A stretch of DNA of 62,318 nucleotides from Pocillopora damicornis (taxonomy: Eukaryota). Location: assembly GCF_003704095.1 (NCBI RefSeq), contig NW_020843911.1, positions 62,001-124,318 of the forward strand, given 5' to 3'. How positions within the stretch are numbered: the stretch's first letter is position 1; every line of letters starts with the position of its first letter. The position numbers were made by a program, and so were the translations under genes. The notes beneath the pieces are model-generated. The model was not told the DNA's origin and did not search any database. It worked only from the letters and a program-made list of their open reading frames with translations. This document shows, piece by piece, positions 1 through 62,318 of the stretch.

Positions 1-42
1 TCATTATCAATACGTAATTCAAAAAAGATCAGACGGTCGAGA

Positions 43-165
43 AAAGACAAACTCATCAGAAAGTTCTGTCTTGATATAACACCACATTCTCTTTACTAAT
101 TTGCAAGGACATGTATCGCAGCCAGTAGGGAGAATAACTTATAATATCGAGGGACTGAATGCTTC
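43..165. mobile_element. Degenerate partial copy of MITE family A
   Basis: Shares the blocks ttgatata-acaccacattctc, ttgcaaggacatgta and gggagaataac with the full copy at 43391-43593. Aligned by eye. Confidence 0.5.
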
Positions 166-1447
166 GTTAGCAAGGAGTTTTTCCAATGTCTTGTTATCTT
201 GCTGTTACAGTTCGCTTCTACTTATTGGAACCTCGAGGTGATTGATAGTAGGCTAAGGAACTTGCGGACTTTATTGTCCAGTTTTGTCTTAGGATGTTCA
301 GAGAAATTGAGTTATATAAAGCAACGTTACTTTTCTTTTCATGAATGCTAGAAAACCTCCATCTGGGGTTGCAGATGAAGCGGGTTTAATGTGTTTCTAG
401 AGCGCCCAACAGAAAGTACAGCGCAGATCTTTCCGTGAAATGACAAATTTACAGCTTCAGACGTTAAAATTAGGTGGTCTACTGCGGCATCAAACACTGC
501 AAAATGAACCATAAACTGGAATTCCGAGTTACAGAGATTTATATTAGACTTGAACTGACTAAACTAACAAAATCGCCAATTTAAACCTTCATCTCAACGT
601 TTTACGTTTTAGAACAGCCATCAACACAGTTCAATTTAGGGGTCATCTCAAATGATACGTTACCCTAATTGTCAAAAGTATGGAAGATGTTAACATCATC
701 TCGTTGGAAATTCAGCTGCTTTCTCTTCGTCCCACGCTCTTGACAAAGCGAATCATAACTTTCTTCGTGTCATAACTTGTTATAGTATAGCATTATCTTT
801 TTGCTAAATGGGAACCTTTTACCAACGAAGTTTTTTGTGTCGTTTTTTGTTATTAAAGAGTGAGAGAAATTTTGCAGCTGAAGATGAAATCGGCAGAATC
901 TGATCTTATTTATCCCTGATCCGGGTCTGAAGTATACTTTTTTTGTGAAAACTATTTCGATTGATTCTTTGGCTCGAATCTCTTCGTGTGGCATGCTAGA
1001 TGGCCTTGATAACCTGTTCATTATCAGGAGTTATAGCTCGCAGGATTACGATTTAGACTTGTTTATAAGAGTAAACAGATATCCAAAGTATGTTGACAGA
1101 ACCGCATAAGCAGGTCACGAAAGAGCAAGCTTGTCGATTGCATGAGTCGTAGGCCTCAGATGGAAAAAAATCTTGAAAGAATCGCCCCATAAAGTTTATA
1201 GAAAATCGTCAAAGAAGTAACAAACTCACTCCCAAACATGAATGGTTAGAGTGGGAGAATATGGCCGAAAATTTCTGTTGACGTAACAAACTTTTAACTA
1301 ACGGTAGTTCCACGCATTTCCGCATGTGATAAGTGTGCCTTGTCACAGTAAATGCATGTTACGGAGAGCATAAATTTTTTGTCGTCTTCCATCCGCTTAA
1401 TTAATTAATCTTCTTGATCCGCAAAGATTCTCGCGTCTTTTTTAGTT

Positions 1448-2347
1448 TTTCTTTCTACTTTGGTCTTCTTCGTCCCTTGCAAACTACCATTTTAAATTTC
1501 TTTTTCTTTCAACGAAAATTTCCGTGTTGCAAAAAAGAGTCATGTGGGCTAGTTTAATTTTCATAGAACACAAACCTCGTCAGTTTTTAGTCTACCCTCC
1601 TCCTCCCTCAGAGGAAAATAAACACAGATTACACTTTGCAAACAGTTTGAGAATTACGCGAAACTGTAGGTGAATATGACGCTTTTTGGATGGCCTCACG
1701 AGCTTTATGAGTTCAGTTCTGAACAGTTCTGTATGTTTTTTTCTTGTGGATTTTCAAGCGACACCGTCACAGTGGCTGAAATTCATACAGCTGCATTTTG
1801 ACTCATGCCAGAATTCATGCCAGAAGGTGATACCATGTTGTCATTACTCTCCTGAATAACACCGGGCAGAGATTATGAAAGGCGAACATATCAAAGTATT
1901 TCTTTCTACTTTGGTCTTCTTCGTCCCTTACAAACTACCATTTTTAAATTTCTGCATTAAAAGAAAATTTCCGTGTCGCAAAAAAGAGTCATGTGGGCTA
2001 GTTTAATTTTCATGGAACACAAAACTCGTCAGTTTTTAGTCTACACTCCTCCTCCTCCCTCAGAGGAAAAATAAACACAGGTTATACTCTGCAAACAGTT
2101 TGAGAATTCGTGAAACTGTAGGTGAATAAGAAGATTTTTTTGTGTCGCCTCACGAGCTTCATGAGGTCAGTTCTAATCTGTATGTTTTTTTCCCTGTGGA
2201 TTTTCAAGCGACACCGTCACAGCGGCTGAAATTCATACAGCTGCATTTTGATTCATGCCAGAATTCATGCCAGAAGGTGATACTATGTTGTCATTAGTCG
2301 CCTGAATAACTCTGGGCAGAGATTATGAAAGGCGAACATATCAAAGT
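1448..2347 (+). repeat. Tandem direct duplication of about 450 bp (1448-1897 and 1899-2347)
   Basis: Both copies run from tttctttctactttggtcttcttcgtccctt to gattatgaaaggcgaacatatcaaagt, with scattered substitutions and small indels. Confidence 0.95.
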
Positions 2348-2869
2348 GTAAATATCTGCCAAAAGGAGATTAGAGTCGGTGATTATCAAATCCATGCGAC
2401 TAAAGAAATACCAGTTTTCCTTTGTATTTTTTTTTTGTCGTCAAGTGGGATAGTGAGTGCTTGTCGCTGTTCTTTAGACTTTCTTAACGAGCAACGAACA
2501 AATCGATCACCACAGGTACTGAGATTTAATTTTACGTTTTTTCCCTTTCTTTGCAGCTCATGAAAAGACGTTGTCAGACTTTTGTTGACTGGGACGTAAC
2601 GACTCGACGATCAGTGATTCTGTGGGATTAAACTGTTGCTTCTTGGTTTCGATCGTTGATTAATTCATCTGACGCAGGTTTGAGTCCGTTTATGTTTCAC
2701 TAAAGATAATTTATTCACCACAAAAGGCGTAAGTCCAACAGACGTAGTCGGTTTATGAACGTTTTCTTTCCCAAGTTTCGTCCAGTACCATTTCTTGGCC
2801 GACCATACGGCACCCACAGAGGTGATTAAGATGCAATTTCTCTATGCAATTTCAATACATTATTTTACT

Positions 2870-3020
2870 CAGCGAGCAGGTTAAGATTGAGAAATAAAGA
2901 AACTTCATGGTTGGAATGTGATACCTTGATATACACCAAATTCTCTTAACTTATTCGTAAGGAAATATAGAGTAGCTAGTAGAGAGAATTCCTTCGTAGA
3001 TCTTGGGATTTAAAGGGTGA
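2870..3020. mobile_element. Partial copy of MITE family A (right half)
   Basis: ttgatatacaccaaattctc...aaggaaatatagagtagctagtagagagaatt...agatcttgggatttaaagggtga matches the right half and terminus of 43391-43593. Confidence 0.65.
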
Positions 3021-3270
3021 TGCGCGCACATTACAAACGCAGGAAACTTAGTATTCCTTTTTTTTTTTTCTTTTTTGTCCATAGTAGTAGCAATTGTCAA
3101 TTCAACTGTTGTTAGTAAACTACTGTAGTTTAACGGGATGGCCCAGTTTGCGCCTAGATGTTGGGTTCATATTTCTATAATCGTAGAGAAACAAACAACT
3201 GAATTATTATGTTATCCTAATTGGTATGTGAGGGCCACACATCCATCTTTACCACATGATACAACTTTAA

Positions 3271-3540
3271 AAAGGTTTTCAAACGATCGTCGGAAGTAAT
3301 CTGGGATTAGGTTAGTTTTCTTTTACCACGCTCTGTGATTGGTCCGGAAATCTCGTGCCACCATCTTAACCCATCAGATGCAAAGCTAAAAACAATCGCG
3401 GCTTAGTCGCTCACGTTTTCCCGCGCTTCGGGCGATTGATATGTTATCACATTTAGTTTTCTTTGGTGAAATTTTCCTTTTATCTGATTGGTCGTTACGA
3501 TGTTCGCTGCTGGGTTTACGACGCTCATTCGAGAAGCATC
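3271..3540 (+). mobile_element. MITE family C (CCAAT-rich, about 270 bp)
   Basis: Core ctctgtgattggtcc...catcagatgcaaa...cgttttcccgcgctt...ttttcctttatctgattggtcgtt recurs at about 30395-30640 (-), 34650-34920 (-), 37149-38060 (+) and, degenerate, at 49960-50175. Confidence 0.8.
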
Positions 3541-6500
3541 GGATTTAGATCAACCGTGAACTTCGCTAAACAAAGTTGCTTGATGACTCTATGACAAGAA
3601 CGGTTCGGTCGTGATGTATATCACTTGGAGCGCTTTTTTTTCTCGGCACTCACCTCTTCCCTTGCTTTAAGATGGATAAGCTCTTTTTTGATCGGATTTA
3701 ATGGATCACTCGAGTTACCACGCAGAGCAAAAATGCTGGTACCAAGGGCTTGGTTTGAAAATCCTTCTAGTGCCTTGATAGCGCAAAATAAGGTTCAATC
3801 TTGGGAAGCCAATTCTGCATACCCGCTAGTTAGGAGAAAACATGTTCTCTATGTGGCGGAATCAGCCAGCCGGCTGAGAGAATTATTTCCTCCCAACGTC
3901 ACTGACGAATGGTGCGTTGTTGGCGTTGAACATAGTTGAATAATAACCAATAAACAAACAAATAAACTGATTGTAGATACGAGAAGATAGAAAATTACCC
4001 AACGTTTTCTCTCCTGAGATCTAAGTAACAGTTATTTGCAATTTCAACAAGACCTTTCTTTTGAGTTTAGCGCTGAGAATTAGATGCTAAATTTGCAACT
4101 TGCGCGGGGTGTGACTTCGCCGATTAAGGGCAGGTTGGACAAACAACCCTCCCGTAATATGCACTATAATTTCAGTAACCACCACATTTAGGATTCCTGA
4201 CGAATGTCAGCGAAGGAGAGTAAGAAAACATCGTTCTACTTCGCGTGGCTGGCTTTTTTGTGTGCTTTTTGAAGTGTCAAGAAACGGAGCCGCGAAAACG
4301 AGTGATGATGCTACGAAAGGCTTTGGACGGACGAGTGGCCTCGCCTTTCATCTGTTCAAAGCTCACGCAAATCCGCCTGTTAGGCCGCAGGCTAAAATCC
4401 CTCGGTCTGGGAATACGATGGCTCCTTACCGTAACATGCCAACGAGTTGTTGTAACAAGTGTCAGTGCTGTTACATTTAATCCAGGGCACATGAAAAGTG
4501 ATATTCGATATGTTTCCTGGGTCACTGACAACGTTCATGAATGATTTACGGATGTCATGACACACAAGTTGTCTCCAGCTGTTGTCGGTCTTGTTACTGC
4601 CGGACAGATGGGGACTACATGGATTGTAAAATTAATTTAGCATGATCAGGCTGCTGTATTCAGGTGTGCAAGTACAAAGAATAAAACAATGTTTCTCCCG
4701 TGAGAAGCTCTATTAGCTTTCCCACAAGATGTTCTTGTGAGCTGGCTTGTTTTTTTCTAGATTGGCAAAATGAGACAAAGTATGCGACCGATATCAAATG
4801 TTTATTTCGACGTAAGCGAACATTGAGAACTTCTCATTTCATAGGATAAACATGATAATACTTCTAAGTGAGGTTACCCCAGGTTCATTGTCAAACAGCT
4901 TCATATATTTCTCTGAAATAATGCATTGACATGGATGAGGAGTAACACTGCTGTCCGCCGGAGAACAGATACAGGTGATGCATGGTTCTCGGCGAACTCA
5001 GCCTGGGCCCTCTGATTCAGGCCAACTTTCTCATTTTTTTTTTTTTTTTTTTTAATATTTCGCCCGAGGTTTCCGGTACTTGACATGCATCAGAACAGGG
5101 AGTTTAGCGTGAGGTAAACAGTTCCTCTGGTTTTGTCTACTAGTTCTTCCAATCCAACAGAAATTACGAAAAAAAAAAACCATCTTACGAAATGACACAG
5201 AGTAACGGTGGTGAGTAGCTTCGATCTGGAAAAAAAAATGGCTACAGGCAGAGCGAGCAATTTAGGTTCTGCACCAATTCTCCAAAAGGAAATCTCCACC
5301 AGGAGTTTTCCGACATTCTAAAGTTGACCATTTTGGCTTTTGGAAAGTTTTTAACTGTAAACACGAAGTCTAAAGCACAACCGTGAGCAAAAAAATTATT
5401 TTAGCGGTAATGTTGTATAAGAATTTGCAAGAAAAGTTGCACTGAACGTGCCGTTTAGTTTAAGGCCAAAAGTGCTCTTTGCGCAGAAAGCTGGTCGAGT
5501 TCCAGCTTATGTTTGTTAGTATTTCGTTTATGATGACAGAGAAGACAATGTGAAGAGACTTGAGCCAGCTCCTCTCTCAGTTGTAGTCGGTATCCTGACG
5601 CAGGTGTTCTTATCTTCTACCCTCATTAAAAATTAACATCTTGCGTATTGGAACAACATTTTTTTAACTAAGTGCCAAGAATATCTCATACGGTTTGCAT
5701 AGACGCGTTACAATGTAATTACCATCGATTTGGTTTCGTCTCCCGATGGAAAATTCGCGTTTGGGACTCACTGGTAAGACTGTGATGAAGTTCAATGCCA
5801 CGTGCGAATTAACTGGCTTGGTGGCAAATAGCGACAGTTCTCTGATTTCACTCTCTGTGGAAGGTTTTTTTTTTCGTGTCTTTGTCAGTTTCCGTTAGAA
5901 CATGGCATTCTGTGAGAAGTGCATGGTACGACACGCCACACTTTAAAAGAAATCCAACTGCCTACGACCCGCGTTTTTTTAGTTCACGAGTCTTTTAAAG
6001 TGTTGACGACCAGTTTGGATGTCCCGTCAACGACGCAAGTTCACGTAAAACGTGTACGCCTGGTCTTTGTGTGTGCGTTTACTGACAAATAATGGGGAAA
6101 TTTCTTACCGTCATTGTAACACCTTCGTGTATTCTCCCACGCAGTGTTTATTTTTTGGATTCAGTCGAAGTTATAATGCAATTTTATTATGTCTCGTAGA
6201 GGATGTATTTTTTGCGTTTCTTTACAACCCGAGAAACCTTCTGTGCCCTTTTGCTTTTTTTTTCCGTAACCAATCTTACTAACTGCGTGGTGAACTCGCT
6301 TATTCAAACAAAGACGCATTCATGTGAGGTTATGTCTCTTCACTTTTGCAGTTTGAGTTCAGATCAATCTATTCCGTAAAGATGCTCCTAAGATGTTCAA
6401 CCGTGAGGAGATCATTTGTTTTTGTTAGCAGTGTGCTGAGCTGCCTTTCTTTTTTAGCAGGTGAGTGTACTACATAGAGACTCACAGTTAAACTTAAGAG

Positions 6501-9500
6501 TGTCCTCGTTCTATTAGCGCTCAAGGGCAAATTATTGCGCAGTCCATTCGCCGCTTGCAAAGTCCGTACTATGATTCTCAGTTATTCACCCTCAAGTTGC
6601 TTGATATGGTCGAATCATTGCGTGGTTTGTTATTGTTTTCATTCCACTTCTGCTCAAAGACAGGTTCATTATATGCCGTAAACGCGCCAGGACAGGCGAA
6701 CCATGCACGTTTCCTCAAGCGTACGTCAGATGTTCGTATAAACGCGAGTATAGTTTAGACAAAAAAGACGGGGAACCTGAGATGAAGGTCATTTTTTCCC
6801 CTGAGGATTTAGGGATAACTAACATATCACAAACATTCTTCATACGCGGCAGTGTAGTTCGATAAAGGTTATTATAAGCCGCTTGGTAACACATTGCAGT
6901 GTGCAGTGCAGCCGTACTCGTAAAAACTTAAACTACATAACATCATAGTCACAAACTGACATTCAAGATTTAAACAAGCATTCAAAATTTCATCCTTGGT
7001 CAAGGTTAGATCTCTTGCTGTTTTGTTTTTTTCTCAGTGACTGAAAAGGAGATACGCGCTTTTCCTTAATTCACAATACCCACAGTCAAGAAAAGCAAAA
7101 TATACAAGCAGAACTTTCATTTCTTTGCATTTTATCCTGTTTTACCGCGGTTCTACGCATTTGTGTCTTTGCTGGTAATCTGCCTGGAGACGAAAAAAAA
7201 CCTCGTGGTTGGGTTGTTATTAAAGTGTTTGAAGGAATTTCTGGTGGTTCTATAGACTAACAACACGTGTATGTTTTTAGGTCTAAGTTTAATACAAAGA
7301 CTTGCTTCAGATTGTTTTTCAATCGTGCGGATGTAAGATGGTTGCGGTGTAATACACACATTTTAAACTTTTGAACGACTCCCTTCGGTCAGAATTCTGA
7401 CTTAAAGCTGACGAACGATCAAATAGTGTTTTGTTGTTTTTTTTTTGCCCCACAGCGCTGGTTCGCCAGGCAACAGTCATGAAAACAATGCTCTTAGAAG
7501 ATATCAGCTGAGTACTATCTCTGACATTTTGAATGAACTTAACTGTGACGTTTTAAATGAACATAACTGTTGGTGATTATGAACTTGTATCGATATTTCT
7601 CAACTCGATGTTTTCTACTTCTAAACGTGTTTCGAATTGACAGATTTAATTATCGACTTTTTGTTAAACAAATTGGTGAAATGTAACAATAGTACATCAA
7701 TAATTCAATTGTTTTGCCGATTTGGGAGATTACATAAGCATGACTCATGCAGCCTTTTCAGAAATTGAGTTTCGCATGACATAACATAAACCCACTAAAA
7801 TCAACGTCTTCATTTTGTTGAAACCCTATAGTTTTTGTTTTTAACTGGACGTTTTTCTTCTTACTATCGCCGGAGTACCTGGTAACAGGTTGTAGTAATC
7901 CACTGGTGACTGAATCGCTATTTTAAGACGGTTATTGTCTTTCACCTTTTAACAGTTCACAATACTCAAAGCTAAAAAGAAAACGAACCAGCGTAAAGTT
8001 CCAGCGAAGTTTTCCGGGCAATAACCTATTCTTTTATTCCACTCGAATGAAATCAGCGAATTGTTTATTTTAAATGGTTTCGTCTATTGATACTTACACT
8101 ATTAACGTTATCAGACTGGCTGTCATCCAAATTTCTCTTGGGCTTTTTAATAAGGGAATGTAATGGTGCTCCTCCTTTTTTCCCCCCAAGGCAAAATCGA
8201 TACTAAACCAATGAATTTATTTCGATAGTGCATAAACCAGAGTTTCATTTACATGATTCAGTTTTCGGATGTTTTCCTTCCATCGACAGCGTCAATTTAC
8301 TAGCAAATTTAAACCTAACGAGTGACGACCAATCTCGAAGCTAGTGTTGATGATTCAATTACCCCAAAGTGGGTGCCAAGCGTAGCACTGTTTTTTCTCG
8401 TTTTTGTTTTTGGTTCTTTTTTGCTCCCACTAATTTTGATCCTTCTTATTTGTGTGTGAAACGCAGACATGTCTTGCGCCACTTTGCTCGAATCTTCAAG
8501 TATGCGAAGTCTGGCGGCAGAAGATTCGAGTGGCTTAGGCCGTGTTTTTTTCTTGTTTTTTGTTGCTCAAGCATGTCGGTGTGAATCAAAATGTAAATGA
8601 CTTCAATTCTGAAAAGAAAGATCTTGAGCCTCTACGAGAAATTACTGCATCAACAATTAGATTGCGGCTAATTTATCTGTAGAAATCGCGTAGGATTTAG
8701 TGCTACAGTCTAAACGCCGTTTAATCTTGGGTTCAGCAGAAGAAAGAAAATTAATCGGCACTTGAACAATGTGAGAAGATTTAGAACCAGTATAAGGCGT
8801 CCAAGGCGGGTGGAACGTAACTACTTTATTAATACTGGGAGTTAAAAGAGGTGACGTTGTTTACTATCAACAGAGTAATTTGTGAATAACCATTGCAAAC
8901 CTTGAAAACTGAGGTGAGAGGAGACAAGGATGAAACCTTTACGAGACTGCGCCTTAAACAGAGAAAACTGTTTTTTTACTGCTGTTGCACTCAGTGCCAA
9001 TTCGAAAAGACAAGGGCGCGCCGCGGAAGCTTTGATGAGTAAGCACCAATGCCAACGAGAGCAAACGAAAATTGTCGATAACCCCCGAGACTCTACAACA
9101 GTGCGTTTTTATGATGTAGTCTTAGAGGTTGCACGATGAACTACTCTTCATGGAACAAGAGTAATTTGTGTAAATGAATGTTTCCACTTCAAAAGGTGGC
9201 TCGGACCTGGTTGATTTATATATATATATATATTTTCATTTCCAGGTGTAGACGGTGTACCTGATGTTCAACACAAAGATGTTTCCCACAAGTCCTCGAC
9301 AGATGAGGAGGTAGGTTTATTCTTGTGTTCAAGGTAAAGTGCAGTCGCGTACTCTAGAGCCTGCGATCTCTTTGGCCAGCGCCCCCTTCCTACGGCGCAT
9401 GTGAAAATAATGGCGCGAGAATGGATAAAACGCTCCAAGACTCAGGGTCAAACAAGAAAGGTTTTGCCTTACAAGGAATTTAGGATTGGGCGAGAGTTCT

Positions 9501-12500
9501 GTCAGCATTTATCAACTATGGTGGGATTTACGAGGTAAAAGATTAGTTCTTACTGACGCCAAGAACTTTCAGGAGGAACTAGGACGGAAAAGAAAGCCAA
9601 ATAATTGGTTGCAGGGTCGATCAGGTCGTTCAGAGAGAAAAGTTTAAGAGCAAACACACTCTTTATTTTAGCTCTCTTTTAAGTTTAAGTTCAGACTATT
9701 TTAACTATGGACATCGCTTTACAATTCTTCTTTGCCACAGTTACCCAACGGGGAAGGGGGGGGGGAAGAAGGGGGTTAAGAGTAGGGGGCCTCTAGCCTC
9801 TACCCTCAGACGAAGGAAGGGCTGCCGACCCCCCTATTTTTCGGTGATGCTCGCAGCATGGAATTAATGCAGGAAAATGTTTGTCTCGCAAAATCATTTC
9901 ACCTATCGCCTTCACGGGATCGTGTATAGTGTTGATTAATTTCTTTTTGAACAACTGCTACAAATCAATCACGAACACACGGGACGCAGCGTTAAGACTG
10001 CAAATTGCAAAGAGGTTTGCTTGTGCAAACGAACTGTGCAAAGGATACTTTGGATAATTTGAGTAGGGGTTATCCACTTGACCCACCGTACAGTAAGTCC
10101 CACCCCTCCCCTCCCCTGCCCTTTCCCGCACCTTCTCTGCTCTGTATCTTTTCATTATTCGAACGAAAATCAAAGGATGACTACCAGGATAAAAACGCCT
10201 TGAAGCCAAGGAAACTAATATTCAAACATACCGCTGGTATACTGAGCCGAGTTTATTGAAGTTGGACGAGCTGTAATCCTGGTTTAATTGCTATGGCAAC
10301 ACCAGGATTTGCATTCAGTTATCTTGAGATTATAGTTAATCGGGTTTTGAATAATCCGTCCTGGATACTTTAGTCAGAGGAATTTCATTTCAACCATCTC
10401 CATGTCCACTTTGCCCCTTGCGAAGGACGGATGTTCGAAACTGGTCAACTTTTTCCAACTTTTTTAGGCGGATGATTTTCTTTCGTCATCTTCAAAAATT
10501 GAAAAATATGATAGAAGTGAAAAATGAGTCCTCCTTTCAGACCTGACCTACTGTATGCATCAGTTGTACGTCGTCGCTCCAGACGTCACTACTGAACACA
10601 ATTTTTACGCTTGATATGTTCCACCAATATCAACAGAGCTTTACAAACAAACAGTCGGGCAGCGCCATTAAAGTACTAACAAGTCGTCATTAACATATTT
10701 ATAAAGTCAATTTCGACATCATTGCACGGTGAACGTCATTAGATCGCTTGTTAGCAGTCAGAGAAGGCTTAGCAACTGAGCGATTTCTCCATGGCATAGC
10801 TTTGTAGTCTGAGAACTGGACACGTTTTGTTTTCGCATGGAAAGAGTCAAACAGCTTAGTAATAATCCTGAGGTCGTGGGCAGACACAGTTAAGTCTCTT
10901 CGAGTAACAGTCATCGGATTCAGACAAGGTAACTAATTAATCGATTCTTGGTACCTTCTCGCAAAATATGCAAGGGAAACTGTCACAAAAAACTGCAGTG
11001 CAACCATAAATTTTTCTCGTTTCGGTTATGTGAGCTCGGATAGTGTCTGCACTCTCTAAATGAGTAGAATCCTAACTCAGTGAATTGTGTCAGGTATCGA
11101 CCACCCGTAAATCTAATCATCTTTACTTTAAGATTTGTAAACGTCATTTGCTTTAATCTTGGGGTTTCCTGTTATTCTGAAGTCTTTACACTGGATGGAA
11201 AGAGGCCTGTGCTGATTAGATAACACATTCTTGGAAGCCATGGTTATTTCTAACACTTGATGTTCCTTTAATTTCCCAAGAGCCATTACAACTTTTATCT
11301 ATTGGAATGCATAAGAGGTATGCTTACTGCAATATTTCACACGTCAGTAAGTTTCTCTGTAGTTTGCTTCGAGACAACTAATTTAAACAAATTCCTGAGA
11401 CTATTATCGGTGAACGGTACCATAAACCTAACCGTCTCCTAAAAAACTCTTCATAGTTGAAAGGAGAGCCTTTTATGACTAAAACATTCCTCTTAGCAAT
11501 TTAGATTCTAAAATTAGACTTTTATTGTTCGATTATAATCTTCTTTGTCAAAACAAAAGAAGCTACATTCCATCGTTCATCAGTAAGCGCATGATGTATA
11601 TACTCTTGTGATACTACCAGCTAGGACCAACTTGTCAAATTTCCGTGTATAATCGCTTGAATCAATGCAGTCAAGAAAGTCACTAATATCTTTTAATTGA
11701 ATTCTACTAGCGCTGCATTTAATTTTCCTTTTCGAAATGGTTGTTTTTTTCTGTGAAAACATATTGTAGACACCGATTGAACTTAAATTAGAATTGTATT
11801 ATGATATTGTGAAACGTTGACTGATCTCTTCGTGTTTGCGTTCTTGTAAGAAGTAGAAAGTCGTGGGCGCAATACCTCGTCGACAGATGTTTTTGGACGC
11901 GAACGAGGGAGTTGGGTCGAATACACGAAATTAAGGTTTTCAAGTAAAATTTTGCGAAAGTAATATTAAAAGACCAATTTTGCCTTTCTTAAAGGTTTTT
12001 TTTTTCTGCGCAAAATCCATTTCTGTTAGGAAGTCACTAAAGGAAAGAAGCAAGAAACAGAATAAGTCAAATCGCGAGGAAATCTTTGCTTTCCTGTCAC
12101 AACCATTTTCCAGCGAAGTGTTCTGCAAGCCTCGATTTCATTCACTCGACCCAGTTCACGTTGAAACGTTTTCAACAGGGTTTACTAGGTGTAAAACTAC
12201 ACACACGTTGCAAGGATGACTTGGTCAGCAGCATTTTCCCGTGCATTAGTCTCGATGAATTTTCCCGCCATAAATCTCGATGTATTTTTTTTGGTTACTC
12301 AATGGATCGTTGATATACATAGGTAACTTGTTGTGACTGGCCGTCATGGTTTACCCTGCTGACTGCTATGACTGCGTGTGGATTTCTTTTAGGACAAATG
12401 AACCAAAACAACGCACGAAAACGCGGGAGAACTCGTATAATCGAGTATTATCAATGATGGCTCTAAATTAGGAATAGCTTGTTGAAACGAGGTTAAGAGA

Positions 12501-13167
12501 TTTTGCACTGTTAACAGAGGCAAGCAAATGGAAATCGAAGAGTTTTGAAGTTTTCCTCTTTTTTTTTCGCACTTTTTGAATACTCTTGTCAGCTCGGCCA
12601 GTTAAGGTTTTTAAACAAACCAGCCAATCTCTAAAGTAATTCAAGTTGTGATCCTTGAAATGCTTAAAATCGCAGTCAAATTCAATTCATTTCAAATGTG
12701 AGGGAAGGAGCGCGCAAAATTAAATGGCCTTCTGTTATACAGTATTACAACAAACGCACCTTCCTAACAAGAGCGCTGCCGGGTACCTTGCCTGAAAGAA
12801 AAGAAACTTGGATCAAAAGGATAAGATTGTCATTGTCACGTTTAGCCAAGAGTCAGGAAATGGAACACCCTAAGATAACCCCTAGTTACGCCTTTCCTGT
12901 ACCCCCTAGGAAACATGTGTAGCTATGAAGATACTTCTCTTAAGTTATCACTTAATAACAGGTGGAATAGTCTGGAGTTTGTGCTCATGTATAGCCATTT
13001 TGGAAAAAAAATTGACGAGCATGGCTCTATTTCACACGGCATTTTACCTTGGAAGCGTATGTAGTTGTCCCATGCTAATCTGGCGACGTTTTAAAAATTT
13101 TCTATTTCTAGACCCGCATCCAAACACAGGACTCAACCAAAACACTCAACTCACCACTGAATTTGCT

Positions 13168-13270
13168 GCAGCTCAGCGGTAGAGTATCCGAGTGCGAATC
13201 TTAAGGAAAAGAGTTTGATTCCATGTAGAGCACTCGTTCATGGCCAAACATTAACATCTTTTTGTATTTG
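13168..13270 (+). repeat. Degenerate copy of the tRNA-derived repeat (family D)
   Basis: gcagctcagcggtagagtatccgagtgcgaatc...gtttgattcc...cactcgt...aacatcttt parallels 45405-45540. Confidence 0.5.
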
Positions 13271-16200
13271 GCTGATAAAACTCAAGTAATTGCTGGTTGT
13301 AATTTGTTCTACAAGCGGTGTATCGAGACGCTGTCTCAGTCTCTCAGATGAAGGTTAATTGCCCTTGCTTTAAAGTGTCATTTAGCGCTCTGAGCAGAGC
13401 TGAGTCACAGATTCACTCATCTAATACTGCCACACCCACGGTTCATATAGCTTAACCTCGTCATTTACGAGCCGTTTTTGAATTGTGGTCCAAAAAGTCA
13501 AAACAAAACCAGCCACACCTGCCCTTACGACTATGCGGTGTTTATAAGTTACGTTCAGCTCGGTGTACATGTTGTATCGGAATTCCTTTGTTTTTCGACG
13601 TCGCGGCAGATGGCTTTGTTTGCGACAAACATTTGTTCATTTTGACTTGCTCTAAGTGGTCTACTAACCGTTTAAAGGACTAAAGCATTAATGCTTCTGA
13701 TGTCATGTTTGTGACTTTTGCGCTTTGATATGTTTTCACAATATTTGCCTTGAGGTGCAATTCGATCAAAGTGGCAATGTGCTTTTGCACGCCTCAGTAG
13801 GTTTGAAAAGTTAGTTTTTTTTATGGTTTAACCTTCTCCGAGACAATTTCTGTGTAACACAATCGGGATTAAAAACATTCCTTTAGAAGTGATCTCAATG
13901 ATAAAGCTCTGAATTCCTTTTCCAGCAGTTGGCCGTAGCCAAGTAACCTGTACTCTTAAATTTCTATAGAAACTGCGCTGCGGCGATGACGATACAAACA
14001 GACGCCGTTCAGGATGTAACCACTCGAATCGGTTTCAACTGAAACAAGTCAAACCAAAGGCTTACCAAACAGCTTAACGCACCACGCAGTGGTTCTGTAA
14101 TTGTCAGCTGTACAACAGTATTGTAAAGACCCTCCTTCCACAGGTGTTCGTGTAGCTAACTTTGCATAACAAGCACACCCTACTCGATGGCACGCTTAGA
14201 TCCTTTGTTCTAGAACAGCTGTGGCACGTGGTCGCAAGGAGGTCGAATTCCGCCGCTGTTTTGTTTGACTTTGTTAACGAGCTCGTGTCGTTTTACATAT
14301 ATTTGCCCCCGAAAATCCCAAAGAGGATCGAATGTTCTTGCTCTGATTATCAAAGATAACGTTTTCTCACTTACTGCATCTAAACAGATTTGTTGGTGAC
14401 GAAGCGAATATTTTGTCGCGGAGAAGTATGTAACATACACGTGCCGTCCCTATTATATTTTAAGCGTCCTTACGCAACCAATTGATCCGTTTGATAAGTG
14501 AGAATTTTGTTTTCCTCTGAAATATTTTTCTCTATCTCAAACATTTTAGCCGCTTTTTGTAAGTGTTTTGACTTTTCTTTAATACTTTATATACCTTACT
14601 GGCGTCTGACCTGTCGAACACCGAGGCGCGAGATAGCTTTGCGTGTCTTGAGGCATATTGGCTATTCATACAACCATTGTTTTAAAAGCCATGTGTGCGC
14701 TTTTGTTTGGACTAATACAAGAACTAATGGAAAAAGTATTAGTATTGATGGCGTCTTTTAATATGCAAATTCAAACAACTTTTAATGAACTCGAAATGTT
14801 AATTTCTTCACTCAATACCACGCTACTTGAGAAGTGATTTTGTTTCGTAGCTCGTTATTGCAAAATCGACCCAAGATATTTGCTTTTGTTGTCATGGGAA
14901 AATATCGTTTCGTAAGACAACTCACGAGTTTCTCTTTTGAAATTTCCAATAAAATTGCATCTTAAATGCCTCGGATGTTAATGTTATCACTGCGCCGTTA
15001 AGACGCGCCAGTCCTATCTATTTCGCACGCGTTCTTTAAAGCACTTGCTCTTGATCTTTATACAAAGGACACCGGAAAGATGTCTCCGTTAGTTTTGTTT
15101 CAGGTCATATCTGATGGATATAATGAAAACAGTTTCCGTGCTCTCGTTACGCATTAGTTGAATGCCTCCGGCGATATTAGAAGCTAAATACGATATATTT
15201 TTTCCCAAAGCAATTAATTCAACACAACTCTCTTTTTTGTCACGGTGTTACGCACGAGCCAAGGCAACCATTTCCGCCTTTTCACATTGAGTAAGGGCGA
15301 AGGTGCCAGGTCGGCGAACGTGATCAAAGTGACAAACTGAATTCCAAAAGCATAATCTTATGAAGAAGGCCGCTAGTTTAGGATATGAAATGTTTTTTTC
15401 CTAACTGATATAGGATCAGGTAAATTCATGGATCGGAAAAAGGGGTTTTCAGTGGTAATTTCAATGCTCTCGTACACGTCGATAACTGGATTTCTGAAAA
15501 GTTCGCACCACACACTTAATCGAAGAGGAAAGTGTCTTCAGCTCCGTTTGATACCTCTTTAGTTTCTCCAGGATGATTCACGTTGCTGCCATGCCATAGG
15601 TCATCACAAATTAAATTGTCTTGAACTAGAGTTAATCTCAATGTTTTTCGTCACTCCTGTCGCTTATCAGACAATTGATCAACTCTGCAGCTTTTCTGTG
15701 GCTAGATGTGATAATTATTGGCCAAACCGCAGAAAAATTTTATCACGTTTCCTCTCCATAAGTCGGTATTTGTACTTGTAATTAACTTTGCACGTACTTG
15801 AGGCCAGAGCGAACCACAAATTGTCGCTGTATCGTGCGTCAATGTTTGTAGACCTTTTTGAGGAAGAAACTTCTCACGTAACAACTCCGCACTGTCACAG
15901 CGCCAAACCGAGCCAGTTGTCCTCATGTCGAAGCTTTCCCGTACTAAGAAATAATCACCAACTGTTCGACGTGACGAGAATACGACTTAAAAACCTTCCT
16001 GACGTTCCTCTGTGCTGGTTTCCAGGCGTCAGTGCTGAACCAAGAGCATCTCTAAAGAGGTTATAATTAGAAGCAATTAAATCCATATTCTCTTACTGAC
16101 ACGCGCCGTACTCATTAATCGCTATTCAGGATGAGGCATCAATTCGTGTTACGAAATCCGCTCGTTTTTTGCGCAGCACTGTCCTGTCACCGAGTGACAG

Positions 16201-17358
16201 AGTTCTGGTGGGGTTGTTATCTAAAAGTGGCTCTTGGACTGTATATCTTGCATCTAACGTGCTTTATCCCTATTGATGCTCTTGTAAATCGGACAGGTTG
16301 TGACCAATTCTTCTCTGTAGGTGGTCTCAGGGGTTAAAAGTCCCAAAAACTGAGAGCAAAGTCTGTGCTTTTATTTTCTTTGTGATTATGCACTGATCAG
16401 CTTGCCTTGTTGAACCCAGGTGCAGCATTGTGTGTTGTCCGCAAGGGACTTTGCTTGGCGTCTATCACCCATAAAACAAGCGAGACGCGTCCCTATTCTT
16501 CTCCAGTCTTTGGTGGCACGCGCCGTATGTATTGTGTACTCAGTGTTTCCTATTACCATTTGTTAAATGCAAACCACACTATTTAGTTTAGCCTTTTCCT
16601 GTAAACATTTAAAATCCTTTTCGCGGCATTCTAATATGCCGCTTGTTGCTTTAATGTAAAAGCATAATAAAATCTCAGACAATGATTATTTTCGGCGCAG
16701 ATATTACGGAATTGTCTGATTTCTGCAGGTGAATTTATAGATATTCAAATCCTGTGCGGCCTTTTGCCTTTTTGCCTTCTCTGCGCCGTGATCGTAAATA
16801 GCTTTAATAGTTTCGTTTATTAAATGTGTTTGAGGTAAAAATCTTCTCCGGCTTTGGCGTTGTGAATTTTCCGCTAACATGGATTATCCCTAAGCTTGAT
16901 GTGCAGATGAATTGACGCGATAAAATTAAAGATATTTCCGCGCCTGCTGTAAGGGAGTTAGCGAAGACCAACTGGAAGAAACGTGATATGTCTTATCAAG
17001 GTCATTTCAAGAGTGGTGTTAAAAGATTCCAAGAAGCTAGGAATAAATTTCTTGTGGAAAATGTTTACAGTTCTCTTCTGTTTAGCCAATCCACGCCAAT
17101 TTTAGAGGACATAAGTGTACCCATGGGTATCATGTTGCGTCACTAATTAATCTACGCATGCTCATTAACATTACCGCGCCTTCAACAACACCACATCTGT
17201 CTTCTGTTTTTCCATAATCACACTGAATCTTATGATTTGCAAGTGAGCTGAGCTCGCATCGCATCGACAGGGCGGCCTTTCATGTCGCACGCAGAAGAAC
17301 ACCAAATTTCGGCCGCAATTCCCAAGGCTACACTAAATTCTACATAGTGATTTAAGCG

Positions 17359-20300
17359 ATGGCCGTCGGCCTGCTTCTTAAAAGTGTATTTTTCGAACTG
17401 CTACTTCAATTCATTCATGTGCAGGTAGACCTTGTGCTAGCTAAGTGGTGAATTCTCGTGTTTTGGTCAGGTGTAATGCTCACGTCTGGAAAATTTTTTG
17501 CGAGTCTGACTTATAAACGAATTTTTACTTGTGTTCCTTTTTCGCAGATTGTCACCGGAGCGGGCACATTCGAAATCCACTTGGTTTCGATACAAAATAT
17601 TAGAGGTGAGAAATACGATGGTAGCTGCTGTGATGGGAGTCGCACAATATATCGAGGACAACATCAATGCCTGGACGAGTGCGACACATTCTTCAGAGTT
17701 TGTCTCAAGCAATACTCGCAATCTGTTTCGCCAACGGGTGCTTGTACATTTGGCGAGCACACAACTGCTGTATTAGGAGGGAGTTCGATCACATTTACGA
17801 ACACTACATCGCCGAGTGGTTTTCGCAACCCGATTTCTTTACGCTTCGAGTTTTCATGGCTGGTAAGTCATTGTAAATCCTGTTCAATGTTATCTTAGAA
17901 TACCATGGGTTTTGGTGTCACTTTGTTTGACGATTTCCGTTATTTTTTTTAAATCTGAAGAAAATTCAGCGTAATAATGTGGATTAAATTTATGCGACGT
18001 TCACGCAGATGGGATATGTTTTTCAATAATAAAAATTTAATGTAACCGCGTCTAACAGCCGCTTTTAGCCAAAAAAGAGAGAGTGCTGTAAGGAAATTAT
18101 TTGGAATTTTTTTTAAAGAGATTTTTATAGGAGCTGTATTAATCGTAAATGCGACCGCTGGGAGCACGCTCCCACGAACAATCATTTCACTTGGAAGTTT
18201 GCATTTCAAAAAATCAATTCTCTCATTGGCTCTCGGAAGCCTCTCAGAGAAGCACGTTCATTTTACAGAATCGACAACTTCGTCTCAGCGAAAAATCGAA
18301 GAAATAAATACAGCTGCAACTATTTAAACAGGCCGCGCTGGGCAAAACCTGTTTCAAACTTATTTTCTCTGAGAGCATCGCATTAGAGATTTTTAAGGTT
18401 GTTTATCCTAGATTGTAGCGTAGTTTCTGGGCCACGTGTCTTCAGTTTGACAGCCTTTTGTGAGAATTATGTTAATTATGGGAGTTACGTTGTATTTGCA
18501 ACACAATGATAGCTACTGACTGGAAAAATCAAAGAATCAGCGTCGAAGCCGCATGGCCGAGGCGCGAATTATTCGTTGAGTGTTTAGCTTCACCTGCAAT
18601 AGAAACGAAGTGTTGTGGGCTTCCGACTTGTCAATTTCATAGATGTATATTTCAAGATATTAACGCATGCGAAATTGTTTATTTTCGACTTTCCCACGTT
18701 CACCGGGCCCTAAATAAATAATTCTCGATTCGTTACTTCGTACCTACTGGAAGTATTACAATGCAATTAAACTTTCAATTGATAGCATGCTCTAGAGAAA
18801 TGACTGGTTGCCAATGGAGTTGATCTTTATTCTGTCTCCTTCAGCATTGTTTGATTTCGATTCGTGGGTTTCATGATCGACACAAGAGCCTTTTATTAAC
18901 TCGGGTAGATCGCGGTGGTTTGTTGATTTCATTAAACCTCTTTTTCATCTTTTCTCTTCATTGAATAGAAGTGACACATGTGCCGAATTATGTTTTAGAA
19001 GAATACAATTCCCAGTTGACGGACTTGATGAAAATATATTTATTTCATTTCTCGTTGCGCGGGAGCGCTTTAGATTACCTTTTACAAGGAATTCCTAAGG
19101 GCTTTTGATTTTACAAAATTTGCTAGTTTGCTGTGACTGTGAAAATTGTTTGGGTCATCTAGTGTTTTTTTATTAGTTTTCTTTATATTATCTGCATGGT
19201 GTCCGATTGTGATCAAAGAATACATATCAAATTCCACTCAAAATAGATTAATCCTTTACTTATGAGACCTTGTGTTCTTTGTGGTTTTTGTCCACTGCCT
19301 GTGGCATCTTAATGCTTGTGATTATATGGTATCCATGAGGTCAGAGCATTGGAGAAAAAAGTTATCTTTTACAGTGGTACATGTCAAAATAATCTAAAAT
19401 TCTGTCCATGGAATGTTTTGTAATTTCCCTTCAGCTTTATGTAAAGCATTAGAAATTGCTGTGAGATGTTTGGAATTTTGCTGTCTGCTCTTTGAATTTT
19501 GAATTAATTACAGTTTTTATTTGCTTTACTGTTTAGCATATGACTATTTGCTACAACTAAAAGCTTAGATAGGTTTTTCCAGAACCTGTAACTTTACATC
19601 ATTTCATTACAAAGCTTGCAAAGTGAGTTTTATATAATTTCAAATATTTGCTGTGTCTTTTTAAGGGGACTTAATAAAGAGTTATACCTTAAAATTTGTG
19701 TGCCACTAATTAATTGTTTTGAGTCAGTCAAAAACATCCTTAGCTTATTCCTGATAACACGTAAGAAGTCAAATCATTAGTCTGCCTTAAAAGCCAAAAA
19801 TGTTAAGTCCAATATAATTTTATTGTTTCTTAAAGATGTGTGTAAATTTTCTTTTTTTGATCTTTGTGCTATCAAAAATGTTGGAAATATAGATGTGTTA
19901 GATTGAAACACAAGACTTAATGTAAAGCATGAATTGCAAATAAGCCAAAATACATTATGGTTTCCTCCTTTTACCAGACTGAGATAAAATTTTGCAGTGC
20001 CTAATAACTATTTTCCAAACAATTCTTTGCTTGACACAGGTTTTTTCATTATTGTTCACAGTCTCTTAAAATAGGTTTATAGAATGAAAAAATGGATTAG
20101 TCTTATTGATTCTGCAAGTTTTGTGTTAGTTTTATTGAAAGAATAGTTTCTCTCTTCTTAGGTAAACAATTTGGGAAGAAACAGAATCAATCATATTTCT
20201 TATTTGCACTGTAGAAATTTATTCAGCTGTCAAAAGTAGCTTGGTCCATTTGTAACAAAAGAGGACTTGTGTTTGGAAGTACATGTCAGTGTTGTATTAC

Positions 20301-23300
20301 CAGTACTTCTACAAGGCTTGCTCTTTATTGGAATATGGCTGCTAGCAGTGTGAACCTGATGATCTTAAGCCTGTGTTCGTTTCAGATGCATAAGAAATGA
20401 GAGAAGATTGCAAATTAACTTTCGAACTTAACCCCCCTTTGTAAACATTTCTAGTAAGATCCATGGGTTGCTTTTGTGACCATAAATTCTCATGTAAGCA
20501 ATGTTTGAATTTACAGGTGCTATTTTCTCCCCATTTTTTCCAAATTTAATTAAGACCATAGCAGGAATAGTATCATATTATGATCTTTCCTGTGCTTACT
20601 TTGGAGGAAATTTGTCTTGTGTCACAGTTTAGCTTGAAACTAGTTCATTGATGGATCCAGTCAGAGTTTCAAAAATTTTCTTGGAACTTCTCACTAGGCT
20701 AGTGTTTCAAAGGTGTTAATCATTTATTATGAAAACTCTTGCTGGAAGCTAGCATTCCCTCAGAATTCCTAGCCAAATTTCTAAAATGTGTGCATATAAC
20801 TTTACGTTCTTTGTTTTGGTATGGAACTTTGTTCTTGAATATCTTCATTTTGAAATTGAATGAAGTGAGTTTTGGAATTGTAGAATCACTCTGTCACAAA
20901 AAAAAAAAAATAAATAAAATAAATACTCTATTTAATGATGAACTTTTTCACCAAAAAAAGCTTGTTATAGAAAATATTGTAATTTGTAACTGTTTCTCTT
21001 ATCAAGGAATCTCTGAATTCATATTTGCCATAGTATTTCTTGTGTTGCATTTGAGTCTCAGTCGTCTTTCTAAAAATCTTTTAACTTCAAATCTTTTGTT
21101 TGTGATAATAAGTTGAATAATAGATGACACATTAATAAATACTAAATTTTTAATCAACAGAGTAGTATAAAAATTGTTACAACTCACAGAATCTGGGACA
21201 TCTTTTTTTTTCATGGAGGGGATTCAAAAGAGTGGAATTTTTAAATAAAGCAAAAAAAGAATAGAATTTGTATAGAGCAATGTTAGGTTGAGAGTAAACA
21301 ACTTTGGCTAAATTTTACATACATGTATTAAATGTTATTGTCATCAAGGGTTTTAAACTTGACTTTATAGCCAAGTTCATAACTCTCATAGTTTAAGTTA
21401 TCAGGAAATCTATGTGCAACTCATTTGTTTGTGTTTATTTGTAAGAACCACAACCTAAGGTGAACATGTTTTTTCACATGTTTTATACGATGGCCTCTGC
21501 TCTATATATTTTATTGAAAAATTCCTTTTTTCATAACACTTTTTTGTCTTTCACGTCCATTATGCTCTGAATGTATGACAGTGTTTGTGCTAACAAAGCT
21601 GGGAAAATACTGATTGAAAGGTTGCCTAATATTTTCAAAGCAGCTGTTGGAAGGAATTTCAAATATTTTGAAATGAGTTTCTGAAAATCCTCTGATTTAT
21701 CTCTTATATGAAAAAGAAAAATTTCAAGTTTTATTCTGAATTTGTGATCATTGTTCCTTTCACATCTTTTTTTATGCCAAGAGCATTGAGTTTCTTGATT
21801 ATCTGTAATTTCTCTTCATAATGTGAGTCACGTTTTAATTTTTTGAATGCTTAGTGCTGGGAAACAGCATCTATTGTGCTTGAGTTATTGTCATCACCTA
21901 ACAGAAAACTTATGTGTGTCATGCAAGTGCTAAACTGGTCATATGCTGTTTTCTCTCATTTCAGACCACATACTACCTAATTCTGGAAGCATGGGATGCA
22001 GATAACTCAAGTAAGGTTCATCTCTACCTGAATGGTGCAAAGCGTATAAGACTTTTTCTTGCATGACTGAAGCCTTTCATACTTTTTAATAAATGCATTG
22101 TCCTAATGGATATCTTCATTCAATATTGTTACCATACATGAAGTTGTTATGGAAATATGCAGAAGATTGTTTTCAATCCATATCTTGGCAAGTTCTGTCT
22201 CTCAACAAAAATTAAATGAGTTATGTTATTTTAATGTGCAATCTCTCTTTTAATCCTCCTGTGGAATAAATGGAGTTTTTGTCTGTATCTATCATGAATT
22301 GCCAATATGGCACAACTTCAAATATATCTGTTTTCATGAATATTGAAGGAAACAGCAAACTCAGCTCTCCAGTTGAATGTAGTTAGAATATACTAAAAAT
22401 TTACTAATACTTGGGGAGGTATTGAATGACTTTCATGTACTCTTTGTTGAATTTTTCTCAAACTTGCCTTGGGGTGAACTAAAATTATTGGGGCTTTTGC
22501 TTAACTTTAATCAACAAACTGCCTCTTTTTCCCCTATTAGGCAACCGTGAACTCATAGATAGAGCAACCCAGCGAGGTACACTACTTCCAAACAAGACAT
22601 GGGTAATTCATACATACAATGGCCCTGCAGCAACAATTAGTTACAGATTAAGGGTGGTATGTGACAAATATTACTATGGGAAGACTTGTACTGAGTTGTG
22701 CAAACCACGAAATGACACATTTGGACATTATTCTTGCAATGAGAATGGGAAAAAAGTTTGTTTGCCTGGATGGAGAGGGCATTTGTGCGATACAGGTAAG
22801 TATCAACGTGCTTAAAACTGATCAGTTTCTTTACAATTGTGCCATTAAAAAGCTATAAAGTACAGGTAAACATAACATATTGTGTTTTTTTTCTTCTCTA
22901 GCAATCTGTAAAACAGGCTGTGATCCAGTGCATGGTACTTGTAGTGTTCCAGGCGAATGCAAGTAAGTGGTGACATTTTGGGGTTAATTTTTTTTTTCTT
23001 AATAAGAATAAGTCTTATTTGGTGACATGGTCATGTTACTTATCAACTGTTTTAAGTATTCATTGCAATTCAATGTTAATTTTTTTGAAATGGGTTGTGT
23101 TTGTTTCAGCTGTAACTCAGGCTGGAAAGGGGAACTTTGCGATGAATGTCGGCCCTACCCAGGCTGTTCTCATGGAACTTGCAGTCAGCCATGGCAGTGC
23201 AACTGTCAGCAGCAATGGGGTGGAATTCTTTGTGATGAAGGTAAAAGAAGCTTGTGTTCAATAGGGTTGTGTTTCATTCTTAAATCTTGTCTATCTGCCT

Positions 23301-26300
23301 TTGTATTGTTGTAGCTTCACAGATTTCCGGTCTGATGGTGCTTAATTTTTTGACAGATCTGAACAAATGCAGAGAAAAACCTTGTAAGAATGGAGGTATA
23401 TGTTATAACACAGAAGCCAATCAGTACAGATGTGAATGTCAAGCTGGATTTACTGGGGTCAACTGCGAGACAGCAATCGACTTTTGTGGATCATCTCCTT
23501 GCAAGAATAATGGAACTTGTCATAATGATGCCACTGATTTCCGCTGTAACTGTCCGCCAGGTTGGGCTGGGCCCACTTGTGAAATAAGTAAGCTTAACTT
23601 TGCAAAGTTGGGTGTCTCAGTATTTGTTAAAATGAAATTATGTTTTTGTACAGGAATAATTCTTAAATTGTTGAATGTGTTTTTTAGGTAGGGACTGTCA
23701 AAGTCAACCTTGTCAGAATAATGGAACATGCATTAACAATGGCCAGGGTTACCAGTGTAAATGTTTACCAGGCTGGACAGGACACATGTGTGGTCAAGGT
23801 TAGTTGTTCTCCTTTTTGAACTGTTTTTTTTATTTTTTCTTCCTAATGGTCCAACAAACATTAAGGAAAAGCAAGCATATAATTGATATTAGATTAGGAA
23901 GGACTTTGACATGACCATGACCGCTCTTTCATTATTTTGTCCCTTCTCAATGTCCCATCATCTCTTCTTGCCCCTCCCTAAGGGAAATACAGACTGCTTG
24001 CAAAATTTTGGTTCCTGAACTTATTCAACAAACTAAAGAACACAGAGTTTTGTTAATTTGATCACAGGATTGTAAAACTGCCTTAATTCAATAAATTTAT
24101 AATCTTATTTAATTTCAATAGACATTGATGAATGTGCAGCCAAACCATGCTCCAATGCTCTGAAGTGTGTTAATTTGGTAAATGACTATGCTTGTGAATG
24201 CAAGGAAGGATGGAAGGGTAGAAACTGCAATGAGAGTGAGTATTGTTCTTGTCTTTCCATTGCACATCCATGCAAATGTATGGCATAGTAGCATAGTATC
24301 TGCAATGCAACTAGCAACAGGAATGATTTTCATGTGGCTTGGGTATTTTCTTTTACCAGGTATCAACGATTGTGTAGGACAGTGTAGAAATGGTGGAACA
24401 TGCGTGGACTTGTTGAATGATTACAAGTGTAACTGTCCCGTTGGATTTACTGGCAAGGATTGCGAGACCAATATCGATGACTGCCAGTCTATCCCATGTA
24501 CTAATAGTGGAGTGTGTAAAGATGGCATTCAGAATTACAGTTGCATTTGCCAAACTGGATTTTCAGGAAAAAATTGTCAAGTTGCAGTAAATGAATGCCA
24601 GCCTTCACCTTGCGTCCATGGAACATGCACGGACTTACTTAATGACTACAAGTGTTCTTGTAGTGCAGGGTATACTGGCAGAAATTGTTCAATGTTGGCA
24701 ACAACACCTAATAGTTGCGACCCATACCCTTGTCAGCATGGAGCCACATGCGTTAAAAACGCTGATGGCTCTGATATCTGTCATTGTCCTCCAGGCTACA
24801 CTGGCTCATATTGTGAAACTGACATCAATGAGTGCTTGACAGCGACGTGTCATAACGGTGGTACATGTGTGGATGCAGCCAATGGATTTAAATGTGTCTG
24901 CCCAACTGGTTTTTCAGGATCAACTTGCCAAGTTGACTTAGACTCGTGCATTAGCTCGCCTTGTCATGGCTCGGCAACATGTGTTGATAAAACAGATGGC
25001 TATCAATGTATATGTGCTGCGGGATACACTGGAGTAAACTGTGATCACAATGTGAATGATTGTGGTACATTGAGTCCTTGTCGCAATGGTGGAACTTGTC
25101 TGGACAGACTCAACGGATACCAGTGTCAATGCAGGTGAGATATGAAATCAGTTACATCAATTTTGTTTTCTTTTGGCAGTTTTTAATTGCCAGAATTTAC
25201 TCGCATCAGTAAGAACTGAGACGTTAAAAGAAAGATTTAAAAGAGTATCAAATATATAGAAGGCTAGTTTACAATGTTATAAAAATGCATTATCTCTGGT
25301 AGTACCGAAATTGGTATTTGACGTGTGATAAAATATCAACCTAACGACAACTCTATGGACAAGCTTACAACATGCTCTTTGTAGTCTCTAGCTAAGTTTG
25401 TAGACTGTAGATAGTTTGGGTGCAAAATCAGAACTGCCAAGAGTGCGAACCCTTCTGTAGAAACTCAGATGTTTTTTAGCGTGCATGCACTTGTGTTGAA
25501 CATTTGCCCACATGTTTTGTTGTTGCGATTGTTATTGCAGGCCAGAGTTTACTGGAGCTGAATGTGATGTCCCCATTAACAAATGCACCAACGAATCTTG
25601 TGTTAACAATGGCACATGCAGCCAAGGTGTTGGAATGATCACTTGTAGTTGCCCCACTGGCTTTACTGGACAGAGATGTGAAACTGAGATTGATGCCTGT
25701 GACTCCAATCCGTGTCACAATGGCGCGACATGTCAAAAGATTGGTGTTAGTTATGCCTGTTCATGTGCAGTTGGTTTCTCTGGGCCTAACTGCGCAACGC
25801 GAATCGATTACTGTGCTAATGTCACTTGTACCAATGGTGGTACATGCAACAATATTGCAGGAAAAGCTTCTTGTAGCTGTTTGCCTGGGTTTGCGGGATT
25901 ACGATGTGAAATCAATATCGACGAGTGTCATTCTAGTCCATGTCGCAATGGAGGTAGCTGCGTAGACAAGGACAACAGTTTTCATTGTGTATGTCCAGCA
26001 GGAACTCGGGGAGACGTTTGCGATCAAGGTAAATTCGTAAAAATTATCACCATGTTCTATGCTGTGTTGATGTCTGAATAGCAAGTCAGCTTGTTGGTCT
26101 CTATCGATGCATCCATGAAGTTTCCCAACGTCAAAAACCCATTTTCTTTACTACAAAATTTCGATATATAAATTCTATATCTTACTCATGTTATTTCTGT
26201 TTTAATTTTTATTAGTGATCGATCCATGCTTGGAGCCTGTTTTAGTGAATGGATCCTCATTTTTGAGAGATTCCGGCGTATGTGGAGCTTATGGTACCTG

Positions 26301-29300
26301 TGAAAATGTCGGTGTGGGAAAATTTAGATGCAAATGTGACAAAGAGCATACTGGAAACCACTGTCACTTAAGTAAGTGCGTGTGTAAGGAGATGTATGTT
26401 AAGGTGGTATGTAGGCGATCACATCTATTTCTTTGTTCTGATGTGAAAATTGATTCTGATGTAAAGATCATTTCCCTCGTTAGAAATTGACCATTGCAAG
26501 AATCACACTTGTAAAAATGGAGCAAGTTGTCTCGATGGCGATGGAAATTATACATGTGTATGTGGCGATGGCTGGGAGGGCGTCTACTGTGAAAAAGGTA
26601 TTCAAGTGTTTTGTTCTTTAATTTATTGTGTTTACAACTCCATTTATTTTTTTGAAGAGAATCAATTGGACAGGGAAAATCATCTGAAAGAGAATCAGCT
26701 TTTTTCATTGAATCAAGGCCCCAGAAATCGTACGAAGCATATTTTGTTACTGTTTTGAACACTGCCGTACTACACTGCTCCTTTTTTGAGAGAATATGAT
26801 TCAGTCGCCTCATAAAGTCGTTGTAAAATGTTTACGCTATGATTTCCTACTCCTCGTCTTCTGGGAAGCGTTATTTATGTACCAATTTTTTTTTTTATTT
26901 GCAATATCTTACGCTTGTATCTTGTTCACTCTTTCTTTAACAGATATTGATGAGTGTAACTCGAATCCTTGTCGAAATGGCGGGAACTGTACTGACCTAG
27001 TCAACGGATATGTTTGCAAATGTCCCCACCCGTGGAAAGGACAAATGTGTCAATCAAGTAAGAACGTGTGACGTTTTGCATGATAAATAAGATCCGGAAT
27101 TTGAGAATTTCAATTTTTGTTTGTAATTGCTTACACTGGATGTTAATTTTGTTTGAGTGTAATTTAAAATTTCTGTAAAAAATGTCAACAGCAACATCGC
27201 ACTGTGATGGCAATCCTTGTCAAAATGGAGGGTTATGCACCGATACAGGAGACGATTTTCAATGTAGTTGTCAAAACGGATTTTCAGGAAGGATCTGTCA
27301 ATTAGGTAAGACGTTCTACAAGATTTATCATCGTTTTTTATTTTATCGACGTTCTTTGTTTTCTTTGTTTCATTATTTCATTGACATGATTTTTTTAAAA
27401 CTGGTGGTGTATTGAGACTTGTTTTTCAACCACCCGTGGAAAAATGATCGATAACATTGTGATGAATGAGTTTGGACAGCACAGCTCACAACTCCCTTTT
27501 TCGTTGTTTCAAAGAACCCTATTGTTTTGCTAATGAACACCTGTTGTTCTGTTCATTCGTTTTGTGGCTTTATTGTCGTATCACACAAATCAAACGCGGC
27601 AACATGTGCGCTTCAATTGGTCTCCACACATCGCGATCTCTTTTAGAAACCTTCTGTTGCATCTACTCTTGAGTGTTCTTTCAAAGCGTGATCTTTTGAT
27701 TAAAATAAAGGGCGCGTTCCCCAGAACGTGCGCAGCATTTGGAGTATTCTAAACGGATGGAACCGCAAATGCGTGTAATTGAATTTACAATGGCTAATGA
27801 TACGCCTTTCCATTGAGATCATGTTAAGATCTAAATGACGATGTCTGCACATTTTCATTAAGTTCTTGATGTGCCTATTGTTTGTGCCCGATGTTTTCTG
27901 TTACTGACGCAAGTGGAAGCGTGTTTGATGCCATCTCCGGTCCAATTTCATCACAGCGTTTTAAGCTCAATCTTTCAAATTAAAATCACAGCTAAGATGG
28001 TAATCTGCAAATTACACTTGACAAAAATTTTACCATCAAGGTAGCCATGGATTGGGCGACAAACATTCTGTTATTTAGATAAGAAAGTGATTATGGACTA
28101 AATACACAGAGTGCCCATATTTTTTTGGCGTCATAGCTTTAGCTTATAATATTATGTACGGAAACATTTTAGGCACAGCCTGTCGGCCGTTTTTCTTATA
28201 TTGTTTACTGTTTCGGTTCGGAAATGTTAAAAGCTTTCTGAAGTTGAAAAAAAAGTTCAATTAAAATTGCCTTTTAGATAGAGTATTTTTTAAAAGTGGC
28301 AGCACACGTGCGTGATAGTTTGTGTTGTATTGTTTTCCTTTTTGTCTAGCACCCAAGCCCTGCTCGTCCGAACCTTGTCAGAATGGTGCAACTTGTTTGA
28401 ATGCAGGCGATGGAGAGAGTTTTTCGTGTGTCTGCAAAGATGCATGGGAAGGAAACCTGTGTGAGAAGAGTAAGTAGAGCATTGCGCATTTGTGCAATAA
28501 AATTCTGCGTTCTCTCTTGCTCTCTTCTTGTGTTGGAAGTGCACAACTTCCCAACGTTAAGCCTTAGCGCTTGAACATCGGTATCTATATTCTCTATACT
28601 GTTTTACAAACATTTTCTATGTTGCTGACGTGGAGAATTTGCTCACCTATTTAGAACTTACTTACGGAGAATTGAGATGCTAGTAACTCTTGAAAAGAAT
28701 TTGCATTTATAAATCTCTCTACACGCACATATAAACCTGTTTCCCACGCACCCCTGGTAAGCTCAAGAAATGTTATGCTTATATTGGAGGTGCCGAGTTG
28801 AATTAATTTTTCATGGCCTTTGTTCTACTTTTAGATGTCGACGACTGTGCATCCAATCCTTGCCACAATGAAGGCACGTGCATCGATGGTGAGGGCTGGG
28901 TCCTCTGCTCATGCGCGCCCGGATTTACGGGACCAGATTGTAAAATCAACATCAACGAATGTAACTCGTCTCCGTGCAGCGGTGGTGCAACTTGTAAAGA
29001 TAAAATCAACGGCTTTAAATGTATCTGCCCGCCAGGAAAGTTTGGAGATCGTTGCCAAGGTAAGAGTTTGAACAACTTGATAGTTGAAAGCATGGATGGC
29101 CTCATTTGCATGACGTATTGCTTAAGTGAACTTCACTTTCATTTCGTTGTTCCTTAAATAATTTGTTCGAAATTTATTCCATCAGATGACGAACATGATA
29201 AGAAACACTGTAAGCTGAAAGACGGCGGTATTCAGCGTCACAACACCACCGTGCCAAAAGACTGTAACTCGTGTACGTGCCTGTATGGCGTGCTGCACTG

Positions 29301-31142
29301 CACTGGAATTGACTGTGGTGTTCCAAATTGCTTGAATCGTACCCAGGCTGGCAGCTGCCCCACTGGCGCGAAATGCGTGCCTAAGGTGGCGGCGGAGTGC
29401 CTCAGCCCTCCTTGTGGTCGATGGGGAGAATGTCAAGGTGGATCAACTGCCAAGATTATTACCGGAATAAATGAAGGCGCGTGCCTTCCCAATAGTACCT
29501 ATTTGAATGGGGACTGTGCCAAGATTCACATTGTGTTCCAAGTGGATAAGCTTCCCAAGGTCAGTTGAGCAAGGTTTAGTTGTATTTGCTACGGAAGGGT
29601 ATGATGCGGGCTGATTGTTTGAGTTCAAGCCTCGGGAGGGTTAAATAGTTCAGTGTAGTACACGGTAGCCTCTATCGCAGCTGTCGTTTGGTCTCGTTGG
29701 AGGGAGAGCGCGTTGCGTGACGAGACCAAACAACGGTTCTGAAGGAGACTTGCTGCAAAGTAGATCCATGCAAACAACACGGAAATAAGTCCCTGAAGTT
29801 ATAGGCGATGGATTTTCCATCACGATATCAAAGCTCATTCTAAATGTGTTGGATTCTCTTTCAACAGGGAACCCTTGTGGAAGAACTTTGCCATCAGTTG
29901 CGTTATCTACCAATGTTGAAAAAATGGGCAGAGAAGGCAAGACTTCGACTGCTCTGTGAAGGCCGAGGGAAAGACGGATCAACATCAACTGTCATTGTAT
30001 CAGTGGTAAGTGTAACTGTTGTTACCGAAGGATTTTATGAGTTCTCTTTAAGTTTTGTATGTTTTTCTCATAATTTTTTTTAGGCACGCTGGTCAGGCGC
30101 AAACGTTTTATCTTCCTTTCTTTTAGCCAGAAACAGCAGTGCTTAGATATTGTTACTGTCTCTTGCAGGCCAGCACTCCGCGAACGGAAGTAGCTGAAAA
30201 GGCGGCCATTGATATCGCCCGATACATACGGTCCGTGCCATCTGAAAAAGGCCGTGAAATAAATATCACTCTTTACAACGTGCTCATAGCTGTGGATGAA
30301 GTCACTGTGGAAAGATCTGTTTCTCTTTCCTACCACGAAGAGGAAGGTGAGAGATGTAAGAGTGAAGGAAATTCCAGGATAGGACATGACCGACTTAAAG
30401 CGAAGTAAAACGAAACCCAAAGTATAGTCACACGGCCAATCAGAACAATGGATGATATTATTAGTAGGCTATGAAAACATCACGTGCGCGGCAAAACGGG
30501 CGTAATCGAGTGGGTATTGGCTCTAGTTTTTCGTCTGATTGGTTGAGAAGGTGGCGCGAAGTTTTAAGACCAATAACTAAACGTAGTAAGGGATAACCGA
30601 CGTAATTCTAGTTTAATTTTGAAACTCAAGTTCACGTTTTGAAGAAAATTAGTTGAACAACAGCCAACTTACGAGGTCTAACTCCGTTTGTTATTCTCTT
30701 AACAGCCGCACCGGACTACCTCATTCCTTTGATTGCATCACTCGTGGTGTTGGCGGCCATTCTTTTGCTAATACTGTGCATCAGAGGAAAGTGGAGGGAA
30801 AGTAGACGAGCGAAAAGAGAAAATCGTTTAGCTGCAAGGCCTACTTTGAAAAAGAAACGAAATACAACGCAGGAGAAGCCGTTGACTACTGCTAGAACTT
30901 ACTATAATCAGACTTCCACCGAGTCTACGGCGTCTTCGTCGTCGACATCCACGTCGACGCGTTCAACGGAGTTAAGAAACTTTGAATACAATCGGGCGAG
31001 TTTGCTCGACTCCACGCCCTCTGTGTGTTCTACTCCACAAGTTTTGTCCCCGCCCCTCTCCCCCAAGGAGGAAGGCGCTAAAGACGAATGGAGGAGATTT
31101 CGGGTGCAAAGGAACAGTACACAAATAGAAATAATCGTATAA
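17359..31142 (+). CDS. JAG1: Jagged/Serrate-family Notch ligand, 21 coding exons, 1520 aa (SP, C2/MNNL, DSL, 24 EGF, VWC/Cys-rich, TM, ICD)
   Basis: Exons reconstructed by hand, all GT-AG and phase-compatible: 17359-17424, 17548-17862, 21965-22010, 22541-22795, 22902-22962, 23110-23240, 23357-23587, 23688-23798, 24122-24235, 24360-25134, 25541-26028, 26216-26371, 26484-26597, 26944-27057, 27192-27305, 28350-28469, 28835-29059, 29186-29559, 29868-30005, 30169-30346, 30706-31142. Total 4563 nt. Motifs: [29 protein letters not shown]...[13 protein letters not shown]; [52 protein letters not shown]; Jagged-type inserted EGF VIDPC...[10 protein letters not shown]; [23 protein letters not shown]; [23 protein letters not shown]. 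The symbol denotes the Jagged family (co-orthologue of JAG1/JAG2). Confidence 0.95.
28556..28695 (+). mobile_element. Internally deleted copy of MITE family B in Jagged intron 16
   Basis: aacatcggtatctatattctctatactgtt...gctgacgtggagaatttg joined to ggagaattgagatgctagtaactctt. Matches both ends of the 42104-42516 element. Confidence 0.55.
29666..29750. mobile_element. Short hairpin-type MITE in Jagged intron 18
   Basis: Imperfect inverted arms of about 30 bp: agcctctatcgcagctgtcgtttggtctcgt and acgagaccaaacaacggttctgaaggagact. Confidence 0.6.
30395..30640 (-). mobile_element. MITE family C copy in Jagged intron 20
   Basis: Reverse complement of the family C core: cacggccaatcagaac...gcgcggcaaaacg...tctgattggttgagaaggtggcgcga...accaata. 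Confidence 0.7.
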
Positions 31143-33596
31143 GTAATTATTAGTGATTATTATATATCCTTCCATGAATAATTTAAAGAAAGGAATGAAA
31201 CAATTCACACTGTTATTAATTTATTGTACCCACGAAAAAAAAAAGTGTAGCTTTTGAAAGCAATTTTATAACTCCAACAGTTAAAATTCGGCGGCTAGAA
31301 AATTTATTTATCAAAAGACAAATGTTTTTAGGCATCAGTAAATATCTGGTGATGGTTCTGTTGAGAGGCCGACTTGTAAATAATACAACAAGAAAAAAGA
31401 AGTATTTAAATGGTTTTTAACGCTGTAAATATGTAAACAATTAATTTAATATTTAAATGGCCATGTAGTTCGATATGAACGAAGGTGAGTCCAACACATT
31501 ATTGTGTAAAAACGTATACTTCTCAACGATTTAATGTTGGTTCGAGTTAGCTGTTAACAGTTAAGAGTAAGTTTTGAAAAATGCATTTTGTAGCCACATA
31601 GTTTTTTAAAAATAACTTTAAAGATAGGCTGTAGAACAGTTTTCCTTGTTTACTTAACTGTAACCTTCCGTGGGTTTGTTGACAAGGGAAACTTGCCAAA
31701 TTATTTTATATAGAACGAGGCTGCAGGCCACTCCGACTGGAATTTTTCTAAAAGTAAAAGTAAATTTGTTAAAGGTTTCGAATGGCCCTAGAATATTTTT
31801 GTAAATTTTTCAGTTCGGACCCGTCTGTTTGGGCCTGACTTCTAAAACCGCCAAGTTTATAAGCTTACGTTTGGTGTTTTTTTTTTTGTTTATCGTATGA
31901 TTTGTACATCTGCTTATCTGGTCTGCTAAGCCTCGTTATTCTCGCATCTATCTTTCAATATTTGTGTGTTCACTATCCCATAGTAACCGTAGTGTTTCGT
32001 CATTTCATCATAGCTGGTCACGTAAACGTTACGTGACTCACTCTTGGTCACATTCGCATCGCATGGCCTAAATGCATTTAAATTGCTCGAGTATCAAATC
32101 AAGACTATTTCATTTAATAACAGAGTGAAATTATACGAAATGTGAACACACTTTCATGCTTATCTAATACGCAAGGCTTAATCGTAAGTGAAGTCCCGTT
32201 GCTCGTGGAAATCCGAAAAAAAATACGAATGCTTACTAACTCACTAGTGTTTCATTAAAAAAAATACTGACGATTTCTCCTTGCAACGAGATCCGCTTGC
32301 GAATTTATAATGTAGCCATTTGCAGTGCGTTCAATTGTACCTGAGTGCTATATAGAGTATATATTTGCCCGTAAAAACTGACTATAAGCGGCAAAAACTT
32401 GCAGTGCAAAATTCAAACCTACTTAAATAATAATTATTGTTATTATTATTGTAAAATAATTTCAGCCTGGTAAAATGTCAGCTTCTTAACCTTTAATCAA
32501 TCTAAAGTGCCCGCCGGCGCCAACGGTTAAGTTTCTCTCGTTACTCACGAGAGGCTAATTTTTCAAACCTGGCTGCTTAAGTTTGCTTGAGTTCTTGTTC
32601 ATGGCATTAATAAACACAGTTATCGACCATAACTGCCTACTGTACTTACTTGACATTAAAATATAATCAGGAAAGCGAGAAAGTGTGAAGCCTTGGGTTA
32701 ACGTGACATCTGCAAAGGGTTTAGCAAACCCCCAACAAACCCCTCCCCGGCTCGTTTAAAATCTTCTGGGGGCGGAGAAACGTGCATATTGCAGCGCCGA
32801 TGATGAGGGCTTGCTCGCAAGCTACGAAACGCTATTTCCTATCGAATTACATCTTCCCCAAGTACACACATACGTACACTATACGCATATTTTTTCGGGG
32901 TGAGGAGTAGAAACACCAGTTCCTCTGATATCAATATTTCTGCAACTCCTTAAGATAAACTAACAGTCTAACTCAGTCTGCCGAACAGGTTTAACTTTTT
33001 TCCAAGGGCGAGTGGAGGCAAACGTCCGGAGTTGCGCAAGAGGAGCATTATTTTTTATAACATAGCGCGCGTGCTTGCCCTATATAAGCCCTATTGAGCC
33101 GCTATGAACAAAATCTTCATTTACGCACGACCGTGCGTAAATAAGATGATGTGAGCAATGCAATGTTCGCAGCCAACCCGAGTCTTCTGCAGTAGCCATA
33201 ACTGTACGTCAAAATAACAGTGTGGTGGTTGCCTAGGAGAAAACTGCAAGTTTCCTGCAGTCTGCCTTCTCCAATTGTGCCGTGCACGGCAGCGTAAACA
33301 TTATTTTGATCAATCAAAACCCTTTATAACTTCGGGTCTTTGACTTTTAAAACATTTTTTAGTGTCACTTGATTTCATTTGGCTTTGATTTTCTCCATTT
33401 TCCCCGTAGATTTTGTGCTTCTCATTTACTGTTATCGATTGACTGGCTCTAATGTTCATGCTCAAACTAAGTATGAAGTGTGGCGTGTTTTTGACCAGCC
33501 AATAGCGACGTTTGTTTACTTTTTTTTGTGCGTTGTGAGAATTTTGCTCTCTATCGCAATAAAAGGCTTCTTCGCGCAGTTGTCGCTCTGTTATAA

Positions 33597-33788
33597 AAGA
33601 ATTTGCTCATGCTTTTAGCTGTGCGTATATCGAGTTATGGATGCACCTGGGAAGTTTGGAGAGTACTCAAAAAGCTAGAGTTGCGCTCGGTTGCGCCTCG
33701 AGCTACTCTTACGCATTTTCCGTGCCCTCCAAACTTCCCGCGTGTATCCATAACTCGATATACGTACGCTAAGCATGAACAAATTCTT
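33597..33788. mobile_element. Fold-back (palindromic) MITE, about 190 bp
   Basis: Left arm aagaatttgctcatgctt...gcgtatatcgagttatggatgcac...gggaagtttggag pairs with right arm ctccaaacttccc...gtgtatccataactcgatatacg...aagcatgaacaaattctt. Confidence 0.8.
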
Positions 33789-34000
33789 AATTTGCCTTGC
33801 GCTTGTCATATGCTAATCTCGCGCATGTATCGCGCGTACATTTTACTTGCCCTTTGCCCTTCAATGCATGCTAGCCAGGAGAACGCTGAAACGACGCCTG
33901 TTCCGCTGTCTAAGTATAAATTTCACTGCGGGTAAAAAGTCACACCTTGTATGGTCCTCTGCTTATTGCCCTTTCATGACTCACAGGGGATGGGAGACCC

Positions 34001-34008
34001 ACAACAAC

Positions 34009-34042
<34 letters not shown>

Positions 34043-34043
34043 A
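34001..34043 (+). repeat. (CAA)n microsatellite
   Basis: About 14 ACA/CAA units with one interruption. Confidence 0.95.
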
Positions 34044-34649
34044 AAATGTTTTTATTGACTTAATATAGCCTAAATTAAATTATAACAATTATTTGATTAC
34101 AGTGTTGATCAAAATTATTTACTTGATATTAAAATTGTAGTGTTGAGTTGTGAAACTAGGAGGCAAAGTTATAATCAACCAAAGTTTTTCTTGTTATCAT
34201 ATAGCTACCCGGACAGTATTGTTGAAACTGCTAAGCTAAACGTTCTATAATTTTCAACCTTCGCTGATGTATCTTACTCTGCCCAGCCCCTTTCTCGCTT
34301 TCAATTATTGTTGTTTAATACAGAGTCATTTTTCCACGGCAAACACGACCCGGTACATTTAAGAGGAAAATATTAAAAACGCTGACAAGGGAGGTAACGA
34401 ATAATTAATTATAAATGGAGAAGTAAAGCTATCTTAGGCATGCTAGCAATTTGTGTTGATAGTTTTTGCCTTCCAATGCAAGTAGCAAGTAGTTTTGTAC
34501 AGGAATGCACTCCTCGAAACTGTGATACAGAGCTAAACCATACAACGTTAACTTCTTTCTAGACTCCTGCCTCTTTACATAAGTTAAAATCAGTACCCAG
34601 CCCTACTCGGGAAACGTCCCAATATAGCCTGTTATAATAAAAAAAAAAA

Positions 34650-34920
34650 ACAATCAAGTGTCGTTCAATCAAAATCAGAGTAATCACAATGGCCAATCAG
34701 AAGAAAGGAAAATACCTTAAGAGCCAATGAGAACACAAAGTAAAAACAACAAAACTGCCTTAAGCGCGGGAAAACACGGGTGACCAAATTGTGATTGGTT
34801 TAGGTTTGCATTTGATTGGTTGAGATAGTTGGCACAAGTTTTTTGGACCAATCACAGAGAAAAGTAAAGGAAAATTGATGCAATGTCGGATTTACTCTCA
34901 ATATATAAAAAAAACTGCTG
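34650..34920 (-). mobile_element. MITE family C copy
   Basis: taatcacaatggccaatcagaagaaaggaaaataccttaagagccaatgag...aagcgcgggaaaacacgggtgaccaa...tgattggttgaga...ggaccaatcacagag is the reverse complement of the family C core. Confidence 0.8.
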
Positions 34921-36150
34921 TGGTCTATAGGATCGCTAGCCGGTATAAAACCTCAATGTAAACGTTGACACTGAGATAAAAACGATAAGTTAGAGTAGCG
35001 ATACGACTCACCCTTTATATACCCTTTTACGCAGAGTGAAGCAATCGTTTATAAGTCTTTGTTAAAATGTGTGGAAAATTTCCGAAAATTTATGCGAAAT
35101 GCTTTACAAAAGCCTTTTTGATCGGTTGAGTTTTGGATATAAATTAGTGAAATGGGTTTAAAAACCTTTTTCGTTCTCGTTACATTTTAGTTAATTTGCC
35201 ATTTTAGTCAATTTTCATATTGTAAGCGTTTTTATCAATTTTTTAAATATTTCATCTTGTAACAATTGATATGTACTTTTTAACAAACGAATACAAACAC
35301 ATAAGATAAGACATGCCTACTACTCTTGGGTCGGACAAACCGGTAGGACTGGGTCTGAATATTACTGAGTGAAGAGACAAATGTTGGAAGGCTGGGTATG
35401 AGTGCATGGTAAAATGTCCGAACTTATTACTTGCGATCTGTTGTTGGGCATAACTTTGTCATTGTTTGAAACATAGAAACAAAAATTATCCGTGATATTG
35501 TTTGTAACTTCGGATCTTCTCTTCTTGAACGTCTGGTAAGTGACTTCTTGGGTTTGGAGCCATTGTTCGAATTCGCTTGATGCTTAAAATTACTTCGATC
35601 TCGTGGCGTAACCTTCTAAAAGCGTTCTGCACACTTTTGTTAGGTTTTCAGGTATTCATTGTTAATTTTTGGTGTACTTTGATACATATTCTTCCACATT
35701 TATATTTATAATTTGCCTAAATTTTGGTCCAAACTGGTCATCAATGAGTAATATTTCAGAAGAATTCATAAATCAACACGTTACTTTTGACAGAAATCAG
35801 CATGAAATTACACGCGCTACATGCACTGCACACGCTTATTGTTCATGTAGGGTTCGTGAGATAAATTTTATCCCCTCATCAGAATACTACTTGATGCCGT
35901 TTTAAAGGTATTCATTTTTAATTAACCTTAGTGGTAGCCTTTGTTTGAGATCTTACAGTTATATCCAAACAGCAAGCCTTTAGCCCAACCCATCCTGGCA
36001 CTGTAAGGAGAAGCTATATTTTATTTATATTTTTCGTTGCTTGAAAAAGAGATAATAACGATCATTTCACCTGTTGCCAAATTCCTCCTGTAATTGATAG
36101 CCTGTGCATAAGGGACTGTGGAGTTGGATAGTTGGGGTCTGCAATATCTT

Positions 36151-36250
36151 NNNNNNNNNNNNNNNNNNNNNNNNNNNNNNNNNNNNNNNNNNNNNNNNNN
36201 NNNNNNNNNNNNNNNNNNNNNNNNNNNNNNNNNNNNNNNNNNNNNNNNNN
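36151..36250. other. Assembly gap (100 N)
   Basis: Run of 100 n, a placeholder of unknown true length. Confidence 0.99.
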
Positions 36251-36363
36251 ACTGAATTGAAACCCCAAAGAACATTTTCAAACTGGAAACATTCTTTTGT
36301 CTTTTTCAGTTCAATGCCATTTGGTAGAAATGCACACTGAATAAGGCAAATAATAAAGCACTA

Positions 36364-36834
36364 ATGGAGACTACAGTATGGTTCCTGTTACTCATTTTCT
36401 TTTGGTTGAGGCTTACATCTTGTGAATACGTCATCCAGACTTTTGATGGAGAAATTGGAGCAGGAAATTTTACTTATTTTACATTGAAGAAAGAAGGAGA
36501 AGTAACATTAATCCTTGAGAGCATAGAGGGTGATGCCGATATATATGTTTCACAAGAGAATCTCAAGCCTGATTTTGAAAATTACGATCTCAAGTCAGCA
36601 ACTTGCGGTGAAGACATTGTTACAATTCCAAGTACTTATAAGAGACCTATTGGAATCTCAGTGTTTGGCCATGTATATGCCCCTACCACTAGATACACTA
36701 TGAAAGTCTTAATGGACTATTCATCTGGAGATGAGAGTGAAAGATATCATAGTGAAACTGATGAGCCAGAGGAATCACTTATTTGGACAGTGTTTGTCAA
36801 CATTTTAAAGCTTATTCTGGAGATTCTTCTGTGA
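36364..36834 (+). CDS. C6orf120: UPF0669 protein C6orf120 homologue, 156 aa, single coding exon
   Basis: Signal peptide followed by GEIGAGNFTYF, GDADIYVS, YDLKSATCGED, RPIGISVFGH and C-terminal EESLIWTVFVNILKLILEILL. These match the recalled family motifs GQIGAGNYSY, GDADLYVS, YELQSATCG, RPVGIGVYGH and [21 protein letters not shown]. Confidence 0.93.
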   Translation: METTVWFLLLIFFWLRLTSCEYVIQTFDGEIGAGNFTYFTLKKEGEVTLILESIEGDADIYVSQENLKPDFENYDLKSATCGEDIVTIPSTYKRPIGISVFGHVYAPTTRYTMKVLMDYSSGDESERYHSETDEPEESLIWTVFVNILKLILEILL

Positions 36835-37148
36835 ACATTGAAGGTTACCTTTCACATGAACAGAAATTATTGTTATAGGTCTTGAGGTACGTTAATTTAT
36901 AAATGCTTCTTTTATTGAATCAGTTCACTGCAGCTGTATGACCATATGTCATGACTTCAGTTGGAGAGAGGGCATTTTTGCCAACAGAAAAAGACTGTTA
37001 AAAAACCATACAATGAAGTAAGCTTTTTACAATTTTTGGTCTATGTAAAATTACTAAAAGATGGACATTTGTTTAGTTCAAAACTGGACATTTTCAATGA
37101 TTTGGGTTAGAAATCATTAGCTTATGGTGTAAGTATTTGAGCATGTTG

Positions 37149-38060
37149 AGAGCAATTTCCAATCGAGTGTTGAAAAAATCTGTTGTTGCTTTGTTTTTGC
37201 TTTACTTTGCTCTGTAATTGGTGTAGAAAACTTGCACTTCTTTTTTAACCAATCAGTTGCAACACTAAAATCAATCAGGACTTGGTCACCAGTGTTTTCC
37301 TGCCCTTGAAGTAGTTTGGTCAGTTTTACTTTGAGTTTTCATTGCCTCTTTAAGGTGATTCCTCAGTATTACACTGTGTGTCCTCTACTGCCCGTAAAAA
37401 TCATGTAATCAAGCGAATAAGTGTGCATGCATTTCAAGCAGGTATAATGGTCTTAAGCTCTTGAATGAGCACAGCAAACTATATTGTGTAATGTTTAATT
37501 TTGGTGTACAAATTATCCCCTCTAAATTGGAGAAGTTAAAAGACATTCATCAAAGGGAAAAAAAGATATAACTAAAGGCATGCACGAAGCCTGTTATTCG
37601 ATGACACTAATTTTGACATTGAAAGCAAAGACTTTAGGAACCTTTCAAGTTGATGTTGTTTATAATTTCCTGATGTTCCCACAAATTATATTTTATCAAA
37701 TTGTTCCATACAAGTAAGACTTTCTACCTCTCAAGTATTTTTTGTGTCGTTCAAGAACCCTTGCTTCAAGCTACTGCAATATGTACCATGAACTATTGAA
37801 ATGATGTATGAGATTAGTGCCAGTACAGGCATATGGGGTAAGTTTGGCCCATCATATTCCTTAAACAAGCACAGGGAACTATCTTTTTAATGTATTTTTT
37901 TCCAAAATTGACATTGGTAAGGAACATTTCAGGATAGTCAAAAAAAAGTTTGATAACTTTTTTTTTCTGAGGAATCACCTGAAGGTATTTTCCGTTTTTC
38001 AAATGGGCAGTTGTGATTACTTTGGTTTTGGTATTGCTTCACTTAATGGAAAGTGCTCTA
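37149..38060 (+). mobile_element. MITE family C copy split by a 626-bp insertion
   Basis: Left part 37149-37353 and right part 37980-38060 join into a full family C element, with inverted ends agagcaatttccaatcgagtg and cacttaatggaaagtgctcta. Confidence 0.8.
37354..37979. mobile_element. Non-autonomous DNA transposon with 13-bp perfect TIRs at a TTAA site (Kolobok-like)
   Basis: GGTGATTCCTCAG (37354-37366) and CTGAGGAATCACC (37967-37979), flanked by TTAA (37350-37353) and TGAA (37980-37983). It interrupts the host element at a TTAA that is intact in the 34650 copy. Confidence 0.75.
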
Positions 38061-38089
38061 TTATTAGCAGCAGTACTAGTATAAGTAAC

Positions 38090-38141
38090 AGTATTAGTAC
38101 CAGTATTAGTACCAGTATCAGTACCAATATTAGTACCAGTA
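38090..38141 (+). repeat. 12-bp minisatellite (agtattagtacc)n
   Basis: About four imperfect tandem units. Confidence 0.85.
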
Positions 38142-38292
38142 AGATTTTCTCTTCTCACTAAGATTGAGCATATTTTCAAAAGTGACAGAAATAATTACAG
38201 TTATAAGACCCCTTCAAAGAAACATCGATCACCCCTTTGCTGAGTAAATGGATGAGTATTTACAAATAATTCTAATCAGCTTCATTGTCATC

Positions 38293-38450
38293 ACCCTTTG
38301 CACCAGGCTAACATTAGCATTCATATTCTCCACACAGTTTTCTTTACAATTCCTGTTGTACCCACAAGGAGAATTTGTGTGACAATCAGGAGCTTCTTAA
38401 GTTGGTGATCATTTCTGTTATTCCTTTGACATTAACATTTGATTCAAGGG
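38293..38450 (+). mobile_element. Partial copy of MITE family B
   Basis: accctttgcacc...aacattagcattcatattctccacacagtt...acaaggagaatttgt...aatcaggagcttctt...gttggtgatcattt...tttgattcaaggg aligns with 42104-42516. Confidence 0.75.
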
Positions 38451-39424
38451 TTTCTTGTCATGGAACAACAAAGTTGACATCCTCTGAAGGATTATAATGA
38501 TGCAAAACTCTGTTATGCTACAATTAAGGCCCAGATAGCACTGGTATATGATGTTAATCTTGAGGAAAATTTCCATAAATGCCCTTGTACTAAAAATGTT
38601 CAGTAACTCAGATCAGCAGAACTTGTCTATGTTCAGTAGGCCCTACATATTTATTTATGATCTGCTCACTATGAGCTATTATGGAATAAATACACCTTAC
38701 ATAATTCCATGATTTTACATATAAATTACATAAACAATTCTCCATTTGGTGCAAAAATATGCTCACATATTTCTCCATGGACATCATCTGTTCAGAGAGC
38801 AAAGCTCCAAGAAAGGTGTGAACTTTGAGGAACAGATAATGTCCAAGGACAAATAAGAGCATATTTTCATGCCAAGTGGAGGATATTGCATTTGACAAGC
38901 GGGAAAAATGTTATGAACAACTTACTGTTTACAGAATGGTATGTTTACTATTCAGTGTTCTCTGATATGATTTCATGAAAAATAAAAACATGTTCCTTCT
39001 TCTGTAACAACCACATTCACTTTCTCATCTTGAAGTAAATTTTAAAAGTAGGTTGTCTGTATTGGAGGGTTTGAAAATTGGGGAATATCACCTGGGTTTA
39101 TCCTTGGATATCCCCCAGTTTTAGTTGGGGGAAATTCAGTTGTTTGATTGCACGCAAGCAAAAATATTGGTAGGATTGAAAGCATAGATACTTTGTGAGT
39201 TGCACAGTATTTTCTGGCGTCCCGTATGGAAGAGGCAAAGGAGCAATGAGCTTAATATCTGCTCATATTACAATTACATGAAACTATCAAATAAGGGATT
39301 TATTATACCACAGTATCATCTCATTTTTATAGTATTTGGTTTCTGGTTTTTGAAAGAAAGAGAAATTCAGATGTATTCAATGCAAACTTTTTATAAGATG
39401 GTCTAAATACACATAACTTGAGAG

Positions 39425-42400
39425 TCACTTCAGAACACTATCCAACCAGTCTTCAAGATCATCTTCCCTTTCCTTTGTAAACTGGTCAGCAGATGAGTTT
39501 GTTGTTGGCAATGAACCTTTGTCAGATGTATCCAGCTAATTAAAAATAAGAGCAAATAACAATTTGAGTTGAGAATACCAGTTGTGTTGTTCAGCTAATT
39601 GTCCAAATGAATTTCCAAGGTGTTAAGTCAATCAATATCCCTGTTCTACAGTCACAACTTATAACACATTTCAATCAATATTCATTTCACTTAAGACATG
39701 CATCTCACAACATATTAAATATTCACAGCTAACATACAAGCCATGCAGTCAAGTTGATCTATTCCCATGATGATTACATACTTAGAGATCAACAGCTCAA
39801 GAGGGATGGGAAAAAAGAACTAAAATTTTGTTAAATCACAAGTAGGTGAAGATTGACTTCAATGGGGCTAGTCTTTGTCTATGGATGCTGTTATTTGGAA
39901 TGCTGAGTGACAGCTATGATCAGAGGATAATGTAGGTCACTCCTTAGAATCTCAAAATGCATTCAATAGGGAAAGATTTGATTATTGAATGTTTTTCTTT
40001 GACAATCTGAATGATAAATGCATTTTGATTGGGTGTTACTGATGATATATTGGTGGACAGATGCATAGATAATTTCCTCATTTACAAGTTTATTCTTTGT
40101 TATCATATCGAGCAAATAGATTCCATGTTGCCGTGTACAACAAGAGACCACAGAAGATGTCAAAATGTGGTAAAAACATCTGTGACAAACTTGGTTGTGC
40201 CTCATTTGCCATTCTTTTGTTCTTACCACACTATGACATCATCTGCGATCTATAACTGAACTGAGGCATGGAAACTTAGAATCTATTGTTTACTGGAGTA
40301 TGTTTGTCCTTTGACCTTTGACTATTATCTAACCTTTTTTGTTTCCCCTACAGTGAATGACATTCTTTCATTACAACTATTTCCTCCAGGAGTGTCGAGT
40401 GAAAGAAGGAAATCAAGGTCATCATCTTCTTCATCGTTGCTTGATTTAATCACTTGTTCAGTTCTACCAGTCTGTGGACTATCTGCAGTGTTAACAGTTT
40501 TTAACACATCTTTCAAAGAACTCTGTAATTTTTTGGTGTTTTTAAGGCTACCAGGCTCACTTGTGAATCCAGAATGCTTTGAAAGGAGTGAACCCTCACT
40601 GTAGCCATTCAATGAACCAGTTGAAAATTTACCAGATTCACCATCAGTCTGTTGAAAAGGTCTTTTTGGTAAATCCTTTACAGTTTTTTTCTTAGTAGGC
40701 AATGCTTGTAATTCTGCATATTGAGAAGGGTTTTCATGTAAATTTCTGGCAGATGAGGTTAGACACTTGGTCATTGCATCATCTTTGCTTGACGGTGAAG
40801 TGCACTGATCTTTAGAGCATGCTTGTGCTTTTAGTTTGAACACTTCAATGATATCTGGCTGAGGAACAAAAAACATTTCTCTAGTACTTTATAGGTAAGA
40901 TATCTCTGTCAATTAAAGACTGATGATTATACATTTTGTAGAATACTGTAACATTAACAATGAAGTTTTGATGATGAAGCTCATCACCGAAAGGAGACTG
41001 ACACCAGGTTGCCAAAATTTTCCCATCCAGAACAGAAGTGACTGCATTGTAAGACAAATGTTACCCCTTTGACCATTATTAAAATAGAATGACACAATTT
41101 TGCATCACATCACATCCAACATGACGCACAGTTCACTACCTGATACACACAGTTCACTACCTAATATATCAGCTATGCCTGCTAGCTGTCTGTTAGTCAT
41201 GGTCATGCTTGCCATCAGCAAAATCCACCTCTTATACCTGCCAAATTTTACTAAGTCAAATGCAGAATTTCCAAAAAATGTTCTGCTGAATTCTGACGAT
41301 TTCTCAAAGCCTTTTGAATGCCACCAAACATGTCCAAAGATGTTCCAATGGCTGACACATGAACTGACATTTTAGCATGTTCTGATACAGTTAGGACTCA
41401 AAGTTGATGTTAAGCACCCCCTGTTGGAACATTTTCAAGAAATATGAACTGAATTTTTGTTTTTTATGTGTTAGAGAAAAAATCATCCAGATTTTCAGGT
41501 CAGGCATGAGAAATTGTCCTCAGATCAACATCTTTGGTCCACAGGTGTGAGACTCATGCATAATGCATGAGAACTGCCAGCTATAATGTCTTGTCAAATT
41601 GAACATTTTAGGTATTGCAAGGCTAGAAACTATTACTCCTAAAATTAAATTGAACAAAGCAACAACACTAAACCCAATGGTGTCGAAGTGCTGATGTGGC
41701 AATGAACTGTTAAATACCAGTATTACTTACCAAGGATATAAAGAGAGGAAATTGTACATATGATGAATATCAAGAAAAAAGTATGCTTCATGGGAATTTC
41801 AAAAGAAGAAACTGTGATACCCACATGTATTTCATCTTGTGAAATGTCAAGACGCTTGTGTAAAGGAACACAGTTCAAAGAACTTGCCAGGGCTCCAAAG
41901 TCTATCTCAAGTGCTGAAGTAGCCTGAAATGCCAAAAGAAAAAGTAAATGCAAATTAACCCTTGCAGATTACTCTTTATCCACAGAGGAGCAAAACTTGA
42001 GGAGCTTTTGTTCTCATGCAAGCCTTTTCATTATTGACTTCTTGCGAATTCATTTTTGTAAAGATTGCCAATGTGGTAGTGAACTCCCTAATTTTGCTAC
42101 TAACCCTTTACACCCTAACATCAGTATGCATATTCTCCATACTGTTCTCTATACAATTCCTATGGTGTTGACAAGGAGAATTTGTTTATCAATCAAGAGC
42201 TTCTTTAGTTGGTGATCATGTCCTTTATTCTCATAAACATTAACATTTTAACCCCTAAGAGTGACTAGCATCTTATTTCTCCTTACAGTATCACCCCTGA
42301 ATCAAACATTAAGGTCATGAGAATAATGGAAATGATCAGCAAGTATAGGAGCTCTTGATTGTTAAGCAAAATCTCCTCGTCAGCACCTAAGGAAATGTGT

Positions 42401-44583
42401 AGAAAACAGTAAGGAGAATATGCATACTGATCTTAGGGTGTAAAGGGTTAATGTTTGATTCAGGAGTGATACTGTGAGGAGAAATTAAATGCTGGTCACC
42501 CTTAGGGATATGAGGGTTAACTACTTGCCAAATCCTACATTGAACATCGCAGAGTTCCTATGGTAAATCAATTTTTGACTTACCTGTGTTGGCTCACCAT
42601 CAGTTTCTTGATCCCAATCTTTTTCTGACTGAAACCGAAACTGTGAAGCAGGATCAGCTGAAAGATGATACGAAAAGATTATCTTTTTAAACTCTAACAT
42701 CAGCTTGCATATTCTCCATATGGTTCTCTATATGTTTCCAGTAGAACTGATATGGAGAAACTACTCAACAATTAAGAAATTAAGTGCTCCTCCTTCCTGT
42801 TTGATCCCACTGCAGTACCATACAGAGAAATAAGATGCCAATCATTCTTAGTGATTAAATGGCTTGAGTTAACAAGTCTTACAACAATTGCCATGTACAC
42901 TGATTTTTCTGAATACAAATTGGCAACTCTTAGAGTTTTACCTGATCTTTGAAGAAGAACACTAAAGTCCTCTCCTCTTCTTAAAATGTTTTCATTGTCA
43001 TCTTCATCTTCTCCTGTATCTGAAATAAAGTAATATTTGAACATATATATTTCCATGAATTCAGTTTCATGAATTGAACTCTTTAAATAATATATGACTT
43101 GTCACCATGCAGCTATCACATAAAATGTCTCCGTGATCACGTTGTTTGTAAGACCATGACCTTTGACCTCCCCTTTATGACAACTAGGTCATGGGGTTTT
43201 TGTTAGGAAATGTAGTAGCAACACAGTAGGGTAAATTAACAATAGAATGATCCCTGCATCATAATAGATTCTGTGATTTGCAATACCTGACTCATGACAA
43301 CAGCCTGTCTAAAGTATATTGCCTCAAATGGGCTCCAATTTATTGGTTTAATCTCTCAGGGAGTCAAATTCTTCTTGAGAAGAGGATTAATCCTTTAACT
43401 CCCAGAGTAGATCAACATGAAACTTCTCCCCAAAATATCCATATATTATCCAGCACACAGGCAATGAGAATGTTCAAACTTATCAGGTAGAAGCTGCTAT
43501 ATTGATCTAATACTGAATTCTCATATCTAAGTTACAAGGAAATGTGTAGCAGTAGAGGGGAGAATTAACAATCAGACCTTGGGAGTTTAAGGGTGAAGAA
43601 GTTCTGTCTCCTATTACATCAGATCCAGCAATTTATGACACTATATACTGGATTGCTCTCAATCAATACCCAGGACATTCACAAAAATATTTTATGAGAC
43701 GGGATTGAGTGTATTTCACACTATAAAAAAAGCAGATGGCTAAAATGCAGAATAAGGATCAGAGGTAGATATAATTGCAATCTTTGACTTTCTTTCTTGA
43801 GTTAAGGATGCCACTGTTCAATGCTGAACAACAGTCCAAATCGACAAGGCACATTTATAAAAGCTAAACCCTATATTTGGTCAAACACAGATATTGCAGC
43901 TAAACAAATGACATAAAATATCAAGGAGTGATCAAAGTCAGTACTGTGCCTGCTATCATATCAACTTGACTAAATGTTATTAGCCCGTCCCTGCTGCAGA
44001 ATGCTCTGACAAGAACCCAAATCCTATAGACTTAGGAAAGCATCCATTCTCAAATACACGCCAAATAACATGCAATTCAAAGTAGTAACCAAGGCAAAAT
44101 AAATTGGTCCTGAAGTGATTGTGTGTTCTGCAGCCTTTCCAAGCAGATCGCTGGGAACACCTTCACCTCTGGGTCTCAATGTTTGTGACCTCACAGTGAA
44201 TCTTTGCGGAAACCCATTTTAAGAATCTGGTGCTCAACTTTTAATTAACTCACCTTGCTCAAGGTCTCCATACCTATCCCAGTTGCTTGAGATATTTCTC
44301 CTTGAGAACTTCCTCTGATCTCCACAACAAACATAAAAATGTATATTAATACGAGAGCTTATAACAGTATCAGATTATTAAATATCGCAGACATTATTTT
44401 GCAATTCAGTACACAGTTCATTACCCCGTCAGTTTCCGCTAGATCGACGTTTCCTTGCGATTCTGTAGATTCTTTTCCTTCATTAGTTTCCTTCTTTTCT
44501 TTAGAGGTTGTCTTCTTTTCGGAAATTCCGTGTTTTTTCTTGTATTGTGCGCGCTGTTTTTTCTTATGTTCATCCGGTCTCAT
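39425..44583 (-). CDS. AVEN: Cell death regulator Aven homologue, 7 exons, 368 aa
   Basis: Minus-strand exons 44583-44425, 44314-44254, 43019-42942, 42657-42584, 41923-41825, 40858-40334 and 39535-39425. All GT-AG, phases 0,1,1,0,0,0, total 1107 nt. Aven motifs in order: FSRRNISSNWDRY, RGEDFSVLL, SQFRFQSEKDWD, LASSLNCVPLHKRLDI, DDDLDFLLSL and C-terminal DDLEDWLDSVL. Confidence 0.92.
42104..42516 (+). mobile_element. piggyBac-type MITE family B (outer copy) in AVEN intron 4
   Basis: Begins ctaa|CCCTTTACACCCTAAC and ends CTTAGGGATATGAGGG|ttaa. About 205 bp once the nested copy is removed. Confidence 0.85.
42244..42447 (-). mobile_element. piggyBac-type MITE family B (inner, inverted copy) with TTAA duplication
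   Basis: 204-bp reverse-complement copy of the same family, flanked by TTAA at 42240-42243 and 42448-42451. Ends TAGGGTGTAAAGGG|ttaa. Confidence 0.85.
42684..42866 (+). mobile_element. Degenerate MITE family B copy in AVEN intron 3
   Basis: ctaacatcagcttgcatattctccata...gttctctata...ggagaa...gagaaataagatgccaatcattcttag follows the family B motif order. Confidence 0.55.
43391..43593. mobile_element. piggyBac-type MITE family A, full-length copy in AVEN intron 2
   Basis: ttaa|TCCTTTAACTCCCA...TGGGAGTTTAAGGG|tgaa: imperfect 14-bp TIRs with a TTAA-like flank. Related copies at 43-165 and 2870-3020. Confidence 0.8.
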
Positions 44584-44721
44584 CTTGAAATGAGCATACG
44601 GAATATTTTTACAGCGGAGTCACGTACTCATCATGCGCACTCAGACACACAAATCCAAAATGGCAGACGAAGGGTAAGCGGTTCCTTAAATAATTGTTTC
44701 ATACTGTTATTTGTTTGGAAA
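44584..44721. promoter_or_regulatory. Putative bidirectional promoter shared by AVEN and SDHAF1
   Basis: Only 138 bp separate the divergent start codons. CpG density rises here, and the interval contains gtcacgt, catgcgca and CAAAATGGC motifs. Confidence 0.7.
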
Positions 44722-44961
44722 ATGGTGCGAAGTCGCCTTCAGAAGGAAGTACTCTCTTTATATCGAAGATTTCTACGTGCAAGCCAAGACAAGCCTGGTT
44801 TTACAGAACACATAAAATATGAGTTCCGAAAAAACTCTGGGATACCTAAGACGGACGGTCTTCGCATCGAGTACTTGTTGAGAAGGGCACAGAATCAACT
44901 CAAACAACTCGAAAAGATGGAATGTAAATCAATGGGATTCTTTGCACAGCATGAAGATTAG
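44722..44961 (+). CDS. SDHAF1: Succinate dehydrogenase assembly factor 1 (LYR-motif protein), 79 aa, intronless
   Basis: MVRSRLQKEVLSLYRRFLRASQDKPGFTEHIKYEFRKNSGIPKTDGLRIEYLLRRAQNQLKQL...MGFF has the LYR motif plus the SDHAF1 signatures SRLQxxVLSLYR, EFR, PxxDxLRIEYLxRR and terminal MGxF. Start context aaaATGG. Confidence 0.93.
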   Translation: MVRSRLQKEVLSLYRRFLRASQDKPGFTEHIKYEFRKNSGIPKTDGLRIEYLLRRAQNQLKQLEKMECKSMGFFAQHED

Positions 44962-45300
44962 CAGAGGTGATTTGAGAGCAAGTTATTTTTCTTTCGGAAA
45001 TATATCAATCTCAACGCGATCAGGATATTGCATCAGACCTACTCCAGGCTGATTGTCGAAGCCACTTTATGTGGAGAATGAACGCGACAATTCGCAGGCT
45101 AAGCATGATTTTTGGAGTGATTATTTGGATATTTATTTGTCAGAAAGAGGACGAGCAAAGGAGATAATAGTTACTTTTCCCAGTAAACGCGTCGCTGGAT
45201 CAAGAAGATGAGTATCTGGAGGTTTCGCCCCATTACAAGTTTGCCTCCATACGTCAGTGCGAGTTGGCCCCTTGCAATAAAACAAGTTTACCCCAACCTT

Positions 45301-45580
45301 CATCTTATTCTATGTACAAAACATGACGCTATCGACACTGCTGATCCCAGCAGTATGCAAGACCCACGTCATATATGAACTTCGCAATGGCATTGCTCAC
45401 CATAGAGTCTCAATGGCCTAGTGGTAGAGTATCGGAGCGTGAAATCCGGAGGTCTTAGGTTCGACTTTTCATGGGAACTCATAATTTTTTATTTGTCCCA
45501 CGCTCGTGACAAGATGAAAAAACATCTTTCTCTATTTCTTTACCGAGCTTAAAGTTACCGTCTTTCTTCTTCTTTTTACA
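45301..45580 (+). repeat. tRNA-derived (SINE-like) repeat, family D, with tRNA-like core at 45405-45481
   Basis: A-box TGGCCTAGTGG (45414-45424), B-box-like GGTTCGACT (45458-45466), anticodon-like stem CGGA...TCCG, degenerate acceptor stem GAGTCTC/GGAACTC. Fragments at about 700-770 and 13168-13270. Not an intact tRNA. Confidence 0.7.
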
Positions 45581-46465
45581 TTTCAAGACTTGTTGCTCAT
45601 TTTGCTAAAGTAATTTTTCGAAAGTGAAAGTGTTTCCAAACTCAGACTCTCCTTTTTGCTTTACCTTTCAAAATACATTCAATTTCTAAATGCGTTTATC
45701 TGCAGTGGTGTAAAATGTATGGCGATAAGCTAACATCCGGTGTTAGTCTGTGCGCTCTAGTGCAAAGTTTCTTTTATGTTATTCATCGCGAAAAAAATTG
45801 ATCGAGAAAATGCTAGTCTTGCAATGCTTGTTTATTGTGAGCATTGGTTGTGAAAGTAACCAAAGAGATACTTCGATGAATGTGTTGAGAGGTTCGTCGA
45901 GAACTATATCAGTTTCTTTAGCGTATGCAAGGCAGCCTGCGGAACCGGAAGCGTAAGTGCTAGTTACGCGCGAGGATTCGCGTTCACCTCGCGTTTGCCT
46001 TCGTTTGCGCGAAAAAATTACTCCTTGATGAGTCTCTATACAATACCAAAGTAATATTTGAATGAAACATCTAAATAACGCCGAGTATAAGAGTGAAGTC
46101 TGATTTTTTTTAAATTTTTTTTTCCTTCACCTTTTTTTTAATACGTGTAGGATCAAAGTAAATCTTTGTCCCAGATGACCCGAATTATTCATAATCTGCG
46201 TTTACGACATGAAGCTCATGCATTGCTTCGAAAGAGTTCTCTATGATGTCGATTCGTTTTTTATTGTTTTAGACTAGTTTGTTCACGCCATAAAAAGATA
46301 TTACATGATATTATTAGTTCCTATTATTTGTTCCTTTCCTATACAGAAAATACATAATCCATAATAAAAATACATAATACATAATAAAATACATGTATTC
46401 GATGGATGTGTTGAGAGGTTCGTCGTTCGAAAAGGTTCGAAAATGGACGTAGGCATCCTTAAACG

Positions 46466-46660
46466 AGAGTCTTATTACGATTAACCATTAGCTGTAATAA
46501 AACGGCAAAACAATTTAGCCGTTGGGTGCAAAATTACTAAATTTTAAGCATTAGTCAAAAAGACAGCTAACTGTAAACATTTTCCTTTGTAACTTTAACG
46601 TTAAAAAAAATTTAAATTTCAACCGTTATCAGTAAAAGCCATTACCCCATGGGACCTTCT
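46466..46660. mobile_element. Degenerate MITE family F (TAACCGTTA-type internal repeats)
   Basis: Right end aaccgttatcagtaaaagccattaccccatgggaccttct resembles the reverse complement of the left end of 51941-52053. Confidence 0.45.
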
Positions 46661-46684
46661 AAAGCGAAGTACACTTAAACGTCT

Positions 46685-47080
46685 AAAATCAGACAGGAGT
46701 GTTCGACATCGCCGCGTCTGTGAACCGATGGTAGCGTCCGGAACCGTACGGAAATGTTTAAAATCGGACCGAAGAGTCACGAATAAAGACAGTAACGTCA
46801 GGAATGTGATGGAATTGTCTTAGGTCGTGGAGAATAGCCCAGGATTTGAAAATGGACAAAAGTTTCCGAAATCGGACAGAGGTGGTCGTAAACAGACGGA
46901 TCTATGATGCAATGGACGGAAGCGTCCGAAAAAAAAACTTATAAGTTCAAAAATCGGAAAGAAGTATCCAAAGTCGAACCGATGTGTTTGTACGAAAACG
47001 AACTAAAATCTTTCATAATTCCAAAATCGGACGGAAGGTTCTAAATCCGGACGAAAGTGTCTACAAACCGACATAACGCC
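46685..47080 (+). repeat. Degenerate minisatellite, unit about 20-21 bp, approximate consensus AAATCGGACGGAAGTGTCCG
   Basis: Units include aaatcggaccgaagagtcacg, aaaatggacaaaagtttccg, aaatcggacagaggtggtcg, aatggacggaagcgtccg, aaaatcggaaagaagtatcca, aaaatcggacggaaggttct and aaatccggacgaaagtgtct. Confidence 0.7.
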
Positions 47081-50000
47081 GACGTAAACCTCATGAAAAG
47101 TATCGATACCTAATTTTTACAATTGTACTTTTTTTTTATTGAGTTAATTTTAACCCAGGCACCTTCACTATTTCTTGTGTTGGTCTTGCATGAATAATTA
47201 GAGTTGTTCCTGATATCATTGTTCCACTTAAATCCCTTCTTGAATTGAAATTAATTTTGGTTGAATAAATGGTTGTTCAAGGCTGAAAGCCCTTCCATTG
47301 TTTGAATTCTGGACAGAAAAGTACGGGAAATTGAAGTAATTAACAGCACTGTGAACCTGAAAAACTGACGATCTACTGTTCTTTTCTACTGAGCTGTTGC
47401 TGTTTCATTGGATGAGAAAACTAAAGTAAATTTTGCGCGAGGTTTAGGAAAGACTTTGATGAAAGGTGAAACAGGCCTCAATGAGCAGTTTCTCCAAGAA
47501 ATGGTGGTACAATCAGGACCTGGCATTAGCTAACAAACAGGGCATTGTCCTTGGAAAAGAACTGATAAAGAAATGTACATTAGTTGCAAGCACCAATAAA
47601 TTATTTGCTCAAAGCTATTAACTGCCATTGTTGTGATTACAAATACTCTGATGTGCTGGTGAAAGGAAGGATTTCGCGAAAGAAAATTACTAACGTCTTG
47701 GACTTTGGAAGTCGATCGCCTATTTTATCATTCCCATGATCTGGTCAGTGTACTCCCGAAAGGAAAGCTAATCTAAGAGAAGGTAAGCTTTGCGTAGTTG
47801 AAAAAATAAGTTAAAGGTACATTTTTTATTTACAGAAAAGCAGCTTACTTAGTCGCTGAAAGCTTGTTATAGCTCTGTCATTAATAAAACAACAGAGAAT
47901 TAAGCCCACGAGTCCATGTCTGCTTGTTGTTGACAAACTCTGTTATTCCAAATTTGCGAATCATATACTTCCGTTGCAACAGCAAATTCTAACGTATTCT
48001 CGGTATGATCATATCAAAGAAACTCTTTTCACAACTCGTAATCAAATTGATTAATGGGTGCATGTGCGTCAAAGTAACATAGATTTTAAGGATACGTTGC
48101 GTAATGGTTGGTTGATAAAAAATGGACGAAATTTTCATTAAGAAAATGTACTGCATTTGAAATACAGTTTTGTTTTTGGGTAATGCTTGATAATTAAATA
48201 GAGAAAACAGATACAGGCACAAAACAGATATCAGATCCAATGATTTGTGTCTTTACAGTGAGTTAGTTGCTTTGTAAGCGATTTATACCAAGTTGACATA
48301 TTCGAGTAAACCGATTTTCTGATTCAACTGCATGTGCTGACATCAAAAATATGTCGCTTTGTTAGGCGTGCGAAATCAAATGTCCCAGCTATTTGTTTGG
48401 CATGGAGCCAGTTGGTCAAATTAGACATCAGTCCCTGCAAATTATCTGTCAAAAAAACTCAAACAATGAGCATTCTAGAATGAATTATTCCCGTAAAAAG
48501 TTCTTTTGCTTTGTTCAGACTGAAATATAAGATAAAAGTGGAAATTATCAATGCTTGTTGTGAAACTGACTTGCATTATTGATGAAATTGGTTACGCCTC
48601 ATTATAACTGGTGTAAGAATACGGCTTCTTTTAAATTCGGTATGTTTCATTTCGTCATAAAATGCGTCTTATTAGAAATTTATGAAATAAATCTTATTTC
48701 CAGAGTCCAAAATTGTTAAAACGACGTTTGTTAACCATGTATATGAAATCTTCTGCATGAATTAAGATGTGAAGCATTTCTAGGAAAGTGACATAGTACA
48801 AAATGTGAACTCTCCATGACAAGTCAAACCCACGTTATTTCCGACTTCTTAGCTAACTGAATTAGCTAGGAAGAGAGACTTGCAAGCGATTGAGGCCACT
48901 TCCATTACATTTGATGCGTGAAAATTTTTCGTGACGCCCTCAAGATCAGCATTAAGGAAAGGGTTCTGTATAGGGTGAGAAAAACCGAATAATTAGCGCG
49001 GAAGCGCATTGAAGGAAAATAATGAGAATTTTGCATGTTTGAGCATCCTTTCTGTTAGGTCAGATCTTTCTGAATACATTTATCGGAACTCACACAGGAC
49101 GTTACAACGGCAAGTGGCACCATTTTTCAAGAGATTTAGCTTTTAGAACAAGACATCAAGAGAAAATGACCAATTATTTTCTTTGTGAGACATCCACTTT
49201 TTAGTCGTTGAAATCTGGATAGCATACAAGGACTGTAAACTTACTCATCACTGACATTGCAACGTTCTGAAATTATGTCCAAAATACAAAGGACTTATGA
49301 TCAGTCGAATGTAATTCGCCTTAAACACAAAATTTCCAATGAAACAATGAATTATAAGAAGGAGGGAGAAAAAATTAGGGCTATTCGAGATTTTGGTCAG
49401 CTCAAGACAGAACAACCAAATCCGTTTGCTCTGAACAATAATTAACCTAATTGACCCTCTCTTGTGAGATGAACTAATTAAAGAGGTTTTTAAAAGAATT
49501 AACATATAGATGCTATTAGTTAAAAGGTACTGTGATATCATCTGTATGAGCGAGGATTCCTCTGAGATATATCTGCATATTTAGAAATGCAGAAAAAGAC
49601 AGTTTTAGGCCTCGGAACGGACCCTTTGATGCGTTTCAAAAATCTCCGATCGAAACCTAAAAAATTGAATATGATTAGTGACTATCTCGATCACAACTTC
49701 AATGTGCCACTAACTTGATGCTTACATAAGAAGGAATTATTCAGCGCAAGAAATACGGAATTTAAAGTAGAAATTGGGAGGGAAGGCGTGCAGTCGGAGA
49801 AATATTTGGACGTGCAGTGCTTTGGAGAAAGGCTCACGATAGATACGGATCTCTGATAATGAACTCGCTGTCGATTTGCCCGCCGACGCAGCACAAAGAT
49901 TCCTATTAAAAGTTTATCCCCGCTTTGTTCATCCGTCTTACAGGGCTGAGTTACGACCAGTTGTCAACTGATGATTGAAAGTCAAAAGTAACTAGCGATT

Positions 50001-51940
50001 ACAGTGGTCTTTGTTTTGCTTCCCTACTCTGTTCACATTCGCAACAATCAGATGACAAATTGAAATCAATCGTGACCTGTCCATTCACCTCCTACATCAC
50101 TTTTTTTTTCTTTGGAATATAATTTTTAATTTTCCTTGAATGTCAATTTCGTTTTTACGACATTCACAAAGCGACCCAAGATAGCGGACTGATAGGAGAG
50201 ATTGAAAGAATTGTTGCCGTGTTCAATTTTGATTAGTGCAAGATACAGAGAGTTGAAAGAGGCCAAGAACTAGTCCGAAATGTTGCAGCGATGAAAAATA
50301 TTTTAAACAAACGTCTCATTAGCATTTTTTATTGAAAATGCTCTGATGTCTGTGACGACAGGTTTACACTCGACGAACAATTAATGTGACTGATGACCAC
50401 AAGTTTGGTGATTCGCTTGTTGGAGTTATCGCTTTCCAGTGGATAAACTCCAGGCAATAGGAAAGATTTAGACCATCCAGAACAGAACAGGTGGGTTAAA
50501 TAAGTTTTTGTTTTTTTAATGACGAGTCAGTGTAGTTTCTCATTGAAAAAAATACATATATTTTCTAAGACGTATCAGTAAAATGAGGGCAGCAATGGGG
50601 TAGCCGAGACATCAGACTGAGAGGGAATGAATCTCTTCGAATATATGATAAGTGAAAATCAGGCTAAGTTTGATAAAATATTAAAAACATTGGGAGCTTA
50701 TAATGTTTTTATCGCCTGCCACAACACACCGTTAGAAATAGTTTCTGAACAGTTTTTCTTTAGCTATTTTTCACACGTCACCATGCAAAATGTAGCATTT
50801 CATTTCATCTTTTCCCCGAAGTCAGCAAACAAACTCCCATTAGTCCTGAGACTCGTGTTTGATATTTGAACTAACAAATCATGGACTGTTTGTTTCAATA
50901 AGCAAGTCCGACACAATGATGAGAATCCTTTACAAAGAAATAATTACTTGATATCTATCTCTAAACTTATGCTGATATAAGCGACAGTGACATGAAATTT
51001 TTGTGGTTTACAAAAACTTGTCGAGTGTTCGATTTTAACTTGTGCAAAATAGATAGAACGGCCAGTTTGATTGAAAAATACAATGAATAAGGTATTGACA
51101 TTTCAGAAAATTGTCCCTTTCTTATTGAAGAGATTTAGGCCCAAGAGGACGACAAATGAATCGTAAAAGAACTCTCTGTGTCTTCAGTGTCAGCCCTTTG
51201 AGCAGTACAAGTCGATTCTTTTTTTTTTCAACGTTTTTTTATCATTTGCAATTAACAGGAGAGAATTTTCTATTATCCTGATTTGTCTACTTTTAAGTGG
51301 ATAAACCCTTAAAAGCATTAACAGAGGCAAGAGCAAAAACAGAGCTTCAGTGGATCACAGTTTCTCTAATATTCTTTTCTATATATATCGCCGAAGCAAA
51401 ACATCAACTAAGTGGCAGACAAAAGAGTGTCGGATAAGAAGTGCTATTTCATTAGCGCGCACTACTCCGGCGTAATGAAATGTTGCTCTAAACCCCAACA
51501 GGATTAGACTACGAGCAGTCCTTCCTTTACGGCAAAGTCCGTCGCGCGAGTAAAGAATTTAGCGAAAAAAATTGAGGTTGGCCCAACGTGTGAAAGTCTG
51601 AGAGCTTCACTTAAACAGTACTGAGAAAAACCTCCAGAGTGCTGTTATGGAGTGAAATCCTTGTTACTTTGTTGATTCATGCAAACTTTTCTTATTGTTT
51701 CAACCGTGCCTGTGCTCGATAAGCTCGATACAGATGGATAAATTTAGTAAAAGCGCGGATAGTAAAAGAAGTTTGGAGACAACTTGCTCTTCAAAACAAA
51801 ATATCGAGTCTAGCGATATATGATTTGTTTTGCCTAGACTAGTTCAGAACTGCGGGTGAACCGGAGATTTCGGTTAAAAAATGAGGAAATAAAACTCTGT
51901 CAATATGCTCATCGCTATCTGTTTTGTACACAGTTACGAT

Positions 51941-52053
51941 AGGGTCTCAGTGGGCTGATGGGTCTTCCGATTAATTTCTTTCCGCTACAATTAATAGGAA
52001 AAATTTTAAGGTTAACTTTTTTTTAACGACTAACGGTTAAAATTTGAGACCCT
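51941..52053. mobile_element. Short MITE family F copy
   Basis: Perfect 9-bp TIR AGGGTCTCA...TGAGACCCT with internal taacgactaacggttaa. Confidence 0.55.
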
Positions 52054-53334
52054 CTTGAGAAGGTAGACTAGGGTTTTAGGGGATTGTCTTCCTGGTCAAC
52101 TGTGCATTACTATAGGTTCAGCGCAAACCCCCTCCCCTTCCCTCTGGCAGGGTTTGCTCAGCTTTCGCCCTAAAAGCCTGTTACCAACAAAAATAGAAAA
52201 ATGAAACGGGAAACGAGTGGTAACCCATTTATTCATGGTTTGTGCGCCATTATAATGTACATTTGTTGATAGCCAATTGGATGTTTACCTCCTGCCACTG
52301 AGGATTTGATTATGTTTTGTCTGATTTGAGTTACCTCTTCACAAATACTTTGATTGAATTCGAAGAGCTTTCAAGATAGTCGAGGAAAGTTGAGAAAATA
52401 CGCTGAAGTTTATACAATGAGGCCACAATATTAAGCAAAATCGACCAGGTATGTTTTACCAAATAACATTGTTTCAATCATAGGACCGTTTCCGTGTAAA
52501 TCAATTTCATGGCTAAATTTACATATAACTCAACGTCACAAAAACTAATGACACAAGAATTTCGAAGATTGATGGGCAAAGTTTAAACTCAGTAAGAGGA
52601 AGGTCATTTAAAAAAGCAAAAGAAATTTGTGCTGTATTTTTGAAAAGAAGGATCGTGTAAACTCACGTACCGTTTCTGGTTAACCCCCCTTAATCGCCAC
52701 AAATATGCCTTTCACATCGTTATTGCTTTGTTGTGAGTCGGATGAAAGATTTTAAAAACCCATTCCTACCTTTTATTCATTCATTTGACTTTGCAAATAT
52801 CTTTGTTCGCTGATTATATGAATGGAAAAACGAGGGAACAGTAAGGGAAAGTCATGGCGTTGGCCGGTATTTATCGGGCTATTTTTAGCTTTGGGCGGAA
52901 AGGGAAGTCTTACTCCTGACGTCTGCATCGTTGTTTCCTAAAGAAGTTTATTATTTCCGAATTTCAATTCAAGAAACCGATATCTTCGCTGTTCGCCAAT
53001 TTATCGATGTAACTCGCAGGCGATCAAGGCTCACTGAAAGAGGACGGAGGTTTTTCATTTAGCGTGAGTTAAAGGCAGCATATGTATGCAAAACGTAAAG
53101 CGATTTGCAATAACGCAATTAAATTATAACCGTATGAATTCCCGTCCCATTATTTTCTTTTGATGAATACTGTTTGGTTGTCCACTGGATATTTCGTTCA
53201 GGGTGGATTCCAGCGTTTAGTACCATGTCTTCAAGCTCAATCTACGCTCCTACACTAATTCTCTTGTCCTCTTTGGTGTTTATCACTAACTGTCCGAGAG
53301 GGAAGTAAATAGGATTATATAATAAGTGCTTCAT

Positions 53335-53657
53335 TTACCTTTTTTTCGGTCAGGCACCCAACCTCTAAAAGCGCCCACCCTTTAGATAGCTAATTTTAAG
53401 TTAAAGAGCGCTCAGCTTCGAATAATCTGGAGTGCACCAGAGGAGTATTATTTACTTTACTGGCTCGCAATCTCTAAATTCACTTTCCCATGAACATCTT
53501 CAAGTTCTGTTATTATCTATAGTTTTGCTGCAAAATAAACTTTTTATTAGAAGAAAATGGTGAAAATTGAAGAGGCACTCAGCCTCGAATAAGCGCCTAC
53601 TCTCACGGTTCAGAACTTTAACAACCGTTCAGGGCATTTAATCGAATAAGTTCGGTA
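53335..53657. mobile_element. Degenerate MITE family G (AAGCGCCCAC subterminal repeats, CGGTA end)
   Basis: aagcgcccaccc, cctcgaataagcgcctac and end atttaatcgaataagttcggta. A sister copy lies at about 57072-57431. Confidence 0.5.
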
Positions 53658-56600
53658 GCAACAAGAGACGTCCAAACGGCCCAGTATAGTTAATGAATAC
53701 AGCAAAGAGCTCTCATTTACCTTTGAAGAACTGTCAAAAACATGATGTCATCATTTGATAGAGCGAATGCTAACGATTTGATGTTCTTTTTGTCATGTAT
53801 ATGAAGACGGCAGTTTTTGCTTGAGTAAATAGATCAAAATATCTTAGTACATCACGTACAGTAGCTGTATAGTGGAATAAAATAGGTCTTCTAAGATGAA
53901 GAAATGAGCAAATTTTATCCTATGGATATCGAAGATAGCGTTGAATGGTAATTTTGTTGAGGCTACATTTCGATTCACCGTATCGCGCATGTGTTAATAA
54001 GGTATTTTTACTTCTCTTTCTGTGAGGCGGAAGGACATGTCAATGTTATCAAAAATAGAGAAAAATTATTGGAATTCTTAATAAGGTTGGTACTACTTTC
54101 ATTGTTCTCTAGAAGGATGTCTTTAACTTGAAAAGAATAAGCTTATAATTTTCCAAATGGTTTTTATTTTTCTCCGTACACATAATACGCTGTCAGTTTT
54201 CATTAAACCTCTATCGTTAACTTGGTTTCTAGCTTTGATGTAGCGTCAAGTTTAACTGGCAATGTCAGCTTTACTTGCTTTTCCTATTTCCCTATTCATT
54301 ATTAAAATGAGCCCACCACTTGGCTGTATGTGGAAAAAATCTAATTTAAATTTCATCCCTAGTTTTATTTACAGTTTCTGAAATGATCAGAAAGGTAGCG
54401 AAATATAAGCAGCTCTGTGTGAGTTATACTAAACAATGATTTCGTTTTAAATGAAATTACTTTTGGTATTATGTCTTTGAATGGGGCCTTTTAGCCATAC
54501 AAGAAAAGCGCCTGTGACAATCTAAGGATATTTGCCTTAGTGACCAGAAGAACCCCTCTTATTTACATGAATTTTTTATTTAGAGTAACGGCAGATGGTA
54601 CATGTTATTCAAATTGCTTTAGGAGCAGAGCGCCGGATCAGACAGTTATACCCAGAAATTAGCAGTCACAGTTTTTTTCTTGTGAAACAAACAAAGTTTT
54701 ACACCTTTCCCGAAGATCTCAGAAGAAGCCCACACATATCTGAACTTATCGGTGCTGCTTGTAACACTGGATCCTTGGACATCCGGGGTAAATGTTACAA
54801 AACAGATCAAGTTCTGTTTTTGGATTTTCATCAGTTTGTTATCATGGATATTGCCGGCATAGCCACAGATTAAATTATTTTCTTTTCTTGTATAATAATA
54901 TTTTTTTGTATTTATTTTAGATCTCCAGAAGCATTATCTACTCTGATGAAAAATGGTCTTAACCGAGATGAATTTAACTCTTACATCAATGTTGGTAAGA
55001 CTTTTTGTGTGATACAAAACAGGTCGTTTGAAACAATTTTTCCTTATTATTGTAGCAGTTGACGGCAGCTGTTACAAAGAGTCTGATTAATGCTTTCAAT
55101 TGCCAGGAAAATGCACAATTTTTGTCGTTTCCTGTGCTTAGTTAATTTTTGGCGGTATATTGCACAATGATTTATTACAGCTATAGAGAAGTTGTCGCTT
55201 TTTTAGAATCTTGTTTAAGCAGGATATATAGAATCTATATATATATATAGACGTATTCTTCCGAAATGGAAAATTATTATTAAAGCGAAGAGATGCCAAA
55301 ACAATTGATTTGAGAAAGACACCAAAATGGACACCAAAAAAGAAATGGAAAACAAATGCCAGTGGATAACAAGGATTAAAAGGGATTGCAGATGAACAAT
55401 TTGAAAATCTAGCTCATTTGTGCGGAGGTTTAAAAACACCAATGTTGATCTGTAGATCATGTTATCGCGGAGAGTTTTTGAAATACACTTCAAGCTTTTA
55501 ACACCACACTTCATTCGGCCCACGCACTCTTCTCAAAGTTTCACAAAACTGAATTTGAATTGAGAAGTAAATACAATGAAGTTTTCTTTGAGCCATTTGG
55601 GTGTAGCCCTAATTACTTTTCGTAGACTCGATGTCTCCTGATTAAGTTACATAACAGCAGGTACACTGCTGAGTGAACATATTCGACACTCACTGGAAGT
55701 AGGAGCTCCGGAAAATTTAAGTATACCAACAGAAAAAATTCTTAATAAAGAAAAAGAAAACAAAACAAACAAAACAAGTAAAAAATTTGAGTAAAACAAA
55801 ACATAAATAAGAAAGAGGGTGTCGATCTTAGGAGAACTTAACCATGCTTAAAGCAAAGAGTCCCACCAAGTTTTCTACAGTTCTGACTTCTTCATTTAGT
55901 TTCCTTTCAAAAAATATCCAGAATTTTAAGCCTCCCAGAAAAACTATCACGTCGTCAACTCTTTTCGCCGACTAAAAATTTCGCATTTTGTTGGCCTAAA
56001 ATGCATTTTAGCCTTTTTACTCGCGTGATCGTTTATAGGCTGTTTTGCTGTAACAGCACTTTGCTGTTGGACATAAATATGCTTTGGGCACTGAGTCGAG
56101 CTCTAAACTTACTAATGCACGCTAACATAGACTATATTGTTTTATTACAGTCAAATTTGTTACTTATCCTCTTAAAAAAAAAACAAAAGTTAAATTACTC
56201 TGGCTTAACGGTTTGCGTGCGGGACTATAAGTTTGATTTAATTTTTTCTCGAAAGGGAACATTATTTTGCCTGCTAGGACTCTTAGCGTTCCCTGCTGCG
56301 GAACCAAGTACTAACGCTGCTCTGACACCTAAATTTCGCTCGAATTCTGCTCTGCGTACCGAAAACGGAACCTAGCTTTGAGTCTCATGATTTGCAGAAA
56401 CTTACAAACAGACACACAAGGGACAAAGACAAACCTTTATAACAATATTTACGTATTCATCATCATATTCAAATGTTGATTCTTCTTACTTTGGACAAGA
56501 TCTCTTATGAAATATTCAAGATAGAATACGTGCTCTCATTAATTTGGTCTAAGGGTGTATTGATATAAGAGTATGTAAACACGGTTGTCAGGTCACACTT

Positions 56601-57071
56601 TCTATTCTCTCTTCTCAAAAATATTTTATAAAATTAAAGCAATGGTAGATTAAAAAAAATTAAGGTTTGGGAAAGTCATGTAAACCCATGAAAGTTACAT
56701 AACTCCTCGAATTTTCCCAACCCTCCTAGAGTTTAGATGAGGCTATGCAAAAGTCCTCTGTTGCGCGAATATCAATCGAGATATCGTTTGATGTAAAGGA
56801 ATTATGCAAGCATATCTTAGCTAATGGTCATATCGGTTTCAACTCGTCTCCCATTTGCTTTGTACTTGGGTTTAAAACTTTTCATCCAACTACCGAACAA
56901 AAATCACTGATGTAAAGAAATTTTCAGTTTTACTTTACTGTTCAATAGATGCCGCAAAAATACCTCACATAGCTAACAGAACGCTCATGTCGAAAAATTG
57001 CGACTTTTTATATTGGAAATTCTGTAAGCGTAACTTAACGTGGGCTCCGTGATTAATTCATTGCGATTCTA

Positions 57072-57431
57072 ACACCACATATTTTTAATTAAACGCCCAC
57101 CTTGAATGAGCATCCACTTCCCAACTGACCTTAGAAACAATGAAATTCTATTATTAACTGAATAAAAGCCATCAAGATATCTCACCTAATACCGAAATTT
57201 CTTATAAATTTAAATAAACTTCTAAAGGAATGGTTAAATTCTATTTTGCGACATTCTCACGTTATGTTAGTACTTCTGGTTTAGTTGCAAAATAAACTCA
57301 CTATTTCTTGAAAATGGCGTAAATTTAGTCAGCGTACAGCCTCAAATATAAGCACCCACCACAACAAAGCGCCCACTTTCAAGATCTAAAATTTTAAAAA
57401 GCCCGCAGGGCTCGATTGAATAAATGCGGTA
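57072..57431. mobile_element. Degenerate MITE family G copy
   Basis: aaacgcccacc, taagcacccacc, aagcgcccac and end gattgaataaatgcggta. Confidence 0.5.
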
Positions 57432-58317
57432 TATCATTAAACATCATTTCAAATTCGAGAGCAAGAAACAGTCAGCTTTTGTAACAGACAGCTGTTATGT
57501 CGGATAAAAAAAAACTTTTTTTTATCTTTTTCTATGTAGATTCTTTTGTGCGTTGTCAAATTTAGTCCCGGCGGAAAAGGAATGTTTATATCCGAGACAG
57601 ACTTCAAGACGGAGAATGAAGGTTGGTATGTTCCCTCAATATCATTCAGGTTTTTCTGTCTATTTTTTTAGTTAGACCTCATAGGTGGTAAGATATGATA
57701 TTTATATTTAAGGTAATTAGTTCAAGTGGTGGGCCGGTAGTTGACAGACCACAGGGAAGACAATATTGAACTCCAGGAATCGTTCTATCAGCGCTCTCTT
57801 TATCAAAATTTTGAAAAGTGAAGTATAATTTCGTATATAGCCACTGTTTCAAATTGAAGCAATTGGCTACTTTCTTGTGATTTTCTTGGGTTTCATTGCT
57901 ATTATAAAGCAAGAACTTTCTTCGAAGAATTAAACCAGATCGTAAATTATAAAGGTTTCATACCGAGTGGCAACCATTGATATCGAAAGATTCATCAGAA
58001 ATAGGAAACCTAAGTTGAGTGCTCCCTAAATTAGAATATAGTGGTTTGTTCTGTGGAAAACATCAGATGGGGGATGTAATATAAGCATCCCCTATTCGTT
58101 TTCTTTTTCTTCCTTATCGATTACGGTGTCCGTTTATCCTTCCTTCTGTCCGTTCGAACCTATTTAGGTCTGTCTGTTTGTGTGGCCCGCAACTCTTTCT
58201 CTCTTCCTTACTCTTTGCCGCAGGATCAGAGTTAAAATGACTTAATTTAGGATTCGTTTTGAGTGTATTTTAAAGCCGACCAATGTACTTTTTTTGAAAG
58301 TTTCCATTATTTGACAG

Positions 58318-59930
58318 AGCGAGCACCGAGGAAGACTAGGGCAGAGCCTGAATCCGAACCTGAAAGCGAACCTGAAGCGGAAGGAGAATCCAAAGCAGAA
58401 GGAGAACCCAGTAGTGAAAATCACTCATACACGGAGCCTACCTCAGAATATCCAGAAGGAGAAACTGAACCGTCGCCAACGCCGGAAAATTGGCCAGAAC
58501 CAGGCCCCCGTTGGGAACAAGCATACGAGACGTGGAGATGGGCCTGGGAGCTACATGTTTACCTTTACGCGACGATATACCTTTTGATTGGCTTGTACGC
58601 CGGATATTACGTCATAGCTAACGTTTATGACGGTCTGCAAGGAAAATACCTGAGCGTGAGCCTCAATATCATGGTGTCGATGTTTGGGTTCACAAGGGCC
58701 CTTGTCATGTTTTTGGACCCATATCATCAAGGGGGTATAATTCACAACACTGCGGTGATGCGCGTGATTTGGTCCCTCGCAGGCCCTTGTCTCACGGCCT
58801 CCGACAGTTTGATGATTCTTGCCCTGATAGAGACGGCAAAAATCTCCGTTGCACCTCCTAAGCTTCAGAAAGCAAGCACAAACATTATTATCATAAGCTT
58901 TCATTTTGCACTTGTAATAACTACAGACTGTGTAGTTGCCGACTATGTGGAAGCGAAAGTTATGTTGTTATTTTGTCAGTTGTTTTTTGTTACGTGGGGT
59001 TTTGTGCTTGGAACTATAAACTTTATCCTTGGATACAAACTGGATAAACAACTTTTCAGTCACAAAAAACCAAAAGAAACAGCGGACAAAATATACATTT
59101 ATCTTATTTACGCCTCCGGCCTAGCAAACTACTTTTTATGCGCAATCATTGTTTATTCAGCGTGCGGAGTATTTGGTGTTTATTCGGATGTTCAATTTGT
59201 AGATGCATGGCCTTGGTGGGCCTTGCAAACGATGTCTCGCTTCAGCGAGATCCTCGCGTGTGTCTTGATATTCACAGTTAGTGCTAAAAGGACCCGAGTG
59301 AAAAAGGCAGTCGCTCAGTTAACGGATGAAAAAAGCTTAGACACAATCATCCCGGGAGGAATCGGTTCTACGCAATCTTTATCGTGGTCTTCAAGATTCA
59401 GAAATTGCTTCAAGCGTAAAAAAGTCGCCGCTGACAGAAACAGTGGGAGTGCAATAAGCCTATTCACAGCTCTCCGTGAAATGGCTCTGGCTGCGACCGG
59501 TGAGAACTGGTACGGGACAAATCTGGATCCCCCAATAAAAGATAATGGGGAATGTTGGGTAGAAACAAAAACGACTTCGTCTGTAATTCATCTGCCTGGG
59601 AAAACGAAAATACATCCACATGTAAACACAACTGACGACTTAGGGAGCGATGGCGAGGAAGTGGAAAAGGAGTACTTAGAACTTGAGTTAAGACGCGTAC
59701 AATCAAGAAGAGCGAGCATGTTTACAGCTCTTCACGACGCTAAAAAGACGCGTAACACGGCCTTTCCACCCGGAAAAATGACTCGGCTAAAGCCATTATT
59801 CCAAACTGATAATTCTGGAGAAACTAGCATCAAGGAGATTGACTCGAAGAGACAAAACTCTGGAAATACTTGGGGTAAATGGCCGGAAACAACACTTCCA
59901 AATATGGCAAACACGGAAGAAAATTACTGA
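58318..59930 (+). CDS. PRRT3/PRRT4-family multipass (about 7 TM) membrane protein, main terminal coding exon; N-terminal exon(s) unresolved
   Basis: Long ORF (58263-59930) entered via acceptor ttgacag|58318 (phase 1). Acidic Pro/Glu stalk AEPESEPESEPEAEGE, then PEPGPRWEQA...WAWELHVY, TRALVMFLDPY and WPWWALQTMSRFSE, which match recalled PRRT3/4 motifs. About 7 hydrophobic segments. Candidate upstream exons 57540-57621 (or to 57625) and 54921-54994 are phase-compatible but unproven. Confidence 0.8.
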
Positions 59931-62239
59931 ACAATAAACGATTCTTCTCGGAGGGCAAAGGTCACATGATGATCGAGAAAATCAAATCTCTTTTTCCATA
60001 CGCACCATTAAGTAACAGGAAGGCTGGCAAGGTTTTTCTGCACTGATCGATTTTTTGTCATACGTAAATAACATTACAACTATGAGAATTTTCTAAGCTA
60101 GGGCTTCAGATGCGTATCGTGTTGTCTACATGAATACTATGCACAAAGTTTTGATATTACACTTATCAGGGTTAAAATGGAATTCTAGCAAGTCGTTTTA
60201 AAGGGTAATTATGCCCCAGTAACCATATGATTACAAATCATACTACAATAATATACTACTCGCAACCTTTCGAGATTTCGATGATTTACTTAACCTTTCG
60301 AAGATTGTTCTCAGGTGCCCTAAAGATTCAAACGAATTGAACGCAATTCAGTAGGCTTGCAGCACACCCATGGCGGTAGTGTGCCTAGAAAAATTATGTT
60401 TTAACTAAAATGTGACCCTATGTATGGTTCCTGATTGTTTGAATAGATCACCTTACCAAGGGATAGAAAAAGAGTATTGAGACTCAAATCAGGTCGTAGG
60501 TAGGCGACCAAGTTGCTAAGCAAGATTCAAAATGGCGGCCTCTGAAGCAAATTTCAGCGCATTTCAAAAGATTTTACGCTAATTGAAATCAGGAGGTGGA
60601 AATTTGAATGATTTCCCAAAAACATTTTTGATGATGTAAATACAAATGATATGGTCTCCTGAGCATACTTATCTCTTCGCCCAACATCTGCATCTTTAAT
60701 TGAAGGCAGTGCTTTGCGATGGGTTATTTGTACCACATGCAACCAAATAAATCCGGTTTTATTGCCATATTGCATAAGCATTCACTGCTTTTGTTAGTGA
60801 GTCATTATTACAAAATTATCCCCTGTGGCAGAATGAGCGTTCACATGACCTATCAGTTTCCAGAGTTCACGGTCTTGGGTGGCAGCATAAGGAGACAAAA
60901 TCGAGTTATGCAGTAATGACCAGACCGGTTAGATAGGTTAGATATGTCGCCAAGCCACCTCTTTCACTATTCTCTTCTGCTTCTGTTACCAGCAACCTTC
61001 CCTTCGAGACATACTTTTGATACTCCTTATTTACTTCGTATGATGTTCTTATGAAGTTATAGTGTACCTTTGACTAAAAGAAGGACTGGGGCCATACCAT
61101 TTGTATATAGACGGGTTTGCATACTCATGTGATGCGCGAGACGCGCAGATAACGCGCATAACGTGCATGATATATGTTAGCGTGTAGGATGGATAAAAAA
61201 GAGAGCTCCAAATTCCCGCGAGATCCATTGTCTCTCAGAATTTCAATTCCGGGGAGAAGCGTCTTTTTACAGCATTTGAAAATTTAGCAAGATACAGTAA
61301 TTTGTATGAAAATCATCACTGTGAGAATGGGGTGCAAATCTTATTCCTACCATACAAATCATTGTAATTGGTAAAATTCATCCACAGAAACTACTGCTGA
61401 AGCAATTTATATTAGCCTGAAAATCATTTTCAGGCTAATTATTGATTCAGCTTGCACGGTAACCTATTCAGTTAAGATAGTTTTTTAGTTGTTCTTTCAA
61501 ACTGGTTGAAGCATAGCGCCTTGAGAAAGCCGACTGTGTTTGCACGCGCCATTAAATATGAAGTACGTAATAAAAAGACTAGTACTCTAAAACTATGACG
61601 TAGTAAACAGTCTATGACGTTAAGATGCTGAGCTCTGCCACTATAGTCAACCTAATTTTGAAGCCTCTCGTGTCTTTTTTAACTCCGTAAAATCCAATGG
61701 TATAGGAAGTAACTGTAATTGAGTAAAACTGTGATGAGAAATGGTCAAATATGGTTTGGTTTTGTGGTAAGAAACTTGATTGTTCTTTTGGTTTGCCAGT
61801 TGCAGAAAATGTACGCGTAAAATTCGTGAAATACAACTACTTAAACAAAATTATAATAATTGCTTTACAATCTGTTGATTCCAGCAGTTTTGCACTTGAA
61901 AACGGCGGTAGTGCCATATTCTAGCTAGACCACTGTTAACATGACAGAGAGAAAATATCCTACGAAATTTAGCCCTGCAATGAATGCTGTTCTTCAGTAA
62001 AAATCACGACCAATTATGTAATTTCAGAGCTGAATCAGCGCTACCTGGCTTTCAAACGACTTGCATTTTAATGAGAAGCTGTCATATGTTAAGGGTTATT
62101 ATACAAAATAATAAGAGTCAATAGATGTTACATTATTTTACCTCTTGGATATTTTAACACCATAGCTGTATTCAATTTCAGATCCCTTTGATGTTGGCCT
62201 CTTTTAGTCACTGCAGGCAGCCGAGATAAAAAGGAAAGG

Positions 62240-62315
62240 AAAAGGCGGGTTACCCCACCTTGGCAGGTTACCTCAACTACCTGGGGTCCTCCACCTCCAT
62301 GTAAATAGACCCTAA
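62240..62315. repeat. Probable MITE terminus fragment
   Basis: gggttaccccacct...ggttacctcaactacctggggtcctccacctccatgtaaatagaccctaa shows short internal repeats. No second copy in the window. Confidence 0.35.
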
Positions 62316-62318
62316 CTC

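What the first reader, a model, noticed from the sequence alone, without database searches (positions are those of the whole stretch)
24707..26028. Eight extra EGF repeats at the position of the JAG1 EGF10 anomaly: a possible ancestral 24-EGF Jagged
Seen: 24 EGF repeats. EGF1-9 and the last seven match JAG1 EGF1-9 and EGF10-16 in order. Eight further complete repeats lie between ...YTGRNCSML and VIDPC, starting [13 protein letters not shown] and ending CDQ|VIDPC. Recalled human JAG1 here reads [24 protein letters not shown], a stranded two-Cys fragment shaped like the start of an EGF (CxxxPC). Inference: that fragment is the scar of an internal deletion of an 8-repeat block, and this gene keeps the pre-deletion state. 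Alternative: a lineage-specific insertion. The block sits in two unusually large exons (775 and 488 nt, joined by a phase-2 intron), unlike the single-EGF exons around it. A longer ectodomain would change ligand reach and cis/trans geometry.
Basis: partly seen in the sequence, partly recalled or inferred. Interest (0 to 1): 0.8.

Follow-up and report, generated by a model that had tools for sequence, protein, structure and literature searches.

The report
Coral Jagged with 24 EGF repeats
This coral's Jagged gene (a Notch ligand) carries eight extra, expressed EGF repeats that all sampled cnidarian classes share, at the exact spot where bilaterian Jagged, JAG1 included, has an odd two-cysteine stub, so the stub is probably the scar of an ancient deletion.

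Summary
The + strand at about 17.5-31.1 kb encodes one Jagged/Serrate-type ligand with 24 six-cysteine EGF repeats. Eight of them (X1-X8, 24716-26021) lie between EGF9 and the long-loop "VIDPC" repeat.

The block is not coral-specific. Nematostella, a scyphozoan (Rhopilema) and an unnamed octocoral-like sequence carry the same eight repeats. Nematostella, Rhopilema and the octocoral Xenia also share the large exon and the phase-2 intron inside X4.

Ten full-length bilaterian Jaggeds (vertebrates, amphioxus, a tunicate, a hemichordate, molluscs, arthropods) all have 16 repeats. Each has a C-x4-C stub at the 3' end of the EGF9 exon, just before a phase-1 intron that is shared with cnidarians.

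The X repeats are as diverged as any other Jagged EGFs, and no donor gene was found.

Xenia independently lost about five repeats and kept a partial-EGF stub at an exon end. That is a natural precedent for the proposed event.

Direction cannot be proven, because no outgroup has a Jagged. I rate a stem-bilaterian deletion at about 0.6. It is a new variant of a known ligand and of moderate interest.

The parts
17563..17862 (+). Exon encoding the first part of the MNNL/C2-like N-terminal domain of the Jagged gene
   Evidence: Pfam MNNL, E 1.5e-32. The donor GTAAGT follows ..FSW.
21965..22010 (+). Small exon ([15 protein letters not shown].) that continues MNNL. The model is provisional.
   Evidence: Found by motif, with AG/GT sites. 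The same small exon occurs in Nematostella, Rhopilema, Xenia and amphioxus. It was not covered by the reads that were laid.
22541..22795 (+). Exon with the end of MNNL and the DSL domain
   Evidence: Pfam DSL, E 3.5e-20.
22902..24235 (+). Exons for EGF1-EGF6: 22902-22962, 23110-23240, 23357-23587, 23688-23798 and 24122-24235
   Evidence: EGF2 matches PF21700 EGF_DL_JAG (1.6e-14) and PF21795 JAG1-like_EGF2 (1.7e-10). Joints from 23587 onward are seen in RNA contigs.
24360..25134 (+). Large 775-nt exon holding EGF7, EGF8, EGF9, X1, X2, X3 and the first five Cys of X4
   Evidence: Joints 24235>24360 and 25134>25541 appear in RNA contigs of 4 runs. Pfam finds 7 EGF stretches. An exon of the same extent exists in Nematostella, Xenia and Rhopilema.
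24689..26028 (+). The extra block: a 9-residue linker plus eight complete EGF repeats. X1 is 24716-24814, X2 24833-24928, X3 24947-25042, X4 25061-25565 (split by the intron), X5 25584-25679, X6 25698-25793, X7 25812-25907 and X8 25926-26021.
   Evidence: One-to-one counterparts exist in Nematostella, Rhopilema and the octocoral-like sequence.
25135..25540 (+). Phase-2 intron (406 nt) inside X4
   Evidence: GT..AG; skipped in RNA contigs. A phase-2 intron lies at the same point of X4 in Nematostella, Xenia and Rhopilema.
25541..26028 (+). Large 488-nt exon holding the end of X4 and X5-X8. It ends ..C-D-Q-G| in phase 1.
   Evidence: (joints), and (4 EGF stretches).
26216..26371 (+). Exon of the atypical long-loop repeat (VIDPC..., the counterpart of JAG1 EGF10)
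   Evidence: Joints 26028>26216 and 26371>26484. It groups with bilaterian EGF10 as a single clade in the repeat tree (SH-aLRT support 78).
26484..29059 (+). Exons for E11-E16: 26484-26597, 26944-27057, 27192-27305, 28350-28469 and 28835-29059
   Evidence: RNA joints; repeat coordinates.
29186..29559 (+). Exon of the Jagged-type cysteine-rich (VWC-like) region
   Evidence: The phmmer search over 1.84 billion representatives returned 87 hits. Every hit that was inspected or named is a Jagged/Serrate protein or fragment. It is the only such exon in the coral genome.
30657..31139 (+). Open frame holding the last exon: transmembrane helix, cytoplasmic tail and C-terminal ..QIEIIV. The exon start inside the frame was not fixed.
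   Evidence: Translation. It is nearly identical to the Nematostella tail.

Best explanation
The window holds the coral's single Jagged gene. Its product is a type-I membrane Notch ligand built from MNNL/C2, DSL, 24 EGF repeats, a cysteine-rich region, a transmembrane helix and a tail ending in a PDZ-type motif.

The eight repeats X1-X8 are a constitutive and ancient part of cnidarian Jagged. [quoted passage not shown]

Bilaterian Jagged/Serrate has only a C-x4-C stub at the very same point. The stub closes the EGF9 exon, just before the phase-1 intron that both groups share. The most economical history is therefore one deletion in the bilaterian stem. It ran from just after the second Cys of X1 into the intron behind X8, and a phase-1 donor near the break rejoined the exon to the EGF10 exon. 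The two orphan cysteines stayed as a pair.

Functionally (inferred), the block adds about eight rod-like modules between the receptor-binding head and the membrane-proximal part. That is roughly 25 nm if fully extended, at about 3 nm per domain. All eight coral X repeats carry the O-fucose consensus.

Shown: the block, its expression, its spread in Cnidaria, the shared intron, the bilaterian stub and the Xenia precedent. Inferred: the direction of change, the break points and the effect on signalling geometry.
For: - Gene identity: Pfam MNNL and DSL; the Delta/Jagged EGF2 models; the Cys-rich exon returned 87 hits, and every one inspected or named is a Jagged/Serrate protein or fragment.
- 24 repeats; spliced as modelled in RNA contigs of four studies.
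- The same eight repeats occur in Nematostella P0312/P0104, Rhopilema P0315/P0096 and the octocoral-like P0100/P0349.
- The big exon and the phase-2 intron in X4 are shared by coral, Nematostella, Xenia and Rhopilema.
- All 10 full-length bilaterian Jaggeds examined have 9+1+6 repeats plus the stub.
- The stub lies at the exon 3' end before a phase-1 intron in amphioxus, Ptychodera, Haliotis and human (exon 13 ends at c.1720, the first base of codon 574; PMC6899717). The intron has the same position and phase in the cnidarians.
- The X repeats are not young. X-X, E-E and X-E identity all lie at 26.5-27%. Their best matches to E repeats are equal for cnidarian and bilaterian copies, for example X2-E8 at 40 versus 41%. 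X1 and X8 form their own clades.
- The offset that a tandem duplication at E9|E10 would predict shows no signal.
- No donor was found. The best other EGF arrays in the coral genome are 41-52% identical and match in sliding registers. The best non-Jagged proteins listed in the public set reach at most 48%.
- Precedent: Xenia lost the end of X8 plus E10-E13 and kept a 4-Cys stub at an exon end, with a phase-1 intron after it. The missing exons are absent from its locus.
Against: - There is no outgroup. Jagged is not found in sponges, placozoans or ctenophores (PMC2770060, PMC12166595, read), so gain and loss each cost one step on the tree.
- The stub is only about 6 residues long and is generic. 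The proline before its second Cys is present in vertebrate JAG1, amphioxus and arthropods, but absent in molluscs, the hemichordate, the tunicate and JAG2.
- The EGF9-to-next-Cys linker has 6 residues in bilaterians and 9-11 in cnidarians, so the match is not exact.
- After more than 600 million years, repeat identities are near saturation. An early cnidarian-stem gain could look the same.
- A marginal collinear similarity of X1-8 to E4-11 (p about 0.02 after nine offsets) is unexplained.
- Bilaterian sampling misses Xenacoelomorpha, chaetognaths and many small phyla.
- Owenia and one fish JAG2-like protein lack the stub, so the site is labile.
Confidence: 0.6

Rival explanations
1. Gain in the cnidarian stem at an unmarked site. 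The common ancestor had 16 repeats and no stub, as Owenia looks today. Eight whole EGF modules were then added between EGF9 and EGF10 in stem Cnidaria, by exon duplication or shuffling at the phase-1 intron, followed by intron loss that fused them with EGF7-9. Bilaterians independently acquired a small C-x4-C insert at the same place.
For: EGF modules bounded by phase-1 introns are classic shuffling units, and the block ends at a phase-1 intron. Owenia (P0033) and an Alosa JAG2-like protein (P0071) lack the stub. Repeat number is labile in this family: Hydra has 5-6 (PMC3180645) and Xenia has 19 plus a stub. There is no outgroup to exclude it.
Against: It needs two independent events at exactly the same residue position. 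It gives no reason why the bilaterian insert should look like the first two cysteines of an EGF sitting at an exon end. No intron bounds the block on its 5' side in any cnidarian. No donor or parent repeats were found. The stub is present in chordates, a hemichordate, molluscs and arthropods, so its absence in Owenia and Alosa is best read as secondary loss.
Confidence: 0.2
2. In-register insertion into a pre-existing stub. The ancestor already had 16 repeats plus the stub. In stem Cnidaria about 7.7 repeats were inserted right after the stub's second Cys, for example by unequal recombination with another EGF array. This turned the stub into a complete X1.
For: It requires a single event. EGF arrays are abundant in the coral genome and could pair with the stub.
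Against: The insertion would have to start after C2 of a repeat and end exactly at a repeat end, inside an exon and in frame. It leaves the origin of the half-EGF stub unexplained, and that stub itself implies an earlier lost repeat. No donor-like block was found.
Confidence: 0.07
3. Mixed history. The ancestor had more than 16 but fewer than 24 repeats, with at least X1 present. Bilaterians truncated what was there, and cnidarians expanded the rest by old tandem duplications.
For: The stub only proves that at least one repeat once stood there. A marginal collinear signal of X1-8 to E4-11 and a slightly raised X2-X8 identity of 41% hint at old internal relationships.
Against: X-X identity equals E-E identity. 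No period-1 to period-4 signal exists inside the block, and the duplication offset expected at E9|E10 is flat. The 8-repeat block and its intron are identical in layout across Anthozoa and Scyphozoa.
Confidence: 0.13

Closest known systems
Vertebrate Jagged1/Jagged2 (JAG1, JAG2)
   Same: The domain order is the same: MNNL/C2, DSL, atypical EGF2, EGF array, long-loop EGF10, cysteine-rich region, transmembrane helix and a C-terminal hydrophobic PDZ-type end (..EIIV versus ..EYIV). E1-E16 group with their bilaterian counterparts by position in the repeat tree: 48 label changes, against a minimum of 23 and 222 when shuffled. The phase-1 intron before V-I-D-x-C is shared.
   Different: It has 24 EGF repeats rather than 16. 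It has no two-Cys stub; eight full repeats stand in its place. EGF7 to X4 lie in one 775-nt exon, whereas bilaterians have two phase-0 introns inside EGF7-9.
Drosophila Serrate
   Same: It is a Jagged-type ligand with a stub-like C-x4-C after EGF9 (P0062..LCSQPPCNEGC..) and a cysteine-rich region.
   Different: Serrate has fewer repeats, with long low-complexity inserts. It has no X block.
Nematostella vectensis 'protein jagged-1b' (RefSeq models XP_048585833-36)
   Same: The architecture is the same 24 repeats, with the same two large exons (about 778 and 488 nt) and a near-identical tail.
   Different: It comes from a different order (an anemone, not a stony coral). The older literature counted 17 EGF repeats for the predicted Nematostella Jagged (PMC3180645), so the 24-repeat layout is in the databases but not described in the papers I could search.
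Hydra HyJagged
   Same: It is a cnidarian Jagged with DSL, EGF repeats, a VWC-like domain and a transmembrane helix (PMC3180645).
   Different: It has only 5-6 EGF repeats. It is a strongly reduced form and not representative of the phylum.

Membership tests
Jagged/Serrate subfamily of DSL Notch ligands | N-terminal MNNL (C2-like) domain | tested here: met
   PF07657, E 1.5e-32, on window:17563-17880.
Jagged/Serrate subfamily of DSL Notch ligands | DSL domain | tested here: met
   PF01414, E 3.5e-20, on window:22540-22797.
Jagged/Serrate subfamily of DSL Notch ligands | Atypical EGF1-EGF2 pair of Delta/Jagged type directly after DSL | tested here: met
   PF21700 at 1.6e-14 and PF21795 at 1.7e-10 on window:23111-23239.
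Jagged/Serrate subfamily of DSL Notch ligands | Cysteine-rich (VWC-like) region between the EGF array and the membrane; this sets Jagged apart from Delta | tested here: met
   The exon 29188-29556 returned 87 hits among 1.84 billion representatives. Every hit inspected or named is a Jagged/Serrate protein or fragment, including Serrate and the jagged-2-like proteins of Priapulus, Saccoglossus and Alosa. The Pfam VWC model itself did not hit this exon (one search gave only a weak CFC match).
Jagged/Serrate subfamily of DSL Notch ligands | Long EGF array with the long-loop repeat (EGF10 type) in the middle | tested here: met
   The repeat at 26227-26364 has a 17-residue C1-C2 loop. It groups with bilaterian EGF10 as a single clade in the repeat tree (SH-aLRT support 78).
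Jagged/Serrate subfamily of DSL Notch ligands | Single-pass membrane protein that binds and activates Notch | not testable with these tools
   A hydrophobic stretch ([20 protein letters not shown]) followed by basic residues is present. Binding and signalling need experiments.
Bilaterian-type 16-EGF Jagged layout | Nine repeats, then a C-x4-C stub, then the long-loop repeat and six more | tested here: not met
   The coral has eight complete repeats in place of the stub. All 10 full-length bilaterian sequences meet this feature.

The most novel reading that the evidence does not exclude
[quoted passage not shown] The '24-residue insertion' or atypical EGF10 of human JAG1, long treated as a quirk, would then be the scar of a single 7.7-repeat deletion in the bilaterian stem. 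That deletion shortened the ligand by about a third. It also brought EGF9 next to EGF10, creating the flexible EGF8-11 segment that, in mammals, folds back onto the C2-EGF3 head and touches the Notch NRR region (bioRxiv 10.1101/2021.02.19.432005).
Probability: 0.45. Interest if true: 0.7.

Novelty: new variant of a known kind. Interest (0 to 1): 0.6.

Why it matters
Jagged is a core Notch ligand, and JAG1 is the Alagille syndrome gene. Its EGF10 has an unexplained extra two-cysteine piece. Comparative papers report 12-18 EGF repeats for Jagged and note that the array falls into "two groups" (PMC2770060).

Three results bear on that:
- Cnidarians from three classes share a 24-repeat form.
- The extra block sits exactly at the anomaly.
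- The anomaly ends an exon just before a shared intron.

Together they turn a sequence oddity into a dated, testable event: a deletion in the bilaterian stem. They also revise the inferred ancestral ligand.

The result suggests experiments on how ligand length and the EGF9/EGF10 junction affect trans-activation, cis-inhibition and the back-folded state described for mammalian Jagged1. In practical terms, EGF counts for cnidarian Jagged in the older literature are too low: 17 for Nematostella, with Hydra's 5-6 often taken as typical.

Tried and rejected
1. The phmmer search of the 50% representatives with the Cys-rich exon returned mostly exon-sized fragments and few full-length proteins. It was useful for names but not for architectures.

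2. Contigs fetched for the fragment hits were short metagenome pieces of 0.7-3.9 kb and gave no upstream exons.

3. An alignment of fly Serrate with all coral exons as separate rows (A1) stacked the EGF exons on top of each other, so I did not use it. A smaller one (A2) was rough but good enough to pull in the cnidarian full-length proteins.

4. Look-ups of non-longest isoforms failed and worked once the longest isoforms were taken from the clusters. The Argopecten gene was too long for its DNA to be returned.

5. The word search restricted to the X block was swamped by Notch, Crumbs and Eys. It shows only that no listed non-Jagged protein exceeds 48% identity to the block.

6. I looked for a placozoan "EGF+VWC" protein (Gazave's scenario II) among the Cys-rich hits, as a possible outgroup. 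All mid-sized hits that I read were Jagged fragments.

7. The repeat tree resolves positional orthology but not the deeper links of X2-X7, so I did not draw sister-group conclusions from it.

8. Simple tandem duplication at E9|E10 (X = copy of E2-E9) is rejected as unsupported: the residual is -0.75 points.

9. I considered and rejected the idea that the block is an annotation or assembly artefact. It is spliced into RNA contigs of four independent studies.
Full report
**What is in the window**

The + strand from about 17.5 to 31.1 kb carries one gene of the Jagged/Serrate type.
- Single exons, given by reference, match Pfam MNNL (1.5e-32) and DSL (3.5e-20).
- The second EGF matches the Delta/Jagged-specific models PF21700 and PF21795.
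- The cysteine-rich exon (29188-29556) was searched against 1.84 billion representative proteins and returned 87 hits. Every hit I inspected or that carries a name is a Jagged/Serrate protein or fragment.
- The last exon encodes a transmembrane helix and a tail ending ..QIEIIV.
- The coral assembly (234 Mb) holds only this one Jagged-type cysteine-rich exon, so there is no second, shorter Jagged gene.
- Sequencing runs that hold the stretch are labelled coral or marine metagenome.

**Checking the observation**

I joined the exons only inside scripts, for counting and for cutting out repeats.

The spliced reading frame has 24 six-cysteine EGF repeats. E1-E9 come first. Eight further repeats follow, X1-X8 (24716-26021). 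Then comes the long-loop repeat that starts V-I-D-P-C (26227-26364), and then six more.

The block lies in two large exons, 24360-25134 (775 nt) and 25541-26028 (488 nt). A phase-2 intron inside X4 joins them. The next intron is phase 1 and splits the Val codon of VIDPC after its first base.

Contigs of four RNA runs from four studies show every one of these joints, and one 6473-nt contig carries them all. No skipping joint was listed, but contigs drop rare forms.

The only slip is that "ATTPNSC" begins at 24698, not 24707.

**Is the block coral-specific?**

No. A word search seeded with an alignment of an ostracod Jagged and coral exons, followed by a search with the scyphozoan protein, brought in the relatives:
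- Nematostella "jagged-1b" (P0104/P0312);
- Rhopilema esculentum "jagged-1b-like" (P0096/P0315);
- an unnamed sequence (P0100/P0349) that closely resembles Xenia's and which I take for an octocoral;
- Xenia Jagged (P0246/P0320).

Nematostella, Rhopilema and the octocoral-like sequence have 9 + 8 + 1 + 6 = 24 repeats and no stub. The X repeats correspond one to one and share position-specific features.

I mapped the RefSeq proteins onto their own loci. The large exon (EGF7 to the fifth Cys of X4, about 775-781 nt) and the phase-2 intron in X4 are shared by coral, Nematostella, Xenia and Rhopilema. So is the phase-1 intron before V-[IT]-D-[SP]-C in the three species that keep that repeat.

The block and its gene structure therefore go back at least to the common ancestor of Anthozoa and Scyphozoa. 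Hydra's 5-6 repeats (PMC3180645) are a reduction. The papers I could search give 17 repeats for Nematostella (PMC3180645) and 12-18 for Jagged in general (PMC2770060). None mentions a 24-repeat form.

**The bilaterian side**

Ten full-length Jaggeds all have 9 + 1 + 6 = 16 repeats. They are a teleost JAG1a, platypus JAG2, lamprey, amphioxus, a tunicate, Ptychodera, a scallop, an abalone, a shrimp and a whitefly.

Between EGF9 and the long-loop repeat each has a C-x4-C piece, for example ..[20 protein letters not shown]... Fly Serrate, a stick insect and an ostracod have it too. An annelid fragment (Owenia) and one shad JAG2-like protein lack it.

In amphioxus, Ptychodera and abalone the stub closes the EGF9 exon and is followed by a phase-1 intron. 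For human JAG1, a published variant table places the end of exon 13 at c.1720. That is the first base of codon 574, the Val of VIDSC, two residues after Cys572 (PMC6899717). I took no human DNA or contig.

This is the same intron, at the same codon position and phase, as in the cnidarians. The two states thus differ cleanly: eight repeats in one group, a two-Cys stub in the other, both ending at one shared intron.

**Age and source of the repeats**

- Within the coral, non-Cys identity among the X repeats (30%) equals that among the other repeats.
- Across 15 species, X-X is 27%, E-E 26.5% and X-E 26.5%. Orthologous E repeats of cnidarians and bilaterians keep 27-49%.
- Each X repeat is as similar to the bilaterian copy of its best E match as to the cnidarian copy, for example X2-E8 at 40 versus 41% and X8-E16 at 40 versus 41%. 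This argues against a copy made from cnidarian E repeats after the split.
- A maximum-likelihood tree of 270 repeats recovers positional orthology (48 label changes, minimum 23, shuffled 222). X1 and X8 each form a clade of their own outside every E group. X2-X7 are unresolved.
- The offset that a tandem duplication at the E9|E10 border predicts (X = E2-E9) shows nothing. A marginal collinear signal to E4-E11 (p about 0.02 after nine offsets) stays unexplained.
- In the coral genome the best other matches to the block are generic EGF arrays at 41-52% identity in sliding registers. Among public proteins, none of the listed non-Jagged hits exceeds 48%. No donor is visible.

**A natural precedent**

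Xenia's longest isoform runs E1-E9 and X1-X7. Then comes C-QSNS-C-PRNTA-C-KVLGDSIK-C-HPK, which aligns with the first four cysteines of the octocoral-like X8. After that come E14-E16.

The stub ends an exon and is followed by a 464-nt phase-1 intron. The locus has no N runs and no trace of the rest of X8 or of E10-E13.

So, in the same gene family, an internal multi-repeat deletion has left the N-terminal part of an EGF at an exon end, joined in phase 1 to the next kept exon. This is the pattern seen at the bilaterian stub.

**Best reading and its limits**

One deletion in the bilaterian stem would explain three things at once: why the stub looks like the start of an EGF, why it sits at an exon's 3' end, and why it coincides with the cnidarian block. 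The deletion would have run from just behind the second Cys of X1 into the intron after X8, and a phase-1 donor near the break would have restored splicing.

The rivals fare less well. One needs two events at the same residue. Another needs an in-register insertion into a half repeat whose own origin is unexplained.

Direction still cannot be proven. Jagged is absent from sponges, placozoans and ctenophores (PMC2770060, PMC12166595). The stub is short and generic. The linker lengths differ: 6 residues in bilaterians against 9-11 in cnidarians. Repeat identities are close to saturation.

I put the deletion reading at 0.6. Within that, a full 24-repeat ancestor is about 0.45, and the remainder is an ancestor with more than 16 but fewer than 24 repeats. 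A cnidarian-stem gain in either form stands at about 0.27.

**Function (inferred)**

All eight coral X repeats carry the O-fucose consensus C2-x4-[ST]-C3. Three carry the O-glucose consensus, and three have a calcium-binding type N-terminus.

At about 3 nm per domain, eight more modules could add roughly 25 nm to the extended length. That figure comes from 585 Å for the 19 domains of fully extended mouse Jagged1 (bioRxiv 10.1101/2021.02.19.432005).

In mouse, EGF8-11 is flexible. It contacts the C2-EGF3 head and the Notch1 EGF33-NRR region, and the ectodomain is back-folded (same paper). The cnidarian block splits exactly this segment, so the geometry of ligand and receptor is likely to differ. 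That remains to be tested.

**Verdict**

This is a new variant of a known ligand family. The sequences are already in public databases, but the papers I could search do not describe the 24-repeat layout.

Noticed in passing
L020 (Xenia sp. Jagged locus) about 17429-18056; protein P0320 residues about 866-900: Xenia's Jagged has lost the end of X8 and repeats E10-E13. A 4-Cys partial EGF stub remains at an exon end and is followed by a phase-1 intron. The missing exons are absent from the locus.
   Followed up: yes
G000:C574:93-116 kb and G000:C3510:72007-72234 (outside the window): The DSL exon also hits a Delta-like exon on C3510 (49% identity). It further hits a dense cluster of more than 20 DSL-like stretches on contig C574, some inside a 587-aa open frame. 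This looks like a multi-DSL gene family.
   Followed up: no
G000:C546:35-38 kb, minus strand (about 24-27 kb upstream of the window start): Another EGF array lies in a 679-aa open frame on the same contig as Jagged. It is 41-50% identical to the X block in several registers, so the similarity is generic and it is not a copy.
   Followed up: partly
window 36364-36834 +, 44455-44961 +, 58263-59930 +: Downstream ORFs: a UPF0669/C6orf120-like ORF (Pfam 4.4e-38), an LYR-family (Complex1_LYR) ORF (9.1e-11), and a 555-aa ORF with no Pfam match.
   Followed up: partly
window 36151-36250: A run of 100 N (an assembly gap or masked stretch). I left it as it is.
   Followed up: no
window 24716-26021 compared with 23485-26590 (repeat matrix): X1-X8 show a marginal collinear similarity to E4-E11: +2.9 identity points after removing row and column effects, p about 0.02 after nine offsets. 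This is not the offset that a simple tandem duplication at E9|E10 predicts.
   Followed up: partly
window 30657-31139: The cytoplasmic tail is almost identical to Nematostella's (..[19 protein letters not shown]). Its hydrophobic ..IIV end recalls the ..EYIV PDZ-type end of vertebrate JAG1.
   Followed up: no
P0093 (Tubulanus polymorphus, 1571 aa): This nemertean protein is annotated with the Jagged C-terminal family (PF23575). By eye it also has a DSL-like N-terminal piece, a Gla-like stretch, more than 25 EGF repeats and a long-loop EGF. It is a divergent Jagged-like architecture that I did not examine further.
   Followed up: no
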